64,000 nucleotides of DNA, from assembly GCA_034439575.1 (NCBI GenBank), contig JAWXAQ010000033.1:64001-128000 (forward strand), read 5' to 3'. Below are positions 1 to 64,000 of the stretch, one piece after another. Position numbers and translations under genes: made by a program. The DNA comes from Leptospira sp. (lineage in GTDB: Bacteria; Spirochaetota; Leptospiria; Leptospirales; Leptospiraceae). The notes under the pieces were generated by a model. The model was not told the origin of the DNA, did no database searches, and worked only from the letters and a program-made list of their open reading frames with translations. Within the stretch, counting starts at the first letter, position 1. Every line of letters starts with the position of its first letter.

Positions 1-239
1 AATCAAATCTGCCAACACTTATTGCAACTATTCGCATCCCAGATGATGTCCAAATGAAGGGAAAGGTCAGAGAATTAATCATTAGCAAAAATGATTTAAA
101 GACCATTGTATTTAGAGACAAATTAGCAGACCATTTTAGAAAAGAAGCATCAGTTTATAAGTCTGATCAGGATATGATGGCATATCTGAATTTTATAATA
201 AAAGAAATTGAGTTTGGTTATGCGAAGTATATAAAATAA
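1..239 (+). CDS. 3' end of a hypothetical protein truncated by the window edge
   Basis: The frame of ORF 54..239 stays open back to position 3 (SNLPTLIATIRIPDDVQM...), so the real start lies upstream of the window. The stop at 237-239 abuts the convergent speD. Confidence 0.65.
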   Translation, partial: SNLPTLIATIRIPDDVQMKGKVRELIISKNDLKTIVFRDKLADHFRKEASVYKSDQDMMAYLNFIIKEIEFGYAKYIK

Positions 240-242
240 AAT

Positions 243-1004
243 TTAATGTATCATATGATACACTTCTTTCATTTCTTCACGAAGTAGTCTCATTTTTTCT
301 GGTACATCGGGATGGCTGATATCTTCTGGATTTAATAGATAACTTTCAGGACCTAGGTCTTTAATCATCATTTTTGTTTGCCAAGTATTGTCTTGAGGCA
401 TATTGATATCAGATAAGTAAGTATAATTTCGTTTGATGGCTGGTTTGATAAAATCTAAAATCGAATTAAAATGATGATCGTTATAAATCTTTTTGCCGTC
501 AGCTAAGCGTGTATAACCGCGAACTACATAATCGATATATACCACATCACATTCGAAGGCTTCGAATAAATAATTCATAGCATCAAGTGGAATGATTTCA
601 CCACAAGTCGAGATATCAATATCAACTCTAAAAGAACAAATGCCGTCAGGATCAGCGGCATCCGGATAGGTATGAACAGTGATATGTGATTTATCCAAAT
701 GCATGCTAACTTGTGCAGATGGAATCGGCGCCCCACCACCCTTGATATCACTCATCAAAACCATGGAAGATGCACCGACAGGGTCATAATCTTGTGAAGA
801 TACAGCAAGAATGTTAGCGTCGATCATTCTCACGATTTCAGTGGAAATTTCTGTAATTTTTGTAGCGTTATATTTGTCGTGAATGTAACTTACGTAATGC
901 GATTTTTGGTCGTCGTCTAAGGTGATGCAAAAATCATAAAGATTGAAACTAAGTACCTTGGTTAAATTGTTAAATCCAGATATCTTAATTTTTTCTTTAT
1001 CCAT
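243..1004 (-). CDS. speD: S-adenosylmethionine decarboxylase proenzyme (pyruvoyl-dependent, long E. coli-like type)
   Basis: GFNNLTKxLSFN N-terminus, HLDK/SHITVHTYP self-cleavage motif, DISTCG and DYxVRG motifs; SD-like AAGGA upstream. Confidence 0.9.
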   Translation of the reverse strand: MDKEKIKISGFNNLTKVLSFNLYDFCITLDDDQKSHYVSYIHDKYNATKITEISTEIVRMIDANILAVSSQDYDPVGASSMVLMSDIKGGGAPIPSAQVSMHLDKSHITVHTYPDAADPDGICSFRVDIDISTCGEIIPLDAMNYLFEAFECDVVYIDYVVRGYTRLADGKKIYNDHHFNSILDFIKPAIKRNYTYLSDINMPQDNTWQTKMMIKDLGPESYLLNPEDISHPDVPEKMRLLREEMKEVYHMIH

Positions 1005-1022
1005 TTTTACTTCCTTATTGGC

Positions 1023-1052
1023 AAAAACCTCGAACGAGCCATACTCGCAAGG
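1023..1052 (-). terminator. Possible weak intrinsic terminator between the decarboxylase gene and speD
   Basis: Minus strand reads CCTTG-CGAG-tatgg-CTCG-tt-CGAGG followed by TTTTT; the stem is bulged. Confidence 0.35.
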
Positions 1053-1059
1053 AGATTAT

Positions 1060-3324
1060 TTAAGCCTCAATGACGCAATCTACATAGTAGCGTAAAATGC
1101 CACCTTCATCAACCTCTTGGATGAGGCCATGGATATCCGTTTCAAAACCTGGGAACTTGCTATTGAAGTCTCGAGCAAATTTTAAGTAGTGAACAATTGT
1201 TTCATTGAAACATTCCCCAGGAATTAAGAGGGGAATGCCTGGTGGATATGGAGTGAGTAGGATACTTGTAATGCGACCAACTAAATCATCTATAACTACT
1301 CGTTCGATTTGTCTATGGGCCATCTTGGCATAAGCATCTGCCGGTGGCATAGATGGGACCATATTTGAAAGATACATTTCTGTTGTTAGGCGGGCGATGT
1401 CACTTGCTTTATAAATTTCATGAATTTGATCACTTAAATCTTTAAGACCTATGCGTTCATACTTTGGAAATTTTGCGACAAACTTTGGCATCACTCGCCA
1501 AACTGGTTTGTTTGCATCATAGTCATCTTTTAACTGTTGTAATTCGGTAACAAGTGTATTCCAGCGTCCTTTGGTGATGCCAATAGTAAACATGATGAAA
1601 AAAGAATATAATCCTGTTTTTTCTACGATGATGCCATGTTCGGACAAATATTTTGTAACGATGATCGCTGGAATCCCATTATCAGAAAATTTACCATCCA
1701 TATCGAGACCTGGAGTGATGATGGTTGATTTGATCGGATCAAGCATATTGAATCCAGGAGCCAATGGTCCAAATCCATGCCATTTATCTTCTGCTCGAAT
1801 CATCCAATCTTCACGAGTTCCGATGCCTTCATCAACAAGGTAATCAGGTCCCCATACTTTAAACCACCATGAATCACCAAACTCTTCATCCACCTTTCGC
1901 ATAGCGCGACGAAAGTCGAGAGCTTCTGCTATCGATTCTTCCACAAGAGCTGTTCCGCCAGGAGGCTCCATCATACTTGCGGCAACATCACATGAAGCAA
2001 TGATCGCATACTGTGGGCTAGTTGAAGAATGCATGTGATAGGCTTCATTAAATCTATGACGATCCAATTTTCTTGTTTGGGAGTCTTGCACAAGAATTTG
2101 AGACGCTTGTGATAAACCAGCCAGGAGTTTGTGCGTAGATTGTGTAGAGAACACTAGAGAATTTTCTGATCTAGGTCTATCTGGACCGATTGCGTGCATA
2201 CATTTATAAAATGGATGAAAGGATGCATGGGGAAGCCATGCTTCATCAAAATGAAGTGTATCTATAGCATCTCCTAGAATCTCTTTGATCATATCGACAT
2301 TGTACAATACGCCGTCATAAGTAGATTGTGTGATTGTGAGTATGCGAATTTTTGCCGAAGGATTTTCATCAAATGCTTGTTTGGCGATAGGATTTGATGC
2401 GATTTTCCTTCTGATTTCATCTGGTTGAAATTCTGACAAAGGAATGGGCCCAATGATTCCATAATGATTTCTCGTGGGCATCAAAAAAACGGGGATACCG
2501 CCTGTCATTGTTATGGCATGTAAAATAGATTTATGACAATTTCTATCAACGACAACTATATCACCAGGTGCTACAGTCGCATGCCAAACCATTTTATTTG
2601 AGGTGGATGTTCCATTGGTAACAAAGAATAGGTGATCTGCGTGAAAAATGCGAGCCGCATTATGTTCACTAGCGGCAACGGGTCCATTGTGGTCTAACAA
2701 TTGCCCAAGTTCATCAACAGAATTGCAAACATCAGCTCTTAACATATTTTCGCCAAAGAATTGATGAAACATATGACCGACTGGACTCTTAAGAAAGGCA
2801 ACTCCACCAGAATGTCCAGGGCAATGCCAAGAATAAGAACCATCTTGTGCGTAGTCAGTCAGAGCTTTGAAGAAAGGTGGCATAAGCCCTTTGAGATACG
2901 TCTTTGCTTCGCGAATGATATGGCGGGCAACAAACTCTGGAGTGTCCTCAAACATATGAATGAAGCCGTGCAATTCTTTGAGTATATCATTTGGAATATG
3001 GCGAACCGTTCTCGTTTCTCCATATAAAAAAAGCGGGATGTTATTGTTACGAAATCGAATTTCTTCTACAAAGGCACGAAGGTTATCTATAGCGGCAGTA
3101 GCGTCACTTGCACTCGAAAATTCTTCATCATCGATGGATAGAATAAATGCTGAGGCACGGCTTTGTTGTTGGGCAAAGGAACTAAGGTCACCATAACTTG
3201 TGACCCCTAAAACTTCCATGCCTTCGTCTTCTATGCTCTTTGCGAGAGCTCGAATGCCTAATCCACTTGTATTTTCCGAACGGAAATCTTCATCGATAAT
3301 AAATATAGGAAATCGAAATTTCAT
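1060..3324 (-). CDS. PLP-dependent lysine/arginine/ornithine decarboxylase with N-terminal wing domain
   Basis: Receiver-like wing domain, WHCPGHSGG, VTNGTSTSNK, DRNCHKS, HFDEAW, STHK (PLP lysine), PYPPGIP and FPGFETDIHG motifs. Substrate cannot be read from sequence. Confidence 0.92.
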   Translation of the reverse strand: MKFRFPIFIIDEDFRSENTSGLGIRALAKSIEDEGMEVLGVTSYGDLSSFAQQQSRASAFILSIDDEEFSSASDATAAIDNLRAFVEEIRFRNNNIPLFLYGETRTVRHIPNDILKELHGFIHMFEDTPEFVARHIIREAKTYLKGLMPPFFKALTDYAQDGSYSWHCPGHSGGVAFLKSPVGHMFHQFFGENMLRADVCNSVDELGQLLDHNGPVAASEHNAARIFHADHLFFVTNGTSTSNKMVWHATVAPGDIVVVDRNCHKSILHAITMTGGIPVFLMPTRNHYGIIGPIPLSEFQPDEIRRKIASNPIAKQAFDENPSAKIRILTITQSTYDGVLYNVDMIKEILGDAIDTLHFDEAWLPHASFHPFYKCMHAIGPDRPRSENSLVFSTQSTHKLLAGLSQASQILVQDSQTRKLDRHRFNEAYHMHSSTSPQYAIIASCDVAASMMEPPGGTALVEESIAEALDFRRAMRKVDEEFGDSWWFKVWGPDYLVDEGIGTREDWMIRAEDKWHGFGPLAPGFNMLDPIKSTIITPGLDMDGKFSDNGIPAIIVTKYLSEHGIIVEKTGLYSFFIMFTIGITKGRWNTLVTELQQLKDDYDANKPVWRVMPKFVAKFPKYERIGLKDLSDQIHEIYKASDIARLTTEMYLSNMVPSMPPADAYAKMAHRQIERVVIDDLVGRITSILLTPYPPGIPLLIPGECFNETIVHYLKFARDFNSKFPGFETDIHGLIQEVDEGGILRYYVDCVIEA

Positions 3325-3456
3325 TAATCTGAATTTACTCCCACATGACGCTCTAATTTTAAATTTGTAATCATCGAAAAAAGAGCGACACTAATTTGCA
3401 AAATCAAATATTTTTTTTCAATATATAAAAATTGGTAGATTAGGTAATTTTTACAA

Positions 3457-4293
3457 TTATCTAGAAATAATCCACTTTCCTTCCACCAAACTCAAATAAA
3501 GTGGGATCTCGGCACCATTCTTTCCCTTTAAAATGGAGTTTCCTTTTTTGTCAGAGATGTTTAATATTTTGTTATCACATAGCAATGAGTAGACGACATC
3601 CTTTTTGTTTAGTTTCCAGCTTGAACCAATTGCTTTAATCATATTTTTTAATTCTTTTCTTTCTGATTCGGCATTCATCGGATAGTATCTAGATTCGGAA
3701 GTGTCCTTGGTTCGGAAGTGAATTAAGGGTTCTATTTTTTTTGGGTCTTTTGTATTGAGTGCTTTTGTTAATTCTTCTGAAAACTTCATCGCCGCCTCTT
3801 TGGCATTAGCTGTGAGTTCTATTTTTTCTGCTTTTTCCCATAATTTTGAAGGTGGAATAAATGGAGGTACAAATTCTAAGTGAATCCATTCTTTACTTGG
3901 GGTTGTGTTGTTATCCTTTGGCCATTCAAAGTTTAAAAATTTTTCGCCTTCATCAGGGAATTGCCCTGCTTGGCCTATGACAAGATCGTAAGACGCTTTT
4001 GGAGAAAATTCGATTTCGCTTTTTTTCTTTTGTTTTCTTTCCGACAAACGGACAGAAATTATATTTTTTCCAGGCATGATCCAATAGTTAATATCTGCTT
4101 GGCCAGACGAATCTTCGTTAGATGCCCCATCCTTAATCACATAGCCATTCACGCTTAGTTCCATATTTACATCATAATTTTTGTAAGTTACGATATAATA
4201 ACCAGAAGTTGCGATTGGTTTTTTAGGCAAGGGTTCTTCACTTGCGAGAGAAAAAGTAAAACAAAGTAAAAATCCTATAAAAATCCGTATCAT
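3457..4293 (-). CDS. Exported hypothetical protein
   Basis: Long ORF; the second Met (MIRIFIGFLLCFTFSLA) begins a signal peptide and has AGGAG upstream. Confidence 0.75.
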   Translation of the reverse strand: MIRIFIGFLLCFTFSLASEEPLPKKPIATSGYYIVTYKNYDVNMELSVNGYVIKDGASNEDSSGQADINYWIMPGKNIISVRLSERKQKKKSEIEFSPKASYDLVIGQAGQFPDEGEKFLNFEWPKDNNTTPSKEWIHLEFVPPFIPPSKLWEKAEKIELTANAKEAAMKFSEELTKALNTKDPKKIEPLIHFRTKDTSESRYYPMNAESERKELKNMIKAIGSSWKLNKKDVVYSLLCDNKILNISDKKGNSILKGKNGAEIPLYLSLVEGKWIISR

Positions 4294-4397
4294 TTTATGC
4301 TCCTGAAACAAAAGTCTGAATCAGAATTGGATCATAAAATTAGGGAATGGTCTATTAAAAATCTTGCAGAATTAAAAATTGAAAGGAACTTTTCCAT

Positions 4398-5297
4398 GTG
4401 AGATATTTAATTTTTCTTCTTCTATCGATTCAATTCATATTTGTTGATTGCCATAGTTCCAAAACAGAAGCTGTTTATTTGCCAGAAGTTTTACCGACGG
4501 AAGAATCCATCAAAATCACACTTTCATCTGATTCGAGTTTGGCGGCTATCAAAAACAAAGCGGTAGAAATGAACAAATCCCTTGAAGTATGGAAAGACGA
4601 AGAAAAGAGAAATGTCTCCGATTCTGAGATTCAAATTTATTGGAAATCAAATAGAGGAAAACTAAATCCAGAGATAATGGATACCGATGCCATTGATCGC
4701 ATTAGAGATTCGATCCGTGTACGGCTTGCCTGGAGTCGAATTTTTTATAAATCTAAAGTTTCTATAAAAGAAATTCCTAGAAACAATGTCTCCGTATTAA
4801 ATCAGCTTAATTTAAAAGATAGCCCAACTCATGGCAAAAAAGGTGCTAGATGGACGATTATAGAATGGAGTGATTATTTGTGTACTTTTTGCAAACAAAC
4901 TTACCCATTCACTCGAAATATATTAAAAAATTATAAAAATCAAATATACTATGTTCATAAATCCTTCCCTTTGGATGAGGATTCGAAAGAAGGGAAGTTA
5001 GCACTTGCAATATCTAAGTGTTTGTGGAAATCAAATCCTTCCACATTTTTCGAAATGGAACCAATACTATACCGAGAGGCACAATCAATCGCCCGAGGCG
5101 AAGAAAAAGGATTTCAGAATTGTAGCTCCAAAGAATTGGATAATTCGTATTATTCTAAGGTAGACACAGATTTTAATGAAGCAAAAAAACTAGGAATCAT
5201 GTCTATCCCCACATTTTGGGTGAATGGCAGGTGGATTGTCGGGGCACTTGATGATACCAGTTGGGAAAAGGTATTACAGGATTCCAGACCGCAATAA
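4398..5297 (+). CDS. DsbA/thioredoxin-fold lipoprotein
   Basis: IIEWSDYLCTFC (CxxC), HKSFPL and GIMSIPTFWVNG (cis-Pro loop); N-terminal hydrophobic segment ending in Cys. Confidence 0.85.
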   Translation: MRYLIFLLLSIQFIFVDCHSSKTEAVYLPEVLPTEESIKITLSSDSSLAAIKNKAVEMNKSLEVWKDEEKRNVSDSEIQIYWKSNRGKLNPEIMDTDAIDRIRDSIRVRLAWSRIFYKSKVSIKEIPRNNVSVLNQLNLKDSPTHGKKGARWTIIEWSDYLCTFCKQTYPFTRNILKNYKNQIYYVHKSFPLDEDSKEGKLALAISKCLWKSNPSTFFEMEPILYREAQSIARGEEKGFQNCSSKELDNSYYSKVDTDFNEAKKLGIMSIPTFWVNGRWIVGALDDTSWEKVLQDSRPQ

Positions 5298-5359
5298 AAA
5301 ATTTCTTGCGCAATTGTTAGGAAGGCATTTTCTTTTTTAACACCTAAATAGGAATTTAT

Positions 5360-6829
5360 ATGAATCAAAAAAAACTATCCCTCTTACTTTTATGTTCGCT
5401 CATCTTATTCTCAGTCAATTGTGGAAAAAAACTTCATTTTTCTATGGTCACTGCTACCTCAATGGAAAATGGGTTACCGTTCCTAGTGTTAGATGGTAAA
5501 GAATGGAAAGCAGAACCAGGCGCTGAATTTGTAAAATTGCATTTTTATGCAGATGAAGCCTTTGCTCTGAGCAAAGTTTCTATTGAATCATGTTCAGGTA
5601 ATTTTAAAGATAGAGTTGCCGCTTATGTAAACTTTGATGAAGTTTATGGAAGCACAGATATTGAAAAATCAAATTCTGAAGTTATGTTTGAACCAGTGGT
5701 TCAAGCAAGGTCGGTAACTTTGAACTTCCAAAGAAACCAAGACATTTGTCTAAAAAGTGTAAAATTTTATGACGAAGCAAAAAAGAAATATAGGACCTAT
5801 ACTCCTGAAATTATAAAAGCAAAAGTATCGGCTTCAGAAACCGCTTCACCTGAGGCGAGTTATTCTGTCATGAATTTGTTTGATTCCAAATATGAAAATG
5901 CCTATGCTTCTGTGAAAGGTGGTGAAGGTGTAACATTTAATTTTGATTTTGAAGATGAACAAGATATCACAAAATTAAAAATTTGGAACGGTTACCAAAG
6001 ATCAGATGTACATTGTATAAAAAATGGTAGAATCAAAGAATTTACTTTAACAGGTGATAATGGATATTCTGAAAAATTAACAGTTGAAGATACTATGGGT
6101 AGCCAAGAATTAAATTTACCAAAACCATTTGAAGGCAAAAAACTCACGTTAAAAGTAAATTCACTTTATCCTGGTTATTCGGAAAAAGGATTTGTTTTAT
6201 CAGAATTACGATTTGGAAACAAAAGCGGATGGATCGCTGTAGATACTCTTCCAAAATCTAAAGACACTGCTGCGAAAAACTTTGACGCATTTACTAAGGC
6301 ATCTCTACGGAGAGTTTTGAATCGTGGACTGACCGGTATGGAAGCTGTTCAAATTTCGGAAGAAGTTGTAACAGATGTTCCGGCTGGTGCTGAGAATAAT
6401 GTCGAAATTGATGAAACAGTAGAAGCTCCTACTTCTTCGGATTGGACAATTCGACTTCGTTCCGATGGAACTTTTTTTCTAGAAGGATCAACTGCTCGCA
6501 CAAATTATGATGCGGGTCAAGAGAGTTCGCAAAAATTTTATGGTATGGGAAATTTTGAAATCAAGGATTCAGCTCCAGGAAAAATCGATCTAAGAATTTT
6601 TGGTTTTCTTCGCAAACAAACTTTCACAAACTTTTTGGATTATGGGGGCGGGGACTGCAATGGATGTGGGAGAGATTGCAATATCGTAAAAAATCCAGAT
6701 CCAAATGACACAGAAAAAATATTTCAAGAATTTGTAACCTTGCAATTGAAAGGAAAAAAATACTATCTTACGAATGCCAAAAAAACTCAAAATTTAGACT
6801 TTTCTACTTTGGAGCTCAGTTTAGAATAG
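5360..6829 (+). CDS. Lipoprotein with discoidin/glycan-binding-like beta-sandwich domain(s)
   Basis: Lipobox SVN-C; ASE...YSVMNLFD...AY, LKIWNGYQ...NGRIKE and LSELRF pattern typical of discoidin-like domains; CNGCGRDC near the C-terminus. Confidence 0.7.
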   Translation: MNQKKLSLLLLCSLILFSVNCGKKLHFSMVTATSMENGLPFLVLDGKEWKAEPGAEFVKLHFYADEAFALSKVSIESCSGNFKDRVAAYVNFDEVYGSTDIEKSNSEVMFEPVVQARSVTLNFQRNQDICLKSVKFYDEAKKKYRTYTPEIIKAKVSASETASPEASYSVMNLFDSKYENAYASVKGGEGVTFNFDFEDEQDITKLKIWNGYQRSDVHCIKNGRIKEFTLTGDNGYSEKLTVEDTMGSQELNLPKPFEGKKLTLKVNSLYPGYSEKGFVLSELRFGNKSGWIAVDTLPKSKDTAAKNFDAFTKASLRRVLNRGLTGMEAVQISEEVVTDVPAGAENNVEIDETVEAPTSSDWTIRLRSDGTFFLEGSTARTNYDAGQESSQKFYGMGNFEIKDSAPGKIDLRIFGFLRKQTFTNFLDYGGGDCNGCGRDCNIVKNPDPNDTEKIFQEFVTLQLKGKKYYLTNAKKTQNLDFSTLELSLE

Positions 6830-6836
6830 AGTTCGG

Positions 6837-7451
6837 ATGAACTCTTATTGTATAAAATGTTTTTGTATCACGTTTCTTCTCTTTTTTGCATTCAGTTGTG
6901 GGAAAGAGGAGAAATTTTCTAATGCCTCTGATGTAAATCAGGTAACGCCCGTTACGCCAATTAAATCAAATAGCGTTGAGATTACTGTCAATTGGGATTA
7001 TACACAGATTCCATTAAAGATGGAAATACGTGAACCTTCGGGTTCTCAAAGCTTAGCACTATGGACAACAGGTTCTATTGCACTTGGAAAGTCGGCACCT
7101 TACGGCTCTATGATTCCTGAAAATAAAATCTTCCTTAAACCTGGATCAAAAAAACAATTTTTACTAGTGATGCAAAATCCCAGTGCTGAACCTATCTATT
7201 TTTTTGCTGCACCTCATCAAGCGGTTCCCGTTGAACATAGCTTCGGATTTAAATTTAAATGTCTCTGCGTGAATCATGCGTTTACAGTTCCTGCAAAAGA
7301 AACTTGGTATAGAGTCGTTGAAATTCGATTGGCTCCAGATTTTTTAGGAGATCGCCTTACTTTGACGCATAACATTATCGGTATCAGCAAAGAACGTATG
7401 TTAGAATTTGAGAAAAGTGCGCAAAAAACAATTCCCCATGAAATGGATTGA
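6837..7451 (+). CDS. Lipoprotein with Cox11/CtaG-like CxC motif
   Basis: Lipobox FAFS-C; PHQAVP...KFKCLCVN resembles the Cox11 KxxCFCF copper site. Confidence 0.55.
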   Translation: MNSYCIKCFCITFLLFFAFSCGKEEKFSNASDVNQVTPVTPIKSNSVEITVNWDYTQIPLKMEIREPSGSQSLALWTTGSIALGKSAPYGSMIPENKIFLKPGSKKQFLLVMQNPSAEPIYFFAAPHQAVPVEHSFGFKFKCLCVNHAFTVPAKETWYRVVEIRLAPDFLGDRLTLTHNIIGISKERMLEFEKSAQKTIPHEMD

Positions 7452-7500
7452 TCATTTGATTTCTTATAAAATTTATATTTTTATTTACCTTTAATCAAAA

Positions 7501-8796
7501 ATGAATCTTCGCAAATTGATTTATGCTGGTGTATCGTCTGATAAGGACCTTGACTTTTCCCTTCGATTGCAACTGGCAAATATCTCCGCGATATTAGGTG
7601 TCATTTCAAACATAGGCTTTAGTATATTATTTTTAATTCTAGATACAAAAGGAAAATTGATTCTACCTATTATCAATACACCTTTTGGTATTCTTATTGG
7701 TTATTCTATATACTTAAATCATATTAAAAAATTCACGGCTTCAAGGATTATACTTTTAATTTCAATACCAACTGTAGTTCTCACTACAACTTTCCTTTTT
7801 TATGGAAATTTGTTAGGTGCTCATTACTTTTTTTTGCTTTTTAGTATGTTGCCTTTTATTATTCTTCCTTATTCGCAAAAACATTATATTCTAATTTATT
7901 TTTTTATTAATTTATTTCTTTTTTATTATATTGGTTTTGTTCACAATCCTCCACTTCTGACACCAGATAGTCCATTTTACAATTTAGAAGTCAGAGAAAC
8001 ATTTCAAAAGACTTCTATAGGATCTTGTTTTACAATCCTTGCGCTTATTCTTTTTTATTTTTTACGAAATACATTTCGGAATCAGTATGAATTGCAAAGA
8101 TCCATTTTATATAAAGATAGAATATTTTCGATACTTGCTCATGATCTTAAGGGACCCATTGGAAGTATGGGAACATTTTTGAGCATACTGATGGAGTCTT
8201 GGAAAAAATTTTCTGAAGAAGAGATCTATCAGGCATTAAAAGAATTACAAAAAAATGCAAATCAAAGTTATGTTGTATTGGAAAACTTATTAGAGTGGGT
8301 TAAAAAAGATACGAATCGCTTTAATTTTTTACCAGAACATACATATATAAAAAATATTGTCAAAGATGCCATGGAATTGTTTCAAATTCAATCGAGTGAA
8401 AAAAAAATCAAATGGCATATAAAGATAAACGAAAACCATCATGCTTACGTAGATGAAAGAATGATGGCCACTATATTCCGTAATTTATTTTCCAATGCTA
8501 TCAAATTTTCCAATATGAATGGGGATATCCATATAAGATCCGCTATGGAAGATAATCGATTGATTTTTGAAGTAGAAGATTTCGGAAAAGGAATCCCACC
8601 TGACAAACAAAACATGATATTGCAGGGCACACAAACAAAATCTGAATTTGGTACCTTAGGTGAAAGAGGAACAGGGATAGGATTACTTGTCACTGCGGAA
8701 CTATTGAAAGTTCAGAATGGTAGTTTTAAAATTGAAAGTAAAATGAATTTTGGAACCAAAATCATTCTTAGTTTACCAATTGCCCCGGAAAAGTAA
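7501..8796 (+). CDS. Multi-TM sensor histidine kinase
   Basis: Hydrophobic N-terminal half; AHDLKGP H-box, NLFSNAIKF N-box, DFGKGI and GTGIGL G-boxes. Confidence 0.92.
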   Translation: MNLRKLIYAGVSSDKDLDFSLRLQLANISAILGVISNIGFSILFLILDTKGKLILPIINTPFGILIGYSIYLNHIKKFTASRIILLISIPTVVLTTTFLFYGNLLGAHYFFLLFSMLPFIILPYSQKHYILIYFFINLFLFYYIGFVHNPPLLTPDSPFYNLEVRETFQKTSIGSCFTILALILFYFLRNTFRNQYELQRSILYKDRIFSILAHDLKGPIGSMGTFLSILMESWKKFSEEEIYQALKELQKNANQSYVVLENLLEWVKKDTNRFNFLPEHTYIKNIVKDAMELFQIQSSEKKIKWHIKINENHHAYVDERMMATIFRNLFSNAIKFSNMNGDIHIRSAMEDNRLIFEVEDFGKGIPPDKQNMILQGTQTKSEFGTLGERGTGIGLLVTAELLKVQNGSFKIESKMNFGTKIILSLPIAPEK

Positions 8797-8831
8797 TTAG
8801 AATGAATACAATATTTGTCTAATTATAGAAT

Positions 8832-11102
8832 ATGATTTCCCTTCTTAAAAAATATTTTTCCTGGTTAAAAAAAAATGCACCTGAGAAGGATATTGAAGTA
8901 TATCCAATTGTTTCGGACTCATTTGAAACCAATATCCCTGGAATTTATATCATAGGTGATCTAACGGGCGTTCCTCTGTTGAAGTTTGCAGCGGAAAGTG
9001 GGAAAAAAGTTTGGAAGCATATTCCAGAAAGCAAAAATAATTTATATGATGCTATCATCATTGGTGCTGGGCCGAGTGGAGTATCGGCCGCAATCGAAGG
9101 AAATAAATTACACAAAAAGACTTTATTATTAGAATCAAATTCTACCTTCCAAACCATTGTTAGTTATCCAAAGGGAAAGCCAATTTATGCTGAACCAAAA
9201 AGTTTTCAAAACACAAGCGAACTTAAAATTCATGATGGCACAAAAGAGACATTACTCGCTAATTTAAAAGCACAATGTGCGAGAGAGAAAATAGAAATCA
9301 GAGAAAATAGTCGCGTCGTATCTATAGAAAGTTCGACGGGTAAAGATAGGTTTAAAGTCAAATTGGAGTCAGGTGAATCGTATGACACAAACAATGTGAT
9401 CATTGCAATTGGGAAATCGGGTGATCCACGGAGACTTAACATCAAAGGAGAAGATTTACCTCATGTTAGTTACAGATTGTTAGATCCGTCAGCTGCATCA
9501 GAAAAAAATGTTATCGTTGTGGGGGGTGGTGATTCTGCTCTCGAAGCTGCAATAGCAATGAGTGAATATTCTAAATCTGTAACTCTTGTTTATCGTGGAA
9601 GTCAATTCACAAGAGTAAAGGCAAAGAACATAGATTCGTTAAATCAGTTGGTATCATTGAAGAAAATAAAATTAATACTCAATGCAACTGTATCCGAAAT
9701 ATTACCGGAGTATGTGATTGTTCGTGATACTGAGACGGCTCGTAAGATTCCTTGTGATTATTTTTTAATACAAATTGGCTCTGAATTACCAATCCCATTT
9801 TTAAAAAAAATTGGAATAAAAATTCAAAATTCGAAAACGATGAGAGATTGGATCGGATTTGTATCTGTTTTATCTTTTGCATCTTCTGCCTATTTTGGAA
9901 AATCGGCTTTTTATGGTTTGGCTTGGTTTCATCTTGTCGCTTATAGTTCTATTTTTATATTCATAACAAGCGCTAGTTTATGGTTGAGTATCTTTTTTTA
10001 TCAAACGGGTTTCAAAAAACCAAAAACTTGGAATTTATTCAGAAATTTGTTTTTAAGTTCAATGAGTTTATATTTTCTATTTGTTTATTTAGGATCTGCT
10101 TATTTTGGTTATAACCTTTTTGGGAAATTTCCTTCTTTTCACTATACCTTTATATATTCATTGACGATTTTGTTTTTTGGAATCAGACGTATGATCGTTA
10201 AGCCGACTGATTACATTAAATTACAAACGATAACATTAATCCTTGTTCAATGGCTTTTTTTATTTCTTCTCCCAGAGATATTTTTTCCATATTTAGGAAA
10301 AAATGGATTTTTAGGAGATCAAAATGGATTTATACTCACTCAAATATTTCCGAATGAATCCTATTGGAAAGCTTATGGATTTATTTTACTTTGGCCACTA
10401 AGTATAGGGGTATTGTATGATGGATCTATTACCACATTTTGGATGTTATATGGTTTATCGACAACATTCATAATATTACCGATATTAGTTTATCAGTATG
10501 GAAAAGGAGCATACTGTGGATGGATTTGTTCTTGTGGTGGACTTGCGGAAACGTTAGGTGATGAACATCGCCACAAAATGCCACATTCTAAAAAGGCTTA
10601 TTTATGGGAGCATAGTGGACAAGTTATACTGTTGTTTGCATTTATTTTAACATTTCTGAAGTTGCTTGGTGTTTTTGGACATCCAAATTTACCTATATTT
10701 GGTATTTTTGAAATGGCTGCTGACTCGGTTAAATGGTTATATGATTTGATTGTAGATATTTTACTCGCAGGTGTCATCGGTGTAGGAAGCTATTTTTTCC
10801 TGTCGGGAAGGATTTGGTGCCGAATGTTTTGTCCTTTGGCAAGTTTGATGCATATTTATGCTAGGTTTTCAAAATTTAGAATCTTTTCAGATAAAAAGAA
10901 ATGTATTTCGTGCAATATTTGTTCACAGAATTGTCACCAAGGGATTGATGTCATGTCTTATGCAAATCTAGGGCGAGCAATGGATAGTGTCCAGTGTGTT
11001 AGATGTTCGGCTTGTGTATCAATGTGTCCTACAAATGTACTTTCCTTTGGTAAACTTGAGAATGGCCATGAGATAAAAGATAAATTAAATGCACATTTAT
11101 GA
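8832..11102 (+). CDS. FAD/NAD(P)-dependent oxidoreductase (TrxB-like) fused to a multi-TM 4Fe-4S polyferredoxin domain
   Basis: GAGPSG and GGGDSALE Rossmann motifs; TM helices with YCGWICSCG and WCRMFCP; C-terminal CISCNICSQNC and CVRCSACVSMCP ferredoxin motifs. Confidence 0.85.
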   Translation: MISLLKKYFSWLKKNAPEKDIEVYPIVSDSFETNIPGIYIIGDLTGVPLLKFAAESGKKVWKHIPESKNNLYDAIIIGAGPSGVSAAIEGNKLHKKTLLLESNSTFQTIVSYPKGKPIYAEPKSFQNTSELKIHDGTKETLLANLKAQCAREKIEIRENSRVVSIESSTGKDRFKVKLESGESYDTNNVIIAIGKSGDPRRLNIKGEDLPHVSYRLLDPSAASEKNVIVVGGGDSALEAAIAMSEYSKSVTLVYRGSQFTRVKAKNIDSLNQLVSLKKIKLILNATVSEILPEYVIVRDTETARKIPCDYFLIQIGSELPIPFLKKIGIKIQNSKTMRDWIGFVSVLSFASSAYFGKSAFYGLAWFHLVAYSSIFIFITSASLWLSIFFYQTGFKKPKTWNLFRNLFLSSMSLYFLFVYLGSAYFGYNLFGKFPSFHYTFIYSLTILFFGIRRMIVKPTDYIKLQTITLILVQWLFLFLLPEIFFPYLGKNGFLGDQNGFILTQIFPNESYWKAYGFILLWPLSIGVLYDGSITTFWMLYGLSTTFIILPILVYQYGKGAYCGWICSCGGLAETLGDEHRHKMPHSKKAYLWEHSGQVILLFAFILTFLKLLGVFGHPNLPIFGIFEMAADSVKWLYDLIVDILLAGVIGVGSYFFLSGRIWCRMFCPLASLMHIYARFSKFRIFSDKKKCISCNICSQNCHQGIDVMSYANLGRAMDSVQCVRCSACVSMCPTNVLSFGKLENGHEIKDKLNAHL

Positions 11103-12295
11103 TATTGAGAGATGAAGCATTAAAAATATTTTTAGCAGGTTTAGACGTAGCAAACCCTTCACAATTATTGGCATCATACTTTTCTTTAAATCCCGATTTA
11201 TTTAATAAAATTGAAAGTTATAACAAACTAAATAATAAAATATTTGTTTTTTCGCTAGGGAAAGCAGCATTTTTTATGGCAAAGTCTTTTTTTGAGATTT
11301 TTCCAAATTCCGAAGGGTTTGTTTTTACTAAGGAAGATCACTTAGTAAAAGAAGATCCTTTTTACCATATCAAAAATTGGATATTTAGAGAAGGCACTCA
11401 TCCGATTGTATCTGAACTAAACGTACAAGTAACGCATGAAGTAATTCTATGGACAAAAAAATTGAAACCAGGCGATTTATTTGTCACCTTACTTTCCGGA
11501 GGCGGGTCTGCCTTATTTGAAATTCCTATCCTTGGTTTGTCCATAGAAGAATTAATAAAAATTCATTTAAAATTGTTAAATTCGTCTCTTTCAATAAATG
11601 AAATTAATGAAGAACGAAAAAAAATATCTTCCGTGAAAGGAGGGCAATTCCTTCAGTATCTCCCTGAGGATACCAGCCTTATGACTCTTGCTTTATCAGA
11701 CGTTATCGGTGATGATCCAAATACGATAGCTTCAGCGCCAACATATCCAGGCTCAGAGTATCATATCATTGGAAATCTAAAAAAGTCATTATTGGCATCA
11801 AGAGATAAGGCTATTCAATTAGGGTATCATACAATCGTGCTTAGCGACAAATGGAATCAGGATGCAAAAGAAACGGGCAAGATTTTATCTCAATGGTGCC
11901 TAGAAAATAAATGGGATATAACTTCCGTTAAAGAGGATAAAATCGCCATTATAATTGGAGGAGAAATGGTTACCAAGGTTCTTGGCAACGGAATCGGCGG
12001 TAGAAATCAAGAAGCAACTCTTTCTTTCGCGATATGGGCGCATAAACTTAAGTTAAAAAATGTTACCTTTCTTTCTGCTGGGACAGATGGCACTGACGGA
12101 CCTACAGATGTCGCAGGAGCCTGTGTTTCGGAAGAAACTTATTTGCAATTGGTGAAAGCCGGCATCGATCCATTGAAAGAACTTGATATGTCTAACTCGT
12201 TCTATGCGCTAAATAAAATTAGCGCACATATTAAAACAGGACCAACTGGTACAAATGTGAATGATATACTGATTCTATTAATTAGTGATCTATAA
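11099..12295 (+). CDS. Glycerate kinase type 2 (MOFRL family)
   Basis: LGKAA, LLSGGGSAL, SDVIGDD, GGE, GGRNQE, GTDGTDGPT and TGPTGTNVND motifs; ATGA overlap with the upstream gene. Confidence 0.9.
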   Translation: MILRDEALKIFLAGLDVANPSQLLASYFSLNPDLFNKIESYNKLNNKIFVFSLGKAAFFMAKSFFEIFPNSEGFVFTKEDHLVKEDPFYHIKNWIFREGTHPIVSELNVQVTHEVILWTKKLKPGDLFVTLLSGGGSALFEIPILGLSIEELIKIHLKLLNSSLSINEINEERKKISSVKGGQFLQYLPEDTSLMTLALSDVIGDDPNTIASAPTYPGSEYHIIGNLKKSLLASRDKAIQLGYHTIVLSDKWNQDAKETGKILSQWCLENKWDITSVKEDKIAIIIGGEMVTKVLGNGIGGRNQEATLSFAIWAHKLKLKNVTFLSAGTDGTDGPTDVAGACVSEETYLQLVKAGIDPLKELDMSNSFYALNKISAHIKTGPTGTNVNDILILLISDL

Positions 12296-13648
12296 TTTGA
12301 TTCCTGCTTTAGAGTTTTGTATTTTCCAATACAATTGAAATAGCGGGCTAAACCAATTAGAAGTCCCAATTTTTTTTGATTCTAATTCATTAATGATTTC
12401 AATTTGAAGCGAATAATGTGAATTTAAAGCTTCTTCCTGAAATTTATTTTTGTCCGACAGAGAATTTACCTTTGCTAATCTTTCTAAAATTTGTGTTTCT
12501 AATTTGATAAGTCTATCGCCAATTATTTTTTTAACTTCCACATAATTAAAATTTGCCCGACGGAGTATTTTTTCTTGGTTCCACCATAGAGATTCATTTT
12601 TCTTTGCTCCTGGTTTCAGTTTTTTATTTTCTTTGAAAGTTTCCGTATTAAAAAAGAAAGGTTTAAATACAGACAAACAAGGATTTGTTGTTCCTGTATA
12701 AAAAACTTGAAAGGAATTTTTGTTCTGAGCCTCTGTATTCCAAACAACAACTAAGGATCCAGTCGTAGAATTAGGTGTGATGGGTCCGGTTGCATGCACA
12801 CATATTGATTTCATATTTCCATTTTGAATTTTATAATTTGATTCATTACTATTTGTATGAGAGCGAATCACATTAAAAGCATCTTCAATACTATATTGTC
12901 CTTTTTCATTTTTAGCTTTTTCAGACCGTGAGGTATTGAGACTGCGCCTAACTTTACAAAAACTCATTGTTGTGTAAAAAGTATCTGAAAATAGCCTTTG
13001 AAATGAGAAAGTTTGGTTTGGATTTTTTTTATAGAAATCTTTTTTTAAATCTGTTACTGAGTCGGAACATATATCAAAATCATTCGTAATCGTCAGTCCG
13101 TTTGATATTGCATAATAGACATCTATTGCCTTTGCTACCCAATATTTATCTGCCGTTTCCAATACGTAAGCTTGGGTTTCATCAGCGATAATAAAACTAT
13201 TGTGATAAAAGAAATTTTGATTCTCATAACCACCGTTTGCATCTTGTCCATATAACTCCAGTAATTTTGTAATGGTCCCCAATGCTTCTTTCGCAGTTTT
13301 TGATCTCTCAAGTGCAAGACGGATCATATCCATCCCTGTTAGCCCATCATTTGCCTTTTTCTTTTTGATATTTGTAAATACAGCTTCATTGCCTATACAG
13401 ACACCGTATTCGTTAACACCCATTTCAGCACCCCACATTTGAAATGGTTTCGATAAGAAAATTTCGTAAGTTCTTTCTACTTGGGGTATTTCTATATATG
13501 TAGTTCTGAGAAGTGAATTTTTCGGGAAAGTTTGATTTGGAACATGCAAGATTTCTTGAGATTCGTTTGGTTCCCGATCAGAATTTTTAGCAAAAATTCT
13601 TAGATTGTTTCTAGTAAATTTTTCTGAGGCAAAAGAAGTATCACACAT
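12290..13648 (-). CDS. Peptidase C69 / secernin-like Ntn hydrolase
   Basis: N-terminal M-CDT nucleophile, AKNSDREPNE and WGAEMGVNEYGVCIGNEAV. Confidence 0.9.
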   Translation of the reverse strand: MCDTSFASEKFTRNNLRIFAKNSDREPNESQEILHVPNQTFPKNSLLRTTYIEIPQVERTYEIFLSKPFQMWGAEMGVNEYGVCIGNEAVFTNIKKKKANDGLTGMDMIRLALERSKTAKEALGTITKLLELYGQDANGGYENQNFFYHNSFIIADETQAYVLETADKYWVAKAIDVYYAISNGLTITNDFDICSDSVTDLKKDFYKKNPNQTFSFQRLFSDTFYTTMSFCKVRRSLNTSRSEKAKNEKGQYSIEDAFNVIRSHTNSNESNYKIQNGNMKSICVHATGPITPNSTTGSLVVVWNTEAQNKNSFQVFYTGTTNPCLSVFKPFFFNTETFKENKKLKPGAKKNESLWWNQEKILRRANFNYVEVKKIIGDRLIKLETQILERLAKVNSLSDKNKFQEEALNSHYSLQIEIINELESKKIGTSNWFSPLFQLYWKIQNSKAGIKL

Positions 13649-13744
13649 ACTTTCATATAATATTCTTTTCTTAAAAAGACAAGATGATTTCTTAATACTA
13701 ATTACTCAGAAAAAATTAGAATCTGATAAAAGTAAATTAATACA

Positions 13745-16285
13745 ATGAACCAAGATCAAATTGAATTGAATAAACCGATAGGCTTAGAATTGAAAGATGT
13801 TCTTTTGTTGCGAAAAAAATATGGATTTAATGAAATAAGTTCCAAAAAAGAAAAAAACATTTTCGAGAGATTGCTTTCTGTATTGGCAGAACCAATGATA
13901 TTTTTGCTATTATCGATTGGCGTTATTTATCTTTTATTAGGTGATACGGGTGAAGCGATACTATTGTCCTGCTCAGTAATCCTTATTATCATTATTACCA
14001 TGTATCAGGAAGGTAAAACGGAATCAGCGCTTTCTGCCTTGAAAACATTGGCAAGTCCGCGAACTAACGTATGGCGAGATGGAATTTTAAGGAAAGTTGA
14101 TGGACGAGAAATTTTACCAGGTGATGTCATTATAGTAAATGAAGGCGACCGTATTCCTGCAGATTCCATGATTGTATCGACTGATCATTTAAAAATGGAT
14201 GAATCGTTGTTAACTGGAGAGTCGGTAGCTGTGATCAAAAATATCGGCGATGAAATTTTTTGTGGTTCACTTGTCGTAGCAGGGCAAGCAACTTGTGAGG
14301 TAAAACTTATTGGAAACCAAACACAAATTGGAAAAATTGGTAAAACCATTTCGGAAGAACAAATTAACAAAACTTTACTGGAAAAAGAAGTAGCTAAAAT
14401 TGTAAGATTTATTTTTATTTTTGCCATTCTTTTATGTACAATCCTCGCAATTTACTTAGGTTTTAAAAAAGGAAATTGGTTAGGTGGAATTTTGTCAGGT
14501 CTCACTCTCGCCATTGGCATCTTACCAGAAGAATTACCACTTGTTCTTACTATCTTTTTTGCTTTTGGAGCTTATCGTTTGAGCAAAAAAAAAGTATTAA
14601 CTCGTAGAACATCGATTATAGAAACTTTGGGTGCTGCTACTGTTTTATGTACAGATAAAACGGGAACAATCACACAAAACAAAATGACGATAAAATGCCT
14701 GTATGCTAAGGAGGGCGAAATTTTTTATTTAACCAATGATATTGATAAAAAAATTCCAGCAGAATTTTCAAACATAGTAAAGTATGGGACTTTGGCTAGT
14801 AAGAGTAATGCGTTTGATCCTATTGACAAAGCATTTCTAGACTTAGGTAAAAAAGAAAATTTAGATTTTGAATCCAATGCTGTTCCTGATAAATTTGTGA
14901 AAGAATTTCCTATTTCAAGTGCAATGCTTGCTATGACTCAAGTTTGGAAACAGAATGGAGAGTATTTGGTCGCATCTAAGGGTGCACCAGAAGCGATTAT
15001 AAAAATATGCAAATTAGAACCTAATATTGAAAGAATTTATTTAGAAAAAGTGAAATTTTTGGCAAGTAAAGGCTACCGAATGTTAGCTGTTTGTCGTTCA
15101 AGCAAAAACTTGAATTTTATTCCTGATTCCTTAGATCAGATAGATTTTGAATGGGTTGGTCTTGTTGGATTAGAAGATCCGATCAGAGAGGAAGTTCCAT
15201 CTGCTATACAAAGGGCATATTCAGCTGGGATGAGAGTGATTATGATCACAGGAGATTATCCTGAGACTGCTAAAAACATCGCTAAACAAATTGGACTAAA
15301 AATATCTGATCATGTGATGACTGGACCTGAATTAAAAATACTGAATGACAATGATTATAAAGAATCAGTGAATCAATGTAATATTTTTTCTAGAGTGAGC
15401 CCAGAAGAAAAATGGAAGTTAGTTCGCCTTTTAAAAGAACAAGGTGAAATCGTCGCGATGACGGGTGATGGTGTGAACGATGCGCCAGCATTAAGAACTG
15501 CTCACATTGGTGTCGCAATGGGAGAACGCGGAACAGATGTGGCACGTGAAGCAGCTGATTTGGTATTGTTAGATGATAGTTTTTCATCTTTGTTAAATGG
15601 TGTAGAGGAAGGTAGGCACATTTATTCAAACTTAAAAAAAGCTCTTGGATATATAATCGCCGTGCATATACCGATAATTGGTTCAACATTTTTTCCTACT
15701 ATTTTTGATTTACCCTATGTAATATTATCAGCCGTACATATAGTTTTTTTAGAAATGATAATTGATCCGACCAGTACTTTGGTATTTGAGAAGGAACCAA
15801 TCGAAAGTGGATTGATGTCAAAACCACCAAGAAAAGTAAGCGAGTCCTTATTAGATAAAAAATTATTTATAATTTCTGTTTTGCAAGGTATCTCATCTTT
15901 AATCGCTGTTATTGGGACGTATGTTTACATTCAATTTTATGTTGAAAATGCAAGTTTAAATCCCAGGCTAGGCACCACATCTGCATTTGTAACACTTATT
16001 TTTACAAATTTACTTTTGATTTTAGTAAATCGTAATTGGGAATTAACCATAATTGAATCTTTAAAAATGAAAAATATGGCCTTACCTTTTGTTATCCTCG
16101 GGACATTTACCGTTTTATTTTCTGCTCTATTTATACCGAGTTTGCAAAAATTATTTCATTTTACTTCCCTATCATTAGGGGAAATTTCGATTTGTTTTTT
16201 GTTTTCTTTAGCTAGCATTGTTTGGTTTGAAATTGCAAAAATAATAATTAGATCAAAAGTTTCGTATATACAAACGAGTTCATAA
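13745..16285 (+). CDS. Cation-translocating P-type ATPase (P2-like)
   Basis: TGES, PEEL, DKTGT phosphorylation site, KGAPE, TGD and GDGVNDAPAL. Confidence 0.95.
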   Translation: MNQDQIELNKPIGLELKDVLLLRKKYGFNEISSKKEKNIFERLLSVLAEPMIFLLLSIGVIYLLLGDTGEAILLSCSVILIIIITMYQEGKTESALSALKTLASPRTNVWRDGILRKVDGREILPGDVIIVNEGDRIPADSMIVSTDHLKMDESLLTGESVAVIKNIGDEIFCGSLVVAGQATCEVKLIGNQTQIGKIGKTISEEQINKTLLEKEVAKIVRFIFIFAILLCTILAIYLGFKKGNWLGGILSGLTLAIGILPEELPLVLTIFFAFGAYRLSKKKVLTRRTSIIETLGAATVLCTDKTGTITQNKMTIKCLYAKEGEIFYLTNDIDKKIPAEFSNIVKYGTLASKSNAFDPIDKAFLDLGKKENLDFESNAVPDKFVKEFPISSAMLAMTQVWKQNGEYLVASKGAPEAIIKICKLEPNIERIYLEKVKFLASKGYRMLAVCRSSKNLNFIPDSLDQIDFEWVGLVGLEDPIREEVPSAIQRAYSAGMRVIMITGDYPETAKNIAKQIGLKISDHVMTGPELKILNDNDYKESVNQCNIFSRVSPEEKWKLVRLLKEQGEIVAMTGDGVNDAPALRTAHIGVAMGERGTDVAREAADLVLLDDSFSSLLNGVEEGRHIYSNLKKALGYIIAVHIPIIGSTFFPTIFDLPYVILSAVHIVFLEMIIDPTSTLVFEKEPIESGLMSKPPRKVSESLLDKKLFIISVLQGISSLIAVIGTYVYIQFYVENASLNPRLGTTSAFVTLIFTNLLLILVNRNWELTIIESLKMKNMALPFVILGTFTVLFSALFIPSLQKLFHFTSLSLGEISICFLFSLASIVWFEIAKIIIRSKVSYIQTSS

Positions 16286-16308
16286 TATCTAAATATTGAA
16301 AATAGATC

Positions 16309-17172
16309 ATGATCGAATTATTTTTTCCCCGTAAACATTCTGCTCTCTGTTTAAAATCGGCCTTCTTCGGATTCTTTGCACATACTGGTTTTGTTAGGGG
16401 ACTATCCGAGATTGGATTTAAACCTTCCATTATCACTGGCTCAAGTTCGGGTGCTATGATTGGTGCATTATATGCGGCAGGTATCGATTTGGCCGAAGTT
16501 GAAAATATGATTTTAGGTTTGAAAAAATCTGATTTTTGGGAAGGGAATTCTTTTACTCAAATAGGAAGATTACTCAAAAAAGGTTTTCAAGGATATAGTG
16601 GCGTGCTAACAGGGAAGGCCACTCGTAAATTATTATATCCTTATTTAGGCTCAAAAAAATTTTCTGACCTATCCATAAAATTGGGTGTGGCTGTTTCTAA
16701 CCTAACTAAAAATAAACGCGAATTAATAACCGAAGGTAATGTGTTAGACGCCGTTATGGCCTCCATTGCTTTTCCTTTTTTATATGAAGTCCAAAAATTT
16801 AATGGTAATGAATTTTTGGATGGGGGTATAGGTGATGGTGAACCGATTAAAGAATTAATTTTAGATCCAAGTATAGATAGAATCATCATTCATCAAATAA
16901 ATAACCACAGGCCTATTAGCAATAATATGATCAAAAGAGCCTTTGATGCTTCGGTTCAAATTATTGAGTCCGAATCTGAAGATCTAAAATCGTTACTTGC
17001 AAAGGAAAAAGGTAAAAAATTAATTCGATTGGAGACAAACACGCATTATCTTTCACCAAAAGATTTTTCAAAAGGAAAATTTGCTTTAGCTGAAGGGCGA
17101 GGAACTGCATATAAATACCAAGATGAGATATTGAATGAAAATCAAATGCCAATTTTTCCTTTTTCAATCTAG
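16309..17172 (+). CDS. Patatin-like phospholipase
   Basis: GSSSG nucleophile elbow, ASIAFP and DGG motifs. Confidence 0.88.
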   Translation: MIELFFPRKHSALCLKSAFFGFFAHTGFVRGLSEIGFKPSIITGSSSGAMIGALYAAGIDLAEVENMILGLKKSDFWEGNSFTQIGRLLKKGFQGYSGVLTGKATRKLLYPYLGSKKFSDLSIKLGVAVSNLTKNKRELITEGNVLDAVMASIAFPFLYEVQKFNGNEFLDGGIGDGEPIKELILDPSIDRIIIHQINNHRPISNNMIKRAFDASVQIIESESEDLKSLLAKEKGKKLIRLETNTHYLSPKDFSKGKFALAEGRGTAYKYQDEILNENQMPIFPFSI

Positions 17173-17201
17173 GTATTAATGATCTTAACTAAATTATAAA
17201 T

Positions 17202-19112
17202 ATGAATTCGAAGCGAAAAATTAAAATTATTTTTTTAGAAGCTCGGTTCGGTGAATTTAATCATATATTAGAACTTCTGCAAAATAATGGTTGGGATGTT
17301 TATTTTGAAAAAGTTCAGACAATTGAGTCGTTTAACGAAATTTATTCTCTTAATTCTTGGGATATAATCATATCAGACTTTGATATTTCTGGTAGCGATG
17401 GATTCGAAGTTGTTAAAAACATACGAAAACTAAATACTGATATCCCTATCTTAATTGTTTCAGAAAAAAAAGAACCAAGTATCGTTTCTATGTTATATAA
17501 TTTGGGTATTTCAGAATATTTGAATAAAGATAATCTTGAATATATTCATATTTTAGTCGAAAAAGAATTTGAAAATTATATAGCAAAGAGACAGCAAGTT
17601 CGAGCTTGGGATATGCTTGTACATAGCGAAGAAGTTTTGACTCGCTCTCAAAAATTGGCTAAAATCGGACATTTCGAAATCCTGTATCCTGAGAGAAGAA
17701 TTCTTTGGTCACTAGAAATGTATAAAATATTGGAGTATTCCTATTCCGAGAATCCAGAGGAAATAAAATTAATAGAACGTCTGCTTGGTGATGAGCGTGA
17801 AGAATTGGAGATATATTGGGAAAAATTGCAAAAGGAAGAAGGAAAATACGAGAGAGAAGTAAAATTACAAATCAATAATTCCGTAAAACATGTTCAATTA
17901 GTAATAGAAAGTGAATTGATAGACAAACAAAAAATAAGAATGTTTGGAACTTTGCACGATATATCAAATTATAATGATTTAGAATCGGCAAAGTTACATA
18001 ATGAACAATTGTTCAAAGGTATTTTTAATAATTCTTCTCAGGCCATTATACTTCTAGATTTGATGGGTAATATATTAAAATTAAACCAACAATCAGTAAA
18101 ACTTTTTCAAGTCGCAGAAAGAACTGTTCAAGGTGAAAATATTCTTAGATCGATACTCGCTGGATCATCAGATATAGATAAATTAAAGTTAAACGAAGCC
18201 ATTCAGAAAGCTAAGTCAAAAGAATCAAGTGGGCTTTTACTTTCTTACTTTATAGAGAATCAAAGAGAAGTATTTTTAGATTGTGATATATCAACCGTAA
18301 ATGATGAACAAGGCACGATCATGTATCTTGTTTTTGAGGCAAAGGATATTACCGAAAAAATTGAGTTGGAAAGATTGTATGCACAAGCACAGAAAATGGA
18401 GTCACTAGGAACATTTGCTGGAAGTATTGCACATGATTTTAATAATTTATTAACACCTATTTTTAATTATGTGAGCATTTTAAGTAATGAAATACAAATG
18501 AATAAGAATAGGATTGATTCTAATTTATTTGAAAACTCTTTTTCTAAAATCCAGAAGCTATTAAATAGAGCGAAATTGTTAGTCGGACAAATTTTGGATT
18601 TTGGGAAAAAAGATATTCTCGATTTAGAAGAGATAGATCTAAGTTCTTCGATCCAACAATTTATTTCTGAAATCAAACTTGATCAAAAGATTCAGATAAA
18701 TTTTAAAATTTTGGAAGAGAAAGCAATAGTTCTAGCTCATCCGATCTATATGTATCAAATTCTTTCAAACATATACAATAATGCATGTTATGCTGTTGGT
18801 CAATCAGACCAGCCTAAAATCAATTTTCTACTTAAACGTCTGAATGTTGATGATGCAGACTTTCATCATCACCCATTACTTATCGATCATGCTTATTATA
18901 ATTTGATTATCTCGGATAATGGGTGTGGAATTCCGCAAGAAAATTTAATAAAAATATTCGATCCATTTTTTTCTACGAAAGGTAAAGATGGCACTGGTCT
19001 TGGACTTCCCATTATATATGGCATCATGAGAAAACTAGGCGGGTTGATAACGATTAAGAGTGAAATGGGAATCGGGACCAGTGTTCATTGTTACTTTCGA
19101 ATTTTAAGATAA
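17202..19112 (+). CDS. Cytoplasmic hybrid kinase (REC-PAS-PAS-HisKA-HATPase)
   Basis: N-terminal receiver (DIIISD), PAS-like segments, IAHDFNNLL H-box, DNGCGI, FDPFFSTK and GTGLGL. Confidence 0.9.
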   Translation: MNSKRKIKIIFLEARFGEFNHILELLQNNGWDVYFEKVQTIESFNEIYSLNSWDIIISDFDISGSDGFEVVKNIRKLNTDIPILIVSEKKEPSIVSMLYNLGISEYLNKDNLEYIHILVEKEFENYIAKRQQVRAWDMLVHSEEVLTRSQKLAKIGHFEILYPERRILWSLEMYKILEYSYSENPEEIKLIERLLGDEREELEIYWEKLQKEEGKYEREVKLQINNSVKHVQLVIESELIDKQKIRMFGTLHDISNYNDLESAKLHNEQLFKGIFNNSSQAIILLDLMGNILKLNQQSVKLFQVAERTVQGENILRSILAGSSDIDKLKLNEAIQKAKSKESSGLLLSYFIENQREVFLDCDISTVNDEQGTIMYLVFEAKDITEKIELERLYAQAQKMESLGTFAGSIAHDFNNLLTPIFNYVSILSNEIQMNKNRIDSNLFENSFSKIQKLLNRAKLLVGQILDFGKKDILDLEEIDLSSSIQQFISEIKLDQKIQINFKILEEKAIVLAHPIYMYQILSNIYNNACYAVGQSDQPKINFLLKRLNVDDADFHHHPLLIDHAYYNLIISDNGCGIPQENLIKIFDPFFSTKGKDGTGLGLPIIYGIMRKLGGLITIKSEMGIGTSVHCYFRILR

Positions 19113-19161
19113 TTGATTGCTTTTTATTTTTATTTATTAAAAAATCATCGAGATAGTTTCG

Positions 19162-21354
19162 ATGGTTACCCTATTCAAAAATATATTTCAACCAAAGAAT
19201 TATAAAAAATTCTTTTTTTCATTTATCGTTTTATTTTCCTCAATTATTTTTTTTGTATCCTTTCGTATCTATTCAATCCAAGAACAGTATCGTATCGAAA
19301 TGAAAGACGCCGAATGGACTCGCGATCTTGAATTGTATTTATCATACTTAAAAGATGCCGAAACTGCAGAGAGAGGATACATACTCTCCGGAAAAGAAGT
19401 TTTTCTTGCTCCTTACTATGATGCGATTTCAAAATTTTCTCGTTTAGAATTAAATCTTCGATCGGGTGTACCCCCTCAATTGAGATCCCAATTGGAAGAA
19501 TTGTTTTTATATTCGAATGAAAAGAAGGCTTTCCTTCTTGAATTGATTGAACTTGTGAAAAACAAAAAAAATAATGAAGCATCAGTTCGATTTAACTCGC
19601 AAAGAGGAAGAGAATTAATGGACGTTATACGAATTAAAGTTTCTCTCATACTGAATGAAAAAATGAAAATGGATAAAGATTTTAAAAAGCAAAGTGAAAT
19701 TCAAAATGTAATCGCTTTTTCTTTTTCTCTCTTTGGTTTTATTTTTATATTATTTATACTTTATTGGATGATATTAATTATTTCAGAAAATAGTAAAATT
19801 AATCAAGATCGTGAATCCATTTTTAAAAAATTTGAAGAAATAGATGATCTTTTCCAAAATTCTCCAGTCGGTTTTCACTCTCTAGATACAAATGGATTGT
19901 ATTTAAAAATTAACAAAATGGGCCAAAGGTGGTTAGGTTATGATGAAAGTGATTTAATTGGAAAGAAAAAGTTTATAGAATTATTAACAGAAAAGAGTAG
20001 AGTGGAATTTCAAAACAATTTTCCAATTTTTAAAAAATTAGGAGCGATCGAAAGTTTACGATTTGAATTAATTAAAAAAAATGGCGAGATTTTAAATATC
20101 TTACTCTCTGCTACAGCGATCAATGATACGTCAGGAAACTTTCTTATGACGAGGTCAACATTTGTTGATATCACCGAATCAATAAAATATGAAAAGAATC
20201 TTCTTGAAGCGAAAAGGAAAGCAGAAGAAGCAAGTATTGCAAAGTCAGAATTTTTATCAAGCATGAGTCATGAGATAAGAACGCCCATGAATGCTGTGAT
20301 AGGTTTCGCTAATTTATTATTAGATGAATCGCCGATGCCAGAACATATCGAATATTTAAATAATTTGAAATTTTCCAGCGAAACATTATTGGCTTTGATA
20401 AATGATATATTAGATTTTAATAAAATTGAACAAAGAAAAGTTCTCATAGAGGAGATTCCATTTAGAATTGATTTACTTCTGAATTCCGTTATTGGATCGT
20501 TTAGTCAAAAATGTAATGAAAAAATGATAAATCTGAAAACTGATATAGCTGATAATTTTCCAAAAGTAATAAAAGGAGATCCAACTCGAATTTTACAAAT
20601 ATTAAATAATCTATTATCTAATGCGGTAAAATTTACACAAGTGGGAAGTATTTATCTAAAAGCTGTATTGATATCATCAACTGACGAAAAGTATACGATA
20701 CAATTTCGAGTTGAAGATTCTGGAATTGGAATCCCTGATTCAAAGCTAGATTCTATTTTTGATAAGTTTACACAAGTTGGCAGTGATACGACTAGAAGGT
20801 ATGGGGGTAGTGGGCTCGGACTTGCTATAGCGAAAGGATTGGTTGAGCTTATGGGTGGAAGTATTATTGTTTCTAGTCATGTAGGAAGTGGTACTACATT
20901 TACTTTTACTATCAATGTATTAAAATCAAACGAATCTCTAGAAGGTACTATATCAGTCAACTCAGGCAAATTTGAAAGAATGCCTGGTCTACGAGTATTG
21001 ATAGCAGATGATATACAAATTAATAGAGAAATTGTGAGTAAGTTTTTAATAAAATGGGGGATTGAAGTTTCACATGCAGAAAACGGAATGGATGTCTTAA
21101 GTAAGATTAAAGAATTTGAATATGATCTGATTCTAATGGATTTACATATGCCAGAGCTTGATGGTTATCAAACTACCATCAAGATCAGGGAAGGAACTCT
21201 ACAAAATCAAATTCCTATCATTGCCTTAACTGCTTCAGTCGAAATTCAAACTCAAGAGCGAATCAAAGAAATTGGAATGAATGATTTTATTTCTAAGCCA
21301 TTTATTCCAGCTGATTTACACCAAAAAATTTATAAAATATTTAATAAACAATGA
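19162..21354 (+). CDS. CHASE3-PAS hybrid histidine kinase with C-terminal receiver
   Basis: DAETAERGYILSG (CHASE3), SHEIRTPMN H-box, RRYGGSGLGL and DLILMDLHMP receiver. Confidence 0.92.
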   Translation: MVTLFKNIFQPKNYKKFFFSFIVLFSSIIFFVSFRIYSIQEQYRIEMKDAEWTRDLELYLSYLKDAETAERGYILSGKEVFLAPYYDAISKFSRLELNLRSGVPPQLRSQLEELFLYSNEKKAFLLELIELVKNKKNNEASVRFNSQRGRELMDVIRIKVSLILNEKMKMDKDFKKQSEIQNVIAFSFSLFGFIFILFILYWMILIISENSKINQDRESIFKKFEEIDDLFQNSPVGFHSLDTNGLYLKINKMGQRWLGYDESDLIGKKKFIELLTEKSRVEFQNNFPIFKKLGAIESLRFELIKKNGEILNILLSATAINDTSGNFLMTRSTFVDITESIKYEKNLLEAKRKAEEASIAKSEFLSSMSHEIRTPMNAVIGFANLLLDESPMPEHIEYLNNLKFSSETLLALINDILDFNKIEQRKVLIEEIPFRIDLLLNSVIGSFSQKCNEKMINLKTDIADNFPKVIKGDPTRILQILNNLLSNAVKFTQVGSIYLKAVLISSTDEKYTIQFRVEDSGIGIPDSKLDSIFDKFTQVGSDTTRRYGGSGLGLAIAKGLVELMGGSIIVSSHVGSGTTFTFTINVLKSNESLEGTISVNSGKFERMPGLRVLIADDIQINREIVSKFLIKWGIEVSHAENGMDVLSKIKEFEYDLILMDLHMPELDGYQTTIKIREGTLQNQIPIIALTASVEIQTQERIKEIGMNDFISKPFIPADLHQKIYKIFNKQ

Positions 21355-21361
21355 TATAAGT

Positions 21362-23287
21362 TTATACCTTTTTGTTTAGGTCAAGAGCAAAGATAGTTAT
21401 ATCATCATCAGCTCGTTTGTATTTTGAAAATCGAAACACTTCACCTACCACTCGATCACATAAAGATTGAGGATCTAAATCTATGTTTTCCATTAATAAA
21501 GTTGTAAATCGCTCTTCGCCAAACAATTCATCATTACTCGGATCTCTCGCTTCTAATACTCCATCAGTGTATAATACGATTTTTCCTTTAGTGGGTAGAT
21601 CAAATTGTAGTTCTTTCAATTTAAGTGGTATAAATTCTGTGATCGCCTTTCCTTGTGAGGTGATAAATTCTGCGGGCATTTCTGGACGCAATAAAATGAG
21701 TGGATGATGGCCCGCATTCGCTACTTTAAAAATTCCATTCTTGGGATTCACATAAAGAAATATGGCACTGAGGAAATGGCCTGATAAATTTTCGATGAGT
21801 GACAATCGCATTTTTTCTGCGGCTTTTGCTGGTTCTGCAAGTTCCGATGCCCATAATTGTAACGATACTTTAGCCATACTAGCGATCATAGCAGCTGCGA
21901 TTCCATGACCTGATACATCACACAAAAAAACACCAAAACCATCATCATCTTCTAAAAATTGGACGAAGTCTCCGCCAATATCAGAGGTAGGTAAATATCT
22001 AAAACCAATGGGATATCCTTTTAAATGAGTTCTATGTTTGGGCAAAAGATCTTTTTGAAGTTTCTTTGCCACTTTCAATTGCATGTCGATTTCTTGTTTG
22101 TCTTCGTGTTCTTTTCTAAAATCACTCACTCGTAACATCAATGCGACTGCTAACAACATAATCATAACGGCTGAACCCATTGGTAAACTGTAAGTGGCTG
22201 CAGTAAGAGGGATCACCCATCCTTGAATTGTAGTAACATTGATAGCAGCACCAACTAACATAGACCCTAATGCAAAGAAAAAGAGATAATTCTCAGATTT
22301 CCGTGGATCTTTTAATATTGCATACATAGCAAGATAAATGCCCCAGAGAATAGGTATGATTACCATCGTTATGGCCGTATCAATATAAGTTCGAATGTCA
22401 ATAAATAGAATACTTGGCATTAATAATAACATGATACCAATCATGATCTTTGTAAATTTATAATGTTTTTCGCCCTGGTTTTCTAAATCTAAAAATTCTG
22501 CTGTAAATAGTAGGCCAAAAATTCCCGTGATATAAATACTTAGTGGGAATAAATAATTTTTCCATGTATGTGAATTTCCAATTTCAATGTATTGAATGAA
22601 ACCAGTTGAGAAAAGTGTAACAAGAATAACCGAACCTAAATAAAAGAAGTAAAAGAAGAATTGACGATAACGTAAGCTATACGATAGAAATAATGAATAA
22701 AAAAACATCATACCTCCAGCTCCGAAATATGCCGCAAAAAAAATATCATTCATTTTTGAATAAGATAAGAATGATTTTGAGTTATGAATAGAGATAAAGG
22801 AGAATAGGGGGTTTTCAGATTCTATTTTTATATAAAGTATTTTTATTTCCCCTGGATATAAAATTAAAGGAAATGCTGGAATGTGTGAAAAAAGAGATTT
22901 TTCTTTCATGAATATCTGTTCGCCAGCTAACATGTTTACCCATTTGTTTTTGGATTGATAAAATAATTCATATCTATCGATCACAGGACTTGAAAATAGT
23001 AAGTAAAAAGTTTCCGCTTGTTTACCTGTATGTTCCAAAATCAATTTAAACCAGACAGGGTTTTTTTCTGACGGGAAATGCATGGTTTCATTCGTATTGG
23101 TTTGCCAATTGGCACTCTCACTTAGTACTTTGGATAAATTGGATTCTGATTTTGGTAATATCAGATATTCAATTTGTTTTCCCAAGTTCAGAGAATCTTT
23201 ATTCTCATTTAATAATATTGTCTCAGCATTTAACGCGTAACTAAAAAATAATATAAGACAACTATAAATTACTGTTTTATTACACAT
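21362..23287 (-). CDS. 7TMR-DISM sensor fused to a SpoIIE/PP2C phosphatase
   Basis: Extracellular DISM domain, 7 TM helices, GGDF, DVSGHG, NAGH, YTDG and DDIT. The start is moved to ATG 23287, which overlaps the upstream TGA (TGATG) and begins a signal peptide. Confidence 0.9.
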   Translation of the reverse strand: MCNKTVIYSCLILFFSYALNAETILLNENKDSLNLGKQIEYLILPKSESNLSKVLSESANWQTNTNETMHFPSEKNPVWFKLILEHTGKQAETFYLLFSSPVIDRYELFYQSKNKWVNMLAGEQIFMKEKSLFSHIPAFPLILYPGEIKILYIKIESENPLFSFISIHNSKSFLSYSKMNDIFFAAYFGAGGMMFFYSLFLSYSLRYRQFFFYFFYLGSVILVTLFSTGFIQYIEIGNSHTWKNYLFPLSIYITGIFGLLFTAEFLDLENQGEKHYKFTKIMIGIMLLLMPSILFIDIRTYIDTAITMVIIPILWGIYLAMYAILKDPRKSENYLFFFALGSMLVGAAINVTTIQGWVIPLTAATYSLPMGSAVMIMLLAVALMLRVSDFRKEHEDKQEIDMQLKVAKKLQKDLLPKHRTHLKGYPIGFRYLPTSDIGGDFVQFLEDDDGFGVFLCDVSGHGIAAAMIASMAKVSLQLWASELAEPAKAAEKMRLSLIENLSGHFLSAIFLYVNPKNGIFKVANAGHHPLILLRPEMPAEFITSQGKAITEFIPLKLKELQFDLPTKGKIVLYTDGVLEARDPSNDELFGEERFTTLLMENIDLDPQSLCDRVVGEVFRFSKYKRADDDITIFALDLNKKV

Positions 23288-24717
23288 CAATAAGAGCTTC
23301 CCGCCCCACCTCCACCAGACCGACCACCTCCCCAGGAGCCACTTGATCCACCACTTGTCCAAGAGCCACTGCCACTGGATGAACCCCCATAACTATTAGA
23401 ACTATTGGACGGTTTTGTTAATTTGGGAGTTGTGACTTTTCTAGTTTCGCTATGATGGCAATGGGCACATTCATCATGATGTATTTCCTCACCCCCATGT
23501 TCATAATTCGCGCTTCTAATTACTTTAACACTAACATTGCGAAAAGTTTCAAAGCCACATTTTTTACATTTGGAGGCTGGGGAATTTCCACTATATTTTT
23601 CTTTCAGTATTTTATCGCACGAATTGCAAAACCAAATATCATAATCAACCGATTGGATTTTTTCTTCCGTTCGTTCGCCAGCTGATAAATGTTTGTCGTC
23701 CTCCATTTCATTTAATTTTTTCATTTTAGATTTGCAATCGGGACAAATTCTAGTATTGTTTCTTAATTTGTTTTTGATCCATTTGTTTCCAGAATACAAC
23801 AATAGACCAATTGGCAAAAGGTTTATAAGTGAATAAGTTGTTTCCCCTTCACTAAATTCAATTATACTCATGAATGCACTAGCGCCAATGCCCGATATCC
23901 AGCTTATACTTTGACCAAACATTGCATAGAGTCTATAAAGTGAATGATTACCGAATGGTAAAAAGGAAAAAATTAGTCCAATGATTAGAGTCATGCTCAT
24001 CAAAATAATCCCTAACCAGAAATAGAAAAATTCTTTGAAACTTCCCATGGGATTTAAAAAATGTCTTTTTAAAATACCAGGAGCGAATTGATGCTCATCG
24101 TCCAAATTCTGGAAACTGATGTTTGACTTTTGAGAATAGGTATCCATTGGCAGATCATTAAAGTCAAATTTAGCCTCTGAAATATTTAACTTATCGTTCA
24201 AATTTTTATCAGGGTATCTGATAGCATTTGCTAAAAGATAAACTCCCATTGTAATCCCTAGAGAAAATTTATTTAATTTAAAGTTTGGAATGATTTGTTC
24301 ATCTAATATCCGTTTGCATAAAATGTCAGGCAATATTCCTTCATTTCCATAGCCGGTTTCTATTTCTACACGTCTTTGATCTATGATGTGTAAGAGTAAT
24401 ACACCATTGTCTTTCCCCTGTTTGCCTATTCCCCAAACTTCAAATAGGCGGACAGCAAATTCTTTAGGAGTTTCGGAGCCTATACTTGGTAAGGTGACAA
24501 CTGCTATCTCGGCTCCGGTTTCTGTTTCTAAAGTTGAAATCATATGATTAATTTCAGGTAATGCCCCAGAATCTGTTAGGTAACCGACTCCGTCATAAAC
24601 CCAAGCTCCCGATAATCTGGGATTTTCTACATTTTTAATTCGCTCATCCATTGATTGAGAATGAATTGTTGTCAGTGAGACAAAGAGAAAAAGTAAGATC
24701 AGTCGTTTGTGCATCAA
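23287..24717 (-). CDS. TPM-domain membrane protein with four CxxC motifs and a Gly/Ser-rich tail
   Basis: EIAVVT...WGIG...DNGVLL...IETGYG.EG.LPD TPM signature; CPDC, CNSC, CKKC and CAHC; WGGGRSGGGGAGSSY end. Confidence 0.88.
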   Translation of the reverse strand: MMHKRLILLFLFVSLTTIHSQSMDERIKNVENPRLSGAWVYDGVGYLTDSGALPEINHMISTLETETGAEIAVVTLPSIGSETPKEFAVRLFEVWGIGKQGKDNGVLLLHIIDQRRVEIETGYGNEGILPDILCKRILDEQIIPNFKLNKFSLGITMGVYLLANAIRYPDKNLNDKLNISEAKFDFNDLPMDTYSQKSNISFQNLDDEHQFAPGILKRHFLNPMGSFKEFFYFWLGIILMSMTLIIGLIFSFLPFGNHSLYRLYAMFGQSISWISGIGASAFMSIIEFSEGETTYSLINLLPIGLLLYSGNKWIKNKLRNNTRICPDCKSKMKKLNEMEDDKHLSAGERTEEKIQSVDYDIWFCNSCDKILKEKYSGNSPASKCKKCGFETFRNVSVKVIRSANYEHGGEEIHHDECAHCHHSETRKVTTPKLTKPSNSSNSYGGSSSGSGSWTSGGSSGSWGGGRSGGGGAGSSY

Positions 24718-24791
24718 GGGAATTCTTACAGAAATATTTGATTGTAAAAGTCATTTCTCCATTAAAAGGCTAGAAAATGGGGAAAAAAAAG

Positions 24792-24820
24792 TTGAGAAAA
24801 CAAGGTATTAGCAGTCTAAT
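24792..24820 (+). promoter_or_regulatory. Sigma-70 promoter of clpB
   Basis: TTGAGA-N17-TCTAAT, overlapping the CIRCE. Confidence 0.6.
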
Positions 24821-24834
24821 GCTTAGAGTGCTAA
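24808..24834. promoter_or_regulatory. CIRCE element (HrcA operator)
   Basis: TTAGCAGTC-N9-GAGTGCTAA, one mismatch to TTAGCACTC-N9-GAGTGCTAA, 15 nt before the clpB ATG. Confidence 0.9.
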
Positions 24835-24849
24835 AAGAGGAAAGACTAT

Positions 24850-27240
24850 ATGAAACAATTTGATACAACCGTTCAGGGAGCTTTGGATATCGCGCAAACA
24901 GATGCAATTCGGCGCAAAAATACGGAAATCTCTCCTTTACATTTATTTTACGGGCTTATGTCCCATCCTTCCTCCTTTACGAGCCAAAATTTATCTAAAT
25001 ACAAGGTTCGTGTGGACGAAGCCTTGGCAAAACTTCCAAAGTCCGTAACTGAGGTTAGCTTTGAAAATCTCAGAACATCTGGGAAACTTAGCCAATGGAT
25101 CACAATGGCTTCTTCCCGCGCCGCAGAAAATGCTCGGGAGGAAATCAAAGAGGCTGACTTACTAAAATTTTTACCGAATATTTTGCCTGAGTTAAAAATT
25201 GATTACAATGATTTGAATGTGAAAGAGACGGATGAAGAGATTCCTGACTTTTTAATCAATCTGAACGAAGAGGCGAAGGCGGGAAAATTAGATCCAGTCA
25301 TTGGAAGGACAAAAGAAATTCGTTCTGTTATGGAAATTTTGGGACGAAGAAGTAAAAACAATCCAGTGTTAGTTGGCTCTGCAGGTGTGGGTAAAACAGC
25401 CATTGTTGAAGGACTTGCAGAACAAATCGTAAAAGGAAAAGTCCCAGATGTTTTGAAAGGAAAAACAGTATATTCACTTGATATGGGTCAACTCATGGCT
25501 GGTACAAAATATCGAGGAGACTTTGAAGAAAAAATACAACATCTACTAAGATTCGTTAAGGCGCAAGCGGGTGAAGTCATTCTGTTTATAGATGAAATCC
25601 ACCAGTTAGTTGGTGCAGGTCGTACTGAAGGTGCAATGGATGCGGCAAATTTACTGAAACCAGCCCTTGCTCGTGGGGACTTACATTGTATAGGTGCCAC
25701 AACACCAGAAGAATTCCAAAAATACATTCTTGGTGATGCGGCCCTTGAGCGAAGATTTCGATCTGTTCCTGTAAACGAACCTTCAAAAGAAGATGCCATT
25801 GAAATTCTTATGGGAATCAGAGATAAACATGAAATTCATCACGGTATTAAAATATCCGATGATGCAGTGTATTCTGCTGTATTTTTATCAGATCAGTACA
25901 TCACAGATAAAAACCTTCCAGATAAGGCCATTGATTTAGTAGATGAAGCGGCTTCAGCTTTAAAACTTTCTGCGGAAGCGATGCCTGCCCATTTGGTAGA
26001 ACTCGAAAGTGAAATCAGATCTAAAAAGATTTATGCACAAGTAGAAAAGAAAAACGATGAAATATTGAAAGAAATCGAAGTGCTTGAAGTGAAGTTTAAT
26101 TCTGGTAAGGCGGAATGGGAAAAAGAAGTAAATTCTTTGAAACAAATGGCTTCTATTAAGAATAAAATTGAAAGAGTCAAATTTGATTTAGAAAGTGCGG
26201 AAGCTAGAGCTGATTACACCGAAGCCTCCAGATTAAAATTTGCGGTATTACCTGAACTTGAAAAAGAACTAGGTGCCTTTCAAAATATTTGGATATTAGG
26301 TAGTAATCATATTGCAAGTGTTATCTCTAGGCAAACGGGAATCCCCGTTGAGAAAATACTTAAAACCAAACAAGAGAATATTCTCGAATTGGAAAGCCAA
26401 TTGAACCAAACTGTATTTGGCCAGAAAGAAGCTTTAAAAGAAATCGCAGATACTCTTCTTACAAGTTATGCGGGCATTTCTTCCGAAAATCGACCTTTGG
26501 GTAGCTTTTTATTAAAAGGACCGACTGGTGTTGGAAAAACAGAAACAGCTAAGGCACTGGCTAAGTATCTTTTTGATAGCGAGTCAAATTTGGTTCGCCT
26601 TGATTTATCTGAGTATTCGGAAAAACATTCAGTAGCTAAACTGATTGGATCTCCAGCAGGGTATGTAGGATATGAAGAAGGTGGGATACTAACCGAGGCC
26701 ATTCGAAGAAAACCATATTCTGTGGTTTTATTTGATGAAATCGAAAAAGCTCATCCTGACTTTTCGGATATACTTTTACAAATTTTGGATGATGGGCGGT
26801 TGACGGATAACAAAGGTAGGACGATTAATTTTCGAAATACCATTATCTTGTTAACGACGAATTCAAAAGATATTCATGCTGATTTTAAACCAGAAGTTCT
26901 TGGAAGGTTAGACGGGATATTGACATACGCATCCATCGACTCATCGATAATGGAAAGATTAATTGAAAAACAAATTTCATTCTTGAATGAACGTTTGAAA
27001 GTAAAAGGAATCACAATTAAACTTTCGGAAAGTACGGAGCGTATTCTCACAGAACAGGGATATGATCCTAAATTTGGTGCACGTCCTCTAAACAATGTGT
27101 TCAACCGGATCGTGAATAGACCTTTATCCAAAGAGATTCTGGCTGGAAATATTGGCGAAGGGACATACCTTGCTGATTGGAACGAAAATGTTTTGAGTTT
27201 TAAACCAGTGGCGCAAGCCAAAGAACGTGTAAAAAAATAA
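24850..27240 (+). CDS. clpB: ClpB-family AAA+ disaggregase
   Basis: Two AAA+ modules ([12 protein letters not shown] and [12 protein letters not shown]), KYRG and GYVG pore loops, coiled-coil middle domain, GARPL. Confidence 0.88.
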
Positions 27241-27304
27241 AAAATCCCTTGGGCGTGACGGTTCTTTTTTGAATCCTCACGTCCAATTTTTTTGTCTAAA
27301 GCAT

Positions 27305-28138
27305 ATGCCATCACTCAAATCTATTTCTGATTCTACTTTCTCCACAAACCAGTCCATTTCTGTTCCTTCTCTCGGACTTGGAGTTTGGAAATCAAAACCT
27401 AAAGAATGTTATACAGCTGTGATGTCTGCCTTGGAAGCGGGATATCGGCATATTGATACTGCGGCTATTTATGGAAATGAAGCTGATGTAGGACAGGCCT
27501 TGAAAGATTCTGGAATTCCCAGGAATGAACTTTTTATTGTCACCAAACTTTGGAATGCTGACCAAGGTTACGATTCGGCATTGATAGCTATTGATAAATC
27601 ACTAAGCAAACTAGGATTAGATTATATTGATATGTATTTAATTCATTTTCCAGTGACGGAAAAAAGAAAAGATTCCTGGCGAGCTTTAGAAAAAATTAAA
27701 GAGTCTGGCAAAGCAAAGTCAGTCGGTGTCAGCAATTTTATGGTCAAACACCTTGAAGATTTACTCAAAGAAACTTCTTTAATCCCTGCTATGAACCAAG
27801 TGGAATTTCATCCTTTTTTAAATGATACTCAACTCTTAGATTATTGCAAAGAAAAAGGAATTTTGTTAGAGGCATACAGTCCACTTGCACATGGGAAAAA
27901 ATTGGAAGACCCAAAGGTTTCAGCAATGGCAAAAAAGTATAACAAAACAAATGCACAAATTTTGATTCGGTGGGCATTACAAAAAGGAATCGTCGTCATA
28001 CCTAAATCAGTAAATCCCATAAGAATTAAAGAAAATGGAAACGTCTTCGATTTTCAAATTTCAGAATCTGATATGAACGAAATGAACTCTTGGAATGAAA
28101 ATTTTAGAACTTGCTGGGATCCAACTGAGGTTAGTTAG
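27305..28138 (+). CDS. Aldo/keto reductase
   Basis: [35 protein letters not shown] and IPKS motifs; ATG 27305 preferred as the start. Confidence 0.93.
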
Positions 28139-29201
28139 TTTTTTTCTTAATAACCAAAATCACGGATTTGCTCACATCTTTTGAACCGAGCACCCCATAG
28201 CCAAAAGGGAAGGGCAGTGGTTCATTTTTGAATCTTTCGTTTAGTAATTTCATTTCCGATTGAGATTCTGGTTCGACTGCACCAGAAAGATTCCAGGATT
28301 TATCATACTTCCCATATAGAGTTTTTGTCCAATCCGTATCTGGAAATAATCTGAGTGGAAATCCTGAATCGTCTTGGACGATTTCTTTTGTATCTTTTAG
28401 TAATAGATTTCGGAAAGTCGATCGTCTTTCACCATGAAACAGGTATTCGGCGGATTTAGTAAATATAGCTTTTTCCCCTAAATTAGAAAAATATTCATAA
28501 AGTCCATCACCTGGGATTCCTTCTTTTCCAGTCAGAAATATTTTGTAATAAGTAAGAGATTGATTTTTTTGGAGAATTGGATCATACATTACAATTGTAA
28601 ATCCATAATAAGAATTTACTTGTCCATTGATCATTTCACTTTTTGTATCTATTATTTCTTTCCCTAACCTTCTTAGGAAAGCAACAAATACTGGATAGGC
28701 GCCAGAGAGTTCTGGTTTTTTTGTTTCTTCCTTCATTTTTCGATACGTAAAATAATTTCTTCCCGCCAAATGGGATGATAGATTCTCAATGCCTTCTAAA
28801 ATCACATTTTTTTCTTTATGATTTTTAATTTCCCAATCAAAAGGATATCCTGGGTCCTCTAGACCAAATAACACATAACGATCGGATTTTGGAAAAAAAG
28901 TAAATAGATTCAGGACATCAATTCCACTAAAAGGATATACGACCGTTTTTTGATTCACTTCGTATTTATTGTTTTGTAAAAATTTGCTAATTTCATTTCG
29001 TCTAACTAGCATTTGACCCCATGAGAGATCCATGTTTTGATTATGTTTTAAATTTTTTGATGCAGAAGAAAGTCCTGCCCACTCGTCATAATACTCAGAA
29101 TTTTTATTTGCTTCTATCGAAGGTTTGTTAGTTGCTGAAGAACATTGAATGAATAATAAAAAAAATATGAAACGGAAAATGAGAAGGGACTTGGTCGTCA
29201 T
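28131..29201 (-). CDS. Hypothetical lipoprotein
   Basis: Signal/lipobox FIQ-C; conserved-looking blocks YPFSG.D, KSAEYL, QDDSG.P and LPFPFGY. Confidence 0.75.
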
Positions 29202-29249
29202 ATTTACCAGAGAATCGAGATTCCTTTCTGGTTCAACATCTCTTCTGGA

Positions 29250-29288
29250 TAAAAAAAGACCGGGGCCGATATGGAATCGACTCCGGTC
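29250..29288 (-). terminator. Intrinsic terminator of recA
   Basis: Minus strand reads GACCGGAGTCGAT-tccat-ATCGGCCCCGGTC followed by T7. Confidence 0.8.
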
Positions 29289-29330
29289 AATGGTTCCTAA
29301 AAAGAAAGCCGTTTGATTTGAGGTAGCGGC

Positions 29331-30467
<1,137 letters not shown>

Positions 30468-30715
30468 ACTCGGTTCTATTTCTCCTAAAAGTGTCCGAAA
30501 GAACTAGGTTGGTAAATTTGAGGATTGGTCCCCTTAAAATATCCAACAACCAGTAAATTCCGAGAGTCCAGCTTTACCAGTATCTCTTTCGGAATTCGCA
30601 TCTTTTTCTCTTCCGTTCTGTGTCTGATTATGTCAGATAAGCGGGACAAAACAGAAAGTTTTAAAGATTTTTTTTCGAATTATGTCTTTTTCTAGAATCC
30701 AAAACTATTTCTCAA

Positions 30716-30731
30716 GTAAGTACCTGTATAG
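30716..30731. promoter_or_regulatory. Candidate LexA (SOS) operator between recA and xerC
   Basis: GTAAGTACCTGTATAG resembles the 16-bp imperfect palindrome ending TGTATAG that I recall for Leptospira LexA1 (from memory, not verified); it lies upstream of recA. Confidence 0.45.
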
Positions 30732-30779
30732 TAAAATTTTGAAAGAGAATTTGGAAAATTACGCCGATTTTAACCTTGT

Positions 30780-31721
30780 ATGATCTCTACGCCTCTAGAA
30801 GTTAAGCTCCCTCCAAATGCCTCACCTCGAATGATGGAATTTTTCCTTTTGTACAGAACCTATTTAAAAATTGAGAAAAATTATTCAGAACATACCCTCT
30901 TTGCTTATTTGCGAGATTTGAAATTCTTTTTCGAATTTTGTTTAAAAGAGGAGATTGATTTTTTATCAGTGGATGTGTTAGATGTTAGGGGATATTTCGC
31001 GGATCTTAAAGCGACAAAGAAATTAGATAAACGTACTCAAAGTAGAAAACTTTCATCCCTAAGAACATTTTATAAATTTTTATTCCGCGAGGAAAAAGTT
31101 CCAGCTAATCCTATACTCTCTGTTAGTTTCCCTAAAACCAAAAAGAAACTACCAAAAAACTTTTCTCCCATTGAAACAGAAGACATCCTGGAATACAATA
31201 CAGAAGAAAAATCTACGTCACTTAATAAAAGAGATAAAGCCATAGTCGAAATTTTATACTCAACAGGGCTTCGAGTTTTTGAACTAGTTAATGCGAAAGT
31301 GAGTGATTTGAATCAAGAGCTAACAAGTCTTAAGGTTATGGGAAAACGAAAAAAAGAAAGATATGTGTTTATTGGAAAGGAAGCACAAACGGCACTACGC
31401 GAATACTTAGAAGAACGCGGAGAACAATCAAAAACAGAAGAAATATTTTTGAATCAAAGAGGTGGTAAACTTACCACTAGAGGGATTCGTTATATTCTCG
31501 CTGAAAGAAGGACCCTAATGGGAATGGAGAAGGCTATCACTCCGCATAAATTTCGTCATACCTTCGCTACTGATTTGTTAAATGCTGGTGCTGACATTCG
31601 CGCCGTACAAGAGTTACTTGGGCATTCGTCATTGTCATCGACACAAGTTTATTTGAGTGTCTCACAAGATCGTCTGAAAGAAGTCTATCGAAAAGCGCAC
31701 CCTCATGCTAAAAATCCATAA
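30780..31721 (+). CDS. xerC: Tyrosine recombinase XerC/XerD family
   Basis: Catalytic R (TGLRVFE), K (MGKRKKER), HKFRH, LLGH and Y (TQVY); N-terminal YSEHT..AY.RDL. Confidence 0.85.
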   Translation: MISTPLEVKLPPNASPRMMEFFLLYRTYLKIEKNYSEHTLFAYLRDLKFFFEFCLKEEIDFLSVDVLDVRGYFADLKATKKLDKRTQSRKLSSLRTFYKFLFREEKVPANPILSVSFPKTKKKLPKNFSPIETEDILEYNTEEKSTSLNKRDKAIVEILYSTGLRVFELVNAKVSDLNQELTSLKVMGKRKKERYVFIGKEAQTALREYLEERGEQSKTEEIFLNQRGGKLTTRGIRYILAERRTLMGMEKAITPHKFRHTFATDLLNAGADIRAVQELLGHSSLSSTQVYLSVSQDRLKEVYRKAHPHAKNP

Positions 31722-31764
31722 GGTTGCGAGTTTATAGACTTTAAACTAAAAATAAATCTATAAT

Positions 31765-33630
31765 TTAAAGTTTCCAAATATAGATTGTATCATTGCGATT
31801 TACCCAAGGCAAAGGAAATTCTATTTTTTTGACCCGAATATCATTTTCTCTTAGGTAATTTCGTAAATCTTCATCTCTGAATACAGCTTCGCTGATCGAA
31901 ATTTCGCCCGATTGTGTGACATTTTGCATTTTGGCAGCGTAATTGACTGTATTGCCAAAATAATCGATATTACTATTTAAGTTTACCGCCAAACAGTTGC
32001 CAGTATGGATGGAAACTCGTATCCTCACAGGCGTTTCTTTGTTTTCAGGATGAAACCACTTTTGCATTTCTGCAGCCGCTCTCAGAGCAAAAACAGGAGA
32101 AGGGAAGGATGCCATAATCGCATCACCTATGGTTTTAACAACCGTTCCTTTTTCTTTTGTAATCATGGAATAGGCTTTGATAAAATGTTCTCTAACCTGA
32201 AGGAATGCCCCGTGATCACCGACTAACTCATAGAACTTTGTCGAACCTACGATATCTGTAAATAGTAAAGTTTGCATTCCTATGTCTAATTGGAGATTGG
32301 TCGCTATCGCTTCTTCTGAGAAAAGGTCACGGAAATCATTGAAATTAAATAATTCTTTGGGACGAAGGCTCAATTGATCTTCTTTTCTTTCTTCTATAAC
32401 GATGGTTACGTTTTCGTCGGAATTGTTTTGAAATACAAGCCCTGGCTTAGTTTTTACTTGTATTTCATTTTCACCACTTTCATCTAACCAAACAATTTCT
32501 TTGTCTTCGAATTTATCGTTTACTTCCACCAAATTGTACTTTGGTTTTCCTTTTTTGCGGAGACGATAATACCCATTTTGTATAAGAAGATTTGAGGAAA
32601 AAACTTTTCCCGCAGGTACATTTTTATTGAGTAAAATATGTTTTTTTGTAGCAGGTTCTGCGGCACAAAAAATTTGTTTTTCAACGATGCGGACAGATGG
32701 GTGAAGATGAAACGTAATTTCAATGGAATTTTGACCAGTGGTTTCAAATTCAACTTCACATACTTCGCAATCATCCTTTTCGGGAAGATCACCTAATTTC
32801 TGTAATGAGCTACGAACCCCTCTGCAATGGGGACAAATGATATCCCAACTTAACGTGAAAATCCCTAACCTACATCCATATAGAAAAAATTTTAACAGGA
32901 TCTCAAAATCTAAATTCAATTTATGCGATAGACTTTTGATTCGTATGCGATCCAATTCATTGTCACTGGATTCTTTTAAGTATTTAAAAACTGTATCTAT
33001 GATTGATTCAGGAATGCCTTCTTTAATCAAATTGGGCCGAACCTGTTCCATTTTTTCAGGATGGGTCCAATGCACTTCCCCAATAAAAGTAGGGATGTTG
33101 TTAAGAGATTTTTTTTTGTTTAGGGCATTTGAATTAATTTCCTGAATTTCCAATTGTATGGAATCAAATGCTTTTTGAAAGTCCTCTTGTAACTTTGGCA
33201 TCGCGTATTGCAAAAGTTTTCGCATAATAAAATTCTTTGGTATCCAGCCAAAATATATAAAAAGTCTTGAACGTGAATCACCATGCGGCTCTAAAAAAAA
33301 TCGAGTCCGCAAAAAATGTCCAAAACCTTTGCTATAAATTCTACCATTGCCAATTTCTTTTAGATATTCCCATTCCCATGGAACTTCTTCCCATTCCAAA
33401 TCAAATCCTGCTTGTTTGGTGGTACCATGAAGCACTCCATTTTTTTCTTCGTATTTAAACTTGGGTAAACCCATTCTTTGGTTCAAGGAAGAAGTATCAA
33501 TCAGATAAGGCCAAATTTCTTCCCTTGTGACTTTCAATTCGAATTCAAAAAGGTAATTCAATGGTTTACTTAGTTTTAACCATTTATCTTCCCAGGGAAA
33601 TTTGTTTAATATATAATTTAAATCTATCAT
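31765..33630 (-). CDS. Class III adenylate/guanylate cyclase with SRPBCC-like and DUF5939-like (2x CxxC) domains
   Basis: LFTDIVGST, VKTIGDAIMA and DYFGNTVNYAAK; CPHCRG and CEVC; N-terminal WEEVPWEW block. Confidence 0.88.
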   Translation of the reverse strand: MIDLNYILNKFPWEDKWLKLSKPLNYLFEFELKVTREEIWPYLIDTSSLNQRMGLPKFKYEEKNGVLHGTTKQAGFDLEWEEVPWEWEYLKEIGNGRIYSKGFGHFLRTRFFLEPHGDSRSRLFIYFGWIPKNFIMRKLLQYAMPKLQEDFQKAFDSIQLEIQEINSNALNKKKSLNNIPTFIGEVHWTHPEKMEQVRPNLIKEGIPESIIDTVFKYLKESSDNELDRIRIKSLSHKLNLDFEILLKFFLYGCRLGIFTLSWDIICPHCRGVRSSLQKLGDLPEKDDCEVCEVEFETTGQNSIEITFHLHPSVRIVEKQIFCAAEPATKKHILLNKNVPAGKVFSSNLLIQNGYYRLRKKGKPKYNLVEVNDKFEDKEIVWLDESGENEIQVKTKPGLVFQNNSDENVTIVIEERKEDQLSLRPKELFNFNDFRDLFSEEAIATNLQLDIGMQTLLFTDIVGSTKFYELVGDHGAFLQVREHFIKAYSMITKEKGTVVKTIGDAIMASFPSPVFALRAAAEMQKWFHPENKETPVRIRVSIHTGNCLAVNLNSNIDYFGNTVNYAAKMQNVTQSGEISISEAVFRDEDLRNYLRENDIRVKKIEFPLPWVNRNDTIYIWKL

Positions 33631-35600
33631 AACGGACGTATGGTGGCAATTGCTTCGCCATCACTTCCTCCTTTTATTTCTAAGATACCATCTTTTTCAC
33701 TTATAACAGAACAATTGGAAGTTGTTGTTTGAATCCCATTTGGATAAACGAATCTCGGAATGACTATTTGTGTGTTTGTACTTATCTTTGTATTTACATT
33801 CCATACAAACACAAATTCGCCAGTTTTTAACTTATAAAGCATTTTAACAGGTGTTCCTTGCGTAGCTGAAGCATACGGTCTACAAAAACCTTCTATGGCC
33901 CGACCGCCACCACCATATAAATCTACTTCGGAACCTTCCATTTTCTGATCTTCCGAATAGATGCTTAAGTCTTCTTGGTTCCAACCATCACCAATCATCA
34001 AATCGTTTTTGTTAGACGCTGTATAATTCCAAAGCGTGTTATTAAGAAATAATTCGTCCATTGCATTATACATACAATTTAGGGCGCGGATATGATTTTT
34101 CCATATACTCGGTTTTCGATTTCCATTTTTCCATTTTCTGTATGCCTTACCTGCCTTTAAATCAAACGGGATCCCGAATTCGCCAATCAGTGTTGGAATA
34201 CCATTCGCAACGAGTTTACTTGCGTTTTTGATACGCGTTAGTTGGTAAACATACATTTTTTTGATTCCATTCTCACCAAATACTGGATATTTTCGAATAG
34301 GATCAATGGTTATGGGATAAAGAAATTTTTTAAAGATCAAAGTAATCAAATCATACCAATGTGTCGCATTTACAGAATTAGCTGGAAGGCTAGCGTTCCA
34401 ATTTGGTTTCATGATTCCATCTGCCGCTTCTCTTTCAGCAAAAACCATCCAGTCACTGCGCACAGCTTGGATCTTTTCGCCTACTTTGCGGATAAAGGGA
34501 ATCATATAGTCACGATCAAAATCGATTTGTTTCCCTTTTACCATTTGGAAAAAATCATTTTTTTCTATAAAGGGTGTTCCATCTTTTGTTAGCGACCATG
34601 CTCCTTCCAATTGGAATGGGTCTCCTGGTGTATTTGGTAACCAGATTGACACCTTATTTTTATTAACTTCCTTGGTTTTTGATGGTACATACCCACCTCG
34701 AAGAACAGATAATTTCAAATCTGGCAATTCAATCGTATAACCATGTGAAGAATATAAAGCATCTATCGGAGACCAAGCGAGTCCAGGTTTCGCGGGGTCT
34801 TCGGCATTACCATGTATCCCCCGATCATTCATCGCCCTTCCTATAAAACCTTTGCCTGGTTCGTTTAAAGAATCAAAACCGAGTACATGCGAGAAATCTT
34901 TGACTCGTTTTGCAATTTCTATCATACAATTCAAATAGTGATCTTGTAAGTAGTCTTGGATATTTTTACCATCAATCAAAAAATTAGGAGCAAAGTCTCT
35001 TCCCCCAAAAAATAAAGTCCATAAAATAGCATTTCCCGCATATCTATAGTTTTGTGACCAGCACATAGTAGGATAATTATTTTCTTGGCGCGTGCCTGGT
35101 TTTGTATAATCATACAAGTTTTGCATGACTATGGATGCATCTGCTTCACCTAATTTTGTAAAATCGATTCCTACTTTTTCAAAAATCCAACCTGGTGCCC
35201 CGTCGCCCCCAGACATCCTAGACCAAACATCTTGGTGAAAATCGATAAAGATATAAAATCCGTATTCACCAGCTAACTTTGTAATTTCTGTGAGATAGTC
35301 CAAGTAGGTAATATCATATTCACTCGGGCCCTTGTGTTCAATGGCTTCCCAAGTAGTGAGAAGTCTCAGGCAATTGAATCCCCATTTTTTAAGTCGAGTG
35401 AAATGTTCATTTGCTTCCGTTAGGGGAAAAGGTCGACCGACAAAGCTTACATCTTTGTGATCGGAAAAGTTGGATGGGAAATGTGTGCCCCCATTTGGAT
35501 ACGGAACCTTGGTATCACCACCTAAATTGACACCACGCAATATGATTTTCCTGCCTGATTCATCTTCAAACCATTCACCATTCGTATGTAATTTCATCAT
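33627..35600 (-). CDS. GH5 glycoside hydrolase, endoglycoceramidase/steryl-glucosidase-like
   Basis: LRGVNLGG, TWEAIEH, DFHQDVWSR.SGGDGAP, NEP acid/base, GEFG nucleophile, GDGWNQEDLS and RPY. Confidence 0.88.
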   Translation of the reverse strand: MMKLHTNGEWFEDESGRKIILRGVNLGGDTKVPYPNGGTHFPSNFSDHKDVSFVGRPFPLTEANEHFTRLKKWGFNCLRLLTTWEAIEHKGPSEYDITYLDYLTEITKLAGEYGFYIFIDFHQDVWSRMSGGDGAPGWIFEKVGIDFTKLGEADASIVMQNLYDYTKPGTRQENNYPTMCWSQNYRYAGNAILWTLFFGGRDFAPNFLIDGKNIQDYLQDHYLNCMIEIAKRVKDFSHVLGFDSLNEPGKGFIGRAMNDRGIHGNAEDPAKPGLAWSPIDALYSSHGYTIELPDLKLSVLRGGYVPSKTKEVNKNKVSIWLPNTPGDPFQLEGAWSLTKDGTPFIEKNDFFQMVKGKQIDFDRDYMIPFIRKVGEKIQAVRSDWMVFAEREAADGIMKPNWNASLPANSVNATHWYDLITLIFKKFLYPITIDPIRKYPVFGENGIKKMYVYQLTRIKNASKLVANGIPTLIGEFGIPFDLKAGKAYRKWKNGNRKPSIWKNHIRALNCMYNAMDELFLNNTLWNYTASNKNDLMIGDGWNQEDLSIYSEDQKMEGSEVDLYGGGGRAIEGFCRPYASATQGTPVKMLYKLKTGEFVFVWNVNTKISTNTQIVIPRFVYPNGIQTTTSNCSVISEKDGILEIKGGSDGEAIATIRPL

Positions 35601-36898
35601 ACAGTGATCTCATCCTTTTTATAAAACATTTGATAATAACCTAACAAAAAGAAGAAAACAATCAAAACTTCATCGTCTTGAAAATAACATTGTAATAGGC
35701 CTGATAAATAAAAGCCAGTCAGACCAAGTGTAATGTACATGGCTTGTTTTGTTACTTTTTGCATCACAAAACCATAAACGATGTTTAAGCCGAGTAAACA
35801 ATAAAGTGTGAGCGCAGGTAAACCGAAGATTGTTGCCTGATGAAAGAAATCATTATGTGAATGTCCCCTTTGCGTTACTTCATAAAAATAGGCAAGTTCA
35901 GGGTGTTCGATTTCTTTAACCTTTCGTGAAACTTCTATTTCTTTTGGATAGGCACCTGGACCAATGCCAAAGATGGGATTTTTTAAAATCAAAGGGAAGG
36001 TTGAATCCCAAATAAATGTTCTACCTGAATCTGTGTGTTTTTCTGAACCAAACAGAGGTTGTATGACTTTTTGGATCGCTTTCGATTGAGAATAAGATAT
36101 GCCGAGTAGAATGATGATAACCAAAAGAGAGATTCCCAATCTTTTGATTAATTTTCCAGAAAATTCTTTTTCCAAAAATACTAAAATATAAATGCCAAGC
36201 ATAACACTGAATAATGAACCTAACATAGCGGAGCGGGCGCTGTTTAGGAGGAAAACAAAACTAATCATAATTAGCGCAAAGTAATATAAAACTTTAATGT
36301 ATTTTGGCGCATTGGATTTCCATTTGTCATAAGCGGAAAAGAAAAAATAGGGATACACAAAGGATAGTAATCCACCAAACGTTAGGTGGGTGTTCATTAG
36401 GCCAATTGGTAAATATAGATTGGTTTTTAAAAAACTTCCATAGTGATGTTGGTAAGGCCAAGTAGCAGAAGTTTTGTACAAATCGGAAATCAACCGAGAA
36501 AGACGAATTGGCGAAAAGACGGAAACCAAACCCGAAATGAGAATTAGAAAGGAAAAAACGATAAATGCTTTTGTGACTTTGTCCCTATCTTCTTTTTTAA
36601 TTCCTTGGACTAAAAAGAATGCAGAAAGCAAGATCATATCTTTCAGCTCACCTTTCCAGGCTAAGATCAGAATTTCACGATCGAAGCCATTTGCAATTTG
36701 ATGGTATAGAAAGGAACTGAGTTGCCATCCATAAAATAGAATCAAAATCAAAAGAATGGGGGATCGGTAATTTGGTTTGTCTTTTTGAAACCAAAATGTA
36801 ATGAATGCGAGAAATAAAAAAAGCTGGCTCAAGGAAACAGAGATCGCGCAGGAAATGATGGACAAACAAACAAAGAATACATAGGCTCGGTATAACAT
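35597..36898 (-). CDS. O-antigen ligase family membrane protein
   Basis: Multi-TM; SARSA, GR.FIW...P.FGIGPG and HSHNDF motifs. Confidence 0.85.
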   Translation of the reverse strand: MLYRAYVFFVCLSIISCAISVSLSQLFLFLAFITFWFQKDKPNYRSPILLILILFYGWQLSSFLYHQIANGFDREILILAWKGELKDMILLSAFFLVQGIKKEDRDKVTKAFIVFSFLILISGLVSVFSPIRLSRLISDLYKTSATWPYQHHYGSFLKTNLYLPIGLMNTHLTFGGLLSFVYPYFFFSAYDKWKSNAPKYIKVLYYFALIMISFVFLLNSARSAMLGSLFSVMLGIYILVFLEKEFSGKLIKRLGISLLVIIILLGISYSQSKAIQKVIQPLFGSEKHTDSGRTFIWDSTFPLILKNPIFGIGPGAYPKEIEVSRKVKEIEHPELAYFYEVTQRGHSHNDFFHQATIFGLPALTLYCLLGLNIVYGFVMQKVTKQAMYITLGLTGFYLSGLLQCYFQDDEVLIVFFFLLGYYQMFYKKDEITV

Positions 36899-36948
36899 TT
36901 CTGTAACTTAGAGTATAGATATGATTCATTTTGTAAAGAGGTTCCGCC

Positions 36949-38232
36949 TTGAGAGTTCTTTATTTTTCAGATACTTTTTTACCAAAAACCGACGGAGTTG
37001 CGGTTTCCATTAAGAACTTTTCAGAGCTTCTGACCTTAAGGGGTCACGAATTTACCATCTGCGCCCCTCGGTATGGCGAAGACGATTTTGAACGGATGGG
37101 TGATAATATCCAAGTGATTCGATTTCGTTCAGGATACTTGCCGTCTTATCCTGATATCAAAGTCGTATTGCCCTCTCCTGGGAAAATCAAAAAAGTGATC
37201 GAAGAATTCAAACCCGATTTGATTCACATTCACACGCCAGGATTACTCGGATTGTATGCGATCAATGCGGCAGAAAGATATGGCATTCCCTCGATTGGCA
37301 CCTATCATACGTTAATGGCGGAACAAGAAATGTATGTTTCGTTCTATCGTCTTTTTAAAATGGATAAATTATTTTTTAAGATCAATAAGTTTAAAAAGAA
37401 ACTGAATATTGATGAGTTGGATAAATATGTAAAATTTGATAATTTTAATATTCGAAAAAAAATCATTCTTAAAATTTGTAACGATTTATATAACAGATGT
37501 GATGTGGTTATTTCCCCAAGTCATCTCATCAAAAAACAGCTCATTGAATACGGTATCAATCGTCCCATCACCGTCGTTTCCAATGGAATGGACTTAAAAC
37601 GATTTACAGGCAAAGTGAAAAGCCTAAATAAAGAAGCACCAAAACTCTTACATGTGGGTCGTATTTCCTATGAAAAAAATTGTGATGTTGTGATCAATGC
37701 CTTCAAATTGATTTTAGAATCCTTTCCACAAGCAACACTTACCATCATTGGGGAAGGGCCTGCCATTGAATCATTACAAAGACAAGCAGAACATTTAGAA
37801 ATTCAATCCTCAGTTATTTTCACAGGATTTGTTCCGAATGCAGAGTTGCACAATGTATATCCAAAATACGATTTATTTTTGACAGCTTCGACTATGGAAA
37901 CACAAGGTTTGGTTGTATTAGAAGCGATAGCTTGTGGGGTTCCGGCTGTGGGTGTGGATTCATTCGCATTACCAGAACTCATTCAAGATGGAAAAAATGG
38001 ATACATTGCACCACCTTTTGATGTGAAACGTTTAGCAGAGATGTCCATTAAACTTCTGTCAGACGAAAAACAGTATAAAGAGTTTTCCAAAAATTCTATA
38101 GCAATCGCCTCTGAACATGCAATGGAAAGATGTGTAGATGATATGGAATCTGTTTATGAAAAAGTTGTCGAAGCCATGAAAGGCAAAGAGAAAAAAACAA
38201 GCCTCTTTGACCTTCTAATGGATTTTATGTAA
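36949..38232 (+). CDS. GT4 glycosyltransferase (glycolipid-synthase-like)
   Basis: [27 protein letters not shown] and [10 protein letters not shown]. Confidence 0.9.
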
Positions 38233-38235
38233 AAA

Positions 38236-38667
38236 TCAACATTCGCCTTTGAGAGTGATGAGCAATTTGGAATTTTTCCAATTTTTTCCAAGTTTGGTTT
38301 CTAGTTCTTGTTTCATCAAACTATGAACCTTACTTTCAGTCTCAGCATCTAAATAAACGTCTATGATTTCACCTGTGGCTTCATTCAGTGCATGGTGATG
38401 TCTATCCAAATTGGAGTCATAAAGTGTGATTCCATTTTTGAGATCAAGTGTCCCTATAACACCTTTCTCAGAGAACAGTTTTAAGTTATTAAATACCGTT
38501 GCTCTTGATGCATGAGGGAAGTGGGTATTTACCAAATGAAATACATCCTCTGCCGTCAAATGTTGGTTAGCTGAAAGTATTAAATGAGCCATTTCCAATC
38601 TTTGGGAAGTTGGTCGAATCCCATAGGCTTCTAGGGTTTCTTTGGTTTTTTGGTAATTTGCATCCAT
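38236..38667 (-). CDS. perR: Peroxide stress regulator PerR (PerRA-like, Fur family, no CxxC Zn site)
   Basis: QRLEMA..IL...QHLTA, FPHASRATVFNNLKLF and YDSN..HHHA...TGEI.D closely resemble L. interrogans PerRA as I recall it; ATG 38667 has AGGAGT upstream. Confidence 0.88.
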   Translation of the reverse strand: MDANYQKTKETLEAYGIRPTSQRLEMAHLILSANQHLTAEDVFHLVNTHFPHASRATVFNNLKLFSEKGVIGTLDLKNGITLYDSNLDRHHHALNEATGEIIDVYLDAETESKVHSLMKQELETKLGKNWKNSKLLITLKGEC

Positions 38668-38706
38668 TTCTTTCAACACTCCTACTTTCCTTTTTTTTGT
38701 CAATTA

Positions 38707-38766
38707 TTAGACTTAATCTAAAAAAAGTGCTTGTCTAATTATAAATTATATTTAGATTAAGTCTAA
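38707..38766. promoter_or_regulatory. Pair of 7-1-7 palindromic boxes, candidate PerR operators
   Basis: TTAGACTTAATCTAA (38707-38721) and TTAGATTAAGTCTAA (38752-38766) are exact reverse complements and lie between divergent perR and ank-katE. Confidence 0.65.
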
Positions 38767-38822
38767 ATTTATATCAAGTTTTGAATTGTGCTCTTTTGGG
38801 CATAAGGAAAAGGAAAGCAGAA

Positions 38823-39380
38823 ATGGTCAAAATGGGAATTGAAAGCCAAGCGGCAGAAACAGCATCCACCTGGGAAACCTATAAAAAAACGGCAATTCCG
38901 CCTAAGGATTCAGATCATTTTGTATTTGAAATGGCAAGGAAGGGGGATCTTTCGCGCTTTTTGCAATTGGATGAACCGAGATGTTTCATTCACACGCGAA
39001 ATGAGAAAGGGCACACACTGCTCATGCTTGCTTGCTATCATGGCCACCTTTCCTTCGCTGAAACTTTAATTGCTCTGGGCAGTGATGTAAACTCAGTGGA
39101 TGACTCTGGAAATTCAATACTTATGGGAGTTTCCTTTAAAGGTCACCTAGATATTGTTAAAGCTCTCGTTTTTGCGGGTGCAGATGTATCATACAAAAAA
39201 CCTAAAGGGCAATCCGCATTCGACTATTCCGTGTTATTTGGCAGAAAGGAAGTTAGTGAATTTTTAGCTAAAAATATTGTGAACCATCAAAAATCCCATA
39301 GTCAAATTTTATCATGGATCAAATTTTTTTATATTACAGCTCGTCATTTTTTCTCAATCAAAAGCAGTAAGGAGGCTTAA
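38823..39380 (+). CDS. Ankyrin-repeat protein associated with catalase
   Basis: [26 protein letters not shown] and [12 protein letters not shown] repeats; 1-nt gap to the catalase gene. Confidence 0.9.
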
Positions 39381-39381
39381 A

Positions 39382-40809
39382 ATGAGTACAAACCAATTAA
39401 CAACCGCAGGTGGACAACCAGTTTCGGAAAACCAACACAGTCTAACAGCTGGACCAAATGGCCCAGTTTTATTGCAGGACACACATTTATTAGAGAAACT
39501 TGCCCATTTCAATAGAGAAAGAATTCCAGAACGTGTAGTACATGCAAAAGGTGCGGGAGCTTATGGAGTATTTCGTTTAACAAAAGATATGTCCGAATAT
39601 TCTATTGCAAATGTTTTGCAAAGAGTAGGTAAGGAAACGCCCATCTTTTTAAGATTCTCAACTGTGGCTGGAGAAAAGGGATCGGCAGATACAGAAAGAG
39701 ACCCTCGTGGATTCGCTGTTAAATTTTACACAGAAGATGGAATTTGGGATGTCGTCGGAAACAACACTCCCGTTTTTTTTGAACGAGATCCTTTGAAGTT
39801 TCCCGATTTCATTCACTCTCAAAAAAGAGATCCTTTCACAGGTTATAAGAATCCAGTGAGAATGTGGGACTATTGGGCAAAGTCACCAGAAGCACTTCAC
39901 CAAATGACTATATTGTTTAGTGATCGTGGGCTTCCTGATGGATACAGGTTTATGCATGGGTTCGGATCTCATACATTTAGTTTGTGGAATGCGAAAGGAG
40001 AAAGGTATTGGGTAAAATTTCATTTTAAATCCAAACAAGGAATTAAAAACCTTAGCCCAGAAAAAGCCGCTGCACTTGCAGGAACTGATCCGGATTATGC
40101 GACAAGAGATCTATATGAAGCAATAGAAAGAAAAGAGTTTCCAAAATGGAAAGTTTGTTTGCAGATCATGCCAGAAAAAGAAGCTGAAACTTATTCTGTG
40201 AATCCGTTTGACCTAACAAAAACTTGGTCACATAAAGATTATCCTTTGGTAGAAATCGGTGAATTGGAATTAAATAAAAATCCTAGGAACTATTTTTTTG
40301 AAGTGGAACAATCGGCTTTTAGTCCCTCAAATTTAGTTCCAGGGATTGGAGCATCGCCTGATAAAATGTTGCAAGGAAGATTGTTTGCTTATCCTGATGC
40401 ACAAAGATACAGACTTGGTGGCAATTATCAGCTAATCCCCGTAAACCGACCAAAAAACAAAGTGGGGCATTACCAAAACGATGGCCTAAGATCAGAACCC
40501 GGTTTTGACTATGATAACTACGAACCAAATGGATTTAATGGTCCCGGGCAGAATCCAAAAGTAGCCGAACCGCCGCTTCACATTTCCGGTGATGCCGATA
40601 GGTACAATAGTCATAAAGGCAACGATGATTATTCGCAAGCTGGCAATTTGTATAGAATGTTAAGTATTGAAGAAAGAGATCGTATGACAACGATTATCGC
40701 AAATACGATGAAGTTTGTACCTAAGGATATCGTGAAGAAGAATGTAGATCATTTTTCAAAATGTGATCCAGAGTATGGCAAGAAGATCGCAGAAAAAGTA
40801 GGTCTATAA
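39382..40809 (+). CDS. katE: Monofunctional heme catalase
   Basis: [31 protein letters not shown] and [14 protein letters not shown] (proximal Tyr). Confidence 0.96.
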
Positions 40810-40819
40810 ACGAATGTTC

Positions 40820-40862
40820 GCCTGCTCTTTTGTTAGATCAAATAAGAGAGTAGGCTATTTTT
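40820..40862 (+). terminator. Terminator after katE
   Basis: GCCTGCTCT...AGAGTAGGC stem followed by TATTTTT. Confidence 0.65.
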
Positions 40863-40868
40863 CTAAAA

Positions 40869-41873
40869 CTATCTTGTGATGACTATGGATTGTATCACTT
40901 TGCCTTGTGAATTGTCTTCGTAAATCACTTCCGCTTTCAAGGAACGCATCGGCCAATACAATTGTATGGCTTCAATAAATTCGTAAGCCTTAATCGAATA
41001 ATCGAGTATGGTTACGATGAGGCTTAGATCAATAAACCTTTCTCTTTGAACTTTTTTAATTTCAGTATCTTTAGACGCGATAAGCCATTTATAAATACGA
41101 GTGGATCTATTGGCGGTGAGCAAATGGTCTAAATCCAATTTTGCCTGAGGCAATTCTGCTTTCACTTGATCAAATTTTACTTCAATGGGTAGGTTTTTGT
41201 TTTTTAAATTTTCTAGTTTTTTTGATAACTGTAAATCGAAAGTATCGTCGTCAACATACTGTAAGGTGTCACAAGTGGAATAAACGGTATCACATAAATT
41301 GCCATAACTTCTATGAAAAAAGAAAATTAGCATAATATCGTGGGTTGTTGGATGATATAATACCTTTGCATTATATTTTTCTAAACGTCCAAATACAATA
41401 TAAGATCTCATCCTTTTGAATATATTATAAGAAATACCAATGATATCACTAAACATGGGAACTTCAGTAAGTCCAAAACCTCTATAACCTATGTAATATG
41501 GTTCAAAGCCCACATTTCCACTGCGTTTTGAAATTTCACGAAAATATTCGAGAAATGGTTCTAGTTTAGGGTCATCGATTTTAATTTTTGGTGAAGTCAC
41601 TTCGATAAGAACTTTGCCTGAATTTTTACCAAGTTCTTCCCATATTTTGTCTACGGTTTTGGTTTCTCCGTCATACTCATATTTTATACAGGAATCATAA
41701 CATGAAATTTGTTCTTCATACTTGGCTTTGTTTGGTGAGGGGAGAGTATTTGCAATGAAATCGCTATCAAAATTATCGGAAGAAGTATCTTTTTTTGATT
41801 GTGAATATATAGGAGAGATAAGGGAGAAAATAATTAAATAAAAGAGAATTTGTAAAAGTTTAAAGTTCACCAT
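40869..41873 (-). CDS. Exported hypothetical protein
   Basis: 334-aa ORF with signal peptide; its start overlaps the end of the GT9 gene. Confidence 0.75.
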   Translation of the reverse strand: MVNFKLLQILFYLIIFSLISPIYSQSKKDTSSDNFDSDFIANTLPSPNKAKYEEQISCYDSCIKYEYDGETKTVDKIWEELGKNSGKVLIEVTSPKIKIDDPKLEPFLEYFREISKRSGNVGFEPYYIGYRGFGLTEVPMFSDIIGISYNIFKRMRSYIVFGRLEKYNAKVLYHPTTHDIMLIFFFHRSYGNLCDTVYSTCDTLQYVDDDTFDLQLSKKLENLKNKNLPIEVKFDQVKAELPQAKLDLDHLLTANRSTRIYKWLIASKDTEIKKVQRERFIDLSLIVTILDYSIKAYEFIEAIQLYWPMRSLKAEVIYEDNSQGKVIQSIVITR

Positions 41874-42922
41874 AATGTGTTCACATTCTGCAAAACCCGG
41901 ATCCGCCGAACAACATCTAGAGGATCAATCAGTTCCATACAAGCATGGTCTCCTCGCCAACATTTTACATTTCCATAAATAGAACATGGTCTGCAAGCTA
42001 GTTCAACTTGTAAAACTCCAGTATCCTCTTGTGCGAAAGGACCGAATCCAGAAATAGGATGTGTGGTTCCAAAAATTCCAATGACGGGTTTTTTTAATAG
42101 TGCCGCTATATGAACGTTAGATGAATCCATACCCACCATTAGGTCGAGTCGTTCCATGATCCCAAGTTCACCGCGAATTCCTAAATGTGCACCTTGTACT
42201 ATGTTAACTCTTTTTTCACCATTTTTAATGATTTCTAATTCGGGAAACTCATCTTTGCCGCCAAATAAAAATATATAACAATCTGAAAATTCTTCCAGTA
42301 AGATTTTTGTGAGTTGTTTAGATTTTTCAAAATTCCATTCTTTGAGTGCATGTCCTGCGAAGGGAGCAAATCCAAACCATTGCCCTTCCTTTTTATCAAG
42401 ACCTATCGATTTGAAATATTCTTTGGCAAAAATTTTTGATTCACCATCAACATTTAACCAAGGCCCTTTTCGAATGGGGGCTTCAAATCCGGCTTTTTTA
42501 AATACATTCAGATAACGATCTACAGTATGAGGTAGTTTTTCTAATTTTTTATTGAATCTTCTTGTTTGGAGTGATTTTTCCCTACGACCTTTGATGATTT
42601 TAAAAGATGGGACATTCTTCATCCAAAACAAAAATGAAATCATACGTGAACGTACGGAACCATGTAAGTCGATGATTTTATTAAATGGTCCAAGCTTTTG
42701 AATGTCGCGAAAGAGTTTCAATACTCCAAAAGGACCTTTGTATTTTTTTAAATTGATTCCTATGACATTCACGTTTGGAATATTATAAAAAAATGGTGTG
42801 AAATTCCCTCGTGTAACTACAGTTAATTGAACATTAGAATATTTCGCAGCTAAAGCAATCAAGGCGGGCGTTGTCAATGCGACATCACCCATTGCGGAAA
42901 ATCGCATGACAAGTAAATTCAT
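41867..42922 (-). CDS. GT9 glycosyltransferase (ADP-heptose:LPS heptosyltransferase family)
   Basis: RFSAMGDV, IDLH, DSSNVHIAA and CRPCS.YG motifs. Confidence 0.92.
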   Translation of the reverse strand: MNLLVMRFSAMGDVALTTPALIALAAKYSNVQLTVVTRGNFTPFFYNIPNVNVIGINLKKYKGPFGVLKLFRDIQKLGPFNKIIDLHGSVRSRMISFLFWMKNVPSFKIIKGRREKSLQTRRFNKKLEKLPHTVDRYLNVFKKAGFEAPIRKGPWLNVDGESKIFAKEYFKSIGLDKKEGQWFGFAPFAGHALKEWNFEKSKQLTKILLEEFSDCYIFLFGGKDEFPELEIIKNGEKRVNIVQGAHLGIRGELGIMERLDLMVGMDSSNVHIAALLKKPVIGIFGTTHPISGFGPFAQEDTGVLQVELACRPCSIYGNVKCWRGDHACMELIDPLDVVRRIRVLQNVNTLW

Positions 42923-43530
42923 GTTTTCTGTTTGTATAAAGAGGGATTCAAGTTTTGGTCATTATACATTTTCATTTGACGATATACCTTGACTCTTTTG
43001 TCGCCATTTTGATAATCTAACAAAAGTTCATCTAAACATACTTTCAAATCAGATCGCTGCTCTAATAAAATATTTAGTTTGTCCTGGCATTTTAAAATAT
43101 GTTCTTTTGTGGCGGCTGTATCCTTTCTATTTACTTGTTCTTCCATATGATAAATCTTTAATTCAAGAATACTCATTCTATCGAGTAACCAAGCTGGAGA
43201 TTCTGAATTAAGTTTAGCATTTGGTTTGGGGCTTATGTTTTTGAATAGTTCGATGACAAAATCATCTAACTTTTCGACCATATCCGTTCTTTCCTGATTC
43301 AGTTTATCTATTTTTCTTTTAAGAGATACCACATCTTCCAAGGCTATATTGGGACTACGAATATCGTCCTCGATATGCCATTGGATGGTGTCGATGTGGT
43401 TTTTCTGATACAAGGTATTTTCTAAAGTATTTTCAGGATAAGGATTTGGATGGGGAGCCTCTTTTTTATGCCAGTCAATAACGGAAGTTTGAAAGATAGA
43501 GACAGCTTTGTTTGCATCGAGTTTCATCAT
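42919..43530 (-). CDS. DUF4254-family protein
   Basis: IDTIQWHIED.IR, KRKIDKLNQERTD.VE, ESPAW.LDR.SI and YRQMKMYND; ATGA overlap with the GT9 gene. Confidence 0.85.
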   Translation of the reverse strand: MMKLDANKAVSIFQTSVIDWHKKEAPHPNPYPENTLENTLYQKNHIDTIQWHIEDDIRSPNIALEDVVSLKRKIDKLNQERTDMVEKLDDFVIELFKNISPKPNAKLNSESPAWLLDRMSILELKIYHMEEQVNRKDTAATKEHILKCQDKLNILLEQRSDLKVCLDELLLDYQNGDKRVKVYRQMKMYNDQNLNPSLYKQKT

Positions 43531-43669
43531 TTTCTCTTTTTTCAGTATTCTTTGTTCGATGTATCTTAATTCAATCGAAATATTTTGGAACTGGAAACCT
43601 TTTCTTTTCTGCCATATGAAAATTTACTTATAATTTGACAGCTTTCACTTAAATATCATGATTTCTACA

Positions 43670-44458
43670 ATGTGTTTAGTACTCTTTGCAAAAGACCATT
43701 GGGACTCATACCCAATGATTATCGCCGCGAATCGTGACGAATTTTTTGAACGTGCGGCAAGGCCTGCGCACTTTTGGGAAGAGGCTCCCCATCTTTTGGC
43801 CGGCCGCGATCTAACTTCATTTGGCACATGGTTAGGTGTTACAAAACAAGGTCGAATCTCTTTTGTTACTAACAAGCGTGATATGAGAGAGAAAAAGTTG
43901 GCTGCACCCATTTCTCGAGGAAAACTTGTAGAAAATTTTCTAAAGTCAAATTTTACACCAAGTGAATATGTTGAACTTTTAGAAAAAGACCTTCAAAAAT
44001 ACGAAGGATTTAATCTTTTTGTTTCGGATTTAAATGCAAACATTTATATTTCAAATAAACATTCAATGCCAACTAAGATCGAAAGTGGAGTGCACACACT
44101 TAGCAATGCACTTTGGAATACATCTTGGCCAAAAACAGAAAAAATTAAATTAGACTATTTGGAACTCTATAAAAATAATCAAACCAATGCTATTTTTCCA
44201 ATAGAATCTTTTTTTGAAATACTTTCCGATACCTCCCTCGGTTCAGAAAATCAACTGCCAGATACGGGAATTGGAATCGAAAGGGAAAAGTTACTTTCTT
44301 CGATTCGCATTTCTCTTCCTGGATATGGAACGCGCGTTAGCACAGTGATTGCGATTACTAAAGAGAACGAATGTAGTTTTTGGGAGAAAACGTATCCGAC
44401 ACCAACTTCAAGTGGCGGACCGACAGTTCATTTTAAATTCAAAATAGAGAAAAGGTAG
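43670..44458 (+). CDS. NRDE/TANGO2 family protein
   Basis: M-CL N-terminus, AANRDEFFER, GTWLG, SRG.LV, GFNL and YGTR.ST. Confidence 0.92.
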   Translation: MCLVLFAKDHWDSYPMIIAANRDEFFERAARPAHFWEEAPHLLAGRDLTSFGTWLGVTKQGRISFVTNKRDMREKKLAAPISRGKLVENFLKSNFTPSEYVELLEKDLQKYEGFNLFVSDLNANIYISNKHSMPTKIESGVHTLSNALWNTSWPKTEKIKLDYLELYKNNQTNAIFPIESFFEILSDTSLGSENQLPDTGIGIEREKLLSSIRISLPGYGTRVSTVIAITKENECSFWEKTYPTPTSSGGPTVHFKFKIEKR

Positions 44459-44462
44459 CTTA

Positions 44463-45116
44463 ATGGAAGCTAGTTGGAATAGAGCAATAGATTACGCGAC
44501 TATAAAACATTTTGGGCAAAAAAGAATCGGGGGTGAGCCATATATCACTCATCCGATTGCGGTCGCAGATTATTTAAGATCTAAGGGCTTTGGTTTGGAT
44601 TTTCAATTAGCAGGTTTGTTCCATGATTTAATGGAAGATACAAATGCCACATTACGTGAAATAACTGATCTTTCTAATTTTGAAGTGGCAGAAGTTGTGC
44701 AATTGTTGACTAAAAATAAAGGTATCAATTTAGAAACGTATCTAGATAAGATTTCAAAAAATAAAATGGCTTTGATTGTGAAAATTGCAGATCGCATACA
44801 TAATTTAAGACAAGCCAAGATAGCGGATTTAACATTTCGACAAAAATATATAGCAGAGAGTATGAACTATTATTTTATTCCTGCGATTTTGAGTCCTTTT
44901 TATAAGGATTTTAGAGAGGCATTGGATCAATTACACAACACCATCACTGAGGAATTTTTTTGCAAAGGATGCAAGTTGTGGCATCACTTTGATGATGGAG
45001 TGGTTTTATTTACGAAAGATAATCTTCCCATGTGTAAAGCATCATTCGCTGAATATCAAAAATCTTTTCATGAATATGAGAAGTTCCTTACAAACGACGA
45101 AGAAAATATCGATTGA
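44463..45116 (+). CDS. Stand-alone RelA/SpoT-type HD hydrolase (small alarmone hydrolase/Mesh1-like)
   Basis: H.GQKR..GEPYITHP..VA, LFHDLMEDT, LLTK and VKIADRIHNL; no synthetase domain. Confidence 0.85.
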   Translation: MEASWNRAIDYATIKHFGQKRIGGEPYITHPIAVADYLRSKGFGLDFQLAGLFHDLMEDTNATLREITDLSNFEVAEVVQLLTKNKGINLETYLDKISKNKMALIVKIADRIHNLRQAKIADLTFRQKYIAESMNYYFIPAILSPFYKDFREALDQLHNTITEEFFCKGCKLWHHFDDGVVLFTKDNLPMCKASFAEYQKSFHEYEKFLTNDEENID

Positions 45117-45732
45117 TCGTATAACCTAGAATAAACACGGGAATCACAATCAAAAAATGCCATATAATAAAATGTCCAGCCGAATGATCAGGACAAAGAA
45201 AATAGATTCCCCATTCGCCGAGGACAAAGGGCACTAAGGTCACAAAGCTTATAGAATAAAAATCAGAATGAAAATATCCTTTTTTAATTTCATAATATAA
45301 AAATAGGGCAGAAAAAAGAGACATGATAGTAATTCTTGTCAAACATACGAAGTCCAAATAGGATGTATGTTTATCAATAATTTCACTCAATTCCCCTTCG
45401 TTTCCTGAAAATAATTGGAATGTTATATTGCCTATCCATAATAAAATTAGTATATTAGGAAGAAGCATATCTGAAGAATTATTTTTTCTTGGTATGTTCC
45501 GTTTGAAGATAACCCAGCTTGATGATAAAAACAATAGACCTGGAACTAACATAAAAAAATAATTGATAGGGAAGATACTTGAATCCTTTAAAAGAATTTG
45601 TATTCCTACAAAAATTACCAAAAAAGTTAGATTAATGAATACCCATGTGACCAATCGAAGTAATGGTCGCTCCAAAATTTTTATTTTTTTTAAATCATCG
45701 GAAAGAAAGTTTATAAGTTCATCTTTAGTCAT
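45088..45732 (-). CDS. NrsF/DUF1109-like membrane anti-sigma factor
   Basis: TKDELINFLSDDL start, about 6 TM segments, LCPDHSAGHFIIWH motif; overlaps the stop of the ECF sigma gene. Confidence 0.75.
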   Translation of the reverse strand: MTKDELINFLSDDLKKIKILERPLLRLVTWVFINLTFLVIFVGIQILLKDSSIFPINYFFMLVPGLLFLSSSWVIFKRNIPRKNNSSDMLLPNILILLWIGNITFQLFSGNEGELSEIIDKHTSYLDFVCLTRITIMSLFSALFLYYEIKKGYFHSDFYSISFVTLVPFVLGEWGIYFLCPDHSAGHFIIWHFLIVIPVFILGYTINRYFLRRL

Positions 45733-46270
45733 TATTCTTAACCATATCTTTTAATTTTTTATAGGCTCTATGGGCTGTAACTTTTACTGAAGATTCTGAC
45801 ATACCCAATAATTTCGAAATTTTACTAATTGGTATTCTTTCAAATTTAAGAAGTTTAACAACTATTCGTTGTTTGTTCGGAAGTTTTTCGATTAACGATA
45901 TCATTATATTTAGTTTCTCTTCATTCTCTGGAATCATAATCGTATAAGCTTCTATATCATTTTGTATAGGTGATTCGAAATCTGATTTTTTGCTATATTT
46001 GCGAATAAAATCTATGATTTTATGATTAGCTATTGCATATAACCAAGGTTCGACAGTACTTTTTGCATTGAAAGTATGGAGAGAGAGATGAACGGCGATT
46101 AAAATTTCTTGTAATACGTCTTCAATTTCAGATTGAACGTAGATTCTTTTGGATACGTATGAGTTTAGTTTATCATAAACTTTCTTTAGGAAGATTTGAT
46201 AGTCGTTTTTGTTTCCTTCCTGTGCGTTTTGAAGGAGTTTACTTAGATCTTCTTCTGGCGAATTTTCCAT
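45725..46270 (-). CDS. ECF RNA polymerase sigma factor
   Basis: EDVLQEILIAVH, PWLYAIA..K.ID..RK, LPNKQR and SESSVKVTAHRAYKKL. Confidence 0.92.
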   Translation of the reverse strand: MENSPEEDLSKLLQNAQEGNKNDYQIFLKKVYDKLNSYVSKRIYVQSEIEDVLQEILIAVHLSLHTFNAKSTVEPWLYAIANHKIIDFIRKYSKKSDFESPIQNDIEAYTIMIPENEEKLNIMISLIEKLPNKQRIVVKLLKFERIPISKISKLLGMSESSVKVTAHRAYKKLKDMVKNND

Positions 46271-46322
46271 CTAAGTTTATGAGGATAAATTAAAGTTTTA
46301 TAAAATTATAAATAGCAATGAA

Positions 46323-46366
46323 TTTGTTGTCCTTCCCTTAACCGAAATTAAGGAAAGGATAACAAA
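46323..46366. terminator. 19-bp hairpin downstream of the citrate-lyase-like gene
   Basis: TTTGTTGTCCTTCCCTTAA-ccgaaa-TTAAGGAAAGGATAACAAA with two non-Watson-Crick positions; no strong U tract. Confidence 0.6.
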
Positions 46367-46374
46367 GATTTGAA

Positions 46375-47364
46375 TTATGCGAAAAATCTTTTTTCCACTT
46401 CTTCAGGAAGTTTTTGTCCTGTGAGTTTAGCTCTTTGAACAAGTTCCCAGAAATATCTGTAAGTCGCTCTATCATGTAAGTCCCCATCGTGTTGGATTGG
46501 ACCCCAGTCTGCGTCTTGCGCTTTAATCAGAATGTCACATGCCGTTTGCGTTTCAGCAAAGTTAGGTGCCATCGCATCTAAGATTGAGTTGATTTGTGCA
46601 GGATAAATTGACCACATACGTAAAAAACCAAATTCGTCATGCGCACGTTTTGCATCTGCGTATGTTTGGTAGATATTTTTAAGATCAAGTGTTACGTTAT
46701 GTGCTGGTATCACACCATTCATAAGAGCCGCTGCCACAAGAGATGCTTTTCCTCGGCGAAGGAGTTCGTGATCGAATTGGCCCGGAGATTTCATACATGA
46801 AGCAGGGATAGCGCCATGATGCCCTGAAATAAAATCCATTAATCCAAAATCTAACACTTGTAACCATGGCATAGCTGCAATTTCGAATACTTCAGCAAGA
46901 GCTCCGTGAGTTTCAATGAGTACGTGGATTGGAATTTCTCTTTTGATTCCCGCTTTTTTGCAAGCTTCTTGGATATAAGTGATTTGTTCTTTTACTTGTG
47001 ATGCTTTTGTCGGTTTCGGGATGGTAATGTAGGCAATTACATTTCCAGCACCTGGAACTATAATGTCAACGTCGCCTCTCCAATGTTCGTTGGTATAATC
47101 ATGGATACGAACACCGCTCATTTTGTGTTTGTTGAGTTCAGAATTTTGGATGCGAACAATCATTTCTGCGTGTTCTTTTTCTTTCCCAGTTTGAGCGCCA
47201 TCTTCGCAATCCATAGTGATGTCAAAAAGACCACCCATTTTGTTTTGGAGTTCTAGGGCTTTGGTGATGAGTTTTTCGGATCCTGCGAAGTGTTCACAAG
47301 CAGGAATGATGGGGAAAGGTTTTTCTCCTGCGAAAAGTGCGGATTGCGGGTGAGTGAGTGCCAT
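46375..47364 (-). CDS. HpcH/HpaI aldolase / citrate lyase beta-subunit family protein
   Basis: DCEDGA, GVRIHD, IPKP, LIETH, FGLMDF and WSIYPAQI. Confidence 0.88.
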   Translation of the reverse strand: MALTHPQSALFAGEKPFPIIPACEHFAGSEKLITKALELQNKMGGLFDITMDCEDGAQTGKEKEHAEMIVRIQNSELNKHKMSGVRIHDYTNEHWRGDVDIIVPGAGNVIAYITIPKPTKASQVKEQITYIQEACKKAGIKREIPIHVLIETHGALAEVFEIAAMPWLQVLDFGLMDFISGHHGAIPASCMKSPGQFDHELLRRGKASLVAAALMNGVIPAHNVTLDLKNIYQTYADAKRAHDEFGFLRMWSIYPAQINSILDAMAPNFAETQTACDILIKAQDADWGPIQHDGDLHDRATYRYFWELVQRAKLTGQKLPEEVEKRFFA

Positions 47365-47526
47365 TCAAATTACCTTTATTACGGATTTTTTACCAAGTTT
47401 TGAGAAAAAAGTGACAAAGCAAGGAAGAATTGGGCGCATTTCTCATGGTCTCCTAGATCGAAAATTTGCAAGTTAGTCAATTATTTAGTGAAATTTGAAT
47501 CCGAGTGTTCATAATAAAGATCTTTT

Positions 47527-49035
47527 ATGATTCGAAATTTTCTCATCCTATGCCTTCTATTTTGTGTTTTTGAAATTTCTTTCGCCAAAGATACTTTTTC
47601 ATTTTGGAACTCAAACTCCTACGAAAAGGAAAGATTACCAGATGGTAAGATTCGAATGTATACGGAAGTAGCTGTTCTCGGCGAAACTAAAATTGTGGAG
47701 GTGATTTTCACTCCCAATGTAGAAAGTTTTGCTCCTCAGATTTTAGAGAATGCAATCCGAATCATACCGGCTGTCGCAAATTATTTACAAATTGCACCTA
47801 AACATGAGAGGTATACGATCACCCATTTAATTGATAAAAGCACTGCACGTAATGAAGGTAATACGGTGCTTGTTCCTTTCAATTACCCAGATCCAAATAA
47901 GCCTCTTCCTGTTCCACTCCTCTTTCATGAAATTGACCATTGGTGGTTTGGGCACAATCCGAGGTTTATTTCTGAAGGTGTAAGTAGTTTTTTACCAATG
48001 GCACTTGCGCAATCAGGTCATCTAACATTGACAGAAGATGAAATGATTCAAATTCAAAATTGGTGGGGATTTTTTACCCCAACCATTCTAAAAGATCGAC
48101 CGCTCGGTGACGATGATGTCAAAAATCTGAATGGAGATGAAAGTTTTTCTCTATTCTATCAAAAATCATATAAAATCCAATATATACTTTATAAAGAACT
48201 CGGAGCAGAAGGATACCTATCCTTTCTGAAATCTCTGAAAGACTTTGATTCAAGTGAGGAACACTTTGTTCAAACCGTAGAGTTGGGTCACCAAACAGAA
48301 GGGATACTTACTTTACTGAATGAAGTAAAAGCTGCCAATTGGAAACAAATTCTTTCTGGTTGGATACTCTCTAAAAATTATTCAGGTATTTCCATCAACG
48401 ATTGGTTAGATACAGACAACGATGGGCTATTAAATATTGAAGAGAAATATATTCACACCAATCATAAAATAGCCGATAGCGACAAAGATGGGTTAAATGA
48501 TGGTGCCGAGGTTCAATTAGGCACGAATCCACTGGTTATTGAATCGAAGGAAACATTTGAACGTTTATTGGAATCGAAAGGTCCAGTTCTTGATGGAAAT
48601 GTTAGTGATTGGAATTTCATAAGGAATAAAAAGACAGTCCGAGCGAATTCAAATTTAAAGATACCAGGGCATTTTGATCTGATAGAGTTTCAATACTTTC
48701 TGATGGGTGATGAATTGTATGGCGCTTTAAAAACTAGAGATTTACCAAAATTGGATGCAACAAACAAGGGTTATTACTATTTTTTTGTAGATAGTTCTGA
48801 ATCACCTAAATCGGAGGGATTTGGATTTTGGTATGGAAAAGAATTTCGAATCGGATGGGAGATTCGAAAAGAGTCTCCACCTGAAATGGTGACTGGAAAA
48901 GTTGGTGATGTATTTGAATTTAAAATTCGCATTCCAAAGAATGACCCAATACCTAAAAAATACATACCAATCATAAGAAAGACAGAAAATATAGGTATCT
49001 GGAACAATTACACTCCGATCGAAATTGAAAGATAA
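47527..49035 (+). CDS. Secreted gluzincin-type metallopeptidase with DxDxDG calcium-binding repeats
   Basis: Signal peptide; HEIDH...SEG; DTDNDGL and DSDKDGL repeats. Confidence 0.7.
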   Translation: MIRNFLILCLLFCVFEISFAKDTFSFWNSNSYEKERLPDGKIRMYTEVAVLGETKIVEVIFTPNVESFAPQILENAIRIIPAVANYLQIAPKHERYTITHLIDKSTARNEGNTVLVPFNYPDPNKPLPVPLLFHEIDHWWFGHNPRFISEGVSSFLPMALAQSGHLTLTEDEMIQIQNWWGFFTPTILKDRPLGDDDVKNLNGDESFSLFYQKSYKIQYILYKELGAEGYLSFLKSLKDFDSSEEHFVQTVELGHQTEGILTLLNEVKAANWKQILSGWILSKNYSGISINDWLDTDNDGLLNIEEKYIHTNHKIADSDKDGLNDGAEVQLGTNPLVIESKETFERLLESKGPVLDGNVSDWNFIRNKKTVRANSNLKIPGHFDLIEFQYFLMGDELYGALKTRDLPKLDATNKGYYYFFVDSSESPKSEGFGFWYGKEFRIGWEIRKESPPEMVTGKVGDVFEFKIRIPKNDPIPKKYIPIIRKTENIGIWNNYTPIEIER

Positions 49036-50079
49036 ATGATTATGAAAAAAAATAATAAAGTGACTACAAATAAAGTTAAAAATGAAAAAGAGCCTATCGA
49101 TTGGAAAGGTAAATGGGAAACAACCAAACGTGTATTAAATCAAACAAAAACCACTGGTGTATCTGTTTTAAATGGGGCAGTTGGTGACCATTTAGAAAAA
49201 TTTGATTTTCTTGCCCAGGATATGAATTTTTACCATTTAGGGTCACCCATCAATATTACTAAAGACAATTTGAAAATGATGAGAGTCGGTAATAAACTTT
49301 GTATTTTAGTTCATGGTCTTGTGAGCGACGAAACAATGTGGAAATTTCCAAGTTCGGATGATGATTATGGAAAACTTTTAGAGAATCAATTTGGATATTC
49401 ACCTTTATATGTTCGTTACAATAGCGGCAGGCATATCTCTGACAATGGCAAAGATTTAGACAAGCTAATACAATCCTTGATCTCAAATTCGACGAAGCCT
49501 ATAAAAGAAATCATTTTTATCTGCCATAGTATGGGGGGACTCGTTACACGTAGCGCCTGTTACTATGGTAGTAAATCAAAATCAAAGTGGGTTCCCTTGG
49601 TAAAACATATTTTTTTTATTGGATCTCCACATCACGGCGCCCCCTTGGAAAAATTTGGAAATGCTGTGACAACCATTCTTGATAAAATTCCAAATCCATT
49701 CACATACCTTACAAAAAAAGCGATTAACCTCCGTAGTGCGGGGATCAAAGATTTAAGATATGGATTTTTAGTAGAAGAAGATTGGAAAGGCAAAGACCCA
49801 GATAGTTTTGTCAATTCCGAAAAAAAGCACGTACCATTACTCAAACATACCAAGTATTATGTAATCACTGGCACATTGATGGAGAACCCAAATCATTTTC
49901 TTTCGGAATTTTTTGGCGATGCCATTGTAGGAAAATGGAGTGCGAAGGGTAAATCAGGAAATTCTAAATACGATCTCAGTTTTCCCGAAAAAAATATCAA
50001 AGAGTTACCTGGTATTATGCATATTAAATTAATGCATGACATTCGAGTCTTTGAACAAATTTCCAAATGGCTAAGTTAG
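49036..50079 (+). CDS. PGAP1-like alpha/beta hydrolase (lipase/esterase)
   Basis: LVHGL, RYNSG.HIS.NG, CHSMGGL, GSPHHGAPLE, GDAIV and a C-terminal His. Confidence 0.9.
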   Translation: MIMKKNNKVTTNKVKNEKEPIDWKGKWETTKRVLNQTKTTGVSVLNGAVGDHLEKFDFLAQDMNFYHLGSPINITKDNLKMMRVGNKLCILVHGLVSDETMWKFPSSDDDYGKLLENQFGYSPLYVRYNSGRHISDNGKDLDKLIQSLISNSTKPIKEIIFICHSMGGLVTRSACYYGSKSKSKWVPLVKHIFFIGSPHHGAPLEKFGNAVTTILDKIPNPFTYLTKKAINLRSAGIKDLRYGFLVEEDWKGKDPDSFVNSEKKHVPLLKHTKYYVITGTLMENPNHFLSEFFGDAIVGKWSAKGKSGNSKYDLSFPEKNIKELPGIMHIKLMHDIRVFEQISKWLS

Positions 50080-50249
50080 GTGTTTGCCTGAAAATTAAAC
50101 TATATGGGACGGCACTGTTTGCTTTAAAACGGCATTCAGAAAAAAACTAACTTAAATCAGTTTATGGATTTTTTTTTATTGTTAATGTACGGACAAGTCT
50201 TAGTTTCGCACCTAGTTGTAAAAACTATGTTAAAAATTAGGAATCGAAA

Positions 50250-51245
50250 ATGGAAAAATTGCAAAAGAATTTGGGGAATTTTTACGCATTAGCGTTCTCT
50301 TTATTAATGTTCACTTTGTGCGCTACTCTCTTAGATGAGAATGGAAAATTTTCTCCGTTTGGTGGGGAAGTGACAAATGCCAATGTTTCATTGGATATTC
50401 CAGCCGGCGCTGTTTCAGAAAATACAAATTTTTCTGTCAGTTTACAATATTTTTCGGAATCGGATGTTCCAGGAATAACTCAAGTCGCTTCCAAAGTTGT
50501 TTTAAAACCCGAAGGTTTAACATTTGCTAAGCCAGAAACTCTCACAATTAAATATGATTCCAAATTGGTAAATTCACAATTACAGTATGAATTAAATCAA
50601 ATTTATTTTCATAAGCCAGCTTCAAATGAATGGGAACAACAAATAACGACAGTCGATAATGTCCTTGGGAAACTTATTACCGAGTTATCTCACTTTTCTA
50701 CTTACTGCGCCTTGCATGTAATTATAGAAAAGATTGTGAGCAGAATCTTAACTGATTCCCCTCTCGGTGATCCACTATTATCAACATTTAGTACTGATGA
50801 CTTTGACCAAGATGGGGCAAGAAATAGTTCGGATACAAAACTATCTCGGCAGACCGCAATACAGTCACGTACACAAATGAATTTACTTTAGATTCAGATA
50901 CAAATTATGGTTTTTATATCAATGGCATATCTGATGAAATTGGAAATCTGCAGCCTTGTTATCGTATGTTGGTTGTTACCGTTAACCATTCCGATTGATG
51001 ATTACCAACCTAGTCCATGCTTTGGCTATCCAGCAGACTACTCAAACGCAAGACAACCAACTTCGTTCACTTCTTATAGTTGTAATGAAAACAATACATC
51101 GACAAACTTAACCATTGATACGCTATCAACTTCTCCTTCCTTCATTGATTTAAATGGGAAAGAGTTCCGTTTCTCTGGTCAGACGAGTCATGGACTGTAT
51201 TCTAGTTATCCAATATCACCTAGGTCTAACGAGTGTTCAAATTAA
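50250..51245 (+). pseudogene. Probable frameshifted surface-protein gene (ZU5-like + DxDxDG + Ig-like fragments)
   Basis: ORF 50250-50891 has a ZU5-like block (LDIPAGAV...LKPEGLTFAKP...HFSTY). A start-less open frame at 50828-50998 encodes an Ig-like tail (TVTYTNEFTLDSDTNYGFYINGISDEIGNL). The original frame then resumes to 51245. Confidence 0.55.
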
Positions 51246-51246
51246 T

Positions 51247-52647
51247 ATGAAAAATCTATTATCAATTTTATTAATACTAATATTCAGTTTATCATGTAAA
51301 AAAGATGATAACGAAAAAAATGAAGCCCTTCTATGGGCATTGTTTGCTTCTCTATCTCAAAATATTTCTTTTAAGCTAGACGAAACAAATGCTTCTCCTA
51401 CATCGCAAAGAGGGATAACTGCACAACAAAGAGCTATCCTCCCTTCCAAATTTCAGGATGCCTTGCCTACGGAAATCATACCCATTAAGGATTTCAGCAT
51501 AGACATTGTGAAACTCTTTTTGTGGAAATCTCCCTCTAATGGTGGAGTGCCTTCGGGAAGTGAAACGAAGGACAATGCCGACAAAGTGATATTAGATATT
51601 GGTAAGGAAGTGTTAGGTGAACGTATGGCTGGCAAAAGTTCACTCTCTTTTTTTCAAGGTCCATTAATTGGAAACGAAGCGATGATTGCCGTGACAAACA
51701 GCGATAATGTAACGAAAATATTATCAGTGGATCAGAGTTGGAAAGACACAACTTTTGATCGTATGGGAATTGAATTTAGTTCCATCACATACTTGTTAAA
51801 AAATGAAAAACTTAGCTCACCGAAAGACGCACTGGTCACATTGAATACAATCCTCATCGATTCGAATTCCTACTCGGATGGTTCTTCAACCGCGGAACAA
51901 ATTCAAATGATCAATAATGAGGGTACTGCGCTTATCAAACTGACTCCTGTAGATTCAATTCTAAGTTATACTGCATCAGGAATTTCGATAGAAGATAAAC
52001 CTTGCCAATTTGTATCTTATGCTAATGCCTATATGAAGAATGAGATGACCTCCGATAGACAAAAATTGAGCTGTGGTACTTTCCAGGGAAGACTTCCAAT
52101 CCAAAAACAATCAGGTTCGGTGACTCATCCAGGATCTAACGATACTGTCGTATTCCCAAGTTTGACTAATGCTCCTACTTTTAATGAAACAGAGTTGAGT
52201 CAATTTCGTAGTTCAAGAACGAGACCTCTTCCTTTTATGAAAGACACCCTGAAAGAAAGCCTTGCAAAATGGGAAATTAGAGAAGACAGCCCAGAATATA
52301 AATCGAATATTTGGGCGCAAAATCGGATCATAGTGTTAAATCTTCCAGCTAATAGAAGCAAAGCGGAAATCAAAATAGATTCTTCTATTGGAATGGTTTT
52401 TCAAACGCAAACTTCAGGCGGAAAATTTGAACCAAACGAGGTTCCTAAATTGGTGACATCATTTTCTTCTGGAACAAATAGAGATTGGAGCAATGCGACT
52501 CTCTCTCTAGATTCCATATGGCGCGCAACCTACGGCGAAGATTATTCTACTTGGTCATATGCACCCAAAAATGGTAACCAGCCCGATCCAGCTAACGGGC
52601 GTGACTTTGGATATTTTTTGCCGAAGTTCAGTGTGAGTTCAGAGTAA
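51247..52647 (+). CDS. Hypothetical lipoprotein
   Basis: MKNLLSILLILIFSLS-CKKDD is a spirochaetal lipoprotein signal at ATG 51247. Confidence 0.8.
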   Translation: MKNLLSILLILIFSLSCKKDDNEKNEALLWALFASLSQNISFKLDETNASPTSQRGITAQQRAILPSKFQDALPTEIIPIKDFSIDIVKLFLWKSPSNGGVPSGSETKDNADKVILDIGKEVLGERMAGKSSLSFFQGPLIGNEAMIAVTNSDNVTKILSVDQSWKDTTFDRMGIEFSSITYLLKNEKLSSPKDALVTLNTILIDSNSYSDGSSTAEQIQMINNEGTALIKLTPVDSILSYTASGISIEDKPCQFVSYANAYMKNEMTSDRQKLSCGTFQGRLPIQKQSGSVTHPGSNDTVVFPSLTNAPTFNETELSQFRSSRTRPLPFMKDTLKESLAKWEIREDSPEYKSNIWAQNRIIVLNLPANRSKAEIKIDSSIGMVFQTQTSGGKFEPNEVPKLVTSFSSGTNRDWSNATLSLDSIWRATYGEDYSTWSYAPKNGNQPDPANGRDFGYFLPKFSVSSE

Positions 52648-52686
52648 TCGCTTGCCCCCCATGGAAGATTTTATAAAAAAGTCAGT

Positions 52687-53394
52687 ATGATTCGAATCAT
52701 TCTATTTTCAATAGTATCGTTTATGGTTTCATGTAACAGTTTAGGTATTAAACTCAATGAAACCAATCTCCTTCCTGAAATAAATGAACAAACCTGTAAT
52801 CGTGAAAAGCAGATTCGTTTTTATAGAATCCTTTTTTTATTACCGTTTTATAAATCTGATTTGGATGAATTAAATCAGAAGGAACAAAAAGTATTATATA
52901 AAATCAATGAATATGCTAAACCATATGATATCGGTTTTACGATTTTAGGATTTTTATTTTCCCTAAATTCATCGACATATATATACGAATATTGTAATGA
53001 GGCTGATGCAAAAAAACTTAATTTTAATTCTAAAAATGATACCTTAGCATTACCATATTTTACTCCGTCACAAGGTTTCATTCCTGCGGAACAGATTCTT
53101 TTCCCCAAAGACGATTTTACCTTAGCCGAAAACGAAAAATTGAAATTAATCAAATTTGCCCAAAGTATTCTAAAAGCGGAGACTAAGTTACAAATTTTGT
53201 TAGTCGGAAAATCAAATACATCGGGTGATATTGCGTATCAGACACGTCTTGTAAAACGAAGAGCCGATGAGATCAAATCAGTTTTTGTGGCTGAGTCAAT
53301 ATCCGAAGAGAGACTGCATTTAGTTTTCTCTGATAAAGATTTTGGTAGCACAGACTCGTTATCTACAATTTCGATCTTTATTATTAAAGAGTAA
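52687..53394 (+). CDS. Lipoprotein with degenerate OmpA-like C-terminal domain
   Basis: Lipobox MVS-C; ILFPKDDFTL...LLVGKSNTSG...LVKRRADEIKSVF pattern. Confidence 0.7.
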   Translation: MIRIILFSIVSFMVSCNSLGIKLNETNLLPEINEQTCNREKQIRFYRILFLLPFYKSDLDELNQKEQKVLYKINEYAKPYDIGFTILGFLFSLNSSTYIYEYCNEADAKKLNFNSKNDTLALPYFTPSQGFIPAEQILFPKDDFTLAENEKLKLIKFAQSILKAETKLQILLVGKSNTSGDIAYQTRLVKRRADEIKSVFVAESISEERLHLVFSDKDFGSTDSLSTISIFIIKE

Positions 53395-53398
53395 AGTT

Positions 53399-53821
53399 TT
53401 GTTAGGTGATAGGGAGATATTTACACCGGAAGGTGGCCCCCCACAGGCCGTTCCGGGTCTTCAGGAAATTTATTCGGAATGGGGAGAAGAGGGGATACGA
53501 AATCTTGTCTCCTCTTTTTATGATCGAATACCTTTATCAAAAATTGCACATATGTTCCCGGAAGATCTATCTCTCGCCAAACAAAAGCAAGGTGATTTTT
53601 TGATTCAAGTAACCGGAGGCCCTCCTAATTATAGTCAAAAATGGGGACCACCAAAGATGAGGATGCGACATTTCCCTTTTGAAATCAATAATGAGTCTCG
53701 TGAAGAATGGCTCAGATGTTACTTGCTAAGTTTGAATGAATTTGAATTTTCATCCGATTCCAAAAAGATCTTTTATTTATTTTTGGAACAGTTCAGTTTA
53801 TGGATGGTTAATAAACGTTAG
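53399..53821 (+). CDS. Truncated (2/2) hemoglobin, group II-like
   Basis: GEEGIRNLVSSFY, MFP.DL, GGPPNY, PKMRMRHFPFEI and EWL.C; TTG 53399 is a plausible start. Confidence 0.85.
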   Translation: MLGDREIFTPEGGPPQAVPGLQEIYSEWGEEGIRNLVSSFYDRIPLSKIAHMFPEDLSLAKQKQGDFLIQVTGGPPNYSQKWGPPKMRMRHFPFEINNESREEWLRCYLLSLNEFEFSSDSKKIFYLFLEQFSLWMVNKR

Positions 53822-54747
53822 GCTGTTTCAAGTAATTTTAATATTACGGCTTTTTGAGCATCCAGCCTATTTTCTGCCTGCGTGAAGATGATCGATCTTT
53901 CACTTTTTACCACTTCCCTTGTGATTTCATAACCATCGTGTATTGGCATATCATGCATTATTTTTGCTTTCGTATGTTTCAATAGATCTTTATTTACTTG
54001 GTAGGGCATCATAAGCGAAATTCTTTCTTCTTTCTCTTTTTTGAATTCGGGGTCGTTGAAAAATTCCATATCAACCCAAGTATCCGTATAAATATAATCA
54101 GCATCGCTAACAGCCACTTTCACATCATTTTCCCATGACAATGTTTTTTTAGTAAGGCCACGTTTTATGACTTCCTTAACTTTTGATTCTTCTGTTGCTA
54201 TGGGAGTAACTAGCGTAAGGTGAATTCCGAGAGCTGCTGTAATTCCAATAAGTGAGTTTACAACATTATTGTGTACTCCGATATAACATATCTTAGTTTT
54301 TTTCCAGTCGTTTGGTCGATCTATGGCAATAGTTAAAATATCCGCCAATGCTTGGCATGGATGAAATAAATTACAACAACCATTGATGACAGGAACTTGT
54401 GAGCCTTCCCTCAGAATCAATAGATCCTCATTTTTTTTCAAACGAGCCATGATGATGGAAACATTTCGTGAAAGATATTCGGCTTCAAAATCTATATCTG
54501 ATAAAGAAAAGTTAGAAGACATCCAATCCAAAAATATGGCATGGCCTCCGAGTTCTGTCATTCCAGCTTCGAAGGAGACTCTAGTCCTTGTGGAAGTTTT
54601 TTGAAATAACATCGCCATTGATCGTCCAGCCATATGGCCAGAAAAATAGACTCGATTGCGTTTTACATATATTGCAAAGTTGAGAAGTTCCTCGATATCC
54701 GAATCAGCCCAATCCTTCCATGAGATTAAATGTTTTATCTGAGACAT
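53818..54747 (-). CDS. argF: Ornithine carbamoyltransferase
   Basis: STRTR, HPCQALAD, YTDTW, HDMP and QAENRL. Confidence 0.93.
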   Translation of the reverse strand: MSQIKHLISWKDWADSDIEELLNFAIYVKRNRVYFSGHMAGRSMAMLFQKTSTRTRVSFEAGMTELGGHAIFLDWMSSNFSLSDIDFEAEYLSRNVSIIMARLKKNEDLLILREGSQVPVINGCCNLFHPCQALADILTIAIDRPNDWKKTKICYIGVHNNVVNSLIGITAALGIHLTLVTPIATEESKVKEVIKRGLTKKTLSWENDVKVAVSDADYIYTDTWVDMEFFNDPEFKKEKEERISLMMPYQVNKDLLKHTKAKIMHDMPIHDGYEITREVVKSERSIIFTQAENRLDAQKAVILKLLETA

Positions 54748-54806
54748 AGCTTTTGCCTATAGTTAATATCGGCATCTGCGAACTGGTATTGGAGAACAAA
54801 GATTAG

Positions 54807-54841
54807 AAAAAAGACTAGAGCATCAATCCGAAACTCTAGTC
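54807..54841 (-). terminator. Intrinsic terminator of the PilZ gene
   Basis: Minus strand reads GACTAGAG-N13-CTCTAGTC followed by T6. Confidence 0.75.
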
Positions 54842-54852
54842 CTTTGTATGTT

Positions 54853-55191
54853 TTAAGCGGCTGCCATAGAGCGAGCGATCAATACATCCGGTAGTAAAAG
54901 TTCTTCGGAGAATTTCAGACCGAATTGCAATCCGATATCTGTTTCTTTTGTCCAAACAACTTTGCCACTGTATTTGATTTTGCACCTTGTCAGTTCACTT
55001 TCGATTTGGCCAGTCAAGATATCTTTTTCTTTGATTTCTGTTCCTAGCTCTATCATTCCGCTGAGACCCAATTCAGAAATATTGTCCACTGATGCAAGGA
55101 GGTACTCAGGCGTTTCATTGAGGGTATAGACTTTCAAAAGGAAGTCATCCCATGCCCCTGCGATTCTTTCTTTTTGTCGAGATTCTATCAT
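54853..55191 (-). CDS. Stand-alone PilZ-domain protein
   Basis: RQKER (RxxxR) and NISELG (D/NxSxxG) c-di-GMP motifs; GKVVW and FGLKF. Confidence 0.85.
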   Translation of the reverse strand: MIESRQKERIAGAWDDFLLKVYTLNETPEYLLASVDNISELGLSGMIELGTEIKEKDILTGQIESELTRCKIKYSGKVVWTKETDIGLQFGLKFSEELLLPDVLIARSMAAA

Positions 55192-55218
55192 AAATCATCT
55201 CCTAGATATGATACTATG

Positions 55219-55235
55219 TGCATAAAGCGTGCCAA
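55219..55235 (-). promoter_or_regulatory. Sigma-54 (-24/-12) promoter
   Basis: Minus strand reads TTGGCACGCTTTATGCA, with GG-N10-GC spacing, 27 nt upstream of the PilZ ATG. Confidence 0.8.
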
Positions 55236-55356
55236 CTTGCAAAATGGATGAATGAAATCTTCATGAAACCGAAAAATCATAGGTTTGCCTTACATTGCCG
55301 AGCTTCAGAACAGTGATCTTTTCCTTTTTGAGCAATATGTACGTAAAATAGACACT

Positions 55357-55388
55357 TTAAGTAGAATCTAAAAAAAGAATTAGTCTAA
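55357..55388. promoter_or_regulatory. Candidate PerR-type operator upstream of ccp
   Basis: Shares AATCTAAAAAAAG-N5-GTCTAA with 38715-38738. Confidence 0.5.
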
Positions 55389-55448
55389 ATACATTTCACT
55401 TGAAAAAAGGGATAGGGGATCAAGGATTTGTTTAATGGAGAAATTTAT

Positions 55449-56435
55449 ATGAACAAAAATAAATTTGCTATTTCTTTCGTATTACTATCGTTAATTGGTA
55501 TCGTCGCGTGTGGCCCTTCACAAGAGACGAAAGATTTGCAACTTAAAGCAAAACAAATGCTAGGTGCTTTGCCAAACAAAATGCCTGGTTCTGAAAAAGA
55601 TTCAGAAGCACTTATTTCTCTAGGTAAGAAACTTTACTTCGAGAAAAAACTTTCACAAAACAATACACAATCTTGTAATTCCTGTCATAACGTAGAAGGC
55701 AAGGCGGCTGGTGTAGATAATTTGCCAACTTCACCTGGTGCATTCGGAAAAAATGGGGATAGGAACTCTCCAACTGTATTGAATGCAGGATTCCATTTTG
55801 CGCAATTTTGGGATGGTAGGGCGCCCGATTTGAAAGCCCAAGCTAAAGGCCCTATCCTAAATCCTGTAGAAATGGCGATGCCTTCCGAAGCAGAAGTAAT
55901 TAAAAGACTGAAAGAAGATGCAGAATACCCTGCACTTTTCTCTAAAGCATTTCCAAATGCTCAGGATGCAGTTACGTATGACAATCTTGCCGAATCTATT
56001 GCCGCGTTTGAAAGAACCCTTATTTCTTCTTCTCGATTTGATGATTTTGTAAAGGGAGATCATTCAGCATTAAGTGCAGACGAACAAGCAGGCTTACAAA
56101 CTTTTATCACGGCTGGATGTACTTCTTGCCATAGTGGAAATTTGCTCGGTGGAAATTCTTATCGCAAACTTGGACAAGTAAATCCTTACGAAACAGCGGA
56201 TCTCGGGCGATTCAATGTGACTAAAGATCCAAGTGACAAATACTTTTTTAAAGTTCCTTCTCTCCGAAATATAGCTCTAACAGGGCCGTATTTTCATGAT
56301 GGAAAAGTAGCTAGTTTGGAAGATGCAGTGAAAAAGATGGCATACCACCAATTGGGTCAAACCCTTTCCGAAACAGACACAAACAAAATTGTTAAGTTCT
56401 TGGGATCACTTTCTGATAAAACAAAAGTGAATTAA
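55449..56435 (+). CDS. ccp: Di-heme cytochrome c peroxidase (lipoprotein)
   Basis: CNSCH and CTSCH heme sites, RNSPTVLNA, QFWDGRA, NPVEM and FKVPSLRN..LTGPYFHDG; GGAG upstream of ATG 55449. Confidence 0.93.
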   Translation: MNKNKFAISFVLLSLIGIVACGPSQETKDLQLKAKQMLGALPNKMPGSEKDSEALISLGKKLYFEKKLSQNNTQSCNSCHNVEGKAAGVDNLPTSPGAFGKNGDRNSPTVLNAGFHFAQFWDGRAPDLKAQAKGPILNPVEMAMPSEAEVIKRLKEDAEYPALFSKAFPNAQDAVTYDNLAESIAAFERTLISSSRFDDFVKGDHSALSADEQAGLQTFITAGCTSCHSGNLLGGNSYRKLGQVNPYETADLGRFNVTKDPSDKYFFKVPSLRNIALTGPYFHDGKVASLEDAVKKMAYHQLGQTLSETDTNKIVKFLGSLSDKTKVN

Positions 56436-56441
56436 TATCTA

Positions 56442-56475
56442 ACGATGCTAGAATTTAGCAAGATTCTGGCATCGT
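56442..56475. terminator. Hairpin between convergent ccp and tetR
   Basis: ACGATGCTAGAAT-N8-ATTCTGGCATCGT followed by ATTTT. Confidence 0.7.
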
Positions 56476-56478
56476 ATT

Positions 56479-57126
56479 TTACCTTTCTTTTTTACCCAAA
56501 TTTCGAATCCCATCTGATATTAAACTTTGAGTGCGGCTATGCCATTTTTCGAGCGAGCTTAAGCGGCGAGCGGGACTCATACGCTCTAAGTCTTTTTTGT
56601 ATTCGGAGGTTGTGAGTTGGCGAAAGGGTAAAATCAGTAAAGCAGCGATGATTTTTGGTTCTGGATCATAATTCTCAAATTCGCCTTCCTCTGTGATCAT
56701 ATCGGCAAGGAGTTTTTCGTAATGGTCCCAAAGTTTCGAGAGTCTAGAATTCAATTCAGCAGATTCCATCGCACGGTGAAATCCTGGAAAGGAATCTAAT
56801 ATGGATTCATTATTTAAGGTATGTATCATTTGCCAAAGGAAGGATTGCATTTCTTCTAGATAGGAAACTCCTTCCTTTCTGTTTCTGAGAGCCTGCAGAA
56901 TTTCTTCACAAAACGTGCTCTCTTCAAAAAACAAAAGATCATCTTTGGAGCGGAAGTAGGTAAAAAGTGTTTTCACAGAGACATTGGCGTGGTCTGCAAT
57001 TTCTGCCACAGTCACATCCGCGAAAGGCCTCTGGCTTAAAAGTTCGCGGGCAGAAGCTGAAATGGCTTCTTTGATCAGGTTTTTCTTTCTTTGTCTAAGT
57101 GGTATTGTTTGGTTCATCTTTGGCAT
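56479..57126 (-). CDS. TetR/AcrR family transcriptional regulator
   Basis: LRQRKK...VTVAEIADHANVSVKTLFTYFRSKDDL helix-turn-helix. Confidence 0.93.
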   Translation of the reverse strand: MPKMNQTIPLRQRKKNLIKEAISASARELLSQRPFADVTVAEIADHANVSVKTLFTYFRSKDDLLFFEESTFCEEILQALRNRKEGVSYLEEMQSFLWQMIHTLNNESILDSFPGFHRAMESAELNSRLSKLWDHYEKLLADMITEEGEFENYDPEPKIIAALLILPFRQLTTSEYKKDLERMSPARRLSSLEKWHSRTQSLISDGIRNLGKKER

Positions 57127-57616
57127 AGAAATTTGATGATAATAGCTCTATATATGATTGAAATCGCAATTTGACAAGGATAAATTCAAACTTAATTTCT
57201 TTTTATAGCTAAAATATATATTTTTTCAATTGATTTTAATCATTTATTTCTTTAAACTTTCACTAATCTTATAACCTAAAAATTTTTCTAAAGCTATGTT
57301 CAAAAAATATAAAATGTAATTATATGAGAATTTACTTTATAATGATAATTACCAAAACTATTGACTATATAAGTAGACTAGATTACTTTATTTAACTAAC
57401 TTAATTAATTTTGACCATTCGTTTATATAATCATTTGATATATAAATAAAGTAACTTAACTAATTGAATTAATTCTAAATTATTCATTCCATTCCTAAAG
57501 GGTGGCTCAATTCGGATCAATTTCAAGTTCCTTGGTTTTTCCTATGTGGGAAAGGAGAAGGGAAAACTCGGAATTTTCCTTTCCTTGCAAGACTCTCAGA
57601 GAATTCTTTCCCTAAT

Positions 57617-58174
57617 ATGTCGCAAACCTTAAGAGACCAAATACTGACTTGGATGAAAACTTATGTATATAGGTTTTCCGAGAAGTCCTTCCTTCTTGCG
57701 AGTGGGAAGGAATCGCAACATTACTTCAATTGCAAAGAAATCACCCTCCATCCAGAAAGATTGGCAGCCCTTACTGATTGTTTTGTGGAAGAACTGATTC
57801 CGAGACTTCCAGGGAATTTTGATTCTTTGGGTGGCCTGACTTTAGGCGCAGACCCTCTAACGTATGCGCTTAGCTTAGCTTACCAAAAACGGGGTCGAAT
57901 TGTTTTTCCATTGGTCGTTCGCAAAGAAGCCAAAGGTCATGGCACAGGACAACAAATTGAAGGATTTTGGAAAGAGGTTAAACAATGTTTGGTGATAGAT
58001 GATGTGATTACAACTGGTGGTTCAACGATTAAGGCAGTGAATGCACTCCGTGCCGCAGGGATTGAAGTAACAAAAGGGATTTGTATATTGGATAGGGAAG
58101 AAGGTGGCAAAGAGGCTTTAGAAAAAATTGGGGTTCACATGGAATCACTTTTCAGAAAGGCTGATTTTCTATAA
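57617..58174 (+). CDS. pyrE: Orotate phosphoribosyltransferase
   Basis: LASGKES..Y, GGLTLGADP, VRKEAKGHG and VIDDVITTGGS. Confidence 0.95.
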   Translation: MSQTLRDQILTWMKTYVYRFSEKSFLLASGKESQHYFNCKEITLHPERLAALTDCFVEELIPRLPGNFDSLGGLTLGADPLTYALSLAYQKRGRIVFPLVVRKEAKGHGTGQQIEGFWKEVKQCLVIDDVITTGGSTIKAVNALRAAGIEVTKGICILDREEGGKEALEKIGVHMESLFRKADFL

Positions 58175-58923
58175 TGGATAAAAAAACATTTTTCTATAAT
58201 ACCGAATTATTTCGTAAAAAACTTTTAATACGCACAAGTATCGTTGTCGGGATGTTCGTTCTATTTTTAGCGTTTAATACGTATCAGTTGCCAGTTTCGG
58301 AACGTGGGAAATTTCTTATGATTTTTGCGCCCTTATTACTTTTATTGATTTGGTTTTTACAAAAAAATTATTCAAAACAAATTGAAATCCTATCAAAAGG
58401 CCGTGTTGAAATCGAGGGCGGCATGTTAAAACAATTTGATTCCTATGGAAGTTGTGCAGCGATTCGAATTAAAGATATTGAACGCATTACACATGATAAA
58501 TTTAGGTCTTATGACCGATTGGTTTTGGAAACGAAAGAAAAAGTCTATCCTATCGTGAATATGGCAACTTTTACAGAGTTTAAATCTTATATTGAATCAA
58601 TGTCAGGGAAATCTTCCGAAGTGGATTCTAGCGAAATAAATTATTTTAGTCTTCGTAGTTTTTTGTTTTTTTTACCCAGTATGATTTTTGTTAGTTTAAC
58701 ATTCTTAACTCAAATTTCAACAATTTATCCATTCTTTAATCAAGATACAGCGATGTTGTTTTTTAATGTGAATCTTATCATTTTCTTTCTCTATTTACCT
58801 GAGAAAAAAAACTATATAAATGTAGGCTTTTCTTTCAAAAGAAGAATGGTCTTTATATCAATGATGGTTTTTTTCTTTCAAGTATACACAAATCTCAAAA
58901 AATCAGGATTCTTTGAAAAATAG
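58174..58923 (+). CDS. Hypothetical membrane protein
   Basis: Several hydrophobic segments; TAATG coupling to pyrE. Confidence 0.75.
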   Translation: MDKKTFFYNTELFRKKLLIRTSIVVGMFVLFLAFNTYQLPVSERGKFLMIFAPLLLLLIWFLQKNYSKQIEILSKGRVEIEGGMLKQFDSYGSCAAIRIKDIERITHDKFRSYDRLVLETKEKVYPIVNMATFTEFKSYIESMSGKSSEVDSSEINYFSLRSFLFFLPSMIFVSLTFLTQISTIYPFFNQDTAMLFFNVNLIIFFLYLPEKKNYINVGFSFKRRMVFISMMVFFFQVYTNLKKSGFFEK

Positions 58924-58924
58924 T

Positions 58925-59827
58925 CTAATTTGCCTTTGATTGTATACCTTGGCGAAGCATATTCAATTTTGCTTGAGTATATCTTCTTAGTTCGATCATA
59001 TCTTCTTGGTATCGTTTTAAAATGCGATCTTCGTTAGTCCTTGTTTCCATAAGCATGATGGTATCTCGAACATACTTTAACTCTTTCTCATCCTTGATTT
59101 TACCTGTTTGGATTAATTTTCTAATCACATCAAATTCATATTTTCGAAAATGAACGCGTAACAAGAATTCAACTGAGAAATTTTGAGTCGCTTTGGACCA
59201 ACTAGGATCAATTTTTTCTTTAACAACTTCTTTGATTTGGTCTGCTGCTCTTTTTGTATCACTAAAAGTATTTGTAGTAGCAGCCATTTCTTCAATAGCA
59301 CCATCCTCACTACTATAAATTTCTTGTAGTTTGTTACGTTTCCATTGGTCAGTGTATTCGAATCCGGTAGAAGTTAATATTCGAGAATACTCTTCCAACA
59401 TGACTACGATGTTGATCGCTCTACCTAGTGGTGTGTTATTGTATTCTTTAATTTTGGGAAAAAGTTCACGCGAGATTTGGAAAGAGGATTTTCTTTTGTA
59501 ATTACTAGATTCGTATAATCTTTCAAGATTTTGTTCGGCTTCACGCTTTAAATCATTTATGATGGCGATTTCTGTCGTGACGTAAACTTCTTCACCATAA
59601 ACAAATAAATTTGGATCTGGTGCTACGATACTTATGATAAATATATAATGACTATCTCTAAGAGCTAAGAGTAGTTTGCGAATTTCATCTTCACTTCTAC
59701 TGAAATGAGAAGACCAGACTCGAACAAAAGTATCTGAACCTGGAATTTTATCTTTGCTTTCTGTATTTTCTTTTTTTATAGATTCTGCAAGTTCAAGCGC
59801 AACTTTGATCGATCCTGCCATGGACAA
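58925..59827 (-). CDS. Hypothetical cytoplasmic protein
   Basis: 300-aa ORF following the ABC permease; no motif recognised. Confidence 0.75.
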   Translation of the reverse strand: MSMAGSIKVALELAESIKKENTESKDKIPGSDTFVRVWSSHFSRSEDEIRKLLLALRDSHYIFIISIVAPDPNLFVYGEEVYVTTEIAIINDLKREAEQNLERLYESSNYKRKSSFQISRELFPKIKEYNNTPLGRAINIVVMLEEYSRILTSTGFEYTDQWKRNKLQEIYSSEDGAIEEMAATTNTFSDTKRAADQIKEVVKEKIDPSWSKATQNFSVEFLLRVHFRKYEFDVIRKLIQTGKIKDEKELKYVRDTIMLMETRTNEDRILKRYQEDMIELRRYTQAKLNMLRQGIQSKAN

Positions 59828-59859
59828 AATGTATTGGTTTAGTATTTCATTGTAAAGAA

Positions 59860-62343
59860 TTATTCGTAATTGAGACTCTCACGAAGACTAATCTTTGCGG
59901 CCTTTAAAAAAGGATAAAAACTCACGATTGTAGCAAGGATTGGCACGAACAGAAGGAAGTATCCAATTTGCTCATATGGATAATGAAAATCTAAAATCCA
60001 TCCAAAGGCATTTCTATTAATCCCATATATAACAATGGGCGAAAGAACTAAGCTATTTCCTACTCCAAGTAATAGCCCAATCAGAATCAAAAATAGACTT
60101 TGAAAAAATAATATCTTATAAAGTTGATATTTACTTAAACCAATGGCACGAAGTGTTGCGATGAGTTTCGATTTTTCTCGAATATTATAAATCAATGATG
60201 TGAGTAGTGCTAATAATGAAATGGCAATGGCACAAATTTTCAATGAGTCTAAAACGGAAAATACAGAATTCATTCCTTCCAAATATAAATCTTTGAGAGC
60301 GTTCTCGTCCAAAATTTTTAACTCTTTAAAATCCTTCTTCAAAATAGAATTTAAAATTATAGACCAATTTTCTTTTGGTATCATGGGATTAAATTTTAAT
60401 CGAATTGAATTCAAATCGGAATGAGAAAAATATTTTTGAAAAACATGATAGCTCATCATAATTGTGCCTCGTTCTGAAAAAAAATGTTCTTTCTCTCCTT
60501 TGATGGAAAAATCCATTTTTCCAAATTTTTCTGTTAATATTTGAAGAGTATCACCTTTGCATTTTTTTTCCAAATAACAATAATTTGACGATACATAAAT
60601 TTCTTTATCATTTGATTCAAATGGATAAACATTTAATGTAAAATAATTTTTATCTATTAGGAACTTAGATTGGATAATAAAAGGTTCTATCTTTTCTAGT
60701 TCATTTCGTTTGGTTAATTCCAATAACAATTGATTCGGCACTCCAGGTAGACCTGAAGATAATTTGTTTGGGTTAATAATAGAATAATCGAATTGACTCT
60801 CTTCGTTTACCCATTTGATAAGAGAATATTTATAGCTTTCAGTTAATGTCGTTAAGGTGATAACTAATGATGAAGATAAAAGAATAGTAGCCGCCGTTAA
60901 TGTATTTTGAATTGGTTCTTTTTGAATTTCTTCCCATGCAATTTTAAAAGTTGGAAAAAAGAAATAACGATCAAAAACTCGTAAGGAAAATCTTACTGTA
61001 GATACCAAAAAATAAGGAAAAATAAGTATAAAACCCAATAATACAAAACCCACACCCGTGAGCCCAGGGATCAAAGATTTTGGTGAAGGGATAAAACCGA
61101 TACCAATTCCGATCAAAGTTAACACAATTCCAAATATTGCAAAATGGAAAAACGAATATGAGTAAAATTTAATATTTGTTTCTTCTAATTCTTTTTCTCT
61201 TACTAAATCTATTGGTTTGATAAAGTAAGATTTTAATGAAGATGTAAGAGCAGAAAAAAGGGAACCAAATATGCCAATGGAAATAGAAAAAAAATAAATT
61301 TGAATGGGTATCTTAGTATAAGTAGAAATTTGTTCGGAATCAGTTAGAGTATTGTTTCCATTAAAAATATTTAACTGTAGTAATGCATATCCAATGACAA
61401 TACCAAGAAGACTTCCCAAAAAACCAAGCAGTAGTGACTGAGATAAAAATAAAAAAAGATTTTGTAATCTATCATTTCCGATACACGATAAGATTCCAAA
61501 TTCTTTTCTTCTCGAAAGATAAATTCCCGAAAAAGTATTCGCAACCATAAAGAAAGAAATCAAAACAGAAACAAGAGAAACAATAGTCAAATTTATTTTT
61601 AAGGAACCTAGAGCTTTTCCGGATCGTTCACGTATATCTTCGATTGATTCCCATTCCCAGCCAAAATCTTTGCCAAGGTTTGTCATATTGTCTTGCATTA
61701 TTGTTGTAAATTGTTCATTCGAAATGTTTTGTATTAATATTTTTTGGATCTGATCCTTTGAATCACATAATCCTTGTAAAATTTGAATATCTGTTAAAAT
61801 AAATTTACCATCACGTTGAATTTTTATTGAATCTTCTTTGAATATGTTTACTTCTTTTTCGCATAGATTGATTTTAACAGATGAATTGAATTTGAATATT
61901 TGATCGAAAAGGGCATTGGTTATAAAATAAGTTGGGACTTTTTTTTTGGTCTTTCCTGATTGAGTATGATTGGTCGTATTTAATAATAAAATATCCTTAC
62001 CTATCAGCGGAAAATGGATTAGAGATAGTTCTGAGTTATTGATAAATGCTTCTTTGGTAAGTATAACATCGATTATAAAGTTCTCTGGAATTAAAAAATA
62101 TAGCTTTTTTAAAATACTAGAATCTCTGGATTCGTTCCCATTCTGGAGAACAAATTGACCTATATAATCATTGTTTGGGTAACCTAATTGAGCATCAATA
62201 AGACTCTCTTCCGCTCTCCATGCATTTGTTTGGGTGGTAAAAAAAAGCGAAATCCCAAAGGCGATGCCCATAAGCGAAAGAAATAATCTCGATTTGTGTT
62301 CTTTGGCATATTTCCATATAAAAAGAAAATAAATGTCTATCAT
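59860..62343 (-). CDS. FtsX/MacB-like ABC permease (duplicated)
   Basis: Two repeats of the TM-periplasmic-TM unit with RRKEFGILSCIG and REKSKLIATLRAIG. Confidence 0.88.
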   Translation of the reverse strand: MIDIYFLFIWKYAKEHKSRLFLSLMGIAFGISLFFTTQTNAWRAEESLIDAQLGYPNNDYIGQFVLQNGNESRDSSILKKLYFLIPENFIIDVILTKEAFINNSELSLIHFPLIGKDILLLNTTNHTQSGKTKKKVPTYFITNALFDQIFKFNSSVKINLCEKEVNIFKEDSIKIQRDGKFILTDIQILQGLCDSKDQIQKILIQNISNEQFTTIMQDNMTNLGKDFGWEWESIEDIRERSGKALGSLKINLTIVSLVSVLISFFMVANTFSGIYLSRRKEFGILSCIGNDRLQNLFLFLSQSLLLGFLGSLLGIVIGYALLQLNIFNGNNTLTDSEQISTYTKIPIQIYFFSISIGIFGSLFSALTSSLKSYFIKPIDLVREKELEETNIKFYSYSFFHFAIFGIVLTLIGIGIGFIPSPKSLIPGLTGVGFVLLGFILIFPYFLVSTVRFSLRVFDRYFFFPTFKIAWEEIQKEPIQNTLTAATILLSSSLVITLTTLTESYKYSLIKWVNEESQFDYSIINPNKLSSGLPGVPNQLLLELTKRNELEKIEPFIIQSKFLIDKNYFTLNVYPFESNDKEIYVSSNYCYLEKKCKGDTLQILTEKFGKMDFSIKGEKEHFFSERGTIMMSYHVFQKYFSHSDLNSIRLKFNPMIPKENWSIILNSILKKDFKELKILDENALKDLYLEGMNSVFSVLDSLKICAIAISLLALLTSLIYNIREKSKLIATLRAIGLSKYQLYKILFFQSLFLILIGLLLGVGNSLVLSPIVIYGINRNAFGWILDFHYPYEQIGYFLLFVPILATIVSFYPFLKAAKISLRESLNYE

Positions 62344-63026
62344 AATTTACTTATATTGCCATCTAACATTGCTAATTGTATGTCACCCATTCTACCAATC
62401 TCAGGATTATGCGTTACCAAAAATACAGTGACTCCAAGTTCCTTAACACAATGTTGAAATAATTGCATAACAATATCAGAAGATACTGAATCTAAATTAC
62501 CTGTTGGTTCATCTGCTAAAATTAATTTTGGTTTGTGTACAAGTGCACGAGCAATAGCCACTCTTTGTTTTTCCCCTCCAGATAACTCCTTTGGAGAAAA
62601 AGTCATTCTATTTTCCATTTTGACAAGTTTAAGTGCTTCCACACCTAATTTTTCGGCATCGCGTCGCTTAACACTATTTAAATACAAAGGAATTATGGTA
62701 TTTTCAAGCGCATTCAAATATGGAAGCAGGTGAAAAAACTGAAATACAATTCCTATTGTATTTCGCCTATATAAAGTTAAATCTTTTTCGTTTTTCTGCG
62801 TTAAATTTTCACCAAATATTTCGATCCTTCCCGTATCAGCTGGTTCAATTGCAGATAAGATATTCAAGAATGTTGATTTTCCACTTCCCGATGGACCCAT
62901 CATAGTAATAAGATGACCTGAAGGGATTTCTAAATTGATCCCTTTTAAAATCGGTATACGTAGTTCTCCTTGGAAATAGGTTTTCGTAAGATTTGAGATT
63001 TTAATTTCTGAATTTTTGTTCTTCAT
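62340..63026 (-). CDS. ABC transporter ATP-binding protein (LolD/MacB-like)
   Basis: GPSGSGKST, LSGGEKQRVAIARAL, LADEPTGNLD and VTH. Confidence 0.95.
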   Translation of the reverse strand: MKNKNSEIKISNLTKTYFQGELRIPILKGINLEIPSGHLITMMGPSGSGKSTFLNILSAIEPADTGRIEIFGENLTQKNEKDLTLYRRNTIGIVFQFFHLLPYLNALENTIIPLYLNSVKRRDAEKLGVEALKLVKMENRMTFSPKELSGGEKQRVAIARALVHKPKLILADEPTGNLDSVSSDIVMQLFQHCVKELGVTVFLVTHNPEIGRMGDIQLAMLDGNISKL

Positions 63027-63049
63027 TTAATTTTAAAATAATTTTAAAA

Positions 63050-63385
63050 ATGCTTTTCAAAACGGAAAATACTTATTTAATTGAATTGGTAGAAAAATTG
63101 GTATTTCGTTTAATCATAATTATAGCGGTTGTACTTTTTTTTGCAGGTAAGTCCAATTTCCCTTCATTCGCAAGTATTGAACCTGGCGAAAGTGAAGTTC
63201 CAGAACTGACCGAATCAAAACCCACACCGAAAGAAGAGTCGAAGTCTGACTTTTTCACCATCATTCCCATTCATTATTCTTATTGTTCCTTTCTTATTAG
63301 TCGATCTTCTGCTGTTAATCGTTCATCTGTTTCTTTCGAAACTTTTTCTTCTCTAACCAATCGCGGGCCCCCGCACAGAACCTAA
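63050..63385 (+). CDS. Putative membrane-targeted leader peptide with C-terminal RGPP arrest-like motif
   Basis: Hydrophobic stretch RLIIIIAVVLFFAG, polar linker, end ...LTNRGPPHRT*; the start may be TTG 63086 or 63098. Confidence 0.65.
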   Translation: MLFKTENTYLIELVEKLVFRLIIIIAVVLFFAGKSNFPSFASIEPGESEVPELTESKPTPKEESKSDFFTIIPIHYSYCSFLISRSSAVNRSSVSFETFSSLTNRGPPHRT

Positions 63386-63420
63386 ACCTTTAAACTTTTT
63401 CTAAATTCTGCAAGGTAGGT

Positions 63421-64000
63421 ATGGTTATGAACCGTAAGTACTCTATATTGAGTTCTATTTTGGTCGGTGCAAGTGCACTGATTCCATTTTTGTATTTTAT
63501 TATTTATGTAAATGATCCATTGGGTGAAAATTTTCCCATATTTCTTGGGCTCAGTTTGCAAGTATATATTGGTTTTTCTGCATTTATGCTTGTACTGTCC
63601 TATGAGACTATTCATGCAAACCGTGTATCTTTAGGTTATGCGATCTTTTGGTCTTCGTTAGGTGTTTGTTATTTGGCGGGCAAATCAGTTTTGTTACCTG
63701 TTGCTCTTGAGATCGCATCCTTTTCTACGATCATTATTTATTCAGGAACAGAATTTGGTAAAAAGCAAATCGAGAGTTTAGGGGCTCTATTATTGGCTTC
63801 TGGGATTTCTGCGCTTTTTCTTTCTGCATGGGTCTTTTTGCCGGAATCCGATCCTAGAGGACTTATATTTTTAACTATTGGATTAATGGTTAAATCAGGA
63901 TTTTCCGGATTTCATATCTGGTTACCTAAAGTCAATGAAGGTGGGCCATCACACGCCTTGGGTTCGTTTGCTGGTGCTCTCGAAATATTCCCACTTTTAT
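63421..64000 (+). CDS. 5' part of a proton-conducting membrane subunit (HyfB/NuoL/MrpD-like), truncated by the window end
   Basis: Open frame from ATG 63421 to the edge, read by hand (not in the ORF track); multi-TM; LEIAS and GLMVKSGFSGFHIWLPKVNEGGPSH match the antiporter-like K.G..P.H.WLP motif; SD AAGGTAGGT. Confidence 0.85.
   Translation, partial: MVMNRKYSILSSILVGASALIPFLYFIIYVNDPLGENFPIFLGLSLQVYIGFSAFMLVLSYETIHANRVSLGYAIFWSSLGVCYLAGKSVLLPVALEIASFSTIIIYSGTEFGKKQIESLGALLLASGISALFLSAWVFLPESDPRGLIFLTIGLMVKSGFSGFHIWLPKVNEGGPSHALGSFAGALEIFPLL

Follow-up and report, generated by a model that had tools for sequence, protein, structure and literature searches.

Results

The locus upstream of a hyfB-like gene

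The window analysed (G000:C33:64001-128000) is a 64,000-nucleotide stretch of a contig from a saprophytic Leptospira, and the features described here lie at its 3′ end. A small open reading frame (ORF) on the + strand at 63050..63385, referred to below as the leader, encodes 111 amino acids when read from the ATG at 63050 to the TAA stop at 63383-63385. The N-terminal hydrophobic segment ascribed to this ORF in the initial annotation was located at L21-G33 (63110..63148, +), a predicted signal peptide or signal anchor whose core has Arg20 before it and Lys34 after it. Its mean KD in the best 17-residue window is 2.89, and its C-terminal end lies 73 residues ahead of the proline expected in the ribosomal P-site; here, as in every other leader, signal and transmembrane (TM) segments were called from hydropathy alone. 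The peptide ends N-R-G-P-P-H-R-T, followed by TAA. As annotated, N-R-G-P-P stands three codons ahead of the stop and the motif R105-G106-P107-P108 is written CGC GGG CCC CCG (63362..63373, +); the three-codon tail H-R-T and the stop occupy 63374..63385 (+). The region joining hydrophobic segment and motif had been called a polar linker, a description that fits the acidic stretch E44-D67 (63179..63250, +; 40-63 residues ahead of Pro107, net charge -5 in the best 15-residue window) but not the moderately hydrophobic, fast-evolving segment F68-S84 (63251..63301, +; mean KD 1.31) that also falls within it.

The start codon of the leader requires comment. Gene callers and the peptides of relatives mostly begin at the codon matching TTG 63098, and most leaders in the genus have a TTG start codon, preceded at 8 nt by an AAGGT box. 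Because relatives mostly begin at this position, ATG 63050 may not be the real start, and the true leader here is likely the 95-aa peptide beginning at TTG 63098. A promoter scan found no sigma-70-like promoter on the + strand upstream of the leader. The leader peptide matched 0 Pfam families, even at E values up to 1, and the leader region was without an Rfam match, the one sub-threshold match being on the opposite strand inside a neighbouring ABC gene. In a word-index protein search with the leader, the sole match was the leader itself. Two short metagenome contigs, probably DNA and silent on transcripts, span the leader end and the start of the hyfB-like gene.

An A/U-rich spacer of 35 nt (63386..63420, +), which contains the Shine-Dalgarno (SD)-like sequence AAGGTAGG at 63412-63419, separates the leader from the ATG of the hyfB-like gene at 63421, in agreement with the distance previously given. 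The window holds the 5′ part of this gene (63421..64000, +), which extends past the window end; the full protein of 576 aa matched PF00361 (E 1e-18), bearing out its annotation as an antiporter-like membrane subunit. It is the first gene of a six-gene operon that continues with NuoH/hyfC-like (299 aa, PF00146), hyfE-like (203 aa, NF008556 at a score far below cut-off), hyfF-like (405 aa, PF00361) and NuoD-like (479 aa, PF00346) genes and a ferredoxin plus NuoB-like fusion (NuoI-NuoB-like; 271 aa, Fer4 families and PF01058). A response-regulator adenylate cyclase is encoded 3′ of the operon, and upstream of the leader, in divergent orientation, lie the ABC ATPase gene (62340-63026, -; PF00005) and an 827-aa permease-like ORF. 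A terminator scan found one terminator-like hairpin, inside hyfB.

NCBIfam scores of all six subunits were far below the equivalog cut-offs (for the hyfB-like protein, those of HyfB, NuoN and NuoM), and the 4 Cys of the NuoD-like protein form no CxxC. Complexes of the Ehr type are hydrogenase-related and Hyf/Nuo-like, with a NuoD/large-subunit homologue that is without the NiFe-binding CxxC pairs. The six-gene operon, hydrogenase-4/complex-I-like and without NiFe cysteines, presumably encodes a complex of this type. In a sample of the phylum the hyfB-like gene (E <= 1e-40) was present in 33/33 genomes of the family and in 0/217 genomes searched in other families.

Conservation of the leader within the genus

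The hyfB-like gene was located in 111/114 family genomes, and the upstream DNA was read in 109, with G031, G046, G059, G101 and G103 left out of this reading. The initial annotation had proposed a synteny test across Leptospira, in which the TM segment and R(A/G)PP would be kept while the linker diverged. Indeed, this test was positive: an ORF of the same size was present 29-41 nt before hyfB in 35/40 genomes of the genus, and each of these 35 leaders carried a 17-residue hydrophobic window by hydropathy (mean KD 1.95-2.89). R-(A/G)-P-P was found near the C-terminus in 26/35, the endings being RGPP in 23, RGSP in 9 and RAPP in 3, and the tail after the motif was three residues long in 25/35 (2-8 overall). 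The leaders were mostly 94-100 aa in length, with exactly 94 codons in 24/35. Counts within the genus overstate independence, the genomes being kin.

Outside the motif the peptides have diverged widely. A six-frame search with the leader peptide gave matches in the closest species only. In an alignment of 28 of the 35 genus leaders, from which seven near-identical ones had been dropped, mean column identity was 40% and the only invariant columns were E36, the motif R89 and the last proline P92; M1, R4 and K18 (95-aa numbering for the latter two) and a second Glu were conserved at 90% or above, and there was no conserved Cys or His column. A profile made from this alignment gave 15 matches at E <= 0.001 in 1.84 billion proteins, and 15/15 end in R[GA][PS]P. 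A search with the HyfB-like protein returned relatives in the saprophytic species L. ognonensis, L. idonii, L. yanagawae, L. jelokensis, L. vanthielii, L. abararensis and L. sp. 'Mane', and the leader was present in 9/10 of the loci returned. A lack of conservation of ORF or motif among relatives had been named in advance as grounds for abandoning the arrest-leader interpretation; both proved to be conserved, and that interpretation is supported by these comparisons.

The RGSP leaders form three groups on the HyfB tree (30/40 genus genomes), corresponding to 3 changes on the best tree, and a single origin may be compatible with the well-supported branches alone; G035, which lies outside this tree, has RGSP too. 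Two clades, one of 4 and one of 3 species, have retained the variant across speciation. In ApdP, replacement of the third-position proline, the residue that is serine in RGSP, nearly always abolished arrest, glycine being the exception (PMC12992588), while RASP is present among natural relatives of SecM (Fujiwara et al. 2024, PMC10987492). By analogy, the stall may be weakened or lost in RGSP species, or it may still work there in the manner of the SecM-like R-x-S-P.

Five of the 40 genus genomes (G009, G018, G019, G027 and G032) have the operon and no leader. In four of these (G009, G018, G019 and G027) the GAGG ribosome-binding site is missing as well, and their upstream DNA gave no convincing alignment with the leaders. 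This DNA appears to have diverged or decayed, and no specific remnant of a leader is claimed in it.

The C-terminal motif and selection on the peptide

The genome has a GC content of 35.7%. A count over every six-frame ORF of 50 aa or more (12,564 ORFs, 1.90 million residues) gave three occurrences each of RGPP and RAPP, and the leader motif is the only R[AG]PP in the genome that lies 15 residues or fewer from an ORF end. The likelihood that a C-terminal RGPP arose here by chance is low. RAPP and RGPP have been described as versatile arrest cores that work in varied contexts, RGPP being the strongest and refractory to EF-P (Fujiwara et al. 2025, PMC12992588). The same work reports that their Arg is irreplaceable for arrest, that both sequences are depleted from proteomes but over-represented at the C-terminal ends of small secretory and membrane proteins whose genes precede others of diverse kinds, and that arrest was demonstrated for seven S. 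lividans RAPP/RGPP examples and for CruR (PMC12992588). When RAPP peptides arrest, the P-site holds the third motif codon and the A-site the fourth (PMC12992588); by analogy, the predicted stall in the leader would place CCC 63368-63370 in the P-site, with CCG 63371-63373 as the A-site codon. The genome carries a gene for EF-P.

The motif residues have been retained while their codons have changed: across species, six Arg, four Gly and all four Pro codons are in use. Among 16 close species, pN/pS was 0.18 in the TM segment, 0.23 in the acidic part, 0.48 in the variable middle and 0.27 in the motif and tail, values calculated from uncorrected proportions in species that are related. The least conserved part of the leader is the candidate second helix F68-S84 (pN/pS 0.48). 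Since frame, length and motif residues are maintained while codons vary, selection appears to act on the peptide and not on the RNA, and the pattern of substitution indicates that the leader ORF is real and under protein-level selection.

These data bear directly on the view that the leader ORF arose by chance within a 5′ untranslated region, its GC-rich motif being a DNA or RNA element. That view could draw on a start codon that is weak or uncertain and on the failure to find a sigma-70-like promoter on the + strand, but frame, length and motif residues are kept despite codon change, and the region showed neither an Rfam match nor conserved RNA structure. Codon variation and pN/pS effectively refute it, and we regard it as extremely improbable.

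Leaders ending in (I/L)PPP in other genera

In the other genera of the family, a second kind of leader was found at the same position. An ORF of 100-127 aa ending in (I/L)PPP plus 2-5 residues stands before the hyfB-like gene in 20/69 other-genus genomes and in 9/12 of these genera. It was found in all genomes examined of g2 (1/1), g3 (2/2), g5 (2/2), g6 (1/1), g7 (4/4), g8 (1/1) and g9 (1/1), in 7/8 of g14 and in 1/22 of g13, and in none of g4 (0/4), g10 (0/1) and g12 (0/22). One of these leaders, that of G043, has an interrupted N-terminus, and among 19 that were aligned the sole invariant feature was PPP. The operon is leaderless in 43/44 genomes of the two large genera g12 and g13, where a large gene adjoins hyfB instead; in the one example considered, its C-terminal part matched PF13372 (Alginate_exp). 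Comparison of the RGPP and PPP leaders with hhalign detected no homology between the two classes, the probability being 11% and the match covering the TM segment alone, a result that leaves a common origin of the two without support.

In Planctomycetota, the P-site is occupied by the third motif codon when LPPP leaders ahead of secA stall, and this stalling is species-dependent and in part EF-P-sensitive (PMC10987492). The presence of (I/L)PPP at the same position in other genera adds support, of a kind absent from the initial annotation, to the arrest-leader interpretation.

The genome studied here also encodes three leaders of similar layout ending in LPPP, each of which precedes an RND efflux operon.

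The distribution of the leader also allows it to be weighed as an ordinary small exported or membrane protein, such as an accessory subunit, an assembly factor or the split-off N-terminus of the antiporter, in which RGPP would have a structural or binding role and cause no stall. Such a protein would be compatible with the purifying selection seen in the TM segment and the acidic part, with the fixed length of the leader and with the maintenance of RGSP through speciation. The hyfB-like protein, moreover, aligns about 60-69 residues late on the NuoL/M/N and HyfB models and may lack N-terminal helices. On the other side, conservation is confined to R..P and a few charges, the candidate second helix varies more than any other part, and a different motif, likewise a stalling one, occupies the same spot in other genera. 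The leader is missing from 5/40 genus genomes and from 43/44 genomes of two other genera with the start of hyfB unchanged, and no Pfam family matched up to E 1; normal proteins, furthermore, avoid RGPP (PMC12992588). The specific proposal that the leader is the split N-terminus of HyfB was rejected on the absence of a Pfam match and on the finding that leaderless hyfB orthologues (open frames of 574-595 aa) begin at the same residue. Absence of the leader from relatives that retain the operon fits a regulator better than a subunit, and a non-stalling structural protein is judged quite unlikely.

A geometry common to both leader classes

The RGPP and (I/L)PPP leaders were found to share their spacing. 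In both classes alike, the TM segment ends 72-80 residues (median 73) before the P-site proline, an acidic cluster carrying a net charge of -4 to -7 per 15 residues has its centre 48-59 residues (median 49) before that proline, and a weakly hydrophobic segment has its midpoint some 29 residues before it. The comparative data indicate that the leader is tied to the Ehr operon across the family, with motif and geometry kept and the rest divergent. In published force profiles, a TM segment begins and ceases to pull when it is some 45 residues away from the catalytic centre (PMC7886326). Membrane potential has also been reported to pull acidic residues hard enough to free the SecM arrest (Ismail 2015, as cited in the review PMC6028853).

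Taken with these reports, the spacing raises the possibility that the leader is a gauge of membrane potential (ion-motive force) that adjusts synthesis of the ion-translocating Ehr complex. At the stall, 4-7 net negative charges would sit in the translocon, and their electrophoretic export would need a membrane potential; a de-energised membrane would lengthen the stall and so adjust Ehr synthesis. The geometry common to the two classes would then be a physical ruler, measuring the roughly 45-50 residues from catalytic centre to membrane. We advance this only tentatively, as a somewhat doubtful extension of the arrest-leader interpretation.

Search for an RNA switch between leader and hyfB

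An SD-sequestering hairpin opened by the stalled ribosome was tested in five ways and was unsupported. RNAalifold returned no consensus structure for the 35 genus intergenic regions. Simulation of a stalled-ribosome footprint raised SD accessibility by more than 0.1 in only 5/35, and the best leader:SD duplexes were no better than dinucleotide shuffles (mean z +0.12; 1/35 below -2). In the window itself, a fold pairing 63380-63390 with 63412-63420 did not outperform shuffled sequences (z -0.8 and +0.13). A role of the Pro codons (CCUCC) as an anti-SD was likewise rejected: CCTCC occurs in 14/20 PPP leaders, about the number expected if CCT makes up an assumed 45% of Pro codons.

These results bear on whether the leader might be an arrest peptide that responds to something other than export force, either to periplasmic pH, cations or metal, or to no signal at all, a constitutive stall tethering the mRNA. 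In the tethering version, the polycistronic mRNA would be held at the membrane during insertion of the four polytopic subunits; the failure to find an RBS-hiding switch leaves room for this, but tethering of mRNA by a bacterial arrest peptide is an extrapolation. As to a periplasmic condition, cation binding or titration with pH is conceivable for the conserved acidic cluster, and the RAPP motif of CruR responds to copper (PMC12992588). The three LPPP leaders before RND efflux operons point the same way, such operons not being obvious targets of a pure energy monitor. Against sensing of a metal or other condition stand the lack of a conserved Cys or His and of a match to DUF2946 or any other Pfam family, and no ligand is indicated. 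We consider a signal of this non-mechanical sort, or simple tethering, unlikely.

Discussion

The explanation that we hold to be probable is that the leader is a Sec-targeted translation-arrest peptide of the RAPP/RGPP class that would tune expression of the Ehr operon, the arrest being relieved when its acidic segment is exported. In this model, the N-terminal hydrophobic segment would bring the nascent chain to the membrane, and, four codons ahead of the stop, the ribosome would stall at R105-G106-P107, its A-site occupied by the Pro108 codon. The first hydrophobic segment, some 73 residues from the catalytic centre, would by then be already inserted, the acidic cluster would lie about 40-63 residues out, at the depth of translocon and membrane, and the second hydrophobic stretch would be nearer the ribosome than the acidic cluster. 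Export of the acidic segment would tug on the chain and end the stall, and the dwell time of the ribosome at the leader end would determine the output of the hyfB-like operon. The stall and its register are predicted by analogy with published work on RAPP/RGPP and LPPP peptides; release through export force is suggested by the architecture only. Weighing against the model are the RGSP ending of 9/35 leaders, the many relatives whose operon has no leader, and the failure to find a conserved RNA structure that would couple a stall to the hyfB start.

To our knowledge, arrest peptides were long recognised only as monitors of the secretion machinery. Sakiyama et al. 2021 is reportedly a further source on regulatory arrest peptides of the RAPP/RGPP type. 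A 2025 study put forward RAPP/RGPP leaders as regulators of many further gene classes and tested a handful (PMC12992588); the downstream classes named in its main text are sec genes, TonB receptors, YcnI, PCuAC, PepSY, DsbA/thioredoxin and ECF sigma factors, with no Ehr-type complex among them (PMC12992588). In the literature searched, no report was found on arrest peptides in Leptospira or in connection with hydrogenase, and the terms Leptospira, hydrogenase and NADH occur 0 times in the main text of PMC12992588, a count whose scope ends short of its figures and supplements. The initial annotation's statement that such regulation is undescribed in spirochaetes agrees with this.

If the model is correct, arrest-leader control would extend to a complex-I-like energy-converting membrane complex and to spirochaetes, and the leader would help to show under which circumstances the enigmatic Ehr complex is required. 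The culturable, saprophytic Leptospira would provide a natural variant series comprising RGPP, RAPP, RGSP, (I/L)PPP and leaderless forms. Should the acidic segment read membrane potential, the leader would be a simple case of translation sensing cell energisation, and as a gauge of ion-motive force it would let membrane energisation feed back directly, through translation, on a respiratory-type complex.

Comparison with known arrest peptides

SecM-secA, VemP-secDF2 and MifM-yidC2 share with the leader an N-terminal targeting segment and a stall near the C-terminus, and in these systems pulling by export brings release. In all three an mRNA stem-loop hides the ribosome-binding site of the next gene until the stalled ribosome opens it. 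What lies downstream of the Leptospira leader is a set of hyfB/NuoH/hyfE/hyfF/NuoD/NuoI-NuoB-like genes and not protein-localisation machinery. Because it differs both in target gene and in the RNA switch, the leader is not a strict Sec/YidC monitor. VemP in effect reports the ion-motive-force-dependent activity of SecDF (PMC11470409, PMC6028853).

CruR of Bordetella pertussis and CutF of Rhodobacter capsulatus, both DUF2946 copper-sensing leaders, are also exported, stall at a C-terminal RAPP or proline-rich sequence and act on a non-Sec target. The Leptospira leader differs from them in having no DUF2946 domain and no Cys/His metal site, in a sensor region that is acidic and not thiol-rich, and in its target. 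Judged by its sequence, it is not a DUF2946 metal sensor.

The uA_LPPP peptides before secA in Planctomycetota have a signal sequence and x-(I/L)-P-P-P in the last 15 residues (PMC10987492), as do the leaders of the sister genera, and the three LPPP leaders of this genome share that layout. The (I/L)PPP leaders of the Leptospiraceae stand before Ehr-type and RND efflux operons, not before secA, and have no sequence relationship with the uA_LPPP peptides.

The closest resemblance is to the RAPP/RGPP peptides ApdA, ApdP, ApcA and the seven Streptomyces lividans uORFs, which are likewise small, with an N-terminal localisation signal, R-(A/G)-P-P near the stop, a close gene on the same strand and conservation of the motif only (PMC12992588). 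The leader is a small protein (<300 aa) with a C-terminal motif, an N-terminal hydrophobic segment by hydropathy and a close gene in the same orientation, and its motif is conserved while the rest diverges. By such computable features it belongs to the RAPP/RGPP regulatory arrest class. It differs from the known members in its Ehr-type target, in its occurrence in Spirochaetota, in the natural RGSP variants and in the use of (I/L)PPP in sister genera. The new elements brought to the class would be the Ehr-type target, the phylum, the exchange of two motifs at one position, and an acidic cluster held at constant distance from the stall site.

Leaderless relatives of the hyfB-like locus

In two large sister genera, the leader was absent from all 22 genomes (g12) and present in only one of 22 (g13). 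In these genera (L084, from contig C1 of G079, and others among loci L083-L130), a large gene adjoined the start of the hyfB-like gene at a distance of -8 to +3 nt, and its product ended in ...FFFQVNAAL/F. The C-terminal part of this product matched Alginate_exp (PF13372, E 2e-12) in the one example given.

Within the genus of the window, G009, G018, G019 and G027 (loci L065, L064, L067 and L066, respectively) were without the leader. The start of the hyfB-like gene was preceded by TTTTGGTCAAC in these four genomes and by a GAGGT box in the 35 genomes of the genus that have a leader. The replacement of the GAGGT box by TTTTGGTCAAC in these four genomes indicates that the initiation signals were altered along with the loss of the leader.

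In genomes of the genus g14 (loci L135, L139, L140 and L142), the gap between the (I/L)PPP-ending leader and the hyfB-like gene was approximately 90-240 nt. At least one of these genomes (G109) had another small ORF inside this gap, preceded by a separate GGAGG box.

Sequences flanking the leader and the operon

The sequence AAAA(A/G)TGCTTT(T/C)CA was found 5′ of the leader at 63046-63062 of the window and at homologous sites in L034, L035 and L040. It was common to G000 (the genome under study), G026, G033 and G029, and the reading frame across it was not kept; this element could be a promoter or operator. The ATG at 63050 falls within it. Downstream, a terminator-like hairpin of 9 pairs followed by CCATTTTTGT was located at 63462-63492 on the forward strand, no more than 25 codons into the hyfB-like gene (1 such hairpin observed versus 0.4 expected from shuffled sequences).

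The immediate 3′ neighbour of the Ehr-type operon, just past the window in locus L002, was a gene whose product joins a response-regulator receiver to an adenylate/guanylate cyclase domain (7609-8844, forward strand; PF00211, E 9e-28); it is convergent with an HDOD-domain gene (8847-9689, reverse strand).

LPPP-ending ORFs upstream of efflux genes

Outside the window, contig C8 of G000 contained two small tandem ORFs of 126 and 124 aa (165590-166607, reverse strand; L149), each with an N-terminal hydrophobic segment and with the C-termini S-L-P-P-P-V and N-L-P-P-P-N-L-T. The efflux operon downstream of them encoded an outer-membrane factor, HlyD_D23, a 250-aa product and an RND protein (PF00873).

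Also outside the window, a 108-aa ORF on contig C12 of G000 (121078-121404, forward strand; L150:579-905) had an N-terminal hydrophobic segment, an acidic cluster and the C-terminus S-L-P-P-P-S-L-V. An RND pump gene began 67 nt after it, and the 1085-aa product matched PF00873 (E 7.5e-244). The 108-aa ORF is a candidate arrest leader of the LPPP type for an efflux pump.
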